Part shown: piece after piece, positions 1-64,000 of the stretch
Layout: each line of letters begins with the position of its first letter
Numbering within the stretch: position 1 is the stretch's first letter
From: Corallochytrium limacisporum Hawaii
Taxonomy: Eukaryota; Protista; Pluriformea
Length of the DNA stretch: 64,000 nt
Reading direction: 5' to 3'
NCBI GenBank assembly: GCA_002811645.1
Contig: PDIP01000022.1
Location: 27,375-91,374, forward strand
Position numbers and translations under genes: made by a program
The notes under the pieces: generated by a model
Told to the model about the DNA's origin: nothing
What the model saw: the letters and a program-made list of their open reading frames with translations, nothing else
Databases searched by the model: none

Positions 1-597
1 GGGTGGGGGGGAGGGAGGGAGAGAGAGAAGGGAGCCCTGTGCCCGAGAGTGCGAGAGGGAGAGGAGGAGAGGTAGGGAGGGGGGGGTGGTGAAATCGTCC
101 TTTCCCTGTTGCGCGGGTCCGCTGTAAGCCCCCCCCCTCCCCGGGGCGGGCTGTCCCTTCCCTCCACTTCGAACACCCTCTCCCACTGCTGCCACTTGCG
201 TACTGGCAGCGCGCACAAAACCCAAGAAACTCGTGGCAAGGAATTGGTGGTGGGCCCAAAAGGAAGAAATGAGAGCCCGTTCGGGCCCCATCGCCAGGGG
301 AAGGAGGAGGAGTGGGAGGGTGTCAATTCCGCTTCTTTTCTCGGGGAGCGTGTAACGGGACGGTGAGCTGCATCGCTGAAATGTGTGCAAAGGGTACGAC
401 GTTGATATTAAGTGGCTGCGTAAGGACCACGAGAAGGGTTGTTTTAGGCTATTGGTGATGTCTGCTTTGCCTGAGAATGCATCACACTTGCCATAGCAAG
501 TACTTCAAGGACGTTGCCAAACTTGAACAAACACTCTACAGCTTTCCCTTACGCACACCGTACTGCTGCACATTGCCTCAAACTTGCAGTTCAGTAG

Positions 598-1962
<1,365 letters not shown>

Positions 1963-2048
1963 TCCTGACCCAGTGGGAGACATTAATCCATAAAACATTT
2001 GTAATAAATCAGAAACGCGAACATCATACACATCCGCTCTTTCGCATC

Positions 2049-3092
2049 CTAACTGCCGCCAGCCTTCTTGATCGCTGTTTCCAGGCCTGTTGCTACCTCG
2101 CCCGTCTTGCAACTGATCAGTGTCAACCATGGAGCCGGTGCATCTCCCGTTTGCTCTACACTGTTGAACTGCACCATCTTTGCCTTTGGCTTGGCCACAT
2201 TCTTCATATCCTTGCAGTAGAGATTCAATGTCACCTTACCAATGTCATTGCGTAGGACCACCCGCTTCTTGCCGTTTTCGTTCAGTGTTTGCACTACCAT
2301 CGTCCCAACTCCCAGCTCAGTCCAGTCCTTACCATCGGCTCCGCCTACCTGCTTTCGCCTCACCTTGACTGGTGCGGCCTTGAACTCGATGGGTCCGTCA
2401 TCGTCGTTGATTTGTTCCTCAAAGTCACGCTTCGATTTCGCAGTATCATCTGGTTCTTCACCGTCCGCTCCACCGCCGCTGGTTTTCGGTGCGACAGCAC
2501 TGTTACTGCCCTCACCTAGCGGCTTGATTCCACCTCCGAAGCCGGCACCGCCGGTACCGAAACCACCAATCGGGGCTGGAGCTGTAATTGTTGACGATGG
2601 TTTCGCTGCCTCATCGCCCTTGCCGATTTCTGCAAAATACAACAAATAATTCGTAATAAATGTACCGAGGCTCGCCAGATCTGCCGGTGACTTGGACAGC
2701 GCTGTCTTTGCCACTGTGAGAAATGATTGGTTCAGCCCTGCAAGTTTCTTGGAGACTTCGCTACCGCCGGCGGACAGCGACTTTGTCCTGGTCTGACTGT
2801 CCGATATTTTTGATTTGAGATCTATGGCCATGCCTGGCTGCTTCTCCACAAAGGTTTTGAACCCCGGACGAAGATCTGCACAAGGCGTGCTCTTCAGTCC
2901 TTTCGCAAGCCAGTCCAAGAACTTCGACGACGTGTCATTGCCACCGCTCCCTGTGGACGCTCCTGCATAGGAGAACGATGCCTTGGTCGGCGGCTTGAAA
3001 CTGAAGCCAGATGTCTCCTTCATTGGCCCACCGAACTTGGCGATTTCCTCCTCGTCGGGTTCCGCTCCCCGCGACCGTTTAGAGGCGGACAT
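2049..3092 (-). CDS. NUP50: Nup50/Nup2-like nucleoporin with C-terminal Ran-binding domain, 347 aa
   Basis: FSF/FG motifs; Nup50-type helical motif LAGLNQSF...TNYLLYFAEI; RanBD-like WTELGVGTM...RVVLRNDIGKVTLNL...LISCKT. Confidence 0.75.
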   Translation of the reverse strand: MSASKRSRGAEPDEEEIAKFGGPMKETSGFSFKPPTKASFSYAGASTGSGGNDTSSKFLDWLAKGLKSTPCADLRPGFKTFVEKQPGMAIDLKSKISDSQTRTKSLSAGGSEVSKKLAGLNQSFLTVAKTALSKSPADLASLGTFITNYLLYFAEIGKGDEAAKPSSTITAPAPIGGFGTGGAGFGGGIKPLGEGSNSAVAPKTSGGGADGEEPDDTAKSKRDFEEQINDDDGPIEFKAAPVKVRRKQVGGADGKDWTELGVGTMVVQTLNENGKKRVVLRNDIGKVTLNLYCKDMKNVAKPKAKMVQFNSVEQTGDAPAPWLTLISCKTGEVATGLETAIKKAGGS

Positions 3093-4286
3093 GTCTATGA
3101 GCTACTATCGGTACTTCCGAACCCTATGTACTAAGTTCTTAGGCTTTGTGCCACATGCTTGTAAAATGGATATCATATCACGAACCTGATTTAGCTTGCC
3201 ATAAGCATCTGTGACTTGGGCACAATTAGTGCAAGAATTCTCATAGGGTTGTGGCAGTGGTTATGGTTGATGGTGGCCTTGCGGACTCTTGACCGTCTGC
3301 CATAACACATGACATACACAGGCGAGAAAGGGGGTGCACAACTATGTGCGCGCCTGCCTCCCTTTTCTTCCCTCCCCGGATTTGTACTGTACCCGGGCCC
3401 GCGAGAAGTGCTGGCAGGGCTAATGTGAGCCAGTGGCCCCTCCTCTCTGAACACACCCCTCCCCCCCCCCTTTGCCCGGCAAGCGCGTCTGGACCGGGAG
3501 TCTTCACCGACCCGGGAAGCTTCACACCGTCCTCCCCGCACTCCCGAACAATGGTCAGTGCAGCAGGCCCCCCCAAACCTCCCTCCCCCTTGCGGCTGGC
3601 TTGGCGCGAAAATGTAAATGAGAGGGAAGAAGAACGAAAAGGGGAGGGGGGGGGGGGTTTTGGTTGGGCGGTCAAGAGTTGAAGACTTTGTTGAGACTTT
3701 TTCGATGAAAAATCCACTTCCCCTTCTCCCGCAACTTTTCCTCGTCTCATACGCCCCGGCTTCTCCCGGTTTTGGGAACGGAGGAGAGCCCCCCCCCCTT
3801 CTCCCGGGTCGGGGAAGGGAGGCAGGTTTTTTTTTTTTTTTTTTTTTTTGTTTCCTTTGGGTGAGATGCAGCGCTGGGCAGTGGACTGTCTCTCTCTCGC
3901 TTTCCTCGTCGTGGTGGGTGGCGGGCCATCCGTCCGTCTCCGCCCGGTGCGGGGTGGGGGCACTGCGCAACAACACGGATGCAAGATGTGTCCACTGCAT
4001 TATTCTCCTTTGGGCGCTTCTCGGATAGAATTCCTCCTGGCGCGTCCACTGTGGCAGCAGTCGTTGTGCTTTAGTGTGCTGGTCAAATTTTGCCATAATC
4101 ATCGTAAGGGTGTTTGGGAAGACAGCATCGATGGTGACGGTCTGTATACTGCAAGCCGCTATAGAATGAAGTGTCTTAGTAGTTGGAGTGCAGGATATCC
4201 ATTCCGAGCGCAAAGCGCAAGCTTATCAAACATGACCTGAAAGTAGGTTTCAAAGTTCAAGACTAACTTGATAGCAGAAAGAGACT

Positions 4287-7200
4287 ATGACAGAGCCAGA
4301 GGGACAACCGACACAGGCAGATCAGCATCAGACCCGGGATATTAGTAGTTACACAGGCCAAGCCACCAGTACCATGCCGGTGCTCGACACTGTCAACAAT
4401 AGTGCTGATGTTCCGGCACTTTCCATACCTACCAAAGAATGTGCAGCGGTAGCGGCATCGGCGGCGACAACTCAAGCACCTGCGTCGCCCAAAAAAACCT
4501 TGGTGCTCAAAATCAAGTCGCCGCGGAGGGAAGGTGGCGTGGCCACGGAGGAATCGGTAGCAGGAGTTGCACCGGAGGTTCAGATACCGAAGGTTGAGGG
4601 ATCGTCGGTCGCACCCGAAACGCAACAGCCTGTGGTGTCGGACGCAAAGCCTTCCGCAGCCGTCCGCGGAGGACGGAAACGGCGAGCCGTGGCGACCTCA
4701 GATCAACCGGCCAGACGCAGCCGCAGGAACGAGCACCCCCTGTCAGATGCGGTGTGTAGCATCTGCCTGACCGCGATTGGCAGTCGACAGCCCGTAGTCT
4801 GCTCGACTTGTTCGAAACGTGCGCAGCATGTGCATTGTATGGTTACCAAGTACAGCCAGCCACAGGGTCCACTGCGGGGACAGGAGGAGACCGTGCAGAT
4901 CGATATCATGAGCAAGGCACCGTGGGTTTGCGATACGTGTGTCACGAAAAAGATCTTTGAAAACGGCGATGAGGATCGAGAGATCTCCACGGAAGATCGC
5001 AGCAGCGCGTTGGCGGCTGCGGAGTTAGAATTCGAGCGAGCAGTTCTGGGAGTGCTCGACGGGATCGTTGCGCAGCGACTAGCTGCAGAGCTTGCTACTA
5101 CTGGTCGTGGTCGTGGGCGCGGCCGAGGTCGTGGACGAGGCCGAGGCGGCAGTGGAGGCCGTGGCGGGGCGAAAGCCAAAGCTGGAGGAGTTGGGGGAGC
5201 AAAGAAGGAAAAGTTGGACGGCTCTTCCTCGTCGGCGACGGCAGGAGCTAACGGTACAGCAACCGATAGTAAAGGCAGTCCCAGCGCAGCAGAGGCTCCC
5301 TCTCCTGCGCTGGATGATGATTCGCAACCGCAACAGATGCCGTCATCAACCGTTACCAATCCCACAACTGTGGCCACCACGGACGGTACAAAGTACAAGT
5401 ACAATGTCAAGGTTTTCCGTGGATTCGAGTTGCTGCCTGACGTCACTACCGAACCGGAAAAGTTTGATGTTCACCATCTCATACCACTGCCTTTCCAGAA
5501 CCTTGAACCGTACCTCCACTCCGAACGCTGGCCCGTGCAGCCGCCTGAGGCCCGTGTCTTTGAAGAAACTGATGGTTTTGAGATTACAGCAGATCACCGG
5601 TGGTGTCAAAAGTTACTGCACACTGATCTTCGAGCTGAGCCATGTCCACAGGACTGTGGGTGCTATACAGAAGATGGCATGGGTCACTATGACCTGGATA
5701 TCCAGGGCTTTGGAGAGACAACCTGTCCGAATCGCATCCGCAGCGTGGAGTGCGAAGACGAGACATGCGGCTGCAAGTACAAAGAGGGGAAATGTCGGAA
5801 CATGAGCCTTGGCAAAAAGAAGTGGATGACTGTCTCCAATGAAATGAATCAGGGCGCAGATTTAGTGTCGAAGAGTGCGTACGGCATGGATTGTTACACG
5901 AAGCGTGTGCTGGTGACGTTTGCGGTGCAAGAATTTACGGATCGACGCATTGGTCTTCTGGAACATCCAAAGAAAGAAGGGTCGGAGCCCAGCAAAACAA
6001 CTGCAGAGCAAGAGCAGGAAGAGTCCTATGACCCTGTGATTCTTCCGTCCTACGGCTGTGATCTTGTCCCTGAAATGCGCCCGTCAGCGATGAAACCGGT
6101 TCGGATCCCTTGGATGTCGGAAATGGAACAATTGGCTTCTTGGGAGTCTCGAATGGCAGTGGTGGCACACTGGCGTGAGGCCGGACAGGCGGAACTGGAT
6201 GCCATCGCTGCAGAGAAAAAGGCAGCAAAAAAGAAAACCCAGGCCAATGTAAAGGATGAGAAGCAGACTGATGTGAGTACTGAGCCCTCCGCTGATGGTA
6301 CGGCGGCTGGAGCACAAAATGGCACCCATTTGATGGTGGTGGACGGTAGTGACACAGCAACCGCGACCAGCACAGATGCCGTTGCCGATGCGGTGAAGAA
6401 GGAAGAAGAGCAGGAACCCCAGGATCAGCAAGTACAGAAGCCAGCAAAGAAGAAGCAGAAAAAGTCACAAAGCCAGTCACAGCAGCCCAAGCTAACTCCC
6501 GAGGAACTGAGGAAGAGGCAGACCTTGGGAACAGGGGCTCTTCCGGAACCTTCGGAAGAAGATGATGACCGTTCCCGGACCATTCGGGCACACCTGAAGA
6601 AGGCCTCCGAAACTCTGAACGATTTTGGCATCCTCGGCAAGCCCAATATCCGGAACACAGTCAATTCTAAGCCCACCAACGAGGAGCTGAGCGAGCACCA
6701 CTGCCTCACTACTGTCACCGAGGACACGCTCATTGCCCAAGGCCGGCGCGCGGATGGCCGTGCGTGTTCGACGTGGGACTACTGCGTGGACTTTGTGGAG
6801 GACATTCTCCTGCCAGAGGTGCTGCGCCAGCCGGACAGCTGTGCCTATGACATCCGTGTGGCGTTGCTGGCCGTACACAAGCGCTGCATGGACATGCTAA
6901 TCGCCGGTAAAGCCCTGGACGAGCGTGAAGGTATGGATATTGTCCGTTTCCCAGCGGTGGATGCGCGTCTGTGCCGTGCGCTGCTGGAACAGCGTGGCAG
7001 ATATGGCCGTGATCATTTCCGTATCTATCCTAAGGGTGTTGGTGTTATCTGCGACCGTTCCGGAGGCTTGGGAGAGAACGAACTCGTCGTTCCTTACTAC
7101 GGTGAGGTGTACCCCGCCTGGCGCTGGTTCGAAAAGCAGGATGCGGTCAAGCTGCGCATGCCGAAGGGCACCCTACCAGACTTCTATAACATCGCTTTGG

Positions 7201-9413
7201 AGCGGCACGGTCGAGACAGCCATGGTTACGGAGTGTTGTTTGTGGATCCGATCGCTAAGGGAACATTTGGTAGTCGACTGAGTCACAGTTGCCAGCCAAA
7301 CTGTGTTAACATCCCGCTCTGTGTGAATGGAGAATTGACCGCGGCGCTAGTCACTGTGAGAGACATTGCTCAAGGTGAGGAGCTGACGTTCGACTACTCA
7401 TGCGTAACGGAGGATAAAAAGGAGTTCCAGTCCGCTATCTGTCTCTGTTCCGCGAACGGGTGCCGAGGCAGCTATTTGAGCTACGCCAATGCGCAGACCT
7501 ACGCCGGAGTGATTGGTGCGGACAATCACTTTATGCACCGCACGTCGGCAATTCTCAAGGCCTCGCTTGCGACGCAGCATCTCTGGGAGTCTGCGGCACT
7601 AGCGGCAAAGAGTAATGGCGGGGGGTGCATGCTACTAGCTTCCGGGGATCCCTCCGACGGGCCGTCCGTATCGGAGATTGAGCAGCAGTTTGCCGGACTG
7701 CTTGCACTGTTAGAGAAGCATAATCTGCGTGAGGCTGCCTTGGGTGGTGGACGTTGGGAAGCAGAGGTAACGAAGAAGGAGGACGGCGGCGGTGATGGTC
7801 ATGACGACGCCCTCGTAGCGTTCAAAGAATCGCCATTGTGGCTCAAACTCTGGCTCTGCGATATGCTCCGCTTCGTGGATTTGGAAAAGGAGAAGCTGCC
7901 AAAGGACCTTCAGACGCAGCGGCCTACCCTCTCCGACGAGGATGCGGCCTTGGAGACTATCGGAGTGACACTGACGCGTGTACAGAACCTCGTGATCACA
8001 GTGGATAAAGTGCGGTATCTTTTGCGCAAGCAGTCCAGTCCGGCCCTCCAGCAGGCGGCACCTCTGCGGCGCCTGAGCGGGGCGGCCATTCTGAACCATT
8101 TCTGGGACGATCGCAATGATAGTCTTCGAGTGAAGCTTCTGCGCATGTACTCGGGCCATAGCTGCGAGAGCTGCCGCAGGATGTGTACGCTGCTCAAAAT
8201 GAAGCGCAGTGGTGTGGAAATGAAGGACCTTGTCTTCACGGCCGATTACGCCACGCTCGTCGACGAGGACCTTCGATCTGGCAAGGACATTTCGGCGCTC
8301 ATCGACGAGCGCCGGACGCCGCATGGAGGTCGCTGGCGCAGGGATACCGCGGATGAAGTCGAGGACGCCCTACAGCAGTCCCTGGCGGTGACACGTAAAG
8401 TCCTGCTCCAGGCCAGTCGTCACCTGCGCAAGTGCCGCGTGGGCACTCACAAAGGTCACGGCGTTGCGGATGTGATTGGACTGAATGCTCTCACCCTGCA
8501 CTTCTTTACCTTTACCTCCTACGAAGGTGTCAAGAGCGAGACACTCACGCTCAAACCTTGCGATCTTCACGAGTACCGCTACTCTCTCAAGGAAGGCAGC
8601 AAAGATTGGCACAAGAAATACGCCTATGCCAAATCCTACAGTCCGCAACACATTTGGGGCAAACTAAGCTACTGGGACCGGCAGACGATTGCCGCACCTG
8701 ACGCATCACACATGGCCGAGCGATACGGGAGTATCTCTTTACCGGACATTGAGCAGTGTGCAGCGGGTAAGGACGAGCTGCGTGCCGCGCTCTTTCGCCA
8801 TCTCCGCGACTCGCCGTGGAGTCCGTGGAAGCAGAGCTGGCCGTTCCGCTTCCGCAATCCATTGAAGTGCTATGGCAGTCCCATGCTCGACGTGTGGATG
8901 GTCGAAGACAATCTGGATTTGGACTCGGGCATGACCAAGCCAAAGCCTGGATCGGAGCTGGCCAAGGCGCGGGAGACGTATGATCGTCTGCTTGCATGGC
9001 TGGGGGCGGAGGGGCCTTTGAAACCCGGTGGCAACGCTGCAAAGGGTCGATCGCAATCGCTGGCACAGTCTGCCGTGCCAGCGGCGCCGGTTCCTGAACC
9101 CGTGGCTCCTGTGCCAGCGACCGCGACTGCGCCATCGCCAAAGGAGCCGGCCCCTGTGGTGTCGCCACCTCCCATCACTGCGCAGGCAACATCGGTGAAG
9201 GAACCGGCCCCTGTGGTGCCACCGCCGCCCATCACCGCACAGGCAAAGCCGCTGAACAAGCCGGCCCCTGTAGTACCGCCACCGGCAATTACTGCGCAGG
9301 CGCCTATGAATTCCGTGGCGGGGGTTGAGGAGAACCAGCCGCAGCAGCCAGAGAAGGCGGAAGGGGTCGTCCGGGTGTCCATGATCAGTTCCAGCAGCAG
9401 CGACGGTATCTGA
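4287..9413 (+). CDS. SDG2/ATXR3-family SET-domain histone methyltransferase (predicted H3K4) with N-terminal PHD finger and RG repeat, 1708 aa
   Basis: PHD CSIC..CSTC..HVHC..WVCDTC; SET block KGVGVIC..GEVYPAWRWFEKQD..PDFYNIALER..SRLSHSCQPNC..GEELTFDY..ICLCSANGCRGSYL; SDG2 C-terminal blocks RVQNLVITVDKVRY, GSISLPD, YGSPMLD. Confidence 0.9.
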   Translation: MTEPEGQPTQADQHQTRDISSYTGQATSTMPVLDTVNNSADVPALSIPTKECAAVAASAATTQAPASPKKTLVLKIKSPRREGGVATEESVAGVAPEVQIPKVEGSSVAPETQQPVVSDAKPSAAVRGGRKRRAVATSDQPARRSRRNEHPLSDAVCSICLTAIGSRQPVVCSTCSKRAQHVHCMVTKYSQPQGPLRGQEETVQIDIMSKAPWVCDTCVTKKIFENGDEDREISTEDRSSALAAAELEFERAVLGVLDGIVAQRLAAELATTGRGRGRGRGRGRGRGGSGGRGGAKAKAGGVGGAKKEKLDGSSSSATAGANGTATDSKGSPSAAEAPSPALDDDSQPQQMPSSTVTNPTTVATTDGTKYKYNVKVFRGFELLPDVTTEPEKFDVHHLIPLPFQNLEPYLHSERWPVQPPEARVFEETDGFEITADHRWCQKLLHTDLRAEPCPQDCGCYTEDGMGHYDLDIQGFGETTCPNRIRSVECEDETCGCKYKEGKCRNMSLGKKKWMTVSNEMNQGADLVSKSAYGMDCYTKRVLVTFAVQEFTDRRIGLLEHPKKEGSEPSKTTAEQEQEESYDPVILPSYGCDLVPEMRPSAMKPVRIPWMSEMEQLASWESRMAVVAHWREAGQAELDAIAAEKKAAKKKTQANVKDEKQTDVSTEPSADGTAAGAQNGTHLMVVDGSDTATATSTDAVADAVKKEEEQEPQDQQVQKPAKKKQKKSQSQSQQPKLTPEELRKRQTLGTGALPEPSEEDDDRSRTIRAHLKKASETLNDFGILGKPNIRNTVNSKPTNEELSEHHCLTTVTEDTLIAQGRRADGRACSTWDYCVDFVEDILLPEVLRQPDSCAYDIRVALLAVHKRCMDMLIAGKALDEREGMDIVRFPAVDARLCRALLEQRGRYGRDHFRIYPKGVGVICDRSGGLGENELVVPYYGEVYPAWRWFEKQDAVKLRMPKGTLPDFYNIALERHGRDSHGYGVLFVDPIAKGTFGSRLSHSCQPNCVNIPLCVNGELTAALVTVRDIAQGEELTFDYSCVTEDKKEFQSAICLCSANGCRGSYLSYANAQTYAGVIGADNHFMHRTSAILKASLATQHLWESAALAAKSNGGGCMLLASGDPSDGPSVSEIEQQFAGLLALLEKHNLREAALGGGRWEAEVTKKEDGGGDGHDDALVAFKESPLWLKLWLCDMLRFVDLEKEKLPKDLQTQRPTLSDEDAALETIGVTLTRVQNLVITVDKVRYLLRKQSSPALQQAAPLRRLSGAAILNHFWDDRNDSLRVKLLRMYSGHSCESCRRMCTLLKMKRSGVEMKDLVFTADYATLVDEDLRSGKDISALIDERRTPHGGRWRRDTADEVEDALQQSLAVTRKVLLQASRHLRKCRVGTHKGHGVADVIGLNALTLHFFTFTSYEGVKSETLTLKPCDLHEYRYSLKEGSKDWHKKYAYAKSYSPQHIWGKLSYWDRQTIAAPDASHMAERYGSISLPDIEQCAAGKDELRAALFRHLRDSPWSPWKQSWPFRFRNPLKCYGSPMLDVWMVEDNLDLDSGMTKPKPGSELAKARETYDRLLAWLGAEGPLKPGGNAAKGRSQSLAQSAVPAAPVPEPVAPVPATATAPSPKEPAPVVSPPPITAQATSVKEPAPVVPPPPITAQAKPLNKPAPVVPPPAITAQAPMNSVAGVEENQPQQPEKAEGVVRVSMISSSSSDGI
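9141..9302 (+). repeat. Three in-frame tandem copies of a 57-bp unit (KEPAPVVxPPPITAQA) in the SET protein tail
   Basis: Units start at 9141, 9198 and 9255, with synonymous and some non-synonymous differences. Confidence 0.9.
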
Positions 9414-9715
9414 AGGATAGGAAGCATAAGTGGTGACGCTGCCGGAGCACCCAAACGCAGTCCTAAGAGTGAAGAAGAATTGAATATAGAACGTACAAAC
9501 TGAGCTAAACATAAAGTGATACATGTTGTGGATTTCGGTATTTCTATTTCAGTGGCAAAAACAAAACAATGATGATGTGGGCACATGAAACTTTAGCAAC
9601 CATTATGGTGATGGATGATGGTCAATACTTGGATCATCGACCGTGTGGCATGGTCAATCGATCGCTTTCCGGAATTCAAACACTTTGAGGAGAGTATTGG
9701 ATGCTTTTCTCTACC

Positions 9716-12235
9716 TCAATCAAAGGAAATGAGTTCAGCCTCCTGTGGCACTGGTGCCTGCTGCTGCGGCGTCTGGGGTTCAGACGGTGGCGCCGCGGCA
9801 GGAGCTCCCGGCGGATGGTAGGCGGGCGGTTGGTATGCCGGTGCTGCAGGTGCTGCGGGTGTTGCCGCCGGAGCCGCAGGAGCAGGTGCGGGAGCGGCCG
9901 TGCTCGGCACCGGTGCCGGAGCTGCAGCCGGAGCTGGGGTGGGCACTGACTGGGGCTGGGCAGGGGGCGGCGCCATTTGTCCGTAGGAGCCCTGGCTCTG
10001 TGGCTGGGACTGTGGCTGTGGTGACTGAACGGTCGACTGGTAGGCCTGCGGTGGCTGTTGCTGCGCTTGGGCCGCAGGCGGTTGCTGCGGATGTCCCTGG
10101 GAATCCGGTTGGGACTGAGGGGCCTGCGGTTGTGACGGTGGCACGTAGCCTTGCGTTGTGGTCTGTTGCTGTGGGGGCTGCGATTGTTGCTGTGGAGGTG
10201 GCATCTGTCCCTGGTTATTCTGCTGCGGTGCAACATAGGCCTGAGCCTGAGCTTGAGGCTGCTGCTGTTGTCCTTGTCCTGGCGGCTGTTGTCCATACTG
10301 TGGTTGTCCCTGTCCGTGAACCTGTCCCGCGGCCTGCTGGGGCGGTGGCTGTTGTGGCTGCTGCGGCTGGTACGGTCCCTGCGGTGGTACAGTGTAGCCA
10401 CCTGCTTGGGATCCCGGAGCGTATTGGTTCGGAGTTGTTGTCGGCGCTGGTGAGGCGTAGTATCCGCCCTGCTGCGGCTGTCCCTGTCCGGGCTGATAAT
10501 AGCCGCCGCCAACGCTGGAGGCTTGACTGCTCTGGCCCGGGCTCGGGACCGAATGTGGGGGTGGGGTGGGGTGGTTAAACGCTGTGGGAGCGACACCGTA
10601 CGGTGCGGCACCTCCCGGCCCTGCAGCGTAACGACCGTGCGTTTGGTGCATGAATGCCTGCCGATCTTCGTCCATCTGCCGCATCTGTTTCAACCGTTCC
10701 TCGAGCTGCATGCGACGCATGAGTTCTTGTTCCTTCTCCTGCTCCCGGAGCCAAAGTTCGTGCTCCCTTCTGGAGCGGGCCAGATTGGCGCGCATGTCTG
10801 TCAATTTCTCAAGCTTGTCATTCACTTCAAGCTTGCGACGCATCTGATCCTCCAGGTCTCCGATCCGCTTCAGAAGCTGGGGATGCATCACACTTGTGGT
10901 GTGGAAAAGAGATTGAATATACGAGTCATTCTGAATAGGACGGCCCGACTTCGCTGCCAGCAGAACGCGCTCTTCGAACATGGAAACGTTGGATTTGATG
11001 GTTCCAATGAATTCGTCCGCCTCCTCGGACTGGTGCGCGGCTCCTGATCCTATTTTAGTTACGTCGTTGGCATTAGTCGCTGTTTGCCTCGGGGCTACTG
11101 CAGGGGCTGTGGCTGTCTCTGTCTTGGATGATGGCTTCGCAGGCTTTGCGGGTGGTTCAGGTTCTCCCTTAGCTTTGCCTTCCCAATAGTTCCGGTCCAA
11201 GTACTTGGCCAGGGCCGGGTCATCATATAGGGGTCCCTCCGCGTCGCTGTCGTTGTCCTCGGTCGCTTCGTCGTCGTCTTCTGATCCTGCACGGTTATCG
11301 TCATCACTGTCGTCATCACTGTCCTGGTCTTCGTCGCTGTCTGCGGGGGGTGCCTGCTTGGATTTCGTGGTCGTCGCAGTGGCTGTTCCAGCGCCACTCG
11401 ACCCTCCGAAAGAGTACTGGTCCAACAGTCGCTGTCTCCGCTCCTCTTCTTCGCGCTGCTGAACAAGGCTCAGAGCAATGGCCTGGTCAATGGCTTCCTT
11501 TTCCTTCGCGTCTGCTGCAGCCTTCTCACGCTTGGCTTTGAGTTCTTCGTCCTTCTTCTGCTGCTTCCGATCAATGCCGCGGACGAGATCGCTATGGCAT
11601 TGGTCACAGACCCTCACTTTATCATTGTAGCCGTACTTGGGAATGGCATGGTTCTTGCTGCTGCATGACTGACAGAAGATCTGACCACAGTTTCGGCAGT
11701 GGTGCTTACGGTTGATCATGGTGAAAGCACTGCGACAGTTGTAACACTTGACGTCGTCTACCCAAGCGGGCGGACCATCCGTGCTAAACATGATAGCCGA
11801 TTCGTCCACAGACGGGAATTTGTAGCCTTCCGCTGTCAGTTCAGGCACTGCCTTGACCAAATTTTCAAACCCATTCTCATCTTTGAATGCTACGCTAAAT
11901 GACTTTAGCAACTCCAGCACCCGATCCCGAACCAACGCGTTCCTACGTACCAATAACTTTAGTTCGTCGACAAACTCTTCCTTGGCCAGCTCCCGGTTGA
12001 ACAGTCCTCCACAGTTCTTGGCACAGTACTCCAATACTGTCAGAGTCAAAAGCACAACGTTCGGGTCCGGGACTTGCAGCCGCTCTTTGATGGCCCGCAC
12101 GGCGGCTGCAGGCTGCACATGGTCGCCTCTGATCTGGTCACAAATCTCTAGGTTCAATGCCAGGTCAGACTCCACGAGCGTATCGCTGGTGGCCTTTTCC
12201 AGCAACCCGGCAAAGTTTCCGCCCCATATAGACAT
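9716..12235 (-). CDS. HGS: ESCRT-0 subunit Hrs/Vps27 (VHS-FYVE-UIM-helical domain, P/Q-rich tail), 839 aa
   Basis: VHS (LEKATSD, LEICDQI, KNCG); FYVE WVDD..RKHHCRNCG..RVC; UIM IDQAIALSL; DPALAKYLDRNYWE; C-terminal clathrin box LISFD. Confidence 0.96.
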   Translation of the reverse strand: MSIWGGNFAGLLEKATSDTLVESDLALNLEICDQIRGDHVQPAAAVRAIKERLQVPDPNVVLLTLTVLEYCAKNCGGLFNRELAKEEFVDELKLLVRRNALVRDRVLELLKSFSVAFKDENGFENLVKAVPELTAEGYKFPSVDESAIMFSTDGPPAWVDDVKCYNCRSAFTMINRKHHCRNCGQIFCQSCSSKNHAIPKYGYNDKVRVCDQCHSDLVRGIDRKQQKKDEELKAKREKAAADAKEKEAIDQAIALSLVQQREEEERRQRLLDQYSFGGSSGAGTATATTTKSKQAPPADSDEDQDSDDDSDDDNRAGSEDDDEATEDNDSDAEGPLYDDPALAKYLDRNYWEGKAKGEPEPPAKPAKPSSKTETATAPAVAPRQTATNANDVTKIGSGAAHQSEEADEFIGTIKSNVSMFEERVLLAAKSGRPIQNDSYIQSLFHTTSVMHPQLLKRIGDLEDQMRRKLEVNDKLEKLTDMRANLARSRREHELWLREQEKEQELMRRMQLEERLKQMRQMDEDRQAFMHQTHGRYAAGPGGAAPYGVAPTAFNHPTPPPHSVPSPGQSSQASSVGGGYYQPGQGQPQQGGYYASPAPTTTPNQYAPGSQAGGYTVPPQGPYQPQQPQQPPPQQAAGQVHGQGQPQYGQQPPGQGQQQQPQAQAQAYVAPQQNNQGQMPPPQQQSQPPQQQTTTQGYVPPSQPQAPQSQPDSQGHPQQPPAAQAQQQPPQAYQSTVQSPQPQSQPQSQGSYGQMAPPPAQPQSVPTPAPAAAPAPVPSTAAPAPAPAAPAATPAAPAAPAYQPPAYHPPGAPAAAPPSEPQTPQQQAPVPQEAELISFD

Positions 12236-12595
12236 GATGCTGGGTGACGAAAACTATGTCTTGATCTATCTGCACTTTGTGTTGTTATGGTTTTGTTGTT
12301 GATCCAAGATTTTGTTCGAGGTTCCCTCTAGGGCCTGATTTACCTTTGTTGCAGGTTCATTCTCGAAATGCTGTTTATGATACCGATTCATAGCCACAAG
12401 TGTTGTACAAGCCTCGCCTATGTGAGTAGTATAAACTGTAAATGTCATGGTGAAGAACGATGATCTGTCGGACCATCAATGATCATGAAATCGATGAACG
12501 GACGCGGTTTTCCGGCCGGTGGTGGTCGAGAACAAAAAGCAAAGGAAATTGTGCCCCGGGGGAGGGGAGGAGGGGAGACGGACAGAGGGAGGGGG

Positions 12596-12914
12596 NNNNN
12601 NNNNNNNNNNNNNNNNNNNNNNNNNNNNNNNNNNNNNNNNNNNNNNNNNNNNNNNNNNNNNNNNNNNNNNNNNNNNNNNNNNNNNNNNNNNNNNNNNNNN
12701 NNNNNNNNNNNNNNNNNNNNNNNNNNNNNNNNNNNNNNNNNNNNNNNNNNNNNNNNNNNNNNNNNNNNNNNNNNNNNNNNNNNNNNNNNNNNNNNNNNNN
12801 NNNNNNNNNNNNNNNNNNNNNNNNNNNNNNNNNNNNNNNNNNNNNNNNNNNNNNNNNNNNNNNNNNNNNNNNNNNNNNNNNNNNNNNNNNNNNNNNNNNN
12901 NNNNNNNNNNNNNN
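12596..12914. other. Assembly gap (others: 13167-13211, 15991-16033, 18151-18386, 22486-22539, 31853-31909, 48963-49162)
   Basis: N runs, mostly flanked by G/C homopolymers or microsatellites. Confidence 1.
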
Positions 12915-14100
12915 AGGGGGCCAGAGGGGGGGGAGGTTGTCGGGACCCTCCCTTGAATTTTTTGCCCCCCATTGCGCGAATATCATCCATCAGCCAGACT
13001 GTATTCCCCCTCCCCGACGAATTCTTGGTCATAGTTAAACTACCGATGCGGTGTGACTGGTAGGTTTTGTCTTTGGGCGCTTGCCGGTGGCGGTTGCAGG
13101 GAGAAATTGCGGCCAAGAAGGGGACGGGGGGAGAGGGAAACGGAACCGACCCCCGGGGGGGGGGGGNNNNNNNNNNNNNNNNNNNNNNNNNNNNNNNNNN
13201 NNNNNNNNNNNCCCCCCCCCGGGGGGGGGGGGGGACTCACCTCTTCACCAGGGAGCATTAGCCACTGTCCCCGGGGCCTCGTTATTAAATATACTTATAA
13301 TTTGCATATTTAAAATAGCACGGTAGTGACTGAACACTTTGGATGTCTGAATACATTTAATATAGTGTTTACAGCCTTTGATACTATATACTTATATTTG
13401 GTATCTCTAAACTGGCGACGGAGGAGACCCTCTGCAGGTTTCATATGGGATTCGGGATCCTTTCGCTTTTAACATACCGGAATCTGCTAAATAGACGCGG
13501 ACTGGGTTCGCAATCAGCAGAACCTCTGCAAAACACAAAGTTGGGCGGGAGCTGGCCAAAGTCGTCACGGGTCTCTCGAGTACATCCGATGCGATCGATC
13601 CTCCGGGCAGTCGTGGACCTCGACGAGGAGAACAGCAAAGGATCCATCAACTGACAGTGCCAAACAAAGAACAACTACACAAACGATCTCATCAGACTTG
13701 ACTTGTAATCCCATGGAAACTTGAATGCTTTAATCGATGTATCTTCTTACGTTGCCGAGAGGCGGGAGGTGCGCAATGAGCATTGAATTAACATCAACGC
13801 AAACGGCCATGTCCCTGCTTCGGGCCTGCATGCCAACCAGTGCTTCACTTGCTTCAGCTTGCCTTTCTTCAATACCAACGCTAGGACACGACACTTAGCG
13901 AACTTCCCGTTGTACCCATTGCCATTCCTCAGAACAATGGCGTCGTCATCTCTTGGGCCGTATCTCTGATGTGATTGGTACCGCGGCCAGGATTTCGTGC
14001 ATTCAGCATGCCACCTATACACTGATCTTGCTGCCATCCAGGACATGGACTTGCTTTTGGTTTTAGTGCTTCAGTTTTTCATACGAGGTCCTGTGTCCCT

Positions 14101-14922
14101 TCATGCAAAGTCGTAGCTGCCAAAGGTACGGTTAGAGACCTGTTGCAGCTCCAGGGACTGGAACCATTCACTGTTCTGGTGGTAGTAGTAACCCATGATG
14201 TGCCCTGTTGACCGCTGGACGCAAATGTAGTAGAAGCCGGCAAAGCTGGCACCGGCAATGCTGCGAATGTGGTGGTCGGGTACCAAAAAGTGCTCCTTCC
14301 AGCGCATGAAGATATAGTCGGCATTCATGCTATCGTATGCAAAGGTATCGTCGTTGAAGCAATGTTCAAATGGTGCAAAAGCGGGGAATTTGCTCCAATG
14401 CTGGCGATCGACTGCTTCGTCTGCGTCCCACTTGCGCGTCAGGAAGGAGTGCTTCGGCCCAATAATCTCAGCTTCAAAGAAGGTCGTGAGCTGCGGGTAG
14501 TCCTCAGTGAGGCCCTTGATGTGTAGGTAGCCACACATAAAGGACGTCTCAAGATCCATAGACTTGATTTCTACCTCTACGCCGTAGCTGTTGCGGCCAC
14601 TGCGCTGTTCGCCGCGGAACCTGGCCCCCGAGTAGATTGTATTGCATGAGCTCGTGAGTCCCCGCGTCTTAAAGACTGCCCGACGCTTCGCCTCCGGACT
14701 GGCCTCGCCTCGAAGCTGATTCTGGACCGGCTCATCGCTCTTGAGGTGAGCATCCTTGGAGGCTCCGTCGAGGAGGGTGGAAGCTGGTGCGAATTTGGGG
14801 AAGCCCTCCGCGGATACAAGACGCCCGCTTGCGGGTCCACGGTTGAGGAATTCGTACTGTGTCTGTCCAATCATTGTTTGCACTCCGGTGAAGTTTGTGA
14901 GTGGTTTCGAGAGGTCACGCAT
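14101..14922 (-). CDS. GID4: GID/CTLH E3 ligase Pro/N-degron receptor GID4 (Vid24), ~273 aa; start uncertain
   Basis: [92 protein letters not shown]. Confidence 0.95.
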
Positions 14923-15453
14923 CCCGTGCTGACCGACCCCTTTTTAAGATTTTGTTCTAAGCGAACTTTAGCAAGTGCAAGCAGTCTGAAACGGATTGCA
15001 CACACTCTGTTCGCCGGAAGGTTTCTTCCTCCTCTGTCGGCTTTGTTTACCTATCAAATTCTTTATCAACTACTTAGTCACACTTAGTCACACAGATACC
15101 AGTCGCTTTCTTTCACACCCGAAATAGTCCCTCGGAGGTGTGTATATTCACATATTGACGTACTACGCCTGTAACCCATGTTGGATCGATGCCGTGACTG
15201 AAGTACCAAAGTAAGCAGTAGGGGACCTGCAACGCTTGTCGGATGCAAAAACCATTGAGGTACTAAGCAGACCACAAACGGCAATATGCACGTGTCAGCA
15301 GAAAGAAACTCTCAAAGACACTGGAGAGGCCCGAGTCGTTGCACGGTGGGAAGAGCAATTGCTCGCTCCAACGCACAGTCCTTCCGGTGCGTACTGCCAG
15401 CAGCGCCAGCGGATAAAAAAGACACGGGCGGGTCCCGCAGGCCCCGCTTCCTC

Positions 15454-15459
<6 letters not shown>

Positions 15460-15516
<57 letters not shown>
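15460..15516. repeat. (CT)n microsatellite, followed by a (GCT)n run at ~15588-15609
   Basis: Seen directly. Confidence 0.95.
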
Positions 15517-15519
<3 letters not shown>

Positions 15520-18500
15520 CTCTCCCCCTTCCTCACACACACACACTCTCTCTCTCCCTCACTCTCTACCGGGAGAGAAAGAGTTTTTGCTGCTGCTGCT
15601 GCTGCTGCTCCTGATCCGCCCCACACACACCCACCGCAGAGACTGACACTGCTTCTTCCGGTGTTTTCCCTGCCCCCCCCCAGGCTTTTTGTGCTTCGGG
15701 CGCAGTACTGACTGTACCACCACCGTCCGCAAACCCTCGGAACGAGAGAGAAAACCACGACGGCGGCGGGGGAGGGAGGGGGGGTAAAGGGTAATCTCCC
15801 CCCCCCCATCCGCCCAATTTTTTTTCTTCATTTCCCTCTCTTTTCGCAGCCCTTTCAGGCCTTTAACTTCTTTTTCTTTTTGCCTCCGCCGGCCCCCCCT
15901 TCCCCGCCGTCCTCTCTCCGGGGCTCTCCCGGAGAAGGGAAAGGGGAGACTCTGTTCATTTTTTTGGCTCCCCCCCCCCCGGGGCCTGGGNNNNNNNNNN
16001 NNNNNNNNNNNNNNNNNNNNNNNNNNNNNNNNNTGCCTCCGCCGGCCCCCCCTTCCCCGCCGTCCTCTCTACGGGGCTCTCCCGGAGAAGGGAAAGGGGA
16101 GACTCTGTTCATTTTTTTGGCTCCCCCCCCCCCGGGGCCCGGGGGGGGGGGGGTGTGGCCTTCCCCACCAACCCTGCGCCCTCGGCCATTGGCCCCTTTC
16201 CCAAAGGAGCACGGCAGCGATGACGAACGAAAGAGGACCTCTTTTTTTTTTCCTTTTCGCTTTTCTTTCTTTCTAACCATTGGGTTTTAACCCCCCCTTC
16301 TCTCTCTCTCTCTCGCTCTTTCTCTTCTTTCTTTTTTCTTCGTTTGTTTCCATTGAAACAATTTCTTAGTTGGGACGGCTTTTTTTTTCCCTTCCGGCCA
16401 CGGGTTCGATTTCGAAGGCACGCACTGGGTCATATCCCCCGTGGTCTTCGTCGTCGTCGTCGTCGTCGTCTTTTGATGTCGGGGATACCTGTGTTGCGCC
16501 ACGAAGAAAAAACTTTCCTTTCCCGTGTCACCCCGTGAAGGAGAAGGAGAAGGATAAAGTACACACCGACGCCAGCGCATGGGTATGAGGCACGGCCATC
16601 TCCCGTGCCGAAAATCCGGAGCAAGGAGCAACCACGACGACGCACGAACGAACGAATGAAAACACGGGGAGATCAGAAAGAGTGACAGAGTCACGAAGAT
16701 GTGAGGATGTGGGACGGGTGGTGGTGTGTATATGTGTATTACATGTGACTCTGACTCTTTCTCTCTCTCTCTCTCACTAAACACCGGGCTTTTTGAATAG
16801 CCGACCGCGAGCACGAGTAGACCGAGGAGTGTGATCTACCCGTGCCGCGGGGAACGGGAGAGGAAGGAAGTGCGGAGACAAGGAACAGGGGACTGAGCGA
16901 CGGAGATCAGGCCTGACACTCCCTACGAAATCCAATAGGCCACACACGCACACACACAAACACACACAGGCACACGCACGCAGACGTGGAGAGAGAGGGA
17001 GTGAGTGAGTGAGAGTGAGAGATCGTCCGTCAGACACCCGTCGAAATTCTCGTGCGTTGGACGATCGGCGTTGCAGTAATGGGCCAGGCATGGTCCGATG
17101 AAGGGACCGCACCAATACCTATACAACTTAATAACAATAAGATTATTCTCAAAAACTATATAGTTACTTTTATATATAAAACTCGGGCACACCAAACAAA
17201 GAAACGTATCCCATACCACACACTTACCAACATCTTGAAAAGTTCGCAGAGACATCGAGAAAGACCCGCCGGGGAGGGAGGGGGTCCGGACGAAAGGAGA
17301 GTTCGCTCTGTTTCTCTCCCTCTCTCTCTCCCTCTCTCTGTGCTGTCCGCCGGGGGACCCCCTCCCTCCCCGGCTCCCCTTCTTTCTCTGCCCTTCGCTT
17401 TCTTTTTATCTCTGTGGAGAGCAAGAGGGAAAAAAAATGGAAAATGAAAATTTTCAGATTCTTTCCCCCTTGCCCCCTGGGGGGGCCGGAGGAAGCTCGT
17501 CACCCCTCCCCTCGGACCTACTCCCCACTCGCAACCCTGGCTTCGTCTCAGGCCGGTTGGTCAGTACTTAAAGTACCTATTTTTTTGCGCTCTGCGCGAC
17601 CGGAATGGGGGCCTCTTTACGGAGCTGGGTCCGGCGGATAGTTTCATTTTCTTTCTGTCCTCCCCACCCCGCTTTTCCCCGGGATGGGCGCGCGGTAGTG
17701 GAGGAAGGGAGGCGGGGAGAACCACCTGCAAAATTTGCTTTCAATTTTTTTTCCTTCTCCCCCTTTGGACGTCCGCCGGGTGGAAAAAGGGACCGAAGCC
17801 GGTGCTTTTTCAGGAGATGTCCCCACACAAAAAAAAAAAGAAAAAAGGACAAAAACCCCCCTTCCCCCACCACCAACCCGTGCCGCGCGCAACCTCCTGG
17901 GAAGCGACCCGGGTGGAAAACAAGTGGTACATTTCCTGCTGTTCACGGGAGGCTAGGGGGTAGACAAGCCGGCCCCCTTCCGCAGGGGGGGGGGAAAGAA
18001 GAGAGGAGAGAGAGAGAGAGAGAGGAGGAGGGGGACTCTGTGTGTGTGTGTGTATAGTCCCAACGACGGTTGCTGACAGGGGGTGAAGGGTTGGTCATTT
18101 GTGGGGGGGGGGGGAGGGCGAGTGGGGGTTTGGGGGATCCGGGGGTTTTTNNNNNNNNNNNNNNNNNNNNNNNNNNNNNNNNNNNNNNNNNNNNNNNNNN
18201 NNNNNNNNNNNNNNNNNNNNNNNNNNNNNNNNNNNNNNNNNNNNNNNNNNNNNNNNNNNNNNNNNNNNNNNNNNNNNNNNNNNNNNNNNNNNNNNNNNNN
18301 NNNNNNNNNNNNNNNNNNNNNNNNNNNNNNNNNNNNNNNNNNNNNNNNNNNNNNNNNNNNNNNNNNNNNNNNNNNNNNNNNNNNNNGGGGGGGGTGGGCG
18401 AGTGGTGGTTTGGTGGATCCGGGGGTTTTTAGTTTCCCGTGCACCACCACCCGGATGATCGCGCTCATGCAAGGGTTCACGATGTTCCATTTTCCATTAT

Positions 18501-20856
18501 TGTGTACTCGGAAATGGGAAATTAAAGAGTTCTCTCCTTTGGTAGATCACTTCATATCGGGGCCGACGTGCACAATGGGTTTGCCGTCTTTTCAGCGGGC
18601 GTGCCCGCTGAGGATGGGCCAATTCGTGACGTGTCTACGAATTGTGGATTTCAAGAACCAACAACACATTACTGTATCAGGAACATATCTCCACTCTCGC
18701 AGTATACAGTACACACAGCACCAAGTTGAACTGCAGATGTCGTCATTTCGGTTGACCTCAGAGGGCAAAATCTTTCTACCAGCCGGTCACTAAAACCCTC
18801 GGCACCAGCAGATCTGCATATTCACTGCAGCCGTTCGGGACACGAGGTGGATGTGGAACGTTTCCTTGTCTTCGGGGACCGTATTGCTGCTCCCAACTAG
18901 TGTACAGTTAAACACTGACAGGACAAGCTCTGATGGAACGATGAACTGGTTCTGTTCCACGATTGGGTGCCGTACAAATATGTCTCCCTTGATCCCGTTT
19001 TGTCTGAATATGTTTTGGACTGTCTTTTTAACGACTGCGCACGTCTCGTCAAGCAAGCGATGCTAGAACAACTGGTCCGAAACTGGGTATCGAGTAATAT
19101 CTGTTCTTGGACCAAAAACCTAAACTCTTGGGTGTTGCCGTCAATTATTCGGAGCCATTGACGGCCATGAGGTGGTTGCGCTACGGGCGCCTCGTCGATC
19201 AGGTCATATCTGCATTTCGTGACGCTGGGTGGAGAACCCAACCGGCACTGATCGTATATCTCGGCTTTGGACACTTTTGGTCCAGGCCTGTGTGCCCATG
19301 TGTGGGTGTGCGGGTGTGAGTGAGTGAGGGATCCACATCAGGAAGCCAGGTGTGTCAGCAATAGATGTATTTCGCAGGTTCCCTTTAGAATATTAGCGAC
19401 GGATACCAAAGACTGGGGACACTCCCGTCTACCGACAGTAGCGGCACTCGAACGGGCGGGTGCCAGCCGGGTTGCCCACGCCAAAAAAAGACCGGAAAAA
19501 AAAAGGGGGGGGGTCCGCCTCGCTCTCCAAGGGTCGATTCGCCAAAGGGGACCTCGCTGCTCGTTTGAAATCCCGGCATTAGGCAGGATACACATCCCCT
19601 GCTCACGCACAACGGGGGAAGCCCAGGTCAGCAGTACACGGTTCCGATGCCATCCTACACACTCACTCCAAGGATCATCGCCGCCATCGTTCAAACATCG
19701 TATACCGGAATGCGAGTCCCACTAGAAGTTTGCGTACTGAATGGGTTCAGCATGGTGGATCACTGCAAGGTCCATGGGATCCTCCAGGGACTCCTATCCG
19801 GATCATCCGCAGCGCGAGAGGCTGCAGTGCACTCTGTGCTTCTGATGGATGATTCAGTGACTGGAGGACGATCTGCTTCTTCTCTGGACAGTTCACATAT
19901 TTCCTCCGTTTCTTATCAGCATGCTGATGGTTGAATCTACGATGCGGATCTGGCCACAGAATTGAAGGTGGTCATTGTATTGTGTTCCAGTACGCAGGCC
20001 CGAACCGCTTCTACCGCATGGGCCTCCCCATCCTAACCGCGATTGATTACGTGCGTTCGACAGCTTTGATTGAAGGGATGCTTTTGCACACTAGCTCACG
20101 TACATCCAGCGATTCATACAATACATCGACAACGAACAAAACTGCCGTTGGCATTCCATCGGTGTGGTGCATGGTTGGTACTACCACTGTAACCCACTCC
20201 TGTGCCCCATCCCTCATGCTCCCCCCTCTCATCCCATCCCTCCCGGTTGCTTAGGCTGGTTTCCAAGACAGTATGGGAGAAGAGACAGGAGCCAAGAAAA
20301 GAACGGTACCGAGGACAGCCTTCCCTCCCTTTCCCCGATATAGCGGCAGTACGGGAGAATACCCCCCCCCCCACCTCTTCTCTCTGTGCAGGAGCTCGGG
20401 CTGTGTGTGCACTGGCCCTACTATTTAAATATACGGGAATATAAACATTGCCATCTGCCCGGGGGTCTTGGGCGTTGAAGAGGGGGGAGGGGCAAAAGGG
20501 AGGGTGACCGGGTTTGGCGCCCTGTGGCTTTTTCGCAGCGATGGGCGAACCGAAGATCTCAGGTTCGGGTCTCGGCAGTTCTGAAAATGAGAGGACGTTG
20601 TTCCACTCCCGGGCTCTTTATGTTAACACTGTTCATCTTGTGTTCATCGTAGCGGTTCTTACGGCTTTAACTTGGATAATCATGTCTGCGTGAATGGGAT
20701 AGTGCGCGGGTGAGCACAGATCAGCACAGCAGGATGTATCGGGGACCTTGATCTCTGCTGTGCATTTGACAGAAAAGGAACAGGGACAGTGCTATATCGC
20801 TTTAAATGTGAATCAGCAGCAAGTCATGAGCTTTCAACAGCGAAGACAGCTGGTAG

Positions 20857-21237
20857 ATGCTCTTCGCCCAAGAAGAGGAACGCATGCTCATGCTGGACGA
20901 ACGGTTGCGCAAAGTCAGGGCGAAGACGGCGCTGGAACAGAACCGACTGAGGCAGGATCAGGACGATGACCTCCCTTTGGACGGACCTGCAGGACAGCAA
21001 GCTATCGCTGGTGAGGCGGCCCGCGGGGACAGCATGACGCGGGCCATTTCCGGCGGCGGCGGCCGGTCAATGTCTCCGCGCAGACGGCACGGGGTTGGAG
21101 CCGCGGTCATTAGCGGCAGTGCGAGACCCCGGGGCCACAATGATGAGAACGAGGAAGAGGAGGAGGACTTTAGCACCGACGAGAATGATGAAGACGGGAA
21201 TGATGTGGATCCCCAAGGGGATGATGATCTAAACTAA
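20857..21237 (+). CDS. Hypothetical small protein, 126 aa: charged N-terminal helix and acidic C-terminal tail
   Basis: ATG-initiated ORF with protein-like composition (EEERMLMLDERLRKVRAK; ENEEEEEDFSTDENDEDG) amid low-complexity non-coding DNA; no family recognised. Confidence 0.55.
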   Translation: MLFAQEEERMLMLDERLRKVRAKTALEQNRLRQDQDDDLPLDGPAGQQAIAGEAARGDSMTRAISGGGGRSMSPRRRHGVGAAVISGSARPRGHNDENEEEEEDFSTDENDEDGNDVDPQGDDDLN

Positions 21238-22424
21238 AGCGCGACACTCTCCACCACGGGCCGGTGCCGCAACCGAAACCCGACCCACCCCCGACCCCCG
21301 GAGGGGGGGGGCTTCCTTCCTTTCCCCATCGCCACCAACCCTCACAAAAACTGAAACCACCAAAAATACTCTCTCCCCCCAAAAACTCTAAAGATGTTCT
21401 CCCATAACGAATTAACTCATAATAAATGAAGAGAAACATTCCTCTTCTCCCTCTCTCCCCACACACACACACACACACACACGCACGCACACGCACGGCC
21501 CCCCTTCCCCGGGCCCTAAGGGGCACAAAAACCAAAGAAGAAGAAAAAAAAAAAGGGAGAGAGTGAGGGACCCCGCGGGGGGGGGTGGTGGTAAAAACTC
21601 GCAGACCCCCTGTTCGAACCAGCCAATCAAAACCTCCCAGACATCAGCAAAACGCCATGGCAGCAGAGTACGCATGGGACTTTTTCGTGCCGTCCCTCGC
21701 TCTCACCGGCCAGCCCAGTCGCAGGGTCCCCCCTTTTTTCCCTTTTTTTCTTTTTCCTTTTCTCTTTTTTTTTGTTGTTTTTTTTGGTTCTTGGGCTTTT
21801 GTGTAAGATTCTCTCCTCCAAAAAAAAAAAATCAAAAAAAAAAAGGAAAGGCTGGAAACAAAGAAAAACGGCGCCCGCACAAATGACGTGCCCCCCCCCC
21901 CAAAGCGCCAGTTCTGCCAGTTCTGCCAGTGCCGGTGCGTGTGTCAGGCGCTCTGGGCAATGTTTCACCTCTCAGACGGCGCCGCAATTTTTGGGGGAGA
22001 GAGAGAGAGAGAGGGAATTCGCGCAGGTGGACGAAAATTGTGTATTCATATTCAATAATCCGTATATTTTATAAACTATAAATTCATGATATTTTAATAA
22101 TTATATAGATTGCCGTATATAAATAACATGCACACCCGCGGCACCGGTGTGCGTACGTTCTCGGAGTGAGTCTCTCGCTCTCGCTCTCTTGTCCTTTTTT
22201 TTTCCCAATTTTCTCTCCTTTGTCTCCCCTTTTTCTTTTTCCCTTTCGTTTTCGTTGTAGAAATGAAAAACTGCCCTTGGTTTGGTAGGCATTGCTCCGG
22301 TGTGAACCTCTTGCTCCTTTGCCTCCCAGAGAGTCTCTCTCTCTCGTGTGTCGCGGTGGTCGTCATTTCTTCTCTCCATTTTTTTTTTGTTTATTACCCC
22401 AAACCTTCTCACATACACACAAAA

Positions 22425-22427
<3 letters not shown>

Positions 22428-22472
<45 letters not shown>
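22428..22472. repeat. (CT)n microsatellite adjacent to N-gap
   Basis: Seen directly. Confidence 0.9.
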
Positions 22473-22476
<4 letters not shown>

Positions 22477-22558
22477 ACTGTGAGANNNNNNNNNNNNNNN
22501 NNNNNNNNNNNNNNNNNNNNNNNNNNNNNNNNNNNNNNNGCTCCTTTGCCTCCCAGAG

Positions 22559-22593
<35 letters not shown>

Positions 22594-23003
22594 ACTGTGA
22601 GAAAATGGGACCAAAGGACGGGAAAGGGCCGAAAAGGCCCAAACAGAAAAAAAGAAAAAAGAGAGTGAAAAAAGTCAAAACACTGGCCAAGGAAAAGACG
22701 CGGGCCATTCGGGAGGTGAGAATTTTCCTTCGCGGGAAAAGGGGGGGGTTAGAAAGGGAATTTGGCGGGGAAAAAGGAAGGCAGGAGAGGCGGCGGGCAG
22801 CACACACCAAGCACGAAAGAAAGGAAAGAAAGAGAGAGAGAGAGAGAGAGTACTAAGAAAAACCAGAAAACTAAAAAAGTCTCAAAGTAAGGGAGAAAAA
22901 AAGGCGGTTATTGCCGCTGCCGCTGCTGCGCTTGTTTGCTCCTTTGGGCCAAATAGGCCGGCCCGGAGCGAGCGGCCTTTGCGGCGCCAGTTTAACGTAC
23001 GCA

Positions 23004-23067
23004 ACACACACACACACACACGCACACACACACACACACACACGCACACACACACACACACACGCAC
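23004..23067. repeat. Interrupted (AC)n microsatellite
   Basis: Seen directly. Confidence 0.9.
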
Positions 23068-23483
23068 GGGGAGGGAGGGGTGGGGCTGGGGTCCCGCTTT
23101 CGCTTTGAAGGGACAACATGTCTTCAAATATTGAACCTTGTTTTGTTCGTTCTGTTTTTCTTTTTAGGGTTCTCATTGGGGATGGGATCGGGCAGAGTGA
23201 GCATCTGCTGGGTTACTTCAAGAGTGATTCCCGCCATGTAAAGCGGAGCCCGGGACCTGGCACAGGTTAGTGACCGGGGCTACATAGGAACAGCGCCGGA
23301 CAGTACCCACTCCGAAAGAAATAGAGGTCCTGGATCAGGTACCAGTGAGGACCCGGGACAAACGGCACTCTGGGAATTATTGATCTTGCCGTCGGTGGCA
23401 GTTAACAGAACCAACAGCAAAACAAACCTGTTTTGATCAGTAGTTGAAGTCTCTTAGTGATACACAGAACATCGACAACAACT

Positions 23484-24602
23484 ATGGCAGCCATCATGCG
23501 CACAGCACTGCGGCGGTCGCAGCAGCAGGTGTTCAGGGCCAATGCTTTGCGCCCCATGGCCTTGGGAATTGCCATGCGCTCCTACGCAACCCCCGCCGCT
23601 GCAGGAGGGAAGGTTATGACCGTACGTGATGCTCTCAACTCTGCCCTTGACGAAGAGATGAAGCGGGATCCCCTCGTCTACCTGCTCGGTGAGGAAGTCG
23701 CCCAGTACCAAGGTGCCTACAAGATCACCAAGGGTCTGCTCGACAAGTACGGACCAGAGCGAGTGAAGGACACTCCCATCACTGAGGCCGGCTTCTCTGG
23801 TCTCGCCGTCGGATCTGCCTTTGCTGGACTGCGCCCCATCTGTGAGTTCATGACCTTCAACTTTGCTATGCAGGCCATTGATCAGCTGATCAACAGTGCG
23901 GCCAAGACCTACTACATGAGCGGTGGTCAAGTGACCTGCCCGATTGTCTTCCGTGGACCGAACGGGTTTGCTGCCGGTGTTGCTGCCCAGCATAGCCAGG
24001 ACTTCTCGGCGTGGTACGTGAGCTGCCCCGGTATGAAGGTGCTCGCTCCTTACTCTTCCGATGACTGCCGTGGACTGCTCAAGGCTGCGATCAGGGACGA
24101 TAACCCGGTCGTATTCCTGGAACAGGAGCTGCTGTACGGTGACTCATTCGAGGTCAGCGATGAGTGCCTGAGCGAGGACTACCTGATTCCGATCGGCAAG
24201 GCCAAGATTGAGCGGGAGGGTACCGATGTCACGCTCGTGTCCTACAGTCGGAGTGTAGGACTGTGCTTAGACGCGGCAGCGCAATTGGAGCAGAAAGGTG
24301 TGAGCTGTGAGGTTGTGAACCTGCGTTCACTGCGTCCCATGGACACTGAGACCCTCTTCAATTCCGTGAAGAAGACCAACCACTTGATCACGGTCGAATC
24401 TTGCTGGCCCCAGTGCGCGATTGGCTCCGAAATTTGCGCGCAGATCATGGAGAGCGATGCTTTTGATTATCTGGACGCTCCGGTACTGCGCGTTACAGGC
24501 GCGGATGTGCCGACGCCCTACGCGCGGAATTTGGAGGAGAACAGTGTGCCGTCGACAACGAATGTAATTCGCTGCGTAGAATCGGTGCTGAGCCGGGCGT
24601 AA
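23484..24602 (+). CDS. PDHB: Pyruvate dehydrogenase E1 beta subunit, mitochondrial precursor
   Basis: Arg-rich presequence ending MRSYA; [60 protein letters not shown]; first ATG at 23484 (track began at GTG). Confidence 0.97.
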
Positions 24603-25043
24603 TGAGACAAATACGAACAGGTGCGCGTGCGTGTTGGCTGCATGTGCCAGACGGACACGAGACTGACACAGCATTGGGACAATTTGGAACTTCGTTGCAT
24701 TTGTGTCATTCGTCGACGACATGCTTCAGCAAGAGTACAACGCTTGCACGACGGCATTGTACCGAAAGCCACACTCAGCACACCGCGGGCAAACATAAAA
24801 GTTCGTCAAGGAAACAAACGGCCGCTTTCGTTCAAGCATCCCATGTCCATAGTATCGAACGCACCGAATTCGTAGAAACTCTTGAGAGAAATATCAACGT
24901 TCATTAAGGACCCAAAAGAAAGTAACATGCTCAAAAATACAAGCACATCTTACTGGAAAACATGACATAAATATGGAAATATGGTTCTGTAACGCTGTAT
25001 TGTAAACTTACGCAGCGGGTCATTTCTTCGTTTCTTCACCTCT

Positions 25044-28000
25044 CTAGTGTTGCGTCAATACCCGCGCGGCAGTGGCTGACCCCACGGTATCGACTCGCGG
25101 ACTGTTGTCCTTCGGAAACTCCAGCTGGCTCTTCGGCCCCCGGATTTCTTCCTCGTCGTCCATGTCTTTCGGCGACCGCTGCTGTTTGTCTGACTCTGAC
25201 TCGGAGGACGCCTCCTGCAGTTGGTAGAGGGCGGCCTCGTCATCTTGCTTCCGGTTTTCAGCCTCCTCTTCCTCCTGCAGCGTCTTCCAGTACTCTCGGG
25301 TCTCCAACAGAACGTCCATGCGATCGTTCAGTTTGGGGAATACAAGCGCTCCAACGCGATACAGGGGTGCGACCATGAAATCAATGAAATTCATGCTAAA
25401 CAGCGGAATGTGGGGTATGTTACGGTCGCTAAAGGCACTAACTTTCATGCCAAGCTGCTTCTCCCGGTCACCCTGAGCAAAAAGTTCGTCCACAACGTGG
25501 TCACTCCAGTACTTCGCCAGGTAGATTGGCCGCAGCGGGTTGCTAATATCTCCCAGTTTCATGAGCAGCTGTAGGACGAGCGTACGGTGCTTCATGTTGT
25601 GCGGGTTGAAGTTGGTGGTCAGCGTCTGGAACTGTCCCATGAAGTCAACGTGGTGTGCCATGTCCGTGGCGAGGATGACGTTAATGCAGACAGAGCGGAA
25701 CTCACGCTTCTCGGCAGGGTTCAGGTTTTCCCATACCGCGCACTCTGGATCCTCCAAGAATTCAAAGAGCGTCGATGCGTGGTGGTTCTCGAGCGGGGAC
25801 CTATCATTGTAACGAATCGCCAGAGTGTCCGAAGTCTGAATGAGGAAATTGTTGGTGTAGCCAGGATGTCCAGCGTCGTGCATCAGTGCAGAAGTGAGCA
25901 GGGCAAACACTTCCAGGGTGGTCAGATACTCATTGGCATCGTGTTCTACCAGAATGAGGAAGATGGCCTGCATAACATCTACAGCGTGCCGGAAGTTGTG
26001 GTACGGATTGGCCTGGTAAGCGGTCTGCGCACGGGTGACCAGGTTGGTCAGCTTCCGAGGGTCCACGTCGTAGACGTCCATAAAGTCAAAGGCATGGAAC
26101 ATGGCTCGCGCGTACTTCGTCAGGTCAGCCTCCGGCACCGAAAAGACATCAAAGCTCCAGCTCTGCAAGTCTTGCAGCAAGGTTGTCGGGTCGACTATGC
26201 CACCGACGGAAGTCCGTGTGCTGGTCGCCGACTGCTGCTGTTGTGCATTGTCAGCCATGAGCTCTGCGCCGTGACCAGCCGGTGGTGATGACAGACTGAC
26301 GGCGGCCATGGACTCACCAAGCGATGAGCCCGGACCGAAAGACGAATGCACCCCGCCGCTGTCGGCGCGGTTGACGCCGGGGTATGCGGGTGAGGTCTCC
26401 GCGTGCCCTCCGGACCTTCGCAAGCGCTCGGCCGCAGCGACCACGTCCGAGGCAGAGATTTCCTCTGCAGTCAGCCCGTGCGAGTGCGCGCCGTAGCCAC
26501 CTCCTGCTGTCGAAGTTGAGTGCACATCCGAGTGCGAAAGTCGGTGGAGTTCCTGTGCGTACTCTTCGGTAGCCAGCTTCTCCAATTTGTGTAGGTCAAC
26601 ATGACTGCTCTGACGTTGCACCGACTGTGCCCGGACCGGGCTCGCTCCATACGAACTGTGTCCCGAGCGTCCGACCGACATCGAGCGCAGCTTGGACCCA
26701 CTGCCAAAGGCGTGCCCGTCACCGGTGCCCGGGGTACCCAGACCGGAAGCCGATAGGCCATGACCACTGCGTGGCGTTCCGGTGCTGTGGGTGCCGACGC
26801 TGCCGCCACCTTCCTCAACTTCTTCGACAGGCAGGAGCTCACCAGCCATGCCCGCGATTTGGTTGACATCCAATTCGAGGGAGATGCGACCTCCAGCAAT
26901 AGAACTGCGCGGTGCCAGGTCCACGCTCGGTGTTTCCACATCGCTGTCCAGCAAATTCTCCATCATCCACGCACGGGTCTCTGGATCCATTTCCTCGTCA
27001 TGAATAGTGCGGCTCATAACGGGTTTATAGAGATCCTGGGCCTTGAGCTCGTCAATGATGTGGTTCAGTGTCTCCTTCACTTCCTCACTGATGCCGCTTG
27101 CCTGCTTCAGATCAGAAATGGTGCGAATGATGATCTGAATGGGCGTGTCCACAACCGTATCAATTTCATCCTTCATGGCGTCCAGTTCCTTGGTAATGTG
27201 CTCCGTCCGGGCCCGTTCGTCCTGCAGCATGGCCGTAAGTTCCCGTTCCTTGCGTTTGCGCCAAATATTCTGCCACACTCCGCGAACAACATCCATGCGC
27301 AAGGGCTTCAACAAGTAGTCGTCTGCTCCCGCAAGGCTTAGTTCCCTGACAAAGTGCTTGAGGTCGTGTGGAACGCTGATCACCACTGCGCAGTGGGCCA
27401 GTCCGGGAATGCGTCCTTCCTTTTTCAGTCTCAGGATGAATTTGCACATCGATGTGCCCACGGCCAGGCTGAGCATGATCAAATCCGGTGATCGCAGCGG
27501 TCCGTGGACCTCAGCGTCGTAGGGTACGGGTTTCCATTCGCCGGTCTCCTTGTCCAGACTCGGTGACGACATCGTGCTCCGGCGGTGATTCGCATGACCC
27601 TTCATATCCCACAGGTGGTCAAGATGAGGGTTACGTGAGTAGCCACCATTGGCGTGGAAAGAACCGCCGCCCTTTTCCTGCGATCCTCGGGACGTCGCCG
27701 TACTGCGGGCAGAGTCGCGGAAACTGCCACCGACCGTGAAGCTGGCACCTTTGGCAGTGGATATGCTGCCATTGGTGCTGAAAGTCTGTGATCCGTGTAG
27801 TCCTGTGACTGTGCTCGCTGCCGATCCCCGGGCCAGAACGCTGTCTGCAGTAGATCTGTTGAGAGAAGAGGGTCGTGATGAGTGCAGGATTGTGCCCTTG
27901 GGCACGGTGTCCCGTGACACGTTGCTATCCCGGGGGCTGCCGGCCCCTGTGTGTTGGAACAAGTCGCCATTACTCGCAGATGTTGCCGTGGTGGGCGTGG

Positions 28001-28676
28001 TTGGGCAGTCTGGAACATCCCCTGGGACGCATTCCGCATCCACGACGGCGGCAAATTCGTCTGGAATACCCAAGTCCAAGGTGGGTAGAACGATGCTCAG
28101 GTGTCCACCACCAGTAGACGCTGTGCTGGCCCGCAGCGACTCTCTGTCCGTGGTGTCATTGGTGGACATTCTTGATGTGGTGCTGTCTCTCAAAATACCG
28201 TCCTTCTTCGATCCGCGCCGGCTGAATGTCGAGCTCTTCGAACTGCTCGACGTGCTGCTATCCCGAAGGTCAAACACGCTCTTGCGTTCCGGTGATTTGT
28301 TCTTCCGAAGATATTTTTGGGCGACCGGGTCCGCGTCACGAAGTGAAAGGTATTCCTCCAACAGTTCAACGGCTACGTCACCTTCGACTCCAAAGGCTTC
28401 CAGGAATCCGAGGAACCCGTCGATAAAGATCAGCTGGTAGGCCATGTGACTGCAAAACTTCGCTAACCGCATACGATCTTCTTCGTTTTCTTCCAGAACG
28501 ACCAACGTAAAAGTTTCCGGTACGGCACTCAGCCTCCGCCCAGGTGCCAAGCTGGCCACACTGTCATGTCGGAAACCACCAAGTTCTTTGTTCCTCTTTT
28601 TGCCGAGGAGCTTTCGCCCTAATGATTTGTGCATCCTGCTGAGGGCACCAGAGGAGCCCTTTTCTTTGCTGTACAT
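25044..28676 (-). CDS. Class I cyclic-nucleotide phosphodiesterase, RegA/PDE8-like, with split N-terminal pseudo-receiver domain, 1210 aa
   Basis: PDEase_I motifs NPYHNFRHAVDV, HDAGHPGYTN, ENHH, LATDM, DISNP, QGDREK; PDE8-like DTPIQIII..LNHIIDELKAQDLYKP; REC motifs PDLIML and AGADDYLLKP. Confidence 0.92.
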   Translation of the reverse strand: MYSKEKGSSGALSRMHKSLGRKLLGKKRNKELGGFRHDSVASLAPGRRLSAVPETFTLVVLEENEEDRMRLAKFCSHMAYQLIFIDGFLGFLEAFGVEGDVAVELLEEYLSLRDADPVAQKYLRKNKSPERKSVFDLRDSSTSSSSKSSTFSRRGSKKDGILRDSTTSRMSTNDTTDRESLRASTASTGGGHLSIVLPTLDLGIPDEFAAVVDAECVPGDVPDCPTTPTTATSASNGDLFQHTGAGSPRDSNVSRDTVPKGTILHSSRPSSLNRSTADSVLARGSAASTVTGLHGSQTFSTNGSISTAKGASFTVGGSFRDSARSTATSRGSQEKGGGSFHANGGYSRNPHLDHLWDMKGHANHRRSTMSSPSLDKETGEWKPVPYDAEVHGPLRSPDLIMLSLAVGTSMCKFILRLKKEGRIPGLAHCAVVISVPHDLKHFVRELSLAGADDYLLKPLRMDVVRGVWQNIWRKRKERELTAMLQDERARTEHITKELDAMKDEIDTVVDTPIQIIIRTISDLKQASGISEEVKETLNHIIDELKAQDLYKPVMSRTIHDEEMDPETRAWMMENLLDSDVETPSVDLAPRSSIAGGRISLELDVNQIAGMAGELLPVEEVEEGGGSVGTHSTGTPRSGHGLSASGLGTPGTGDGHAFGSGSKLRSMSVGRSGHSSYGASPVRAQSVQRQSSHVDLHKLEKLATEEYAQELHRLSHSDVHSTSTAGGGYGAHSHGLTAEEISASDVVAAAERLRRSGGHAETSPAYPGVNRADSGGVHSSFGPGSSLGESMAAVSLSSPPAGHGAELMADNAQQQQSATSTRTSVGGIVDPTTLLQDLQSWSFDVFSVPEADLTKYARAMFHAFDFMDVYDVDPRKLTNLVTRAQTAYQANPYHNFRHAVDVMQAIFLILVEHDANEYLTTLEVFALLTSALMHDAGHPGYTNNFLIQTSDTLAIRYNDRSPLENHHASTLFEFLEDPECAVWENLNPAEKREFRSVCINVILATDMAHHVDFMGQFQTLTTNFNPHNMKHRTLVLQLLMKLGDISNPLRPIYLAKYWSDHVVDELFAQGDREKQLGMKVSAFSDRNIPHIPLFSMNFIDFMVAPLYRVGALVFPKLNDRMDVLLETREYWKTLQEEEEAENRKQDDEAALYQLQEASSESESDKQQRSPKDMDDEEEIRGPKSQLEFPKDNSPRVDTVGSATAARVLTQH

Positions 28677-31600
28677 TTCTGTACTCTGTCTGCGTACGAA
28701 AAAAGTTTTTTTTTACCCTTTGATCTCTTGCGCTTTTCTTGTTATAGACCTTCTTCAAGACTGGGTTCACCTTCAGCACTGACTGCCTTCTTTCGTTTCA
28801 ATTTAAGTTGTCTTCGATTATATATCAGTCAATAAACGAACATGATACTTGACCTTTGGAACCCTTAGAAATTTCTTCCGCAGCTGCCCAATAAAGCAGA
28901 AGTCCACGAACACTCCTGTAACAAAACAATTGTTCCGTCGTCAAGAAAATGCAGTCTTCCGTTCTTACAATTATCGCTTTCGTCGATTTGTCTGTCACTT
29001 CATTTCTTTGCACCACTGGCGATGTTCTCATAGCGTTCGTTCCAAGTTTGTATTTTTGCTTGTCGATTGTTCCGCTATCGTTTCGTTATGCATGCCAATT
29101 TCGTACGATATATTCTTAGTCCCTCATAGGTTGCAAGTCTTTGTATGCATTTATTGAAATAGCAACTAAATGGACTGCATTAAACACCGTAGTGTTTAAC
29201 CGTCATCGTTCTCAATGGACAATTTTCTATTTTTGTTTCTTATTGTTGTGTGCATTGCTATGTGCCCCCGATGGATACCATGAACAATGGGGTTTTCATT
29301 TAATTCGGCTGCTCACATGTTCGCCACGCTTCGACAATACCTTTGGGCCAAAATGCTCATGGGTCCAAAAAGATACTCACGGCACCCACTTTGTTGCGAA
29401 GACACGCAAGACAACCACACACACACACACACCCGGAGCTCCCGGTGTGTACCAAGAAAAGATGAAAAGGACGGGCGAGAGGGAGAGAGAGCCGGGCGGC
29501 AAAAAACCAGAGGCGGCGAAAGGGCAAGTTTGAAGAAAGGGCAGATTTTTTTCCAATTTTCTTCCCTCCAAATAGAGTCAAAATGGAACGAACCAGTCCT
29601 CCCTCTCCCCCTCCCCTCCCTCCTCCCCTTTGTCCGCTATTTAACAACCCTCCTCTCTCTCTCTCTTTTCTCTTCCTTTTTCTACTGCTTGCTCTCTGCC
29701 GGTGGTGTCCAGCCTGCCAACTCTCTCTTTCCGCTCGCTCTTCCCCCCCCCCCTCTCCTCTGGCCCTCTCTCTCGCTCTCTCTTCTCCTCTCCCTCTAAC
29801 TCCCCACCCCCCTCTCTCTCTCCCTTCCCTCCCTCTGGCCCCCGCCCCCTCTAAGACTAAGCGGGAGCGGAAGAGATCCAGGGATCCCACCCCCCTGGCG
29901 GGTTGCTCAGTCTTTTGGGCTGGTGGAACAACTCCCGGGGTTTACAGGCGGTTGTTTTTGTACCGGATCCCACAGAAAGTTTTCTTTTTTGGTTTCGAAT
30001 TGCCACACTCCAAGAGTTTCTGAAAATAAAGGAGGAGTTGGGTTGGGTGTTGGGGGGAGGGGGAGGGGGAGGGAGAGGCCAGGAGTGGCAGCGGGAGATG
30101 GTAGGGGAGGCAGGAGAAGAAGCCCATTCTTCGCAAGAGTAGCACTGATGGGCTAGCTACCATGTCTCTTCTTCCCATTTTTATGTCCAGGAGGGCTGCA
30201 TTTTCTCTCTCTCTCTCTCTCTCCCTCGTTCTCTCGCTCTCTTGTCTTCCTCGCTCTTTGTTTTCGCTCGTTCACTTCCTTTAGATCGATCACTTTTTAC
30301 GCAGAAGGGCCGGGCGCCCGGGCAAGGTGTGAGTTGGGCTGCGAAATAGTAATGTAATAACTATAGAAAGTGGCCCATACCACCCCATGCGGCAAGAGGA
30401 ATCTAACAACATTGTCTTGCTTTGGCTGCGCATCGGGCTGTCGGGGTGCGGCTTTTGCCGGGTCTGCGCTTTTCTCGGTCCTCCCTCGTTCTTTTCCGTC
30501 TCCATCTTTGCGACTACCTCTCGCGGTTCGGCGTATACTCACTTCCAACTCTCACCCGGCTTTTTTTTTGGATTTGGTTATTTTTTTTTTTGAAGAAAAG
30601 GGGGAGGGAGGACAAAAGATTCCGGGTCTTTTCCCCCTTCCCTATCCCTCTCTTCCCTCTCCCTCCCTCTCCTAGAGCTCTGCTCGCCCACTGTCCTTGA
30701 TCTGCCCTCCACCCCTACCCTAGCACCTTGGCCGCGCACTCCCCGCTTTTGCGCGCCGGGAGGGGAGGGGGGGGGCCGCCTCTGAGTTGTCCGTGCGCGT
30801 TGTTGTCCCTTTGCACGAGCTGCCATGATGGAATGAACCCCTCTCCCTCGAAGCGTCCCCAATTAATAGGATACGCTGTCTATGCTATCGTTATAAAGAA
30901 AAACCCGCTGATGCGGCAAATTGAGGAGGAGAGGGGGGGGGGGGTTTTTTTGAAGCAAAGACAACACACTTCTCGGCAACAGGGGAAGAACTGGTACAGA
31001 CTTCCCTCGCCGCTGCGAACACAGATTGCTCCCATGAAAGTATATTCCTATACAGCGTATACTGAGGGAGATCGACGCACGGCCCAAGGGGGTAAAAACT
31101 TTTTCTTACGCTTCTGCATCCTTCGCTTTTCACACACACACACACGCACAAATTCACGTACACGCATGGATGCTCTACGTCTGTACCCTTAGTACATTCG
31201 GTATAGTGTTTCCGCACCACAACCAAATCGACAATTGCGTATGTCCGCATCGCCAGCATCACCCTATGCACTACATGAACACGTAGTGATTGGTATTAGA
31301 CAAATTCCTAGGAAAAGATCATTGTACTACTACCAATTTTCTTCATCATCAGTTTATATGTTAGTTTGAGTACTTTTCTCATTTTCCTTCCTTATATACA
31401 CATATTCTCATCTACATTTTCTTGGTGGACAGCGTGCGATACCGAGAGTATTGGGCTCTCCATCCGCTGTTTACTGTGCTACCTAGTTTGAAGATGGGAG
31501 TTTGTATATTCCTCCGCCCTCCCCAACAAGCCGTGGCTTCCGGGACCATGTCCGTTCAGTACCGCAGAATACGTACCCATAGGTCTAGAAATCAATAGGG

Positions 31601-34600
31601 GATCCGATCCCATCGTAAATGTATCCGCCATGCTTCTACTGAAATGGTAAACAGCCTGAATCCCGATGCGAAGCCCGGTACAGCCGGTGCTGCCCCACCG
31701 ACACAAGCGACTGGGCTTGGACACTTTGGTCTCCATTCTGTGCCCAAGGGCCCACCCTTGCCCCGGTGCTCTCCTGCCTGCCCGCTGCGGCCGTTATTGT
31801 TCTTTGGGGGGGGGTGGGGAGCCCTCTTTCATGCCAAACCATTATAGTTTATNNNNNNNNNNNNNNNNNNNNNNNNNNNNNNNNNNNNNNNNNNNNNNNN
31901 NNNNNNNNNTTTGGGGGGGGGGGGGGAGCCCTCTTTCATGCCAAACCATTATAGTTTATCGAGACGTCAACCGTAAGTGCGTTCCATCTCTGCCATAATG
32001 AATGTTTCACAAATTTTCTTTTAATTGATGGTCGTGATGAGGTTAGCCTGCCCCCACCCTGCCTTTCCCTCTGCTCCCGAGCTTTGACGGGAAATCAAAA
32101 GCAACAATCCGGCTCCTTAAAAAAAAAAAGGTCAAACAATTAGAGTGCACATTGGCAGGAAAAATCATAACCCTGAAGGGTTGCTCAGCAATCGTTCATA
32201 CTTTTACTACTCTGCACGCGGTGGTGGTGCATGCATCTAGGTCGTGACACGAGTGCATGGTCTATTTTCAGCTTGCACGTTGTGCATTTGGAGCTGCTCC
32301 AGACCCAAAGTTCCCTTTGCTCGTTCATCTAACCCCACCCCCCCCCCTTTCTCTCCAGGGCGGGGCCTTGTTCGGGGGTCTTTTCACGGAGCCCAAGAAA
32401 AACTGAAAAGTTTCTATTTTGACGGACTGCGGGCTCTCGAGATGTCATCGAAGTTTAGATATATCCCCTTCCCCTCATCACTGCTACGATACGCTCTCCT
32501 CTAAAGGGAGTAGCGGAATTTCATCTCGTCCAACTTCAATACCAAATGTTCAGATAAAAATGTAAATGAGGGTGAGGGTACCAGGTTTATCGATTCCATA
32601 GATATCGTGTGACATTAGAATTGCGTAGGGCGGAGAACACGCGTCACATTGACTTCCTCGTCGGGTGACGAGGGTCGGGGCTCAGCGGGGCATGCCTCTA
32701 GATTTTCATTTATCTAGTACTGAATGTGGCAAGATGTTGATCCTAAGAAAACAATCTGTGCATGCTCCCGTCAATTTTTTTGGGATCGGGAGCGCAGGCG
32801 AAACCCACGATGGCCTGCACAACCAGTCCGTCCACCACGAAGTACTGAGAAACCGAAAACCCACCGTCTGTACCCAGTACACTCACTACAGAAATTTCGT
32901 AGAATGGGGGTGTGGGTCCTCATATTATTTTCGCCGGGGCGCAGGGTCCCGCAAAAGAAATGGGCCCCCCAACTACGCCACGGGGGCCAGTAGGTTAGAA
33001 ACCGACCTAGAGAGAAAGTCCTCTACGCCAGGGGAGGTCCTGCCTCGGACGAGTGGCGAAGACAATCGATACACCTGGACCCCTCCCTAATTTTCCTTTC
33101 TTCCTCTGCGCAAGAGTTTCCATAGTCAGTGTTGACCATTGGCACATCGTTCCTTACCGATCAGATTCGAAAAGAAGGGGAGGCCGTGACACGACAAATC
33201 ACCGACGAACGTTGTAAAGCCACATGGGCACACTGAATTCGTTTTCGTTAAAGATTTGGTGCATTGCCAGAACGCTCTGGGACAACTGTTCTCCGAAAAC
33301 AGGAGGCAAGAAAAAAAAACAAAAGAAAAAATGCAACCGCGGAAGACGGACCTCGCTCGCCTGGGCGTGGCTGCCCCCACTTCAACCAGCTCAGGGGAGG
33401 GTAATATTGAACGTACTGACTATATCATTCTGAATTTATTGTTGCTGACTGTTTCAAACGGATGCAAAATAAAGACCTCAATAAGGATTTTGCAATCGAT
33501 TGCCGCTGTTGTTGCACTTCTTATATAGTCAGCGAAGTCATTCGGACGGTGGGTGGCTTCACTCCGTGTTCTTGAGAAACTACTGCATTTCTATATTCCC
33601 CTTTCCTCTCTATCCTCCAACCATTCCTTTGAAATTAACAGTTCATTGTCTATACAAAACAGTTTCTTTCTCAGACTCCAACCGCAGAGTAATGACGATA
33701 CAATGGCCCAACGGGCACCAAAAAAACAAGACCTGAAGGAGGTGCACGACCCGGCAGCAAACCAAAAATCTCCATAGTATATGTACCGAGTATATAGCAG
33801 TCAACGTGTCTGGCAACAGTAGATCCTGACTCCAGCAATATCAAGCCCAAAAAAAATTAAGCAGCCCTTGTCCCCTTACTACCCGACGGCGGTTTACAGC
33901 AACTCTAATCAAAATAACCGGGTACCAGCTACCCGATCGTCTCTGATCTTCAAACTTTCGGGAAGAGGAAAATGTCAAACTGCAATGTGGACGTTGGCGA
34001 TTTTCTGGTGGTATTTCATATACTGAATGTACTAAATTTGCAATCAGTTGGCTCCATCAATTGCTGGGTTACAAGTGTACGGGGTTCACGAAGGTCAAAA
34101 TACAAGAGAAATGGAAGAAATTTTCTTCCTCTTTTTCCTTGTGCTTTCCTTTTCCTTGTGCCCGCCTGTGCGGCTGCCAAGTATGTCTGTGTCGCTCTCT
34201 CCCCTCCCTACACCGACCCCTACTCGCCTTGTGAAACACACAGACACCCCACACACCCCGCCTCCCGTCATTTTCTGTCACCCCCCCCCGGGTGAGAGAG
34301 TGCGGGTTTTACAGGGGCTGGCTGGGTCCAGCCGCGGTGGTTTTTATCACTCTTCCTGCGGGGGTCAATCTTGCCCTGCTCTTAGCCGTTCGCACACTGC
34401 GCCGCCAAAGCAGCCGGCAGCCATAGCGGCCGAAGACGAAAAGCGAAAAAGGAATAAAAGAAAATTGGCCCAAAAAAAAAAAAACTGCGCTTGACGGAAA
34501 CTGGAGCCGGTGGTGGTGTACTGGGGCGAGCCCGAAAGAAAACTGGAGAGCCCACACCATCGGGGGCTAAGGGGCACAAAAAAGATTGACGAAGATGATG

Positions 34601-34693
34601 AAATGGTCGCCTCCTTGGTAAGTGTCACCCCACCGTCAATCCACCAAGAGTGCACCGCCCGTCCTCGAACTGCCGTTTCTTCTGTATGCACAC

Positions 34694-34716
34694 GTGTGTG
34701 TGTGTGTGTGTGTATG

Positions 34717-34748
<32 letters not shown>
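34694..34748. repeat. (TG)n microsatellite
   Basis: Seen directly. Confidence 0.9.
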
Positions 34749-35791
34749 AAATGAAACAGTGGACAACGACGTGGTGATGAAAGCCGCCTTGGCACGTCGT
34801 GCGCGGTGGAGACACTGAGGGACAACCGAGAGGGACAAGCGAGGCAGGGAAAATGATGTACATTGGGCCGGAGAAGGACACGTATCCAACACGAGCGAAA
34901 CAAAGCCCTCCGTTTTTCTCTCCCCTGTCTCATGTTTTCCCATGAGCGGCGGCAATTTCCATATATTTAGTACCAAATAAGCTTTCCCCGTTACGCACCA
35001 GTAACTTGAAATACTCGAGAACTGGAGGAAAGGGTAGGGGGGTCAGGAGGATTCACACAATCTCGGACCCCACTTCTCTCACAACCAGCAAAAAAAAACC
35101 CTTACCCGCGAGAGTCGGAGAAAAAAAAAAGAGGGAACCACCAAACCCTCCGCACGCTGGCGCAGACTCCATGTATCGGAATGGAAGACAGTAGAATGGG
35201 GAATCGCATTCAATTTGGAATGCATCATGGACTGTTTCCTGGGCAGACTGGCACAGAGAACCGCAGGATCACAGAGAGTGGGAGAAAAGTGAGCGTATAG
35301 TTCCATAGAAAATACACCCGCCGCTGGCATGAAAGATCTCTTCGTGAGCTTGCACGGAATAACGTTGACATGGCCAGAGCACAGCAAGCGGTCCGGAACT
35401 CCACTATTCGGCTGCATGGGTAGTGATGGGTCGAGGACACTGTGCTGTTGGCTGGTGGCTGATATGTATGCGCTGTGTCCTGTGCTTCTAATCTGCTGCC
35501 TGTTGTCTCACCCGGGTGATCAACGTTGTTGACATTGCAAAAGTCAAGCAAGCCTTCAGTAAGCGTTGCGGAGATAACGACGAAGGAAGGGAGGAAAGGG
35601 TTTCAAGGCGCGAGGTGAAAAAGGACAGGAAGGAAAGGAACGGAAAGGAGAGAGGTTTTTTTTAAGAACTTGTCATCAACGCACAGGCAGCCAGGAAGGT
35701 CCGTTAGCGTCATCGCCATCGCCGTCATCACCAGCACCGTCATCAGCATCGCCGCCATAAACACACGAGAACGCAAAGCACACACACACAC

Positions 35792-35795
<4 letters not shown>

Positions 35796-35848
<53 letters not shown>
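35796..35848. repeat. (CT)n microsatellite
   Basis: Seen directly. Confidence 0.9.
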
Positions 35849-35850
<2 letters not shown>

Positions 35851-38258
35851 ACCCAACTCCTGTGGCCTTCGGGCAATTTGCCTAAGGCGTACGGTGGTAT
35901 GCTTGGATGGGTTGGGCCATCATGGCATTAACATGGTCCGCCCGCGCGGGACTGTGCGATACGGAGATGTGTTCGGCGGGGACTTGGTGGGTGGATTTGC
36001 CTGTGTAGGGTAAGGTGTGCGTTTTGCGATGTCGGCAATAATAGCGAAGAATCGCCGGACAACGACATGTGATGCCCTGGCAATGGGGGTTCCGGGCTGC
36101 CGATGGCAGCCAATTAATTGCAAGCAGATCTTCGTCGGATCAAAGTGAGACCCTTGAAACGATCAAAGACTAACACACATCGGCAGAAAAATGTGACCAA
36201 TACCCGGAGTGGAGATCATTTCTTATAGCCTGAGCAAAGGAATAGTGATTATAGTATTCCTCACACTACTGAACATGACAAACTGTGGGGTATTGGATAC
36301 ATCGCATTCGTGATCCTACGTTCGGTGGTCATGGCGGGTCTGCCCCTTCTTTGCACACAGCTGACCACGAAATTCCTTTTGTGGTCCGTATATCCAACTC
36401 GTTTCGATCTGTGAGTGCCCAAAAACTCGGCCCTGGAGTATCCCGGTGCCTTTTTACTCACTTACCCAAGTGGTGCGAAGGTGGGGCCATAGAAATGGGC
36501 AGGAACTGGACCGATGGCCTTTTGTCTGATCGTGTCTCACCCGGGTCTGCCCCCATGTAACCCTTTCGCTCTCTTACTTTCCCTTCTAATGATTGAGAGC
36601 CTCGACACGTTCATGACCATCATCTTGTAGTCCCCATCAACAAGGGCAACGGCGGCGAATCTGATCTCCTTTTCTGATGGGAACAGGAGGTTTGCTCAGG
36701 TGGTTTCGTTCGAAAGTGATATGTGCTCTGAGCTCAAAACGTGCCTCATGTGACGATCTCTCGCCAATACGAAACAATGGGAATCCACTACGTGTCGTGT
36801 CCATGGCACGACATGGTGCATGATACCCATGACAAAGGCGGACGCAGTGTCCCGGATGGCTTATGTTAGCAGGTGTGTATGGCGACCGACAAAGCTGACA
36901 CGGGTTCGCGTTGTCTGAGTGCCCGGCCAACCAACCCCCTCCCAACACAAAGCCTACTACGTGCGGGTGGGGTCTCTTTTCCCAAGTGTTTCTCTTTCCC
37001 GTTGTTTGCCGTGGGTGGGTGGGCTCCCGAAGTTCGCGCGGAAAATGCAAAAAAGAAAAAAAAAAGAAAATACAGCAAAAAGAAAAAGAAAAGAAAGAAA
37101 GGAAATCTAAAAATAAAAATAAAGAAAACGATAGAGAGAGAGAGACTGTGGAAAAAAGACCATGAAAGATAAAGGGAAGCAGGGACCTCGTGGACCAAAA
37201 CCGAGGGACCCGTCCCCCCCTCCTCCCCCCCCAACACGGAGACCCGCAGGAAACAGCGGGACACTGGGTGCACGCGTGTGTGTATGGTGGGTGGGTGTGT
37301 GAGTCTCTGGTCTCCCCCTCTCTCTCTCTCTCTCTCTCCCTCTCTCTCTCTCTCTCTCGCTCGGTGTGTCGTTGCCTGAGACTCACGCCCCATATTTTTT
37401 ATTTCTGATGCCCTTTTGGAGCAACCCCGTCCGGACGGTGATTTCCCGCCCAGTGACAGGCACGGACGGGAAGACGTGCTGAGACTTTTTTGCCCCTGTC
37501 TTTTAGAGCCACCTTTGAACACTCCCCCTATTTTTTTCCATTTGAGCCTCCTGTTCTTCTGTGAACTTTTGCACGCGTTTCCCCACCGCCCACCCGCACC
37601 TCCTGTCCTTGCGGTCCTGCGTGTTATGCCACTTTCCCTTGTTTCTCTTTGGGATCCCTCCCCGCCCGCACGGTTGGATTCTCTCCACTCTGTGCCCTCG
37701 CAATAGTTTTTCTTCTACCCGCCGCCTGTGTTGTCCCTGTGTGCTGGAACCCGCGAAGGAAGGGACGGGAAGGACTCGTTTGATGCGGCCATCGGCGCGC
37801 TCGTTGGCGGCGCATGTAGACGCAAATCGTAACGTTTGCTTCAGGGTGCTTATGCGTCATAATGCTAAGATGATCACCAAGACGCAAGGCACAGCGAAGG
37901 ACGTTCAGTTTCATTCTGTCAAACAAACGGCCGGGAGATGGAGTGACAGTTTGATGCAATCCTATCGATCTGCCGTGTGTTCTATGTGCTGTCTGTTTGT
38001 TGTAGTTCCCAGGTACGGGAGCAGTTACAGTGTTCCACTGTTTGGCCTCACAGCTCCCGCCGAGGACACACAGTCTGGGAGACTGGGCTGAAAGAAAGCA
38101 CCATCGAGTTGATCACTGATGATGAGTTAGGAAAGAAGGTAGAAGAGTGCCGCATCCGTCGCTGTAAAACTATGCATGTTGACAAACAAAGACTCAACTT
38201 CTTTGTGCAAGTTCTACCATCTACAGAAACTTTTGGATTTGTATATCACACAACAACC

Positions 38259-41000
38259 ATGTCTGCATCGAGCAGCAGGACACAGAGCCCACGTGTTAGC
38301 GGCGCCTCTTTCTCCTCTAAGAGCCGGACACAGAGCCCGCGGATCCCCGGCAAGGCGGTCAAGGTGGCCGTGATCGGCAGCGGTGTGACCGGCCTGGCTG
38401 CTGCCCATCGCCTGGCTAAGGAAGGCAAGCGGAAATTCGACGTGACCTTGTATGAGGCGGACGATCGCCTGGGTGGTCATGCATACTCCAAAAAAATCAC
38501 CCATCCCGAGAACGACCAGGAATTGGACGTCGACCTCGGCTTCATGGTATTCAACCAGTACACTTATCCGGACATGCTTGAGTGGTTTGACGAGCTCGGT
38601 GTTGATCTCGAACCTAGTGACATGAGCTTCAGCGTATCCCGGCCAAACAACGGCCTCGAATGGGGCAGTGACGGCATCAATGCCCTCTTCGCTCAGAAGA
38701 GCAATCTGTTGAATCCGTCGTACTACCTTATGTTCGCAGACATGATGCGATTTAAGAGGGATGCACAAGACTTTCTGGCCTCTATAAACGGCGCCAGTGA
38801 TAATGCTGCCGAACTTCGCCGTATGACTCTGGGAGATTTCGTGAAACAGCACATCTATGGATCTTACTTTGTGAACAATTACCTGATCCCTGTCTGCGCT
38901 GCCATCTGGAGTGCCTCAATGGGCGATTCTATGAATTTCCCGGCCTTCAATATCCTGGATTTTATGAACAATCACGCCATGCTCAACCTGATCGATCGCC
39001 CTACTTGGCTCACCGTGACAGGTCGCAGCCAACAGTACGTCGCCAAGTGCGAGGCTGACCTCAGGCGGCGCGGCGTGACCATCCTGAAAAATTGTGGAGT
39101 AAAGAAGATCAAGGGCCCGGGTACCTTCTCTCCTGCTGGTCTGCAGGTGCAGGACCTCCGCGGCAAGACCTTGACCTACGACCGCATCATTCTAGCTTGC
39201 CATGCACCAGACAGCTTGGCCATGGCCAAGGATGTGCTTTCCGAAGAGCAGGCGAATGTTCTGTCGCAGTTCCGCTACACTCAGAACAAGGTCTACTTGC
39301 ATTGTGATGCCACATACATGCCTCGGGACAGGCAATGCTGGAGCAGTTGGAACTTTATGGGTACTGAGGAGGAGTCGAAACCGTTCGTCACCTACTGGCT
39401 CAATCGCCTGCAAAATCTGGACATCAGTCGGGAAGACTACAAGCCAGTGCTGGTGACTCTGAATCCGCCGGCCGAACCCGAGGACGTCCTCGATCTGTGG
39501 GTGACTGGCCATCCGACCCCAACCGTAGACTCTGCTCGAGCACAGATCGAGGCCAGGGAACTGCAAGGAATCAACGGCATCTTCTTCGGCGGAGCCTACT
39601 CCCGCTTTGGCTTCCATCAGGACGGCTACTTGGCTGGTCGCGAGATGGCTGAGCGGCTAATTGATGCCAAGCAAGCTTGGAACCCGCTGCCCCTGATCCC
39701 CAAATTTGATATCAGTTACCTGGATCAACCCTTCCAGATGCTGGTTCAGCAGTATATGGCTCAGTTTGTGCAGAAGGGGTCCTTGCGGGTGCGTGAGCTT
39801 GGTGGCTCCATGAAAGTTTATGGTGACGGTACCGAGCCCAAGGCCTCCATAGTGGTCACTGACCCAGCTTTCTATCGCAAGATTGCTCTGCGCTACGACC
39901 TCGGACTCGCAGATGCCTTCGTGGACGGCGATTTCTATATTCCTCCCGGTGCTGGTGATCTGACCGATGTCTTTGACGTGCTCATTGTTAATCGTGACGA
40001 GCAGATGGTGGCCAACGGTGGCAAGCTGCAGACAATGCTCACCAATGTAATCGGGGGCACCATGTCACGCATCGAGCACTACCGTCGCTCTAATGTCGAA
40101 GAGCAGACCCGCAAGAACATTGCTGATCACTACGACCTGAGCAATGACATGTTTGGCCTCTTTCTCGACGAGACCATGACCTACTCGTGTGGGATTTACC
40201 GTAAGCGCAGTGACTCTCTGTATCAGGCCCAGCTGAACAAACTGGACCACCTGATCGACAAGGCTCGCATCCCAACCGATCGCCCTGTTGAGGTTCTGGA
40301 GGTGGGCATGGGCTGGGGGTCCCTGTCCATCCGCCTGGCCCAGCGCTACCCCAACGCTGTGGTTACCGGTCTGACCCAATCCAGTGAACAGAAGGAGTAT
40401 GCAGACGCCCTGATCCTAAAGCTGGGGCTCTCCGAACGCGTCTCTTATGAGTTAGTTGACTACCGTGTCTTTGGTCGCAAGACGCAACGTCAGTTTGATC
40501 GCATCCTTAGCTGCGAAATGATGGAGGCTGTGGGCCATGAGTTCCTGCCTGATTTCTTTGGAAACATGGACCGTCTCCTGAAGCGGGATGGCGTCATGGT
40601 GGTGCAGGTGATTTCTGTGCCGGAGGAGCGATATGCGAACTACCTCCAAACTGTGGATTTCATCCAGGAGTACATCTTCCCCGGATCATGCTGCCCATCC
40701 CTGGCTGCCGTGATTGCAGCCATGGAGAAGGGATCTAATTTCAGCGCTGAGCATGTTGAGAACATTGGACCACACTACGCCAAGACTCTGCGCCAGTGGT
40801 GGAACCGATTCAATGCCAACGCCGACAAATTACAGTCCCTCGGCTTTGGTGAGAAGTTCTTGCGCGCCTGGGAGTACTACTTCCTGTACTGCGAAGCTGG
40901 ATTCAAGACCCGCACAATCAGCGACTACCAGATTGTATTTAGCCGTCCTGGTAACGTGGAGAATCTTGGCATCGTAGAATATCCTCGCAATGTCTTGTAG
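38259..41000 (+). CDS. Fused FAD-dependent oxidoreductase + cyclopropane-fatty-acyl-phospholipid synthase (SAM methyltransferase), ~913 aa
   Basis: Rossmann VAVIGSGVTGLAAA, YEADDRLGGHA, VDLGFMVFN, GFHQDG; CMAS motifs IADHYDLSND, TMTYSCG, VLEVGMGWG, EMMEAVG, FIQEYIFPG, HYAKTL, WEYYFLYCEAGF; probable start ACAACCATG at 38259. Confidence 0.93.
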   Translation: MSASSSRTQSPRVSGASFSSKSRTQSPRIPGKAVKVAVIGSGVTGLAAAHRLAKEGKRKFDVTLYEADDRLGGHAYSKKITHPENDQELDVDLGFMVFNQYTYPDMLEWFDELGVDLEPSDMSFSVSRPNNGLEWGSDGINALFAQKSNLLNPSYYLMFADMMRFKRDAQDFLASINGASDNAAELRRMTLGDFVKQHIYGSYFVNNYLIPVCAAIWSASMGDSMNFPAFNILDFMNNHAMLNLIDRPTWLTVTGRSQQYVAKCEADLRRRGVTILKNCGVKKIKGPGTFSPAGLQVQDLRGKTLTYDRIILACHAPDSLAMAKDVLSEEQANVLSQFRYTQNKVYLHCDATYMPRDRQCWSSWNFMGTEEESKPFVTYWLNRLQNLDISREDYKPVLVTLNPPAEPEDVLDLWVTGHPTPTVDSARAQIEARELQGINGIFFGGAYSRFGFHQDGYLAGREMAERLIDAKQAWNPLPLIPKFDISYLDQPFQMLVQQYMAQFVQKGSLRVRELGGSMKVYGDGTEPKASIVVTDPAFYRKIALRYDLGLADAFVDGDFYIPPGAGDLTDVFDVLIVNRDEQMVANGGKLQTMLTNVIGGTMSRIEHYRRSNVEEQTRKNIADHYDLSNDMFGLFLDETMTYSCGIYRKRSDSLYQAQLNKLDHLIDKARIPTDRPVEVLEVGMGWGSLSIRLAQRYPNAVVTGLTQSSEQKEYADALILKLGLSERVSYELVDYRVFGRKTQRQFDRILSCEMMEAVGHEFLPDFFGNMDRLLKRDGVMVVQVISVPEERYANYLQTVDFIQEYIFPGSCCPSLAAVIAAMEKGSNFSAEHVENIGPHYAKTLRQWWNRFNANADKLQSLGFGEKFLRAWEYYFLYCEAGFKTRTISDYQIVFSRPGNVENLGIVEYPRNVL

Positions 41001-41299
41001 AGCTTAAATCTTTAGGACATTACTGATTGATGCACCTTTGAGTCTTATTAGGTACAACACTGGATCAGCAGAACCACTCCAGCACAACGAGTTTGAAGTT
41101 TTTAAATTTGTCATATTACAATTGTACAATTAGGAATCCCACCACAGTGCTTCGCAACCGTGTAACTTGACCAGCATGCAATGCTGCTCTGTGCCAATGA
41201 CCAAGGGACTCCAAATGCTTGCCACTGCAGTGTCTATGGGCATGGACATTGGTATGATGGTTTTATTGGGGTTGTTTTTGATGGTAAGTCTACTTCTAA

Positions 41300-41974
41300 C
41301 TATACCAGTTTCTTCTGCTTGAAGAAGCCAGTCAGGTGCCGTGTCTGCCAGAATCCGACACCTAGCAAAATCACCAGCTGAATGATGGACCACCAGAAAA
41401 CACGGTCCAGGGTGGACTCACTAATACTCCGGAAGCGAGTTTCCCGGAACCGCTGGTAGTGCTGCTCCTTAATGATCTGATCCGCCTGTCCCATGAGCTG
41501 ACGCACCCGCAGCTGTAGCTGAGATAGACGCTCTTCCCGCGCAATCTCTTCATAGTTGACGGTGTCCTCGCCGGTCTCAATATTAAAGAACACTCGCATT
41601 TTGGCGCTCCTGCCAAAGAACCCTGCATTGCCCATGCTCAGGCAAATTATGTGCTCCCCGTTGTCATGGGAAGTGAAGAGAAATTTGCCCTCACCAAAGA
41701 AATCCTTCTTCACCAGTACTTCACCGCCCGGTGACTCTGCTTCAAGATGCACTGCTCCATTGTCTTCGTCAAAGACAAAGCGTTTCGCCTCCTCGTCCCA
41801 CAATTCCACGCGGTAGGTGCCCCGTACTTCCGTATCTACCGGCACTTCTTCAAGGAAACACTTCTGATCCCCAGATCGGAGGGGGAAACTCAGGGCCTTG
41901 GTACCCACTACCAGACAACACAACACCACAAACAGGGCGGTCAGTGGCCCGAAATAACGAACTCTGTGAGTCAT
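41300..41974 (-). CDS. TMED9: p24-alpha (TMED9/TMED4/gp25L-like) cargo receptor, 224 aa
   Basis: Signal peptide; GOLD KCFLEEVP..GEHIICL; LSQLQLRVRQL; RFRSISEST; TM helix; C-terminal FFKQKKLV. Confidence 0.9.
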   Translation of the reverse strand: MTHRVRYFGPLTALFVVLCCLVVGTKALSFPLRSGDQKCFLEEVPVDTEVRGTYRVELWDEEAKRFVFDEDNGAVHLEAESPGGEVLVKKDFFGEGKFLFTSHDNGEHIICLSMGNAGFFGRSAKMRVFFNIETGEDTVNYEEIAREERLSQLQLRVRQLMGQADQIIKEQHYQRFRETRFRSISESTLDRVFWWSIIQLVILLGVGFWQTRHLTGFFKQKKLV

Positions 41975-42784
41975 ACTTTTCTTTGTACGAAATGAATACT
42001 ATATTGTGCCTGTGCACAATAATCACTTAGACTTTTGTTGATCACAATCACTAAGCCACAATGACATTCACTGTTTGATCTACCTCCTTTTGTGTTGCCT
42101 GCCGCAAAATAACAACAATCGCTGCACCTGACCTCAACAACAACACCACCGTCCCCCATCACCGGCAACAGTAGAAAATGTATTGCAGAGGTGGACCGCG
42201 GACCTGGGCAAAAGAGATACCATAGCTAGGTAAAAAGGGGGGAGGGTGGCTGTTTTGCCTTTTCGCTGCTTAAGCAGCGGGCCAAGTAAGAGCGGCCGGA
42301 CTGTTGGGGGCCGGATTATTCCAGCACACCGGCCCACATCCGGAGCAAATGGCAAGACCAACCACCCACGGGACCACTGCACTTCGGGCTGTTATGGCAT
42401 AGTGAACGTACTGGGAACTGGTGCGGCCAGGGGTGAACCAGCTTTTTGGCGAGGCAGAGGGAAGAAGGCAGGTGATCACGTCTGCATTGCCGCTCCATTG
42501 CGGGTCTCGACCCCGTGTGTGCGAGAGAAGGGGGCCAATCCAATCGAATACTAAAGGAGGGGGGAGTGTGCCGGCTTTCGCCGGGTATGCCCGCCCCCCA
42601 CCCTTGGAGCACGCTGAGCCGCCGCTACGACTGCGCGTGTGACTCACTCATAAGCGGGCATTGGAAAGGTACTTTTAAGAGCTGAACGACTAGATAACGC
42701 AAAAATTATTCGTAAGGATTTGATATTCTATCCGCCACGGAATACGATCTGTTGTTTAGAGACAGACCGGGGATCCAGAGTCAT

Positions 42785-42976
42785 ATGCGCATTCCGAACT
42801 GTGTGGCGGTCAATCGTAAGCGGTTCCCTGCCATCTATACGCAGGTGCGCACACAGTCGTCCAGCTCTAACAGGAAAGACTTTTTCAAGAGAAACGGTAC
42901 CAACCTCTTGTTTGCCGCCACCTTCATCCTTCTCGCTGCTAGTGTCGGCTACCGTAACTTGCAGAAGTCCAAATAA
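42785..42976 (+). CDS. Putative 63-aa single-pass mitochondrial microprotein
   Basis: ATG at 42785; acid-free, Arg-rich N-terminus ending VRTQS; one hydrophobic helix NLLFAATFILLAASVGY; basic tail. Confidence 0.5.
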   Translation: MRIPNCVAVNRKRFPAIYTQVRTQSSSSNRKDFFKRNGTNLLFAATFILLAASVGYRNLQKSK

Positions 42977-43033
42977 GTCCTAGTTGACCGCAATCAACTT
43001 GTTTCACAAACTCATATCACCGTGATTTCCAGA

Positions 43034-43624
43034 ATGGTTCAAAGGCCCCTGGTGCTGTCGGGACCTTCAGGGAGTGGCAAGAGCACCTTGTTAAAGAAAC
43101 TCCTGGCTGACTTCCCTTCGGCCTTCGGTTTCAGTGTAAGCCATACCACCCGTCAACCGCGACCGGGAGAGGAGCATGGAAAGGACTACCATTTCACAAA
43201 CAAGGACGATATGTCAGCCGCTGTGGAAAGTGGAGACTTTATTGAGAGTGCTCATTTCAGTGGTAACTTGTACGGAACATCAAAGAAGGCTGTAAAGGAT
43301 GTGCAGGCCACTGGAAAGATCTGCATTCTCGACATTGATATGCAGGGTGTAAAGAGTGTAAAGAAGACCGATCTCAATGCAGTCTTCATTTTTGTGCGTC
43401 CTCCTGATGCTGGCACCCTCGAGCAGCGCCTCCGAGGCCGTGGCACCGAGAGCGAGGAGGCGGTAGTCGCCCGCTTGACCCAGGCCAAGGCGGAGATGGA
43501 GTACGCTGACGGTGCGGGTACCTACGACATCCAAATCATTAATGACGACCTCGACGCAGCATATGCCAAGCTGAAATGTTATGTCACTAAAATCTACCCG
43601 ACTCTGAAGGAGAATAGCAAATGA
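43034..43624 (+). CDS. GUK1: Guanylate kinase, 196 aa
   Basis: P-loop [53 protein letters not shown]. Confidence 0.97.
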
Positions 43625-44146
43625 GAGTCGCAAAAAGACGATGACGTCAAGAAGGGGGACAGTGCAATGACCACCGGGTCAGTGATTAGTGCATGGTGGC
43701 AATCCTCAGCCATGTAACCGACGTGGATCACACTTGGGTCGTGTATCACACTCATTATCACGTAGGAGTGGTATCTTGCCTTAGAATAGTAAAACATGTA
43801 TACACAAACCACCATTCTGTAGTTGTTCAATTGCGTTCCCTTTCTTCGATGCACAATGAGTGATGGCTGATGAGCTCATTTGGCCTGATCCCCTGTTTCG
43901 GCGATGCTTCCGCTGAGAGAGTACCGCCACCACTCTGCCCACCACCAACCCCCTCCCCCGCGGGGAGGGGTTTCCAATTCCAGGGGAACTTCAGCTTGCG
44001 ACCTGTCCCAGATCGAAATAGCCAGTTCGTTGCTCCATTGGAGGTATTCATTGCAATGTAAATTTTGTATATGCACAGTTGGTAGTACGTTCTCAGCATG
44101 CGTCAGAAACACAGGAATAGATCAGAGTGAATGTAGATTAGATGCC

Positions 44147-46891
44147 ATGGAGGTCTTTACCTCCCGGGAGGAGATTTCTGATGATACAGAAGTACATGTG
44201 AGGCAACTAGGATCGCCACATTCTGCACCACCACGGGCTGTAATTTCTAGCTATAGATATGAATATGAAGAGCAGGTTACAGAAAAGCTGCAGGCGGCTG
44301 CGGATGAGGAAACTGTTCTTGAGACCCTCAACGACCTTCGCAGTTCGTTGAGCCCTTCGCTCGTCCACTATATCTGCACAGACGTTTTTAGGATATGGGG
44401 TCGCTCCATAGGTATTGATCTCGTTGACAGTTGTGTTAACTTATTACACAGGTGCTGTGCGCTAGGTAGTGGACAAGCGCTGGGACTGTTGCGATCGCTG
44501 CTATCTTCCAGGACAAGGGTACCGGATACCCACGTCGCAACACTGCATGCGCTCATGGCTATTATCTGGGCCACTGGTGAATCGTTGCCGAGCCCATCCA
44601 ACACTGCAGATAAGCAAGCGGTACGGATCGGTCAGAAGGTCTTCTCTCATTCCAGTGGTATGTTTGGCGACCTTCGGGCCATGGATCCGCGGACTGCTAG
44701 TGCTGCCACACTGATGAGGACAATCACGGAGCTGCCGTCCCTCGCTGCGTTCCAAATGCAACTGTACAGTACCGAGCCGTCGGAATTAGAGCCCAAAAGA
44801 GGACTGCGACCTATGTCTGCTCGTACTTTTGCACTGTACTGGCACCATGCCGTGCTGGGGTGCATAAAGCTACTTGTCGATCAGGACTATTCGACGACCG
44901 CGGGCTACGTCTTTGGTTCTTTGGTGCAGTCCCTGGGCCTGATAGAGACTGTGGAGCAAATGAGAACATCACAGGGGCTTAGTGTTTTAACTCTGCGCAA
45001 GCTGTCGGCGGAGGTGCGAATGTCTTTCTTGGCTGGCATCGATGTGCGGTACACAGGGGCTTGCATTCAAACGCTGCTGGCAGCGGACCACAATGTCAAA
45101 GCGGCATTGCGAAACCATGTCTTCACGGGACTGTTAAGTGCACAGACGTCGCCAAGTAAGACTCTCCTGAACACGATACGACGCACCATTGTCGGAGATC
45201 TGATTGTCCGCAGACCATTACCTGTCACCATGACCCTGTACTGCGTCGCAGTACTGCGCAGTGTCAGCCATGACGAACAATTCTGTGCTTCCGTGGATCA
45301 GATTATGGATGCATGCAGTAATCCACAGTTCCTGGAACGTGGTGACGACGAGATGCATCGTAGCATGACTCTGGCACTGCTTGGCTGCCTTCAACTGTGG
45401 ATCGGACCAGCTGACCTTTTGGCCCGCAACTTGATAACAGCAGTCAGTAATCATTTAAACTGTGGACTGGACATGTTTCGACTAAGGGGTATGCTCGTCG
45501 CCAAGGAATATGCTGCCCGCTTCAGTGTGGGTGCCAACCTGGACTTTGACATTCCTTTTAACACACATCCGGATCTGCAACTGCTCTTAGATCAGGCCAC
45601 AAACTTACAGTCAAGGTCCGACGCTGAAGGTGGAAGCGATGAGTCACAAATATTAACTGTTCCTCGCCATCCGGGTGATATCGGCCATTCCCAGTCTTGT
45701 GCGCCGCGTGAAAGAGTTCTTGCCGATGACGAGGATGACGAGGATGACGATGATACCGATGACCTACCAGGCTTTGATATCTCAGGCGACTATGATCAAA
45801 ATGTAGAAGTTAACAGGACCAATGCGGATGGTACTCGGAGAAAGAAACCGACACATCTGCGGGCTTGCATAAAGAATCTGACGCAGACCGAGGAACCAGA
45901 ACTAATCGATGAGGCATTAGATATAGTCCTCCAGATTCTAAATAGAACGACGATTGAGCAGCGTCGAGGGCAGGATCAAGGCAAGCGAAAGGATTTACCA
46001 GGTGATGAACAACTCCGTAGTCTAGTTCCTCGGCTAACACGTGCGGTTATGCATGCTCCTGGTCACTACGAATACTTTGTGAACTTTGAGGCACGCAGGA
46101 TGGATGCCTTGGTCACGCTCGGAGCTCTGTATCCGAAAGAATTTGCGTCTTATCTAAGCGTGGAGTTCTACAGGGATGTCCACTCTAGCGGCCTCCGCTT
46201 GCGTCTTCTGCGCACATTGAGTGCCACAGCACAAAGGCTCGCTGAGCTACCCAACGCAGAAGTACAGCAGGCAATGATCACGGAGCTTGATGGAACCGCC
46301 ACCACCACACCGAAAGGTTTGCTAAAGGCCATCTACTCCGATCCGACCAAGACCAAATACAGTTCCACCAAACCGTCGTGGCATCGACAGGCAGAACAGG
46401 AAGCCAAGAATCGAGCCAACAAGGGAAACCAATTGGTTGAGGTTAGTGGATACTTCCTCTATGACCTCCTGCGAGGCTTTGACTCTACCAGTCATGCTAC
46501 TCTCGCCCTGCTCGATCGGGACACACTCGTCTTTACCGAACTAATGCGGACCTGCTCACTGCTCATGCACTTTGTCCGACACACGCACGCCGCTGCCCCC
46601 CTGGCGCGGACATACCTAGACTTTCTGCAAGCTTTGCTTAGCTACAGTCTGGCTCCTGTGATTAAGGGATCGACCACCGTACTCCAGGCTTGGCTGTTTG
46701 GTGTCCTTACTGCTTTGGACAGCGTCTTGCCTGAAATTGCGCTCAAGGACTTCGCAACGCAGCTGCCAGGTTTGCAACGTGAAGCTGTAAACTTTGCTGA
46801 CAATCACAGTGACGCTGAAGTTCAGCATTTGGCCGTGTCTGTGCTGCAGACAATTTCCAAGATCCGCTCCAGCTTGGAACCAAAGCAATAG
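44147..46891 (+). CDS. TELO2: TELO2/Tel2, HEAT-repeat subunit of the TTT PIKK co-chaperone, ~914 aa
   Basis: AVSNHLNC..RLRGMLVAK; DTDDLPGFDISGD..KPTHLRACIKNL; FEARRMDALVTL; EFY..LRLRLLRTLSATAQRL; NQLVEVSGYFLYDLLRGFD; start in GCCATGG context. Confidence 0.88.
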   Translation: MEVFTSREEISDDTEVHVRQLGSPHSAPPRAVISSYRYEYEEQVTEKLQAAADEETVLETLNDLRSSLSPSLVHYICTDVFRIWGRSIGIDLVDSCVNLLHRCCALGSGQALGLLRSLLSSRTRVPDTHVATLHALMAIIWATGESLPSPSNTADKQAVRIGQKVFSHSSGMFGDLRAMDPRTASAATLMRTITELPSLAAFQMQLYSTEPSELEPKRGLRPMSARTFALYWHHAVLGCIKLLVDQDYSTTAGYVFGSLVQSLGLIETVEQMRTSQGLSVLTLRKLSAEVRMSFLAGIDVRYTGACIQTLLAADHNVKAALRNHVFTGLLSAQTSPSKTLLNTIRRTIVGDLIVRRPLPVTMTLYCVAVLRSVSHDEQFCASVDQIMDACSNPQFLERGDDEMHRSMTLALLGCLQLWIGPADLLARNLITAVSNHLNCGLDMFRLRGMLVAKEYAARFSVGANLDFDIPFNTHPDLQLLLDQATNLQSRSDAEGGSDESQILTVPRHPGDIGHSQSCAPRERVLADDEDDEDDDDTDDLPGFDISGDYDQNVEVNRTNADGTRRKKPTHLRACIKNLTQTEEPELIDEALDIVLQILNRTTIEQRRGQDQGKRKDLPGDEQLRSLVPRLTRAVMHAPGHYEYFVNFEARRMDALVTLGALYPKEFASYLSVEFYRDVHSSGLRLRLLRTLSATAQRLAELPNAEVQQAMITELDGTATTTPKGLLKAIYSDPTKTKYSSTKPSWHRQAEQEAKNRANKGNQLVEVSGYFLYDLLRGFDSTSHATLALLDRDTLVFTELMRTCSLLMHFVRHTHAAAPLARTYLDFLQALLSYSLAPVIKGSTTVLQAWLFGVLTALDSVLPEIALKDFATQLPGLQREAVNFADNHSDAEVQHLAVSVLQTISKIRSSLEPKQ

Positions 46892-46929
46892 ACTTCGCAC
46901 CGGGATCTGTTGCTAAACGCCCTACCGGT

Positions 46930-47504
46930 ATGATAGAAAACGTCAAAGTGCGCACTGCTGCTCCACGCGTGCCTTTGCAGTGCGTACTTTGTCTTTCCAG
47001 TCGTTGGCAGATCAACTGCAGCAGCAGCAATACTACACTGGCGAGCAAATAGAACAGCAAGTCAAGGCACCACAAGGAGCACCAGCCGAGTCTAATAGGC
47101 AGCAGGTTCAGGACTTCTTGCATATGCGTAAGGAGGTCATAAACGGTATGTACAAGTACTATGTAAACCTGCTGGACAGTGTCAAGGGTCCACTCTTCCA
47201 GGAGAATCGCAAGGATTTGTACCAACGGATGGAATCGCGAGTTCAAGAACTGAAGCGCATGGATGAGGAAGAACTGACCGTGGCTGAGGTGCCAGCAGGA
47301 CAATTCACCCTTACCACCGAAAAAACATTGCTAAATGCGTACTATCAATGTATCGCAGTGAACGCTTTACTGCAGGGTCAGAAAGTGGAGCTAAAGTTGG
47401 CCAAATCGATCCAGGCTATGGAGTCCATGCAAGCGAAGGGTACAGACACTGTCGATCTTGTCGACGAGAGTTGCTGCGGCCATGTCAATTGCTCCGTCAT
47501 GTGA
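46930..47504 (+). CDS. Uncharacterised CaaX-terminated protein (~173 aa if intron 46948-47000 is spliced; 126 aa from ATG 47124)
   Basis: Open, protein-like frame ending SCCGHVNCSVM-stop; 5' structure ambiguous. Confidence 0.65.
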
Positions 47505-47601
47505 AATTTTGCTGTTTTTGTAATCATATAAAAGATGTGTTCTTTGTACACTTGAAAACCAAAAGTTCCCGTAAAGAAATCCCTCTATGGCCGTACCCGC
47601 T

Positions 47602-48432
47602 TCATGCTGCCTTGGCATGTCCGTTGGTGCCATTGACAGCCTTGGCTTTCTTCTGGTTCATGGTATCCGTGCCGAGCCATGTATCCCACCACGTGAAGGT
47701 GGAGGCATAGTTGCCAAGAGTGTTCTGGTGGTGCCAGTCATGGAACTTGGCTCCGCCGTAGTACGGGATCAGGTGCAGGGGGTTAAAAGGAAGGTCGTAT
47801 CCGCTGTGCACATCGCAAGTCTCTATCAGGCGCAGTCCCACCCACAGCCACATCAGCACGAAATGATCACAGAACACGAGCAAACCCAAGAAGAACCCAG
47901 TTCCCAGCACAATGGTCTCGATAGGATGAGCATACTCTGCCACAATGCCGAACGGTGCGCTAAAGTGATGATGTACCTTGTGTACGTGCTTGTAAAGCTT
48001 GCGGTGATGCATCAAGCGGTGGATGAAGTAGTGCCAGGTGTCCTCGATCACAAAGCAACCCGCCACCTGGTAGGCCAGAACCCACCACTTAGGCATAGAG
48101 TCGTAGCCATAAGGAATACCAAACATTTGAGTGTATGTATAGGTACCAAAGATCAACGGTGTCTGAATGCAAAAGTGGTTGAACATAATCAACTTCATGC
48201 ACTTCCATTGGGCATCGAAGGTTTCGGGCTTGTCCTTTTGAATCTTATACTGTTTCATCACAGGCATAAACTGGAACATAAAGCCTGGAAGACAAACACC
48301 AAAGTAAATCAACTCATGCATAATGATGGACCCGAAAGTGGCGATCTGGAACTCGGTGAAGTTCTCAGTCATCCACCGCCACGAGTTCTCAAACGAGAAC
48401 AGATCAAACTGGTGTGCCATAGCAGTCGCCAT
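47602..48432 (-). CDS. MSMO1: C-4 methylsterol oxidase (sterol desaturase family), ~276 aa
   Basis: His boxes [20 protein letters not shown]; [11 protein letters not shown]; AEYAHPIE; DVHSGYD; [11 protein letters not shown]. Confidence 0.95.
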
Positions 48433-48874
48433 CGTGTCACTTCCCAAAGCTGACGACAATGTTTTTTTTTTGACAGTTATTCAAGTTTACAAAATGTCTT
48501 GCTTGCTGACTATTTAATACCTGCCTTCGCACGTCCGAAGCATGCGTTCCCTTGGAAAACAGGTATCAAGAAGGAAATGGGGGCCAGCTTCCCACACTGT
48601 TTCCAGCCGTTCTGTTCCGTCAGCCTACTCTATTCAGCATGAAACGCCAAGCCATTGACATCATGCGATCAACGAGAAATGCGCGCTCCTAGAAATGGCC
48701 CGCACTTTTATCCTAGGTCTCTTGAGAAACCCTGCACTTGGTCCCATCAAGAGTCGTTTTCAAATCTCCAAGGCGGGAGAAGGACCTCCAGGATCCCCAG
48801 AAGCCACCCAACCCTCACCACACTCTCGTCCCTTTCCCGGGGCTGCTGGTGCAGCTTACACCCTCGACTGATCT

Positions 48875-48897
48875 GCCGCCCCCGCCGCTGATTGGCT
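48875..48897 (-). promoter_or_regulatory. CCAAT box (AGCCAATCAG) plus adjacent GC-box ~450 bp upstream of MSMO1
   Basis: Consensus NF-Y and Sp1-like motifs side by side in the divergent MSMO1/APMAP spacer; function inferred only. Confidence 0.3.
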
Positions 48898-50129
48898 GAG
48901 CCCCGGTCGGAACACTGAGTGAGGGTCGGTCGGTACCGCACAAAACTTTGTTTTTGGGGGGANNNNNNNNNNNNNNNNNNNNNNNNNNNNNNNNNNNNNN
49001 NNNNNNNNNNNNNNNNNNNNNNNNNNNNNNNNNNNNNNNNNNNNNNNNNNNNNNNNNNNNNNNNNNNNNNNNNNNNNNNNNNNNNNNNNNNNNNNNNNNN
49101 NNNNNNNNNNNNNNNNNNNNNNNNNNNNNNNNNNNNNNNNNNNNNNNNNNNNNNNNNNNNNNGGGGGTGAGGGTGGGGAGGGGTCGGGGATGTATACCAG
49201 AAAACAGCCACTGTTTATACTTGCTCCCTTCCTTACCACACTCGTAGCGTGTTGCCGCTGTGCCATGTTCCAGTAAGCACTCCTCAGCGTGCATTACACC
49301 TTGGCAGAGGAAGAATCGGCACACCTGTACTGGGTGGAAAGCCGACCAACTTACCCATAACAGGCAAAATATATAGCATTTTTAAGGAATGAAAATTGTC
49401 AAGAAATCGGCTGTAAAAGGCAATGTCACATGTGCATATGTTGACTATCAAGCTCCGCCGAATCCAGCTGGCAATGACATTTTGTCGCCGCAAAATTTAA
49501 TATACTTATTGGAAGCGGGTTTCAAATAGTTTGCTTCCAATATTTTCTCCAACTCTTAAGGGTATGACATCTCTCAGCTCGAATACAGTCAGTGTTGTGA
49601 TGTGCATTATTTTTGGATCCACTGGGCGGGAGAAGCAATAACACTGGCACACGATCAGTGAGTCTCCCTCCGGAAGTATTTGTATATGGATTTTCCCGAT
49701 AGTCCGTCGTTTGTACGGCCGTTACGCTGCCCTTCTTTGATGAATGCGCAGATGCGCATCAAATTATGATCGGGCAAAATTCACCCTACGTACTCCTTTC
49801 CTGTGCGCATTAAGTTAGGGAGTGTCGGTAGCTGAAATCCGTACACTCACGGGCGGGCTAAGGCAAGAGGAAGTGGACCACATACCTCTTTACAGAGGCC
49901 GATGTTGCACGGCGGATGCTAGAATCGCTGAAAACATGATGGCATGACTGTCCGGGCGACAAAGTGATGCACTCATTGTATGTCACCCCCATTAAATGCA
50001 GAACGGTTTCCTTTTCCGACAGCAGAATTGCAAGAGTGGTATCAGAAGGGGAGACTTAGATCAATGGAATATATGCACAACCATTTATTTTCTGAGTCAA
50101 TACCTTTATGGTGCATTACGACGTTCACG

Positions 50130-51257
50130 ATGAGTTTTGTGGTTGGTTTGTTGTCCGCTGGCGTTCTGGGCCTTGCTGCATTCCTAGCGACTGAGGGTCC
50201 AATCAATGCCCAATTGCGGGGCGGAGATGATGCATTCTTCGTGCCCTTGGACTCCCTGAAGACAGAGGATGTCCTCGCAGCAGCAACCCGATCCTACGAA
50301 GGAAAGATCATCGCTTCTGAAACTGTCGTCGTGGACCCACAAAAGAAGGTTCTCTACGCCCTAGCTGAAGACGGCACAATTTGGACCCTCCCCAATATGG
50401 GCAAAGGCGAAGCTAAGGAACTGTCCTTTGTAGGTGGCCGTCCGCTGGGCGGTGCCCTTGACGTCGATGGGGATTTGGTCATTGCTGAGGCCCAGGCTGG
50501 TCTCATCAAGGTCAGCACCACGGATGGCAGCATAAAGGTCCTTGCCAATCGTGTGGACGGTGAGACGGATTATCCCCGGATTGCCTACGCTGACGACGTA
50601 GACGTTTGTGCGGATGGTATGATCTATCTCAGTGATGCCATCTCGCACATGTTTCCGTCCCGTGGCTACGATGGTCATTTGCATGTGTTTGATACCAGTG
50701 TGATGAATTACCTAGAGGGTAAAGCGACGGGTCGTCTTTTGCAGTACAACCCAAAGACAAAAAAGACCAAGGAGATTGCCACCGGGTTCCATTTTGCGAA
50801 TGGTGTCACCTGTAGCCACGAATGTACCAAGGACAAATGCGACTACGTGCTCATGAATGATACTTTCCGTGGTAAGGCATACAAGATCAATGTGAAGACC
50901 GGGCAGAAGGAAGTCTTTGCTCAGGGCTTTCCGGGATACCTTGACGGAATTTCGCGGGGCTCCAAAAACACATACTGGGTGGCTGTGCCGTCCGTAGTGG
51001 ATCCAACAGCTCAAAGAACGGAAAACTACCCAGCTCTGAGAAATTTCATTGCCAAACTACCCCCACAATTCCGACCACAGGCCAAGGCGATTGGTATTGC
51101 GATTCAATTGGATAAGAATGGCAATATATTACGTGTTCTTACTGACAGGACTGCAAAGAACGTACATATGATTACTGCGGTTACAGAGCTCAATGACGAA
51201 CTCTATTTGGGTTCGTTGAGACTTAACTTCATTGCCAAGTATAACCTCAAGAACTAA
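50130..51257 (+). CDS. Strictosidine-synthase-like / APMAP six-bladed beta-propeller with N-terminal anchor, ~375 aa
   Basis: Hydrophobic N-terminus; GGRPLG; ADDVDV..IYLSDA; GRLLQYNP; GFHFANGV; PGYLDGI; YWVA; LYLGSL; start chosen at ATG 50130 (upstream ATGs exist). Confidence 0.9.
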   Translation: MSFVVGLLSAGVLGLAAFLATEGPINAQLRGGDDAFFVPLDSLKTEDVLAAATRSYEGKIIASETVVVDPQKKVLYALAEDGTIWTLPNMGKGEAKELSFVGGRPLGGALDVDGDLVIAEAQAGLIKVSTTDGSIKVLANRVDGETDYPRIAYADDVDVCADGMIYLSDAISHMFPSRGYDGHLHVFDTSVMNYLEGKATGRLLQYNPKTKKTKEIATGFHFANGVTCSHECTKDKCDYVLMNDTFRGKAYKINVKTGQKEVFAQGFPGYLDGISRGSKNTYWVAVPSVVDPTAQRTENYPALRNFIAKLPPQFRPQAKAIGIAIQLDKNGNILRVLTDRTAKNVHMITAVTELNDELYLGSLRLNFIAKYNLKN

Positions 51258-51355
51258 ATTTGTGAACAGACTCACAAAGCACACAGAATCACCCACACCA
51301 AAAAATTGTATTACATTCTAGAAGACCTTCTTTACTTCAATTTTCCGGCTTATTT

Positions 51356-54300
51356 TTAAAATTCAACCACATTGGCAATTTGATTCAATATACGTTCGTC
51401 AGTGTGGGTGCAATTGAATGTGGAATCCCCTCGATTTCCCACATTCAATGCAACACACCCAGCTGGGACGGGCCTGCTTTCAATTTGTTGTCTATGAATC
51501 GGGCTGCTTTGGACCAGAAGCAACCATAGTCGATCGGAGAAGCCATTGTCTACCAAAAATTGAATAATACGCATCCCATCCACGGACTTTTCCCATGACG
51601 TGTCGATTAGGGCTGGCCACAGTTGATTGAGAATTCTATCACATACATCCTCATCAATCGCAATTACCTCGAGGACATGCAAGAGAGAATTACACAATTG
51701 CTCTGACACGTCCTTGGACAATCCCATGTCTAAGCTAGAGTCCAATAGACGATTGCAAAATGACGTGAGGAATGTATCCAGTGCGTCCGATAAAAACTTC
51801 TGTTTCGTGAATGTCGGTGCCACCTTCACAATGCACTCCATCACTTGAGCAGTATTGCGAACCAATCGTAAGTCAGGGCTACACAGACACACTGCCATCG
51901 ATTGCCAGCTAGTATGAATGAGCGGCAGAAGCAAACCATCACTCTCACTCTCCCCTAGGCAGCCAATAGTTTCACCAATTACGCTGAGAGCAATGATGCG
52001 CAGACTGTAGGAGCGGCTCATGAGCGCGTCTTCGCAGAGGAGTGTGGCATCTACTAGCAACTGCAACAATTTTTTACTTCCCTGCTTCCCATGGCTCGAT
52101 GTTTCCACTTGTCGAGCCAGGTCTTCGGCGGTTAGATCTTGTTGTGTGGTACAAACGCTGATGTCGCCCTCATCATTGGTTGCTGCAAAAGCAACCTTCA
52201 GCAGAGCTGGATCGTCCCTGTGCCATTGACGGATGCTCCTCACAAGGCTACGCAGAGCACGCATAGCACTCACACTCACAAGTGCATCCGGCTGTCGATG
52301 AACACAGTCGCCGATCTGTTCCACCAGGTCTCTGAGGTAGTGCACCGCTGATGGTTTAATGAGCGTGAAGAGTGCTTCCAGTAAGCTATACACGAACGTG
52401 GTATGGCCAGACAAGTGAACAGACTTCAGAACATCACTGACGATGTAGTCAAAGTTATCCTCAATGAGCCCTTTGATAGCCCCATCCGATGAAGAACCGG
52501 TGACCAGCATGGCCAAGTTTTCAAAGTATAGGCGAGCACTGGCAGATACAACAGCCATTTCTGATCCGTAGGCATACAACACAGGGAATAAAGTCTGCAA
52601 CATGTGCCCGGGCAGCATGTCCCTATCTGTTTTCACAGTTGCAGACCTGACGTTTACGTGAAAGTGAGCCAACCGGATGCGTGTAGCATACGTCAGTACT
52701 TCTAATGCCTGCGCCTGGGAAATGGTGCGCATGGCTGCATGATCCGCAAAGGCGGTGACTCCCTGGATCTGGGACAAGACCCATGGAATGCACACTGCAC
52801 TCCACGTGAGCTCAGCCTGGGACTGGGTGATGGAAGCCGCCTTGGGCAGGTTCACTAGAAGACCGCTTAGTACCTCTGCGGTCTCAAATTGTACGACTAA
52901 TCTGGTCTTCGCCAGGGATGCGACCTGTGCTTGCGTGACCACAGTCTGCTCTTCAACAGCGTTTGAGATGCTTTCACCGTCAGGTGTGCTCACAACTGTG
53001 ACCATGTCGGCCACTGTGATGTAGTCCAAGCCATTCAAGCACAATGCGAATGTCATTAGTGAGAAAGTAGACTGCATGCGCCGGTTGTCCAAGTATGCAA
53101 ACGATTTACGCAATGGAAAGTCATCCAAATGAGCTGCCTTATACAATTGATTTGTCACTGCCGAGGAGGTCTGTACGATCGCTCCGTCATCATAGCGTGC
53201 CTCAAGGACGGAAGCAGATGTCAGCATATCATCCATAGGTTCTGCAAGCATGCACAGCAACTTGAAGATTCGCTGATGGGTGACCGAAGGGTCTGTCCAG
53301 TACTGAGATTTGGGATCTATCCGAGAAATGACAAGAAGTGCAAGGGTTGCCGTCAGGAACCATTTCTCAATCACATCCCTCGGTGATGTGCTCAGTGCAA
53401 ACGGCCGGAAGAGACAGTCCAACTGCTCATCTAGAATCCTTCGCAGCATGTCCATGACCGGCATAGATACGTTGCCGCGCATACCCAGCTCATGTACAAA
53501 TTTGTCTATCCGGGTGATCGTCTGCATGACATCATCGCCTTCACACTCTTTAGCAATGAACACCAGGCAGGCAGAAATGCAGCGATCGACGAACTTGGGT
53601 GCTAGAGTGAGCCCGCAGTGATGATAAAGTCGGAGAATCTCGCATTGCAAGCTTGCGCATCCCTCTAGGGACTCCATCGAGTTCTCACATATAGATAGTA
53701 GAGTGGCCACGGATGGTCCAATGTGCGTTTCAGCGGTGGAAAGCCAGGCAAGGTTCATGTCAGGCCTCTGTTCCTTGTCCCGTTGACCTGGGGTCTGTAA
53801 TGGATGCATACTGCCAATGCTTTGTGATTCCGCTTCCCTCGCAATGATCCCTTGCAACTCTTCACTAAGCGTCCTCTTAGCACTTTCCTTGACCCTGTGG
53901 GTCCTGGACCCATTAACTTTCGACCAGTACGAATCATTGAAGCATGGAATAAGCCAGGAACTAAGGCACCGCATGCAGGACACAGCCTCTTTCCAGCTCT
54001 TGCCGTTGTTGGCCTCCATATTGCGCACCAATGATGCCGTTACACCAGGTAGGAATGCCGCCACGTGGCTTGGTCGTTCATCGAGAAGCTTCGAAGGAAT
54101 CTTATTCAGCACATTCAAAGCCACCGTGCGCTCCTTGGGGGTCATGACCATGGACGGCTTGAACTCCTTCGACGACACTGCAGCCTGCAACAGTGCACTG
54201 GTACAATGGCCTACAATGACATGGTCCTCGTCCGTTTCACTCAGCAGCGACACGGTCCCAATTCGTACATTCTGTTGATTTGACCCATAAATTACTTTCA

Positions 54301-54778
54301 TACTGAACAAATGATCCAGAAATTGACAACACTCAGACGACACCTCACCGTATAGTTTCCAAGATTTCTCCAAGCAGAAGGCTATGCTCTGCAGACACTC
54401 CCGCGCCAGCATACTAGGCACAGCATCTCTAAGATCTTCATCATTTTCCCGCAGGCCGGAGAAGTCGGTTAGCGTCTTGAATAACAATGTGTATGTAGAC
54501 CAGAAGTAGATGCAGGCATTGGATGTACATGCTGGATCACCTTTGCGCAGCCAGAGAGTATGTGCTACTCTGATGCCACTAACTGAGGTCAAGACGAACT
54601 GATGTAGATATGGATGACCCAGGCACGTTGATAGCACCTGTTTAATAGTGGAGTGCACTTCCTGAAGCAGATCCTCGATTTCTGTGTCTTTCTTTGAATG
54701 TGGTGTTATGGCATTACGCAAAAGCTCCTGCGCACGAAGTGCCCGCATATACGACAACTGGGACGCCGGGTCACCCAT
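51356..54778 (-). CDS. TTI1: TTI1, HEAT-repeat scaffold of the TTT complex, ~1140 aa
   Basis: AAFLPGVTASL; LFPVLYAYG..VVSASA..GLIEDNFDYIV; LMSRSYSLRIIALSVI..LLPLIHTSWQSM, all matching recalled TTI1 blocks; start uncertain. Confidence 0.82.
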   Translation of the reverse strand: MGDPASQLSYMRALRAQELLRNAITPHSKKDTEIEDLLQEVHSTIKQVLSTCLGHPYLHQFVLTSVSGIRVAHTLWLRKGDPACTSNACIYFWSTYTLLFKTLTDFSGLRENDEDLRDAVPSMLARECLQSIAFCLEKSWKLYGEVSSECCQFLDHLFSMKVIYGSNQQNVRIGTVSLLSETDEDHVIVGHCTSALLQAAVSSKEFKPSMVMTPKERTVALNVLNKIPSKLLDERPSHVAAFLPGVTASLVRNMEANNGKSWKEAVSCMRCLSSWLIPCFNDSYWSKVNGSRTHRVKESAKRTLSEELQGIIAREAESQSIGSMHPLQTPGQRDKEQRPDMNLAWLSTAETHIGPSVATLLSICENSMESLEGCASLQCEILRLYHHCGLTLAPKFVDRCISACLVFIAKECEGDDVMQTITRIDKFVHELGMRGNVSMPVMDMLRRILDEQLDCLFRPFALSTSPRDVIEKWFLTATLALLVISRIDPKSQYWTDPSVTHQRIFKLLCMLAEPMDDMLTSASVLEARYDDGAIVQTSSAVTNQLYKAAHLDDFPLRKSFAYLDNRRMQSTFSLMTFALCLNGLDYITVADMVTVVSTPDGESISNAVEEQTVVTQAQVASLAKTRLVVQFETAEVLSGLLVNLPKAASITQSQAELTWSAVCIPWVLSQIQGVTAFADHAAMRTISQAQALEVLTYATRIRLAHFHVNVRSATVKTDRDMLPGHMLQTLFPVLYAYGSEMAVVSASARLYFENLAMLVTGSSSDGAIKGLIEDNFDYIVSDVLKSVHLSGHTTFVYSLLEALFTLIKPSAVHYLRDLVEQIGDCVHRQPDALVSVSAMRALRSLVRSIRQWHRDDPALLKVAFAATNDEGDISVCTTQQDLTAEDLARQVETSSHGKQGSKKLLQLLVDATLLCEDALMSRSYSLRIIALSVIGETIGCLGESESDGLLLPLIHTSWQSMAVCLCSPDLRLVRNTAQVMECIVKVAPTFTKQKFLSDALDTFLTSFCNRLLDSSLDMGLSKDVSEQLCNSLLHVLEVIAIDEDVCDRILNQLWPALIDTSWEKSVDGMRIIQFLVDNGFSDRLWLLLVQSSPIHRQQIESRPVPAGCVALNVGNRGDSTFNCTHTDERILNQIANVVEF

Positions 54779-55013
54779 GTTGCATTCCAAATATCTGCCA
54801 CATCCTACAAGGTCACTAGTGATCGTTCGTTCGCAGGAATAGAAGTTGAAATCGCCTATGGACCAGACAGATAATCGTACGATTCCTTTAATACATGATA
54901 TTAAACATTTTCGCGGTGAATAACTTCTTGGTGGTCTGGTCCATGTTCCCATCCCTACCTCCGCAGTCAATTTTGCCGGACCTGGGGAAGGGGGAACGGA
55001 TGACTATCCTCGC

Positions 55014-56774
55014 TCACTCCCCTTGGGAGTCATTTGGCTCCATTTCCAGCTCACCACGCGTCACAGTCTCGATGGCGACGATTCGTCTTTTGCATCTTTC
55101 CCGAGCAGATTCTATAATTGCTACCTGTGCTTCGAGGTAGACCTTAATGTGATCAGCCAACCCACCAGCACTATGCGGTCCATGCTGCTGGACATATTCG
55201 TTAGTACTCTCCAGCGCACTTTGGATGGGCAGTTGCATGTGTTCCAGCACCTGCACCAGAGTGGTTAGGGCCGGCAGGTCCTGTGCTGCTTTCGAGTCTG
55301 GCATGTAACTGAAAAGCTCGTCTTTGCTAGCGTTCTGAAGCCATTCCATTTCTTTTGGAGTGGAGGCGAGGAGAATCCGTACGCTTGCAAGCAGCGGACC
55401 AGGAATGGAGGAAGGCGAGCTCGCCGACTCGCTCCATGGCCCTCTTAGCTTTTGCTCTCTGATATTTACATCGTGCCTCTCCAGAATCTCAGTCTTTTCC
55501 ACATGATTGGGATCTGCTTCATCGACACCTAGTTCGAATTCGTAAACGTCATGGGGATTCTCAGGGATAGAAAATCCGTAGAACAGGATGGCTTTGCTAT
55601 TTGGAATATTGCCATACGAGAGACAGACCTCGTCACCTTCTGTCACGCGCAAATAGCTTTGGTATTCGATAACGTTCCGCTCCTCATCGACTGCACCGTA
55701 CCTGCACACTTGGGCCCATGGACTATGATTCATAAGGTCTGCTGCAGGCACGATTGCTGCCCTGCGATGAGCCAGTCCCGGATACTTCAGTTGCATTGCG
55801 TAGGAGTACCATATCTCCACCATCCACAGGTAATTATCGAATGTGAAGACCTCTTGTGTATCAAAGACTGCCGGGTAGGCCTCTGCCAGACCATTTATCA
55901 TCTCGTGGTACCGATTACGTACATGCATTTGTGCGGACACAACTTCATCGTATAATGGCGTTCCCTCAAGCATTTGCTGCGCAGCCTCGAGGTCGAGTCG
56001 TAGTCCTGTATGCAGATTCGATGGCATAATACGCCAATAGGAGTAGAACCGTCCCTCTGATCCTTTCGCCCTGTCCGCTATGGAGTATAAGAGAGCCACA
56101 GTGTCCTCATCAATGTCACTTATCTCTGTCTTCGATGTGCCTGCCAACACATCCTTGAAAACGGAACCCATAGTGGGATCATCGAGGGCGGCACGGACAT
56201 CAATCACCTTGTCAAGCATAATTTCAAGCACACTGTCACCAGGCCGAATTGTCTTCCCGGGTCTTACAAAACACCCTCGCCATTCAAAACCATGATCTTG
56301 CTTTCTGCAAAACCGAGACTCAATTAGAGGCTCTGTGGCTGATGCCCACGCGCACAGTTCGTCAGCAGTCTGGTCCTGCACATTTGGGATTGAGGCAGTG
56401 GCTGGCGTGTGCATAGTTGTCTTCGATTGTCGCGCCAATTGAAGCATATAATCCGTGTACGGGTAGAGATCTGTGTTTAAAGTTTCAACGAAGCCCTCAC
56501 CAAGCAATTTGGCCCGTCGAATCAAAAGTGACAGAGCAGCTGACTCATTCCGCACCGAAATCAAGTCACCGGGACCGTCCGCGGGCATTTGTATTCCAAG
56601 GAAATAGAAGTCATCGTCATCCATGCAAAGAATTCTTGCTGTAAGGATCAATTTGCGCACTGGCGCATCCGTTTTGACAGGAAGTTCTATACCATGCTGC
56701 TTCAAGAGTACACGCTTAGGTTCCTGGAGCACATCCTGCACGGCAGAAAAGTAGGTTTCACCAAAAAGGTCCAT
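55014..56774 (-). CDS. SETD3/SETD6/Rubisco-LSMT-type non-histone SET methyltransferase, 586 aa
   Basis: WRGCFV..IRPGDSVLEI; IVPAADLMNHS; GDEVCLSYGNIPNSKAILFYGFSIPENPHD; C-terminal helical substrate-binding region. Confidence 0.88.
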   Translation of the reverse strand: MDLFGETYFSAVQDVLQEPKRVLLKQHGIELPVKTDAPVRKLILTARILCMDDDDFYFLGIQMPADGPGDLISVRNESAALSLLIRRAKLLGEGFVETLNTDLYPYTDYMLQLARQSKTTMHTPATASIPNVQDQTADELCAWASATEPLIESRFCRKQDHGFEWRGCFVRPGKTIRPGDSVLEIMLDKVIDVRAALDDPTMGSVFKDVLAGTSKTEISDIDEDTVALLYSIADRAKGSEGRFYSYWRIMPSNLHTGLRLDLEAAQQMLEGTPLYDEVVSAQMHVRNRYHEMINGLAEAYPAVFDTQEVFTFDNYLWMVEIWYSYAMQLKYPGLAHRRAAIVPAADLMNHSPWAQVCRYGAVDEERNVIEYQSYLRVTEGDEVCLSYGNIPNSKAILFYGFSIPENPHDVYEFELGVDEADPNHVEKTEILERHDVNIREQKLRGPWSESASSPSSIPGPLLASVRILLASTPKEMEWLQNASKDELFSYMPDSKAAQDLPALTTLVQVLEHMQLPIQSALESTNEYVQQHGPHSAGGLADHIKVYLEAQVAIIESARERCKRRIVAIETVTRGELEMEPNDSQGE

Positions 56775-57315
56775 GTCTCCTTCCTATTAGGATTCCTTCA
56801 TGTTCGGTAGCATCAAATACTAAACGTGGTGAATTGAATGGACTATAGTTAATCGTGACCACAGACGTCATTGATAAGCGTGTTACGGGTTCCCAGAAGT
56901 ACCTAAAGCGCGGCTTGACATCGCAAGAGAGATACTCTCCACGCGACTTTCTAGACCCGTTCCAGGGGCTATCGATTCGGAAGGTCGTCGGGAGGGGGTT
57001 TGTAGCGGCTCTTTACTCGTACGTTCGGACGGGTATCATTCTTTCCCTTGCGATCGGCGGCGGAAAATCGTGTCCACAAACCTTAGGCAATTGTCCTTGA
57101 CAGGGTATTTGTTCAAAAGGTGGTTCTTTGACTTCAAATCTCTTCTTCTAGTGCCCTCTGAACAAAGTATACAGTAGATAGAACGAAATCCAACACTAGT
57201 AGGCATTCAACGCGTAGCGATTGCAAATTCGGACAAGACATGTAACTCTATATCGATGACCGTCCTGATCAGCGCAGACGCCTAAGAGCCAGGCAATAAG
57301 ATATCAAACTGAATC

Positions 57316-60300
57316 ATGGACGCGATCAAAGCAGCTGTCGGTGTGTTATTGAATGATGGCAAAGCTTCCCAACCAGGAACCCCCAGGAAGGGACATGAGG
57401 AGAAGACGTCCACCATTGTAGCTGCGTTCCGCTCCGTCAAGAGTGCATATCGATCGCGCAAGATTGGTGCCGGCACCGGTGGTGGGGAAACAGACAGTAC
57501 AGCAAGCACGAGCTGGGATGACAAAGTAGCAGCGGTGGATCGCATCGTGCACGAAACTGTGTCCAATGGGCTGAACTCAGTAGACCACTTTAATGACATC
57601 TTGAGCACAGCCATCGAAGGCTTGTTTCAGGCCTACAACACAGGAGACAGCAACTTGCGGTTGGTGTGCGAGGAAGGACTAAACACTATCATCTTGCGAG
57701 TTCGTTCGCTACATCTTGGTCTACTTCAGGTCGAGCTATACAAGGAACTGCAAAACGAGCACTCGCAACAGCGGAGCCAGCGGTTGGCGTTTACAAAATT
57801 CGCTGCACTGGCCCACTTCACGCAGCCGAAGAAGTGCAAAACAATTGCGCCTTCCATGTTTCCATTGATGGCAGAGTATGTACTGCGAAAAGATGACGGC
57901 TTCCAGGAAATTGTGGGGTCCCACATCGACAAGATCATAAAAGTGTTTGGTCCTTACGCCACCCCGGAGAATATTCAGCTCATGGCTGACAGTTGTGTGA
58001 GAAGCATGGTAGAATCTTCATCGCCCACCAGTCGGCGTTCCGCAGGGTTCACTATTCAAGCCATGGTAAGTTATGGACCATCGCAAGATGAAACTCTTCC
58101 AATGGTGCTGGACATGCTCTGGAAGAACCACTCATCCAATGCGGGCACTGACGGGGACGTTACTGATGACCGTCTATCTGGGCTGATTGGAACAGCCATG
58201 TGCCTGAAGTATTTATTGGAGGCCATCACAGAGAAGCAAATGGTTAATCGGAACAAATGGCGGAGCCAGACACTCCCAATTTGGCACTTCCTTGCCACAA
58301 CTATTGAGGAACATGATCACAATGTCACTACACAGTGCCTTGAGGCCGCCATTGCGTTCATGAATTGTACGGAAAGGATGTTCAAGGCCCCGCTTGTGGA
58401 GAAACATGACGACTTCATTCTCTTCCATCAACGGGTGCTGAAGATTCTGCTTTTGCAGACTTCAGCGGAAACTAAGCAACAAAGGCCACTGCGTACAAGC
58501 AATCTTGCTCTTAGTCTCAGCTTCTTAGGTGCAATGCTCTCGTTGATGCCGCAGAATATCGATACAGGCATGCTTTCTGCCTTGCAGGAGCTTACAAGGA
58601 CCTTCTGTACACATGAGGACCAATTGGTAAGAGCTCAGATAGCGCAAGTTTGTGCAGGTCTTGCGCACAATGCATTGATGTATTCTTCAGATCCTTCAGG
58701 GCCGTACGATCGCTGCGACGTGCATCCAAGTCTCAGTTTAATGCACCGTCTCATCCTCGATTCTTCCCCGCAAACTTGCCGCACAGCAATCGCAGCAGCT
58801 GCATTGCCTTTCAATCCGTTGGTTGCCATTGGCTCGGCAACCGATATTCTTGTGACACTGGATTCCGTCCTGTGGCAATCTAAGAGCTCGTACTGGTTGT
58901 GTCGATACGAAGTGCTCAAATTCATTCAGAACTTGGACTTTATCAAGCTTGCTGTGCTCGATACCTTTAGCATTCAACCCATCACGCAGTCTACACCTCG
59001 CTCATCGATCTCCGAAGGGAGCACAAGTCCCCGCAGGCCGTCAATCCCCGCCACATTTGTTCGGAACCGCGGGGGGGCTTTCTTTGAGCGGTGCTGGCAG
59101 ATCTGTCTGTCACTCGTCTACGATGAAGATGAACGTGTGGCAGTGGCAGCCAGTGAATCACTCACTCGCATATTGATGAATGCCCCGGGTCAAACGGCAG
59201 GGGTAAGAGGCCTGTGGCAGGATGATATGAATGTGCAAGTTGATGGTCACCGTGGTGGCAGAGTTGTGAAAATGCCGGTCAACACTGATCGGTACTGCGA
59301 AGTCCTGGACGAGACGTTCCGATCTCTAACCCACACTCTGTTCACTTGCAGTTCATCAAAGCAGCAGTGTCTCTGTGCATACAGAGCCATTCGGGGTCTT
59401 CTAATCGACAACTGGGAAGCAAATGAAGTACGTAAACAGCGGGACCAGCGTGCGAATCTTTCTGACACAGTAATGGCATATGCAAATGACATTCTGGCAT
59501 TTTCCATTGAGCAACTCTCAACCAGTAATTTTGGCATCGATTTGGGCATCCATACTGAACTGCTGGGTGTGATCAGTCAGCTTCTGATGTACCAAGAACT
59601 GCATATCGCCACCGGTGTGCGGCAGAGGCTATTGGTACACATACTACGCTGTCTAAATGTCTTCAAGAGCACTAAGGAATCGCAGTACCGTGCCCAAGCC
59701 ACAAGCGGAAATGATAGCTCCAACGTCAAGTTTACAATGACCACCAGAGGCAAGCAAACAGAAAACGATTCTCCACATTTGGCTAAGAAGCAAGAGAAAC
59801 ACCCGGCACAGCTGGCTGGAAGCCCGAGGTCCGCTGGGGAGAGCGAAGAGCACCAGGTACCCCGTTCTGGACTGTGTGCGTTTGAGCACATTCCACAGTA
59901 CATGAATCTGAGAAACGTCCTGCAGGCAGCCCGAGATTCCGCCAGCACTTCACTCGATTTCACTCGCACAGACAAGTTTGTGGATCTGTTGAACGCACTA
60001 TTGGGCACTTTGTCGTGGATCATTGAACGTCTGGGCAAGGCATTTAAGCTCTACACCGAAGTGACCCTACACCTTCTGACTGGTGTCAGCACATTGGCAC
60101 CTACAGAAACCATAAGTTGTGAGCTTGCCCTACTGCGCGCACTTTACGCCACACAGACGCGATCCAAGGATCTGCGTGCGGGCCATGCGTTACTGCCAGA
60201 TCTCAGTGTCAAGTCTGAGACTGATTCAAATGCGCTGTGCGTGTCCTTTGAGCAACTATGCGCTGGAGATCGATTCGCGTTTAGGAACCGAAAGACCATC

Positions 60301-63300
60301 TTTTTGGGAGATGGAAACGTTGTCGCCGAGTCGCCAGCCAACGAAGTAAGTGATCTTTCCACCGAAAACGGGCAGGCTAATGTCAAGACAGATTCTGACT
60401 CCGTGCCTCTGGACAGAATTAGTCAGTTTGAGCCGCTGACCCTGTGGAGTGTGAATCAGTATGGCCGGACTGCCGATGTGTACCTCCAATGCGAAGTGAT
60501 CGACAAGATGATCTTTATGCTGCAGATTGGCATTGACCTTGAGGAATTGGGGATCACGAATCATCTGGTGGACATTATCAAAGGTCAGCTCGATATGGCA
60601 GCTCATGGATACCACGAGGCATACCGTGTCGCCTTGCCCTCAATCATTCGCTTTCTTTGCCTTTTGCGGCGTAAGCAACATCAAGGGTCCTTCGAAGCGA
60701 AGGCAATTGTGGATCTGACTATCGATTTGCTGCCTCGTCTTTTGCCCGATGTACCCACAGCACAGGGATGCATGGAAGCAATTCTTCATTTCCTGCTGCC
60801 TCAGGAAGGTACCGGGCCTTCAGAAGACGACATGGATTCGCTTCATGAATTCATAGAGTTCATGCTGAAGAATCTCTCGTACCGTAGTGTGGCACAGAGC
60901 TTTGAATTCCTGATGAGCATTGCATCAAACGACGTGGCCGCAGAAACGGCAGACAAGGTCCTTGAGAAGCTTATGGTAGATATGGTGAGCGCGGAGATTG
61001 TTTCCTATGAAGATGGTGCGATTTTGGCACTGCAACCCACAATTTTGTACATCAGGAATAGTCAGCATATCGTACAGCTTTTGCAAGTCGGGCTAAAGCA
61101 CCTCTGCAGACGCCTAGATGATGACGCAAACTCGAGAAACTACGGAGCGGAAGATGCCATTTCTGATTTCAGGTATTTGGAAGTGCTGCTTCTGACTGAA
61201 TACGTGCTTTACCATATTTCAGAAAAACTGAGATCGTTGGATAAAGACGCGCAGAAGGCTATAACTGCTATAGCTGGAGCAGTGGCCGATCTAGCCACTC
61301 GCATTCAGAGTTTGTACCACAGCGAAGACCTAGAGAACTATGCAGCTGAGTTGCTACGGTCGCACATGATCTACAATCGTCTGCTTATGAATCAAGCGCA
61401 ACCAACTAACGACCGCGAGCTGGGCCAAACATACTTGAAATTATTGCACGAAGTGCAGACCCGGAAGGCATACATCCCCATTCCTTCCACTGCAGTGTGG
61501 TATCGGTACTGTGTGGATTTAAACCAGACCTTTTCTGTGGTAGACAAGGCCAATCCATGCCAGGTCTTCGGCTGTGACACCACGCTTGGTGTGTTCGATG
61601 CCATGGCATTGGTCATTGTTGCTGTAACTTCTCAGAAGACCAAAAGTGTGCGTCTGCTGCGGGAATGGCATGGAGGATTAGAAATTGCCATGAATCACCT
61701 GGCCGAGGAGCGTACTGTGCAGGAAGCTTTGTCTGCCGTTATGGATGAGGGCGACCAGGAAATGCAAGAGGAGGTCATGGGCTATTTTGGGTCGTTGCTA
61801 TCTGACCGGGAAAGCCAACTCTCATACGATCGTGCCAAGCGCTGCTGCATCTTGGCACGGTTGTTACTGAAACCGAGCAACGTGCAGCGTGCCTTGGCTT
61901 TCTGTAGCTATTGTCCATACAGTGCCTTGCGCCGTCGCATGGCAAAGACCATTGAGGAATGTCTTGAAGGTCCCGAGGCGGTGGCGGAGGAGGTCAAGGA
62001 GTTCATGGAAGCCCACGGATCAAGTATGCGCATTTCGTTGTGCTTTGATTTGTCCAAGGTACCGCCTTCGAAGCTGATTACACCTCCGTTGTCGCCGAAA
62101 GTGGTGCTATTGGACAAAATTCTGAGCATCTCAGAAACAACGAAGGCGCTAATATTGCTGACCCAACGATCTGGTCAGGATGAGACCGCTGACGATGCCA
62201 GCCGTAATCTCACCCAGAATTTGATCTCTCAGTGCGAGGAGCTTCTCGATCGCATGAGTTCGCACAACATGAACATACTTACGGATCCCCACGCCATACA
62301 CATCTGCTGTACTGCAGCGGTGACAATCGGAGATGCGCTGCAGACTATTCGCATGAAGCGAAGAAGTTTGGAAGAGAAGGCCTTGGGCAAATTCATTGAC
62401 CCGGATGACATGAAACCCGAGGAAGATTGGGTAGTTTGTCGCCGGAGGTACGAGGCCACCGTGGACAATCTGGTCGGGTCCAGCCTCGCTGCATGCAATG
62501 CCCGCATCAGCCGCATGACAGTGGCCAATCCCCTGCCGTCAGCCCTGCTACTGACTCTGATCACCACATGGTCTTTCTGTGCGAGTTTGGAGCGAATGTG
62601 GTCACCCAGTGATACCAACACGCACTCTCTCTACAATAGTGAAGGCCGTCCTGAGAATACTTACGCTCGCCAGGGTCTGATGAAGCATACGAACCCAATA
62701 TCCTTTCTGTGCTTCTCCCTATGGGACACCATTGTGCCTGCCATGCAACGCAGGGAGTTCTGCCACCGCTTTCGACGCTGTCCAAGCAGCCAACGGCGAG
62801 CTATGTACTCGGGCATTCTGTATGAATGTGTGGCAGATATCTCCAAGAGCATGACTGCCGCGGGTATGCTCAAGATGGGCCAGCGTGTGCGATCAAAGCA
62901 GTACGTCATGCGCCAGGTTCTAGAGGATTGCGTAGTACGCCTGACCCGCGGTTCCTATGAGCAAGTCTTCCAGCACATGCTCCGGGCTGGTCGCTCTAAT
63001 GCTTTTTCAGTCTTTGAGCCTGAAGGTGACGGAGAGGATCAACTCCATCCCAGACCGGAAGACAATAACTTGTTTATTGATCTCGAGATGATGCATGATC
63101 CACAACACTTGGAAGAGTTTGTCAATGTCATCACTTTGTGTGGATGGCGGGATCGGAACGTGTTTGAGACCATGTGGAGTGCATTGCTCAGTGTGCTGGG
63201 TACTGCCCTGGGCCAGGCTGATGAGCCTGAATCAACCGAGCTAATCGTTTTCGCAGCCAAAGGACTTTTTGGCATGCTCTTGGATGGTCTCGCAGTCAGT

Positions 63301-64000
63301 AACGAACGCCGTGACTTTGGCCATGCTCGCTTCCATCCCCTCAGTCACGGCATCTGCCCTGGATTTGACTCCCGCGAGTGCGTGCTAGAAGTTTTGCAGC
63401 CTTGGGCCTCGACAGGGGCGCAGATGGGTGGTATTGCTCCTGCCTACGTTGGTCTGACTGGCGGTGCCACCTCGGTGGGTCGTAACCCACGTTTTGTGGC
63501 AGTGTCCCTAATTTCAACCATTTACCCCTCGGACCCATACTTTGCGCCATACATGGCCACTCTTCTAGATCTCATGGAGCCAAAACTGGAGCCCGAGGCC
63601 CCGTTTGCCCTGCGTGCTATGGTTGCTCGACTTTGTTCCCACTTGGTTCCCTACACTCCACGTCAGTACGCGAGCGAATTTCTAGCTCCATATATGGTTC
63701 GATGTATGGCGGAGAAGACTGAGGATGAGGATATGTTCACTCGCTGTTACATGTCTCTACTCTTCACAGGCACCCTTGGCCTGGGAAAAGAAGCTGATCA
63801 GAGACCGCTGACAACGTTTGTGTTGGAGACGCTGTTTCATGTCCTCAAGTGGGTCGTGGACAATGCACGTGAGTTGGAAATGATCGACAACTTTTGCACC
63901 AAGTGCTATTTCGCTGTCCTTAGGGAACGTGCCCGTGTGGCACGTAAAAGTCTGGCTCCGCGCGACAGTGTGCAGTTGACTCAGCGCCTCTACGAGCATG
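57316..64000 (+). CDS. HTT: Huntingtin ortholog, >2228 aa, truncated by window end; absent from the ORF track
   Basis: Manual translation: DSNLRLVCEEGLNTII..LQVELYKEL..RSQRLAFTKFAALAHFTQPKKCK; HDHNVTTQCLE; SSYWLCRYEVL; DEDERVAVAASESL; FEHIPQYMNL; FEPL..QY; ITLCGWRDRNVFETMWSALLSVL; in-frame stop at 57283 upstream, none seen downstream. Confidence 0.93.
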   Translation, partial: MDAIKAAVGVLLNDGKASQPGTPRKGHEEKTSTIVAAFRSVKSAYRSRKIGAGTGGGETDSTASTSWDDKVAAVDRIVHETVSNGLNSVDHFNDILSTAIEGLFQAYNTGDSNLRLVCEEGLNTIILRVRSLHLGLLQVELYKELQNEHSQQRSQRLAFTKFAALAHFTQPKKCKTIAPSMFPLMAEYVLRKDDGFQEIVGSHIDKIIKVFGPYATPENIQLMADSCVRSMVESSSPTSRRSAGFTIQAMVSYGPSQDETLPMVLDMLWKNHSSNAGTDGDVTDDRLSGLIGTAMCLKYLLEAITEKQMVNRNKWRSQTLPIWHFLATTIEEHDHNVTTQCLEAAIAFMNCTERMFKAPLVEKHDDFILFHQRVLKILLLQTSAETKQQRPLRTSNLALSLSFLGAMLSLMPQNIDTGMLSALQELTRTFCTHEDQLVRAQIAQVCAGLAHNALMYSSDPSGPYDRCDVHPSLSLMHRLILDSSPQTCRTAIAAAALPFNPLVAIGSATDILVTLDSVLWQSKSSYWLCRYEVLKFIQNLDFIKLAVLDTFSIQPITQSTPRSSISEGSTSPRRPSIPATFVRNRGGAFFERCWQICLSLVYDEDERVAVAASESLTRILMNAPGQTAGVRGLWQDDMNVQVDGHRGGRVVKMPVNTDRYCEVLDETFRSLTHTLFTCSSSKQQCLCAYRAIRGLLIDNWEANEVRKQRDQRANLSDTVMAYANDILAFSIEQLSTSNFGIDLGIHTELLGVISQLLMYQELHIATGVRQRLLVHILRCLNVFKSTKESQYRAQATSGNDSSNVKFTMTTRGKQTENDSPHLAKKQEKHPAQLAGSPRSAGESEEHQVPRSGLCAFEHIPQYMNLRNVLQAARDSASTSLDFTRTDKFVDLLNALLGTLSWIIERLGKAFKLYTEVTLHLLTGVSTLAPTETISCELALLRALYATQTRSKDLRAGHALLPDLSVKSETDSNALCVSFEQLCAGDRFAFRNRKTIFLGDGNVVAESPANEVSDLSTENGQANVKTDSDSVPLDRISQFEPLTLWSVNQYGRTADVYLQCEVIDKMIFMLQIGIDLEELGITNHLVDIIKGQLDMAAHGYHEAYRVALPSIIRFLCLLRRKQHQGSFEAKAIVDLTIDLLPRLLPDVPTAQGCMEAILHFLLPQEGTGPSEDDMDSLHEFIEFMLKNLSYRSVAQSFEFLMSIASNDVAAETADKVLEKLMVDMVSAEIVSYEDGAILALQPTILYIRNSQHIVQLLQVGLKHLCRRLDDDANSRNYGAEDAISDFRYLEVLLLTEYVLYHISEKLRSLDKDAQKAITAIAGAVADLATRIQSLYHSEDLENYAAELLRSHMIYNRLLMNQAQPTNDRELGQTYLKLLHEVQTRKAYIPIPSTAVWYRYCVDLNQTFSVVDKANPCQVFGCDTTLGVFDAMALVIVAVTSQKTKSVRLLREWHGGLEIAMNHLAEERTVQEALSAVMDEGDQEMQEEVMGYFGSLLSDRESQLSYDRAKRCCILARLLLKPSNVQRALAFCSYCPYSALRRRMAKTIEECLEGPEAVAEEVKEFMEAHGSSMRISLCFDLSKVPPSKLITPPLSPKVVLLDKILSISETTKALILLTQRSGQDETADDASRNLTQNLISQCEELLDRMSSHNMNILTDPHAIHICCTAAVTIGDALQTIRMKRRSLEEKALGKFIDPDDMKPEEDWVVCRRRYEATVDNLVGSSLAACNARISRMTVANPLPSALLLTLITTWSFCASLERMWSPSDTNTHSLYNSEGRPENTYARQGLMKHTNPISFLCFSLWDTIVPAMQRREFCHRFRRCPSSQRRAMYSGILYECVADISKSMTAAGMLKMGQRVRSKQYVMRQVLEDCVVRLTRGSYEQVFQHMLRAGRSNAFSVFEPEGDGEDQLHPRPEDNNLFIDLEMMHDPQHLEEFVNVITLCGWRDRNVFETMWSALLSVLGTALGQADEPESTELIVFAAKGLFGMLLDGLAVSNERRDFGHARFHPLSHGICPGFDSRECVLEVLQPWASTGAQMGGIAPAYVGLTGGATSVGRNPRFVAVSLISTIYPSDPYFAPYMATLLDLMEPKLEPEAPFALRAMVARLCSHLVPYTPRQYASEFLAPYMVRCMAEKTEDEDMFTRCYMSLLFTGTLGLGKEADQRPLTTFVLETLFHVLKWVVDNARELEMIDNFCTKCYFAVLRERARVARKSLAPRDSVQLTQRLYEH

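Follow-up and report, generated by a model that had tools for sequence, protein, structure and literature searches.

Huntingtin gene at the locus

The window analyzed here is a 64,000-nucleotide stretch of contig PDIP01000022.1 from Corallochytrium limacisporum, and from position 57316 onward it encodes a genuine, expressed, single-copy, intronless huntingtin (HTT) ortholog of a marine unicellular relative of animals. On translation, the ATG at 57316 opens a forward-strand reading frame of 2,675 codons with no introns. Codons 1 to 2228 lie in the window (57316 to 64000), the stop lies 1,343 bases past the window end, and the full extent on the contig is 84690 to 92717. A search of the genome returned a single HTT copy.

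The 2,675-aa protein passes three Pfam huntingtin models, all above their cutoffs: Htt_N-HEAT_1 (PF20926; 104 bits versus a cutoff of 31.2; E = 1e-29; residues 103 to 251), Htt_N-HEAT (PF12372; 79.9 bits versus 26.2), and Htt_C-HEAT (PF20927; 29.4 bits versus 25.3). Its length falls within the range of about 2,500 to 3,100 aa that we used for membership of the HTT solenoid. Sequence comparison with the PDB matched human HTT chains (E = 1.5e-20), aligning residues 70 to 247 with human residues 101 to 276. The first HEAT helices occupy 57514 to 58068 (forward strand), with helical structure from residue 67, the PDB alignment from residue 70, and Htt_N-HEAT_1 at 57622 to 58068. An AF2 model of residues 1 to 450 has a pLDDT of 87 overall and above 90 in its HEAT part; the best eight Foldseek matches to this model are human HTT chains (TMq, 0.70 to 0.73; E values down to 7e-11). 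The N-HEAT fold of this segment is thus like that of human HTT in the HTT-HAP40 structures 6X9O and 6EZ8 (TM, 0.70 to 0.73), whereas the Corallochytrium protein is about 470 residues shorter and has neither a polyQ tract nor a proline-rich region. The original prediction presented this as a hidden huntingtin, a description that does not hold: the protein was already deposited in a public sequence collection carrying HTT Pfam domains, and HTT of unicellular holozoans has been published before (PMC7725122).

Start codon and transcript

The start codon (57316 to 57318, forward strand) sits in a strong context, with A at −3 and G at +4. A TGA lies in frame two codons 5′ of it, there is no in-frame ATG among codons 2 to 180, and the second in-frame Met is codon 181, within Htt_N-HEAT_1. 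RNA-like contigs from two runs in two studies have their 5′ ends at 57173 and 57177, approximately 140 nt upstream of the ATG, positions that derive from assembled contigs and do not prove the exact transcript 5′ end. The interval from 56840 to 57172 is covered by a DNA run and by neither RNA-like run. Over 57173 to 58032, the RNA-like contigs of both studies are colinear with the genome and contain no joints. Judging from the contig starts, the probable 5′ untranslated region of the huntingtin mRNA spans 57173 to 57315 (forward strand), and direct reading of the sequence places two small upstream ORFs on the same strand, an ATG-TAA at 57240 to 57245 and a second of 9 codons at 57256 to 57285.

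If the start were mis-assigned, with initiation elsewhere or with an intron removing the N-terminal extension, the motif IVAAFRSVKS discussed below would be truly N-terminal or untranslated. The two upstream ORFs and the imprecision of contig-derived 5′ ends are compatible with such an error, but we regard it as very improbable given the strong ATG context, the stop two codons upstream, the absence of in-frame ATGs through codon 180, the unbroken colinearity of contigs from two studies, and the essentially intron-free Corallochytrium genome (PMC5560861). Neither initiation 3′ of the motif nor an additional 5′ exon was accepted, given the 5′ in-frame stop, the next Met at codon 181, and the contigs colinear from 57173. 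A candidate 36-nt in-frame intron (GT at 57341, AG at 57376) that would trim the extension was also rejected, as both transcript contigs are unspliced there. The reading frame and the RNA-like contigs bear out a Met1 upstream of IVAAFRSVKS, as the original prediction had it, and an mRNA that is unspliced there.

Layout of the pre-HEAT region

The translation of 57316 to 63999 gives, from Met1 to V71, exactly the N-terminal peptide quoted earlier, in identical order; residues 1 to 68 are encoded by 57316 to 57520. The 69 residues ahead of the HEAT repeats would be organized as a first helix (helix A), a spacer, a second helix (helix B), and a linker rich in Gly, Thr, and Ser. Helix A (residues 2 to 12; 57319 to 57351, forward strand) is short and mostly hydrophobic and is predicted in both AF2 models with a pLDDT of 57 to 67. 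It is followed by a Gly/Pro/basic spacer predicted to be disordered (residues 13 to 24; 57352 to 57387, forward strand; AF2 coil; pLDDT, 40 to 53). The AF2-predicted helix B is long (residues 25 to 51; 57388 to 57468, forward strand) and bears an N17-like amphipathic core at residues 32 to 46 (57409 to 57453, forward strand), which by MAFFT, HMMER, a position-specific scoring matrix (PSSM), and the hydrophobic moment is the part of the pre-HEAT region that most resembles N17 and is the most amphipathic. The motif IVAAFRSVKS corresponds to residues 34 to 43 (57415 to 57444). With the N17 sequences of other HTTs aligned, AF2 places helix B at residues 25 to 51 with a pLDDT of 69 to 86; once the other N termini are removed from the alignment, the helix is placed at 27 to 51 and its pLDDT falls from 86 to about 50.

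The Gly/Thr/Ser-rich linker (residues 52 to 66; 57469 to 57513, forward strand) is modeled as a flexible coil (pLDDT, 47 to 56), and its columns in the MAFFT alignment are gap rich and variable across all HTTs. By alignment, this linker is the apparent positional equivalent of the variable spacer that holds the polyQ and proline-rich regions in vertebrates. Two elements of the earlier description thus stand: a low-complexity Gly/Thr/Ser coil at residues 52 to 66 fills the polyQ slot, and an extra N-terminal extension of about 30 residues precedes the N17-like helix (33 residues lie before I34). A Pfam search with residues 1 to 75 alone matched no family. A tandem duplication relating helices A and B was considered and rejected, as the best ungapped match of residues 1 to 20 within residues 23 to 69 falls elsewhere (P = 0.14). 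Within the spacer and the first residue of helix B, T-P-R-K at residues 22 to 25 (57379 to 57390) fits the CDK-type S/T-P-x-K consensus and is a putative kinase site.

N17-type helices across huntingtins

In huntingtin exon 1, N17 governs how the fragment binds membranes, leaves the nucleus, and aggregates. We compared the Corallochytrium N terminus with those of 39 other HTTs, including Sphaeroforma, Creolimax, Chromosphaera, Ichthyophonus, three choanoflagellates, and six named Amoebozoa. In all 39, an N17-like helix (taken at the L7 equivalent) begins 2 to 7 residues after Met1. The conserved pattern is hydrophobic-hydrophobic-[KR]-[AS]-hydrophobic-[ED]-x-hydrophobic-[KR], after [ED]-[KR], and an HMM built from animals only recognized 7 of the 14 non-animal N termini at P < 0.05. 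The HEAT-1 anchor follows the L7 equivalent by 17 to 79 residues (median, 30; two-thirds between 25 and 45), and linkers of at least 60 residues occur in 2 of the 39. In the true orthologs of Ichthyophonus, Balamuthia, and Microstomoeca, the N terminus is barely recognizable.

N17 has been described as conserved across vertebrates (PMC11753208), and its conservation has been extended to amphioxus (PMC8004120); our literature search found no paper linking huntingtin, N17, and choanoflagellates. Because choanoflagellate, ichthyosporean, and amoebozoan HTTs carry an N17-type helix, the module does seem to be older than animals. The proposal that N17 predates animals therefore appears sound, on the strength of 39 other HTT N termini that were beyond the reach of the original prediction.

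The nearest relatives of the Corallochytrium protein are ichthyosporean and choanoflagellate HTTs (Sphaeroforma, Creolimax, Chromosphaera, Salpingoeca urceolata, and S. kvevrii), at 32 to 36% identity in HEAT-1. Their helix-to-HEAT-1 spacing is similar, and the signature V-x-x-[FY]-R-[ST]-hydrophobic is common to the HTTs of Corallochytrium, Sphaeroforma, and Creolimax. In these relatives, however, the helix starts at residues 3 to 5, and none has an N-terminal extension. A k-mer search for close relatives of the Corallochytrium protein gave only the protein itself, a metagenome scan gave none, and exhaustive phmmer searching gave no match with an E value between 1e-297 and 1e-20.

Relationship of helix B to N17

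Like human N17, the core of helix B is an amphipathic helix of about 14 residues, and in both vertebrate N17 and helix B a flexible low-complexity linker comes next, followed by HEAT-1. Human L7, M8, F11, and L14 correspond to I34, V35, F38, and V41, and A10, S13, K15, and S16 are identical in the two proteins. In contrast to vertebrate N17, the Corallochytrium helix is internal, has a basic net charge, is predicted to extend to residue 51, and is followed by neither polyQ nor a proline-rich region. At the four best-conserved charged positions of N17 (E5, K6, K9, and E12), Corallochytrium has S, T, A, and R, respectively. The hydrophobic moment of residues 1 to 69 peaks at 0.58 over residues 33 to 47, compared with 0.49 for the human N17 core.

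MAFFT aligned residues 30 to 46 under the N17 helices of the 39 HTTs, and with relaxed thresholds the best local HMMER match within residues 1 to 69 fell at residues 34/35 to 45. At default thresholds, hmmsearch with 20-residue N-terminal models found no match in the full protein, and the animals-only HMM gave no match at all on this HTT. We then scored the protein with a 10-mer core PSSM built from 41 other HTTs, with this protein left out and registers taken from the MAFFT columns. IVAAFRSVKS scored 10.0 bits and ranked first of 2,666 windows, although profile similarity of this kind has no power to tell homology from convergence of amphipathic helices. The per-window frequency of such a score in other HTT bodies is 2e-4, for a region-wise P of 0.012, and with all four profile widths the motif ranked first or second (region-wise P, 0.012 to 0.07). 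The score of 10.0 bits lies mid-range among the leave-one-out scores of 14 non-animal N termini (−13.6 to 19.6) and above those of all four ichthyosporeans. An early EM-derived 12-mer PSSM, which was partly mis-registered (Balamuthia and Pyxidicula on the HEAT-1 anchor), gave 0 bits and rank 5. Against human N17 alone (as a 17-residue string), a window at residue 1599 outscored IVAAFRSVKS by one point. The score of the whole region under the HMM was 1.0 to 1.7 bits (P = 0.009 to 0.02 versus shuffles but 0.12 to 0.18 versus random 69-aa HEAT segments).

The original prediction aligned IVAAFRSVKS with human LMKAFESLKS. This equivalence survives in part: three methods align residues 32 to 46 with N17 and the helix is amphipathic, but the charged positions are unmatched and the animals-only HMM is silent. 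The motif does score above shuffled sequence under the PSSM (region-wise P = 0.0006 to 0.008), whereas the proposed pattern AF.S[LV]KS was found in no other HTT retrieved.

The Ser13 and Ser16 phosphosites define vertebrate N17 only. S40 and S43 occupy the S13 and S16 columns of human N17, and both serines are indeed present, as had been pointed out. Among non-animals, Ser fills the S13 column in 1 of 12 sequences and the S16 column in 1 of 11; for the other sequences, the respective counts are 4 of 27 and 3 of 27. Because Ser is rare in these columns of non-animals, the columns are not conserved and the retained serines would carry no homology signal, being without weight and silent on descent.

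Origin of the N-terminal arrangement

We infer that helix B is most likely homologous to N17 rather than convergent on it. As an account of the whole gene, we favor, with somewhat better than even confidence, an expressed huntingtin ortholog in which helix B is most likely an N17 homolog displaced behind a lineage-specific extension of approximately 30 residues. A different history, which we consider unlikely, is that the ancestral N17 was lost or diverged past recognition and that helix B is a lineage-specific element, its likeness to N17 arising by chance or from shared physical chemistry. Loss of signal of this kind is real in the orthologs of Ichthyophonus, Balamuthia, and Microstomoeca, and the internal position of the helix is unprecedented (0 of 39 HTTs). 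The unmatched charged positions, the lack of a match to the animals-only HMM, and the modest standing of the whole-region score among random HEAT segments all point the same way. What argues against convergence is that the motif ranks first or second of about 2,666 windows with four profile widths, that the region-wise P is 0.01 to 0.07 even when amphipathic HEAT helices serve as the background, that the distance from helix to HEAT-1, 36 residues, is canonical, and that the F/Y-R-S/T-hydrophobic signature is common to the nearest relatives.

It is also conceivable, although improbable in our judgment, that helix A (residues 1 to 12) is the true positional homolog of N17, followed by a 56-residue linker into which helix B was inserted. 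All 39 other HTTs have a helix 2 to 7 residues after Met1, AF2 places a helix at residues 2 to 12 here, and linkers of at least 60 residues have precedent. Amoebozoan HTTs (Cavenderia, Soliformovum, Cochliopodium, and Pyxidicula) start M-[DE]-hydrophobic-hydrophobic-[KR]-A, which helix A resembles over residues 1 to 6 (M-D-A-I-K-A, compared with M-D-L-I-K-A in Cochliopodium and M-A-A-I-N-A-A-I in Pyxidicula). An amoebozoan-only PSSM gives 4.2 bits at residues 4 to 13 (per-window frequency, 0.003), and an M-anchored amoebozoan 12-mer ranks helix A first in the protein. Past position 6, however, helix A is unlike the amoebozoan helices, as it lacks acidic residues and has a Gly at mid-helix, and it does poorly on every non-amoebozoan profile (−5 to −11 bits with holozoan, non-metazoan, and all-lineage profiles). 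Helix A has a uniformly hydrophobic face and a hydrophobic moment of just 0.30 to 0.34, and both MAFFT and HMMER prefer helix B. Furthermore, the amoebozoan profile is less relevant because the organism is a holozoan.

Implications

Returning to the proposed displaced N17 homolog, the wider evolutionary scenario seems to us evenly balanced between true and false: the N17 helix would be ancestral to the HTTs of animals, choanoflagellates, ichthyosporeans, and Amoebozoa and far older than polyQ, and in Corallochytrium it would have moved inward behind an extension of about 30 residues with a helix of its own. The collected N termini suggest that the helix belongs to the core of huntingtin and predates animals, and that the spacer was already variable when polyQ expanded within it. 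The linker would then represent this ancient spacer, in which polyQ and polyP arose later, in deuterostomes. The gain is modest, as unicellular holozoan HTT is known (PMC7725122), helix homology rests on about 10 bits, and the searches found no close relatives to confirm it.

By analogy with N17, helix B may serve as an amphipathic helix on a flexible tether, a putative binder of membranes or partner proteins, and could be open to regulation by phosphorylation. If the helix is indeed a displaced N17, polyQ and polyP would have arisen inside an ancient variable spacer, and a free N terminus would be unnecessary for the core function of the module. Corallochytrium HTT would then be a natural experiment with an internally placed helix, in an organism whose 24-Mb genome is almost free of introns.

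Gene identity

The ATG at window position 57316 opens an uninterrupted frame of 2,675 codons with no intron, which extends beyond the window and ends at contig position 92717 (G000:C143); the peptide quoted in the original prediction is the exact translation of 57316-57520. Three Pfam models matched above their curated cut-offs (Htt_N-HEAT_1, residues 103-251, 104 bits; Htt_N-HEAT, 80 bits; and Htt_C-HEAT, 29 bits), all human huntingtin (HTT) chains in the PDB were matched (E 1.5e-20; Corallochytrium residues 70-247 against human 101-276), and the best eight Foldseek matches to an AlphaFold2 (AF2) model of residues 1-450 (pLDDT 87) were human HTT, with TM scores of 0.70-0.73. Given these matches and the single copy of the gene in the genome, the assignment to huntingtin was right. 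Contrary to the original prediction, the gene is not hidden: the protein is already public with HTT Pfam matches, and HTT of choanoflagellates, filastereans, and ichthyosporeans has been published before (PMC7725122). The nearest HTT homologues are those of the ichthyosporeans Sphaeroforma, Ichthyophonus, and Creolimax. Query words were shared by DNA runs of 2017 and RNA-like runs of 2015, and small shares of them are present in marine metagenomes. The assembly comprises 24,109,830 bases in 286 contigs; this agrees with the genome size of 24.1 Mb published for C. limacisporum, for which the intron density was given as 0.0 per CDS kb (PMC5560861).

Start codon, leader, and neighboring gene

An in-frame TGA lies two codons 5' of the ATG, and the next in-frame Met, codon 181, is within the conserved domain. 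Transcript evidence came from two RNA-like runs (sequencing runs behaving as transcriptomes) of different studies, with a DNA run for comparison. RNA-like contigs cover the neighboring gene to 56829 and 56839 and resume at 57173 and 57177, colinear with the genome and without a joint; in the interval 56840-57172 only the DNA run gives coverage. We therefore infer an mRNA that carries the whole 69-residue pre-HEAT region behind a leader of ~140 nt, the exact 5' end not being fixable from contigs. The start codon thus lies upstream of the motif IVAAFRSVKS, and an error of start or splicing is highly improbable.

The leader holds two tiny uORFs, a minimal ATG-TAA (57240-57245) and one of 9 codons in the main frame (57256-57285) that ends 31 nt before the start codon; both may take part in translational regulation. 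Divergent from HTT, on the minus strand, is a 586-aa gene (55014-56774) with a Rubisco-LSMT substrate-binding domain (Pfam PF09273, E 3e-11). The two start codons are 541 nt apart (56775-57315), and since only 56840-57172 is uncovered by RNA-like contigs, the promoter region common to both genes is ~330 nt. Relative to the genome, RNA-like run X3 carries two changes in the HTT body, A>G at 58977 and G>C at 59187, each in one contig at a depth of ~8; these could be strain differences or errors.

N17-like helices in other huntingtins

Exhaustive searching with phmmer returned 94 representative HTTs, none of whose alignments to the Corallochytrium protein extends upstream of residue 43. Nearly all of their N-termini open with a helix like N17, the amphipathic helix of human HTT residues 1-17: those of animals, of Salpingoeca urceolata, S. 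kvevrii, and Microstomoeca, of Sphaeroforma, Creolimax, and Chromosphaera, and of the amoebozoans Cavenderia, Soliformovum, Cochliopodium, Paradermamoeba, and Pyxidicula. With an animals-only N-terminal HMM, 7 of 14 non-animal N-termini outscored their own shuffles at p<0.05, every match being at residues 1-14. The proposed pre-animal origin of the N17 module is therefore supported independently of the Corallochytrium protein. N17 has been called conserved across vertebrates (PMC11753208) and in amphioxus (PMC8004120); our literature search found no paper combining huntingtin, N17, and choanoflagellates.

Several individual homologues deserve mention. In P0065, a metagenomic HTT fragment of 187 aa, a short polar extension precedes an N17-like helix (K-L-L-D-N-L-K-K-S-L) that begins near residue 13; this is the sole other hint of a non-terminal N17 without an obvious gene-model artefact. 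P0055 and 14 cluster members represent an environmental eukaryote with an apparently intronless 2755-aa HTT on assembled contigs of 10-13 kb; the gene call begins within HEAT-1, and the true N-terminus is outside it. P0049, an HTT of 2422 aa, resembles P0055. The gene model of P0053 (Planoprotostelium fungivorum) is 3312 aa long, is annotated as having a sialate O-acetylesterase domain, and reaches HEAT-1 only at residue 741; separate genes were probably merged in this model.

Candidate counterparts of N17 in Corallochytrium

Two segments are candidates: helix A (residues 2-12) and helix B (residues 25-51, including IVAAFRSVKS at 34-43). Sequence evidence favours helix B. MAFFT placed residues 30-46 beneath the N17 helices and handled 2-29 as an insertion, and the best local HMMER match within residues 1-69 was 34/35-45. 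IVAAFRSVKS scored 10.0 bits against a PSSM built on 41 other HTTs and covering the ten core columns from L7 to S16 (human numbering); this was the top of 2666 windows in the protein and mid-range among leave-one-out scores of 14 non-animal N-termini; such a score has a per-window frequency of 2e-4 in other HTT bodies, hence a region-wise p of 0.012. Across four profile widths it ranked 1-2 (region-wise p 0.01-0.07; shuffle p 0.0006-0.008). Within residues 1-69 the hydrophobic moment is greatest at the helix B core, where it reaches 0.58 (human N17 core, 0.49), and the helix lies 36 residues from the HEAT-1 anchor (HTT family median, 30). AF2 predicted both helices with or without other N-termini in the alignment; helix B pLDDT fell from 86 to ~50 on their removal, so the higher figure is owed to the alignment.

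Helix A would be the true N17 homologue if the helix had kept its terminal place, and it scores 4.2 bits under an amoebozoan-only profile, but it falls to -5 to -11 bits under all others, and we regard this as quite improbable. Convergence or chance is a less remote explanation of helix B's likeness, albeit still an unlikely one. Helix B is preceded by 33 residues, against 2-7 in each of 39 other HTTs; S, T, A, and R stand in place of E5, K6, K9, and E12, the charged positions that are best conserved; the animals-only HMM reported no match in this protein; the whole-region HMM score was equalled or beaten by 12-18% of random 69-residue HEAT segments; and a first, partly mis-registered PSSM ranked the motif only 5. 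No close relative in which helix B might be conserved was found in the searched collections. The AF.S[LV]KS pattern is absent from all other HTTs retrieved, yet the segment outscores its shuffles. We consider helix B somewhat more probably than otherwise a displaced N17 homologue, which by analogy with N17, as for any function ascribed to it, would act as a tethered amphipathic helix. The Corallochytrium N-terminus is unusual in the placement of its N17-like helix.

The argument from the two N17 serines fails: Ser occupies the S13 column in 1/12 non-animals and 4/27 other sequences, and the S16 column in 1/11 and 3/27, so that the two serines here, with ancestors lacking them, cannot be "retained." The G/T/S-rich residues 52-66, a predicted coil, do fall in the polyQ slot as claimed; this holds for all HTTs, the gap-rich, variable columns of which contain polyQ and a proline-rich region in vertebrates, and in other lineages runs that are rich in G or in S/T. 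In P0028, P0032 (the shrimp Halocaridina), P0092, and P0024, all HTT homologues, a Gly-rich run directly follows N17 and a second conserved block, M-A-S-L-A, precedes HEAT-1; judged from these sequences, low-complexity tracts seem to have expanded in the polyQ slot independently. In the disordered spacer between helices A and B, T-P-R-K (57379-57390, residues 22-25) is a full CDK-type S/T-P-x-K consensus.
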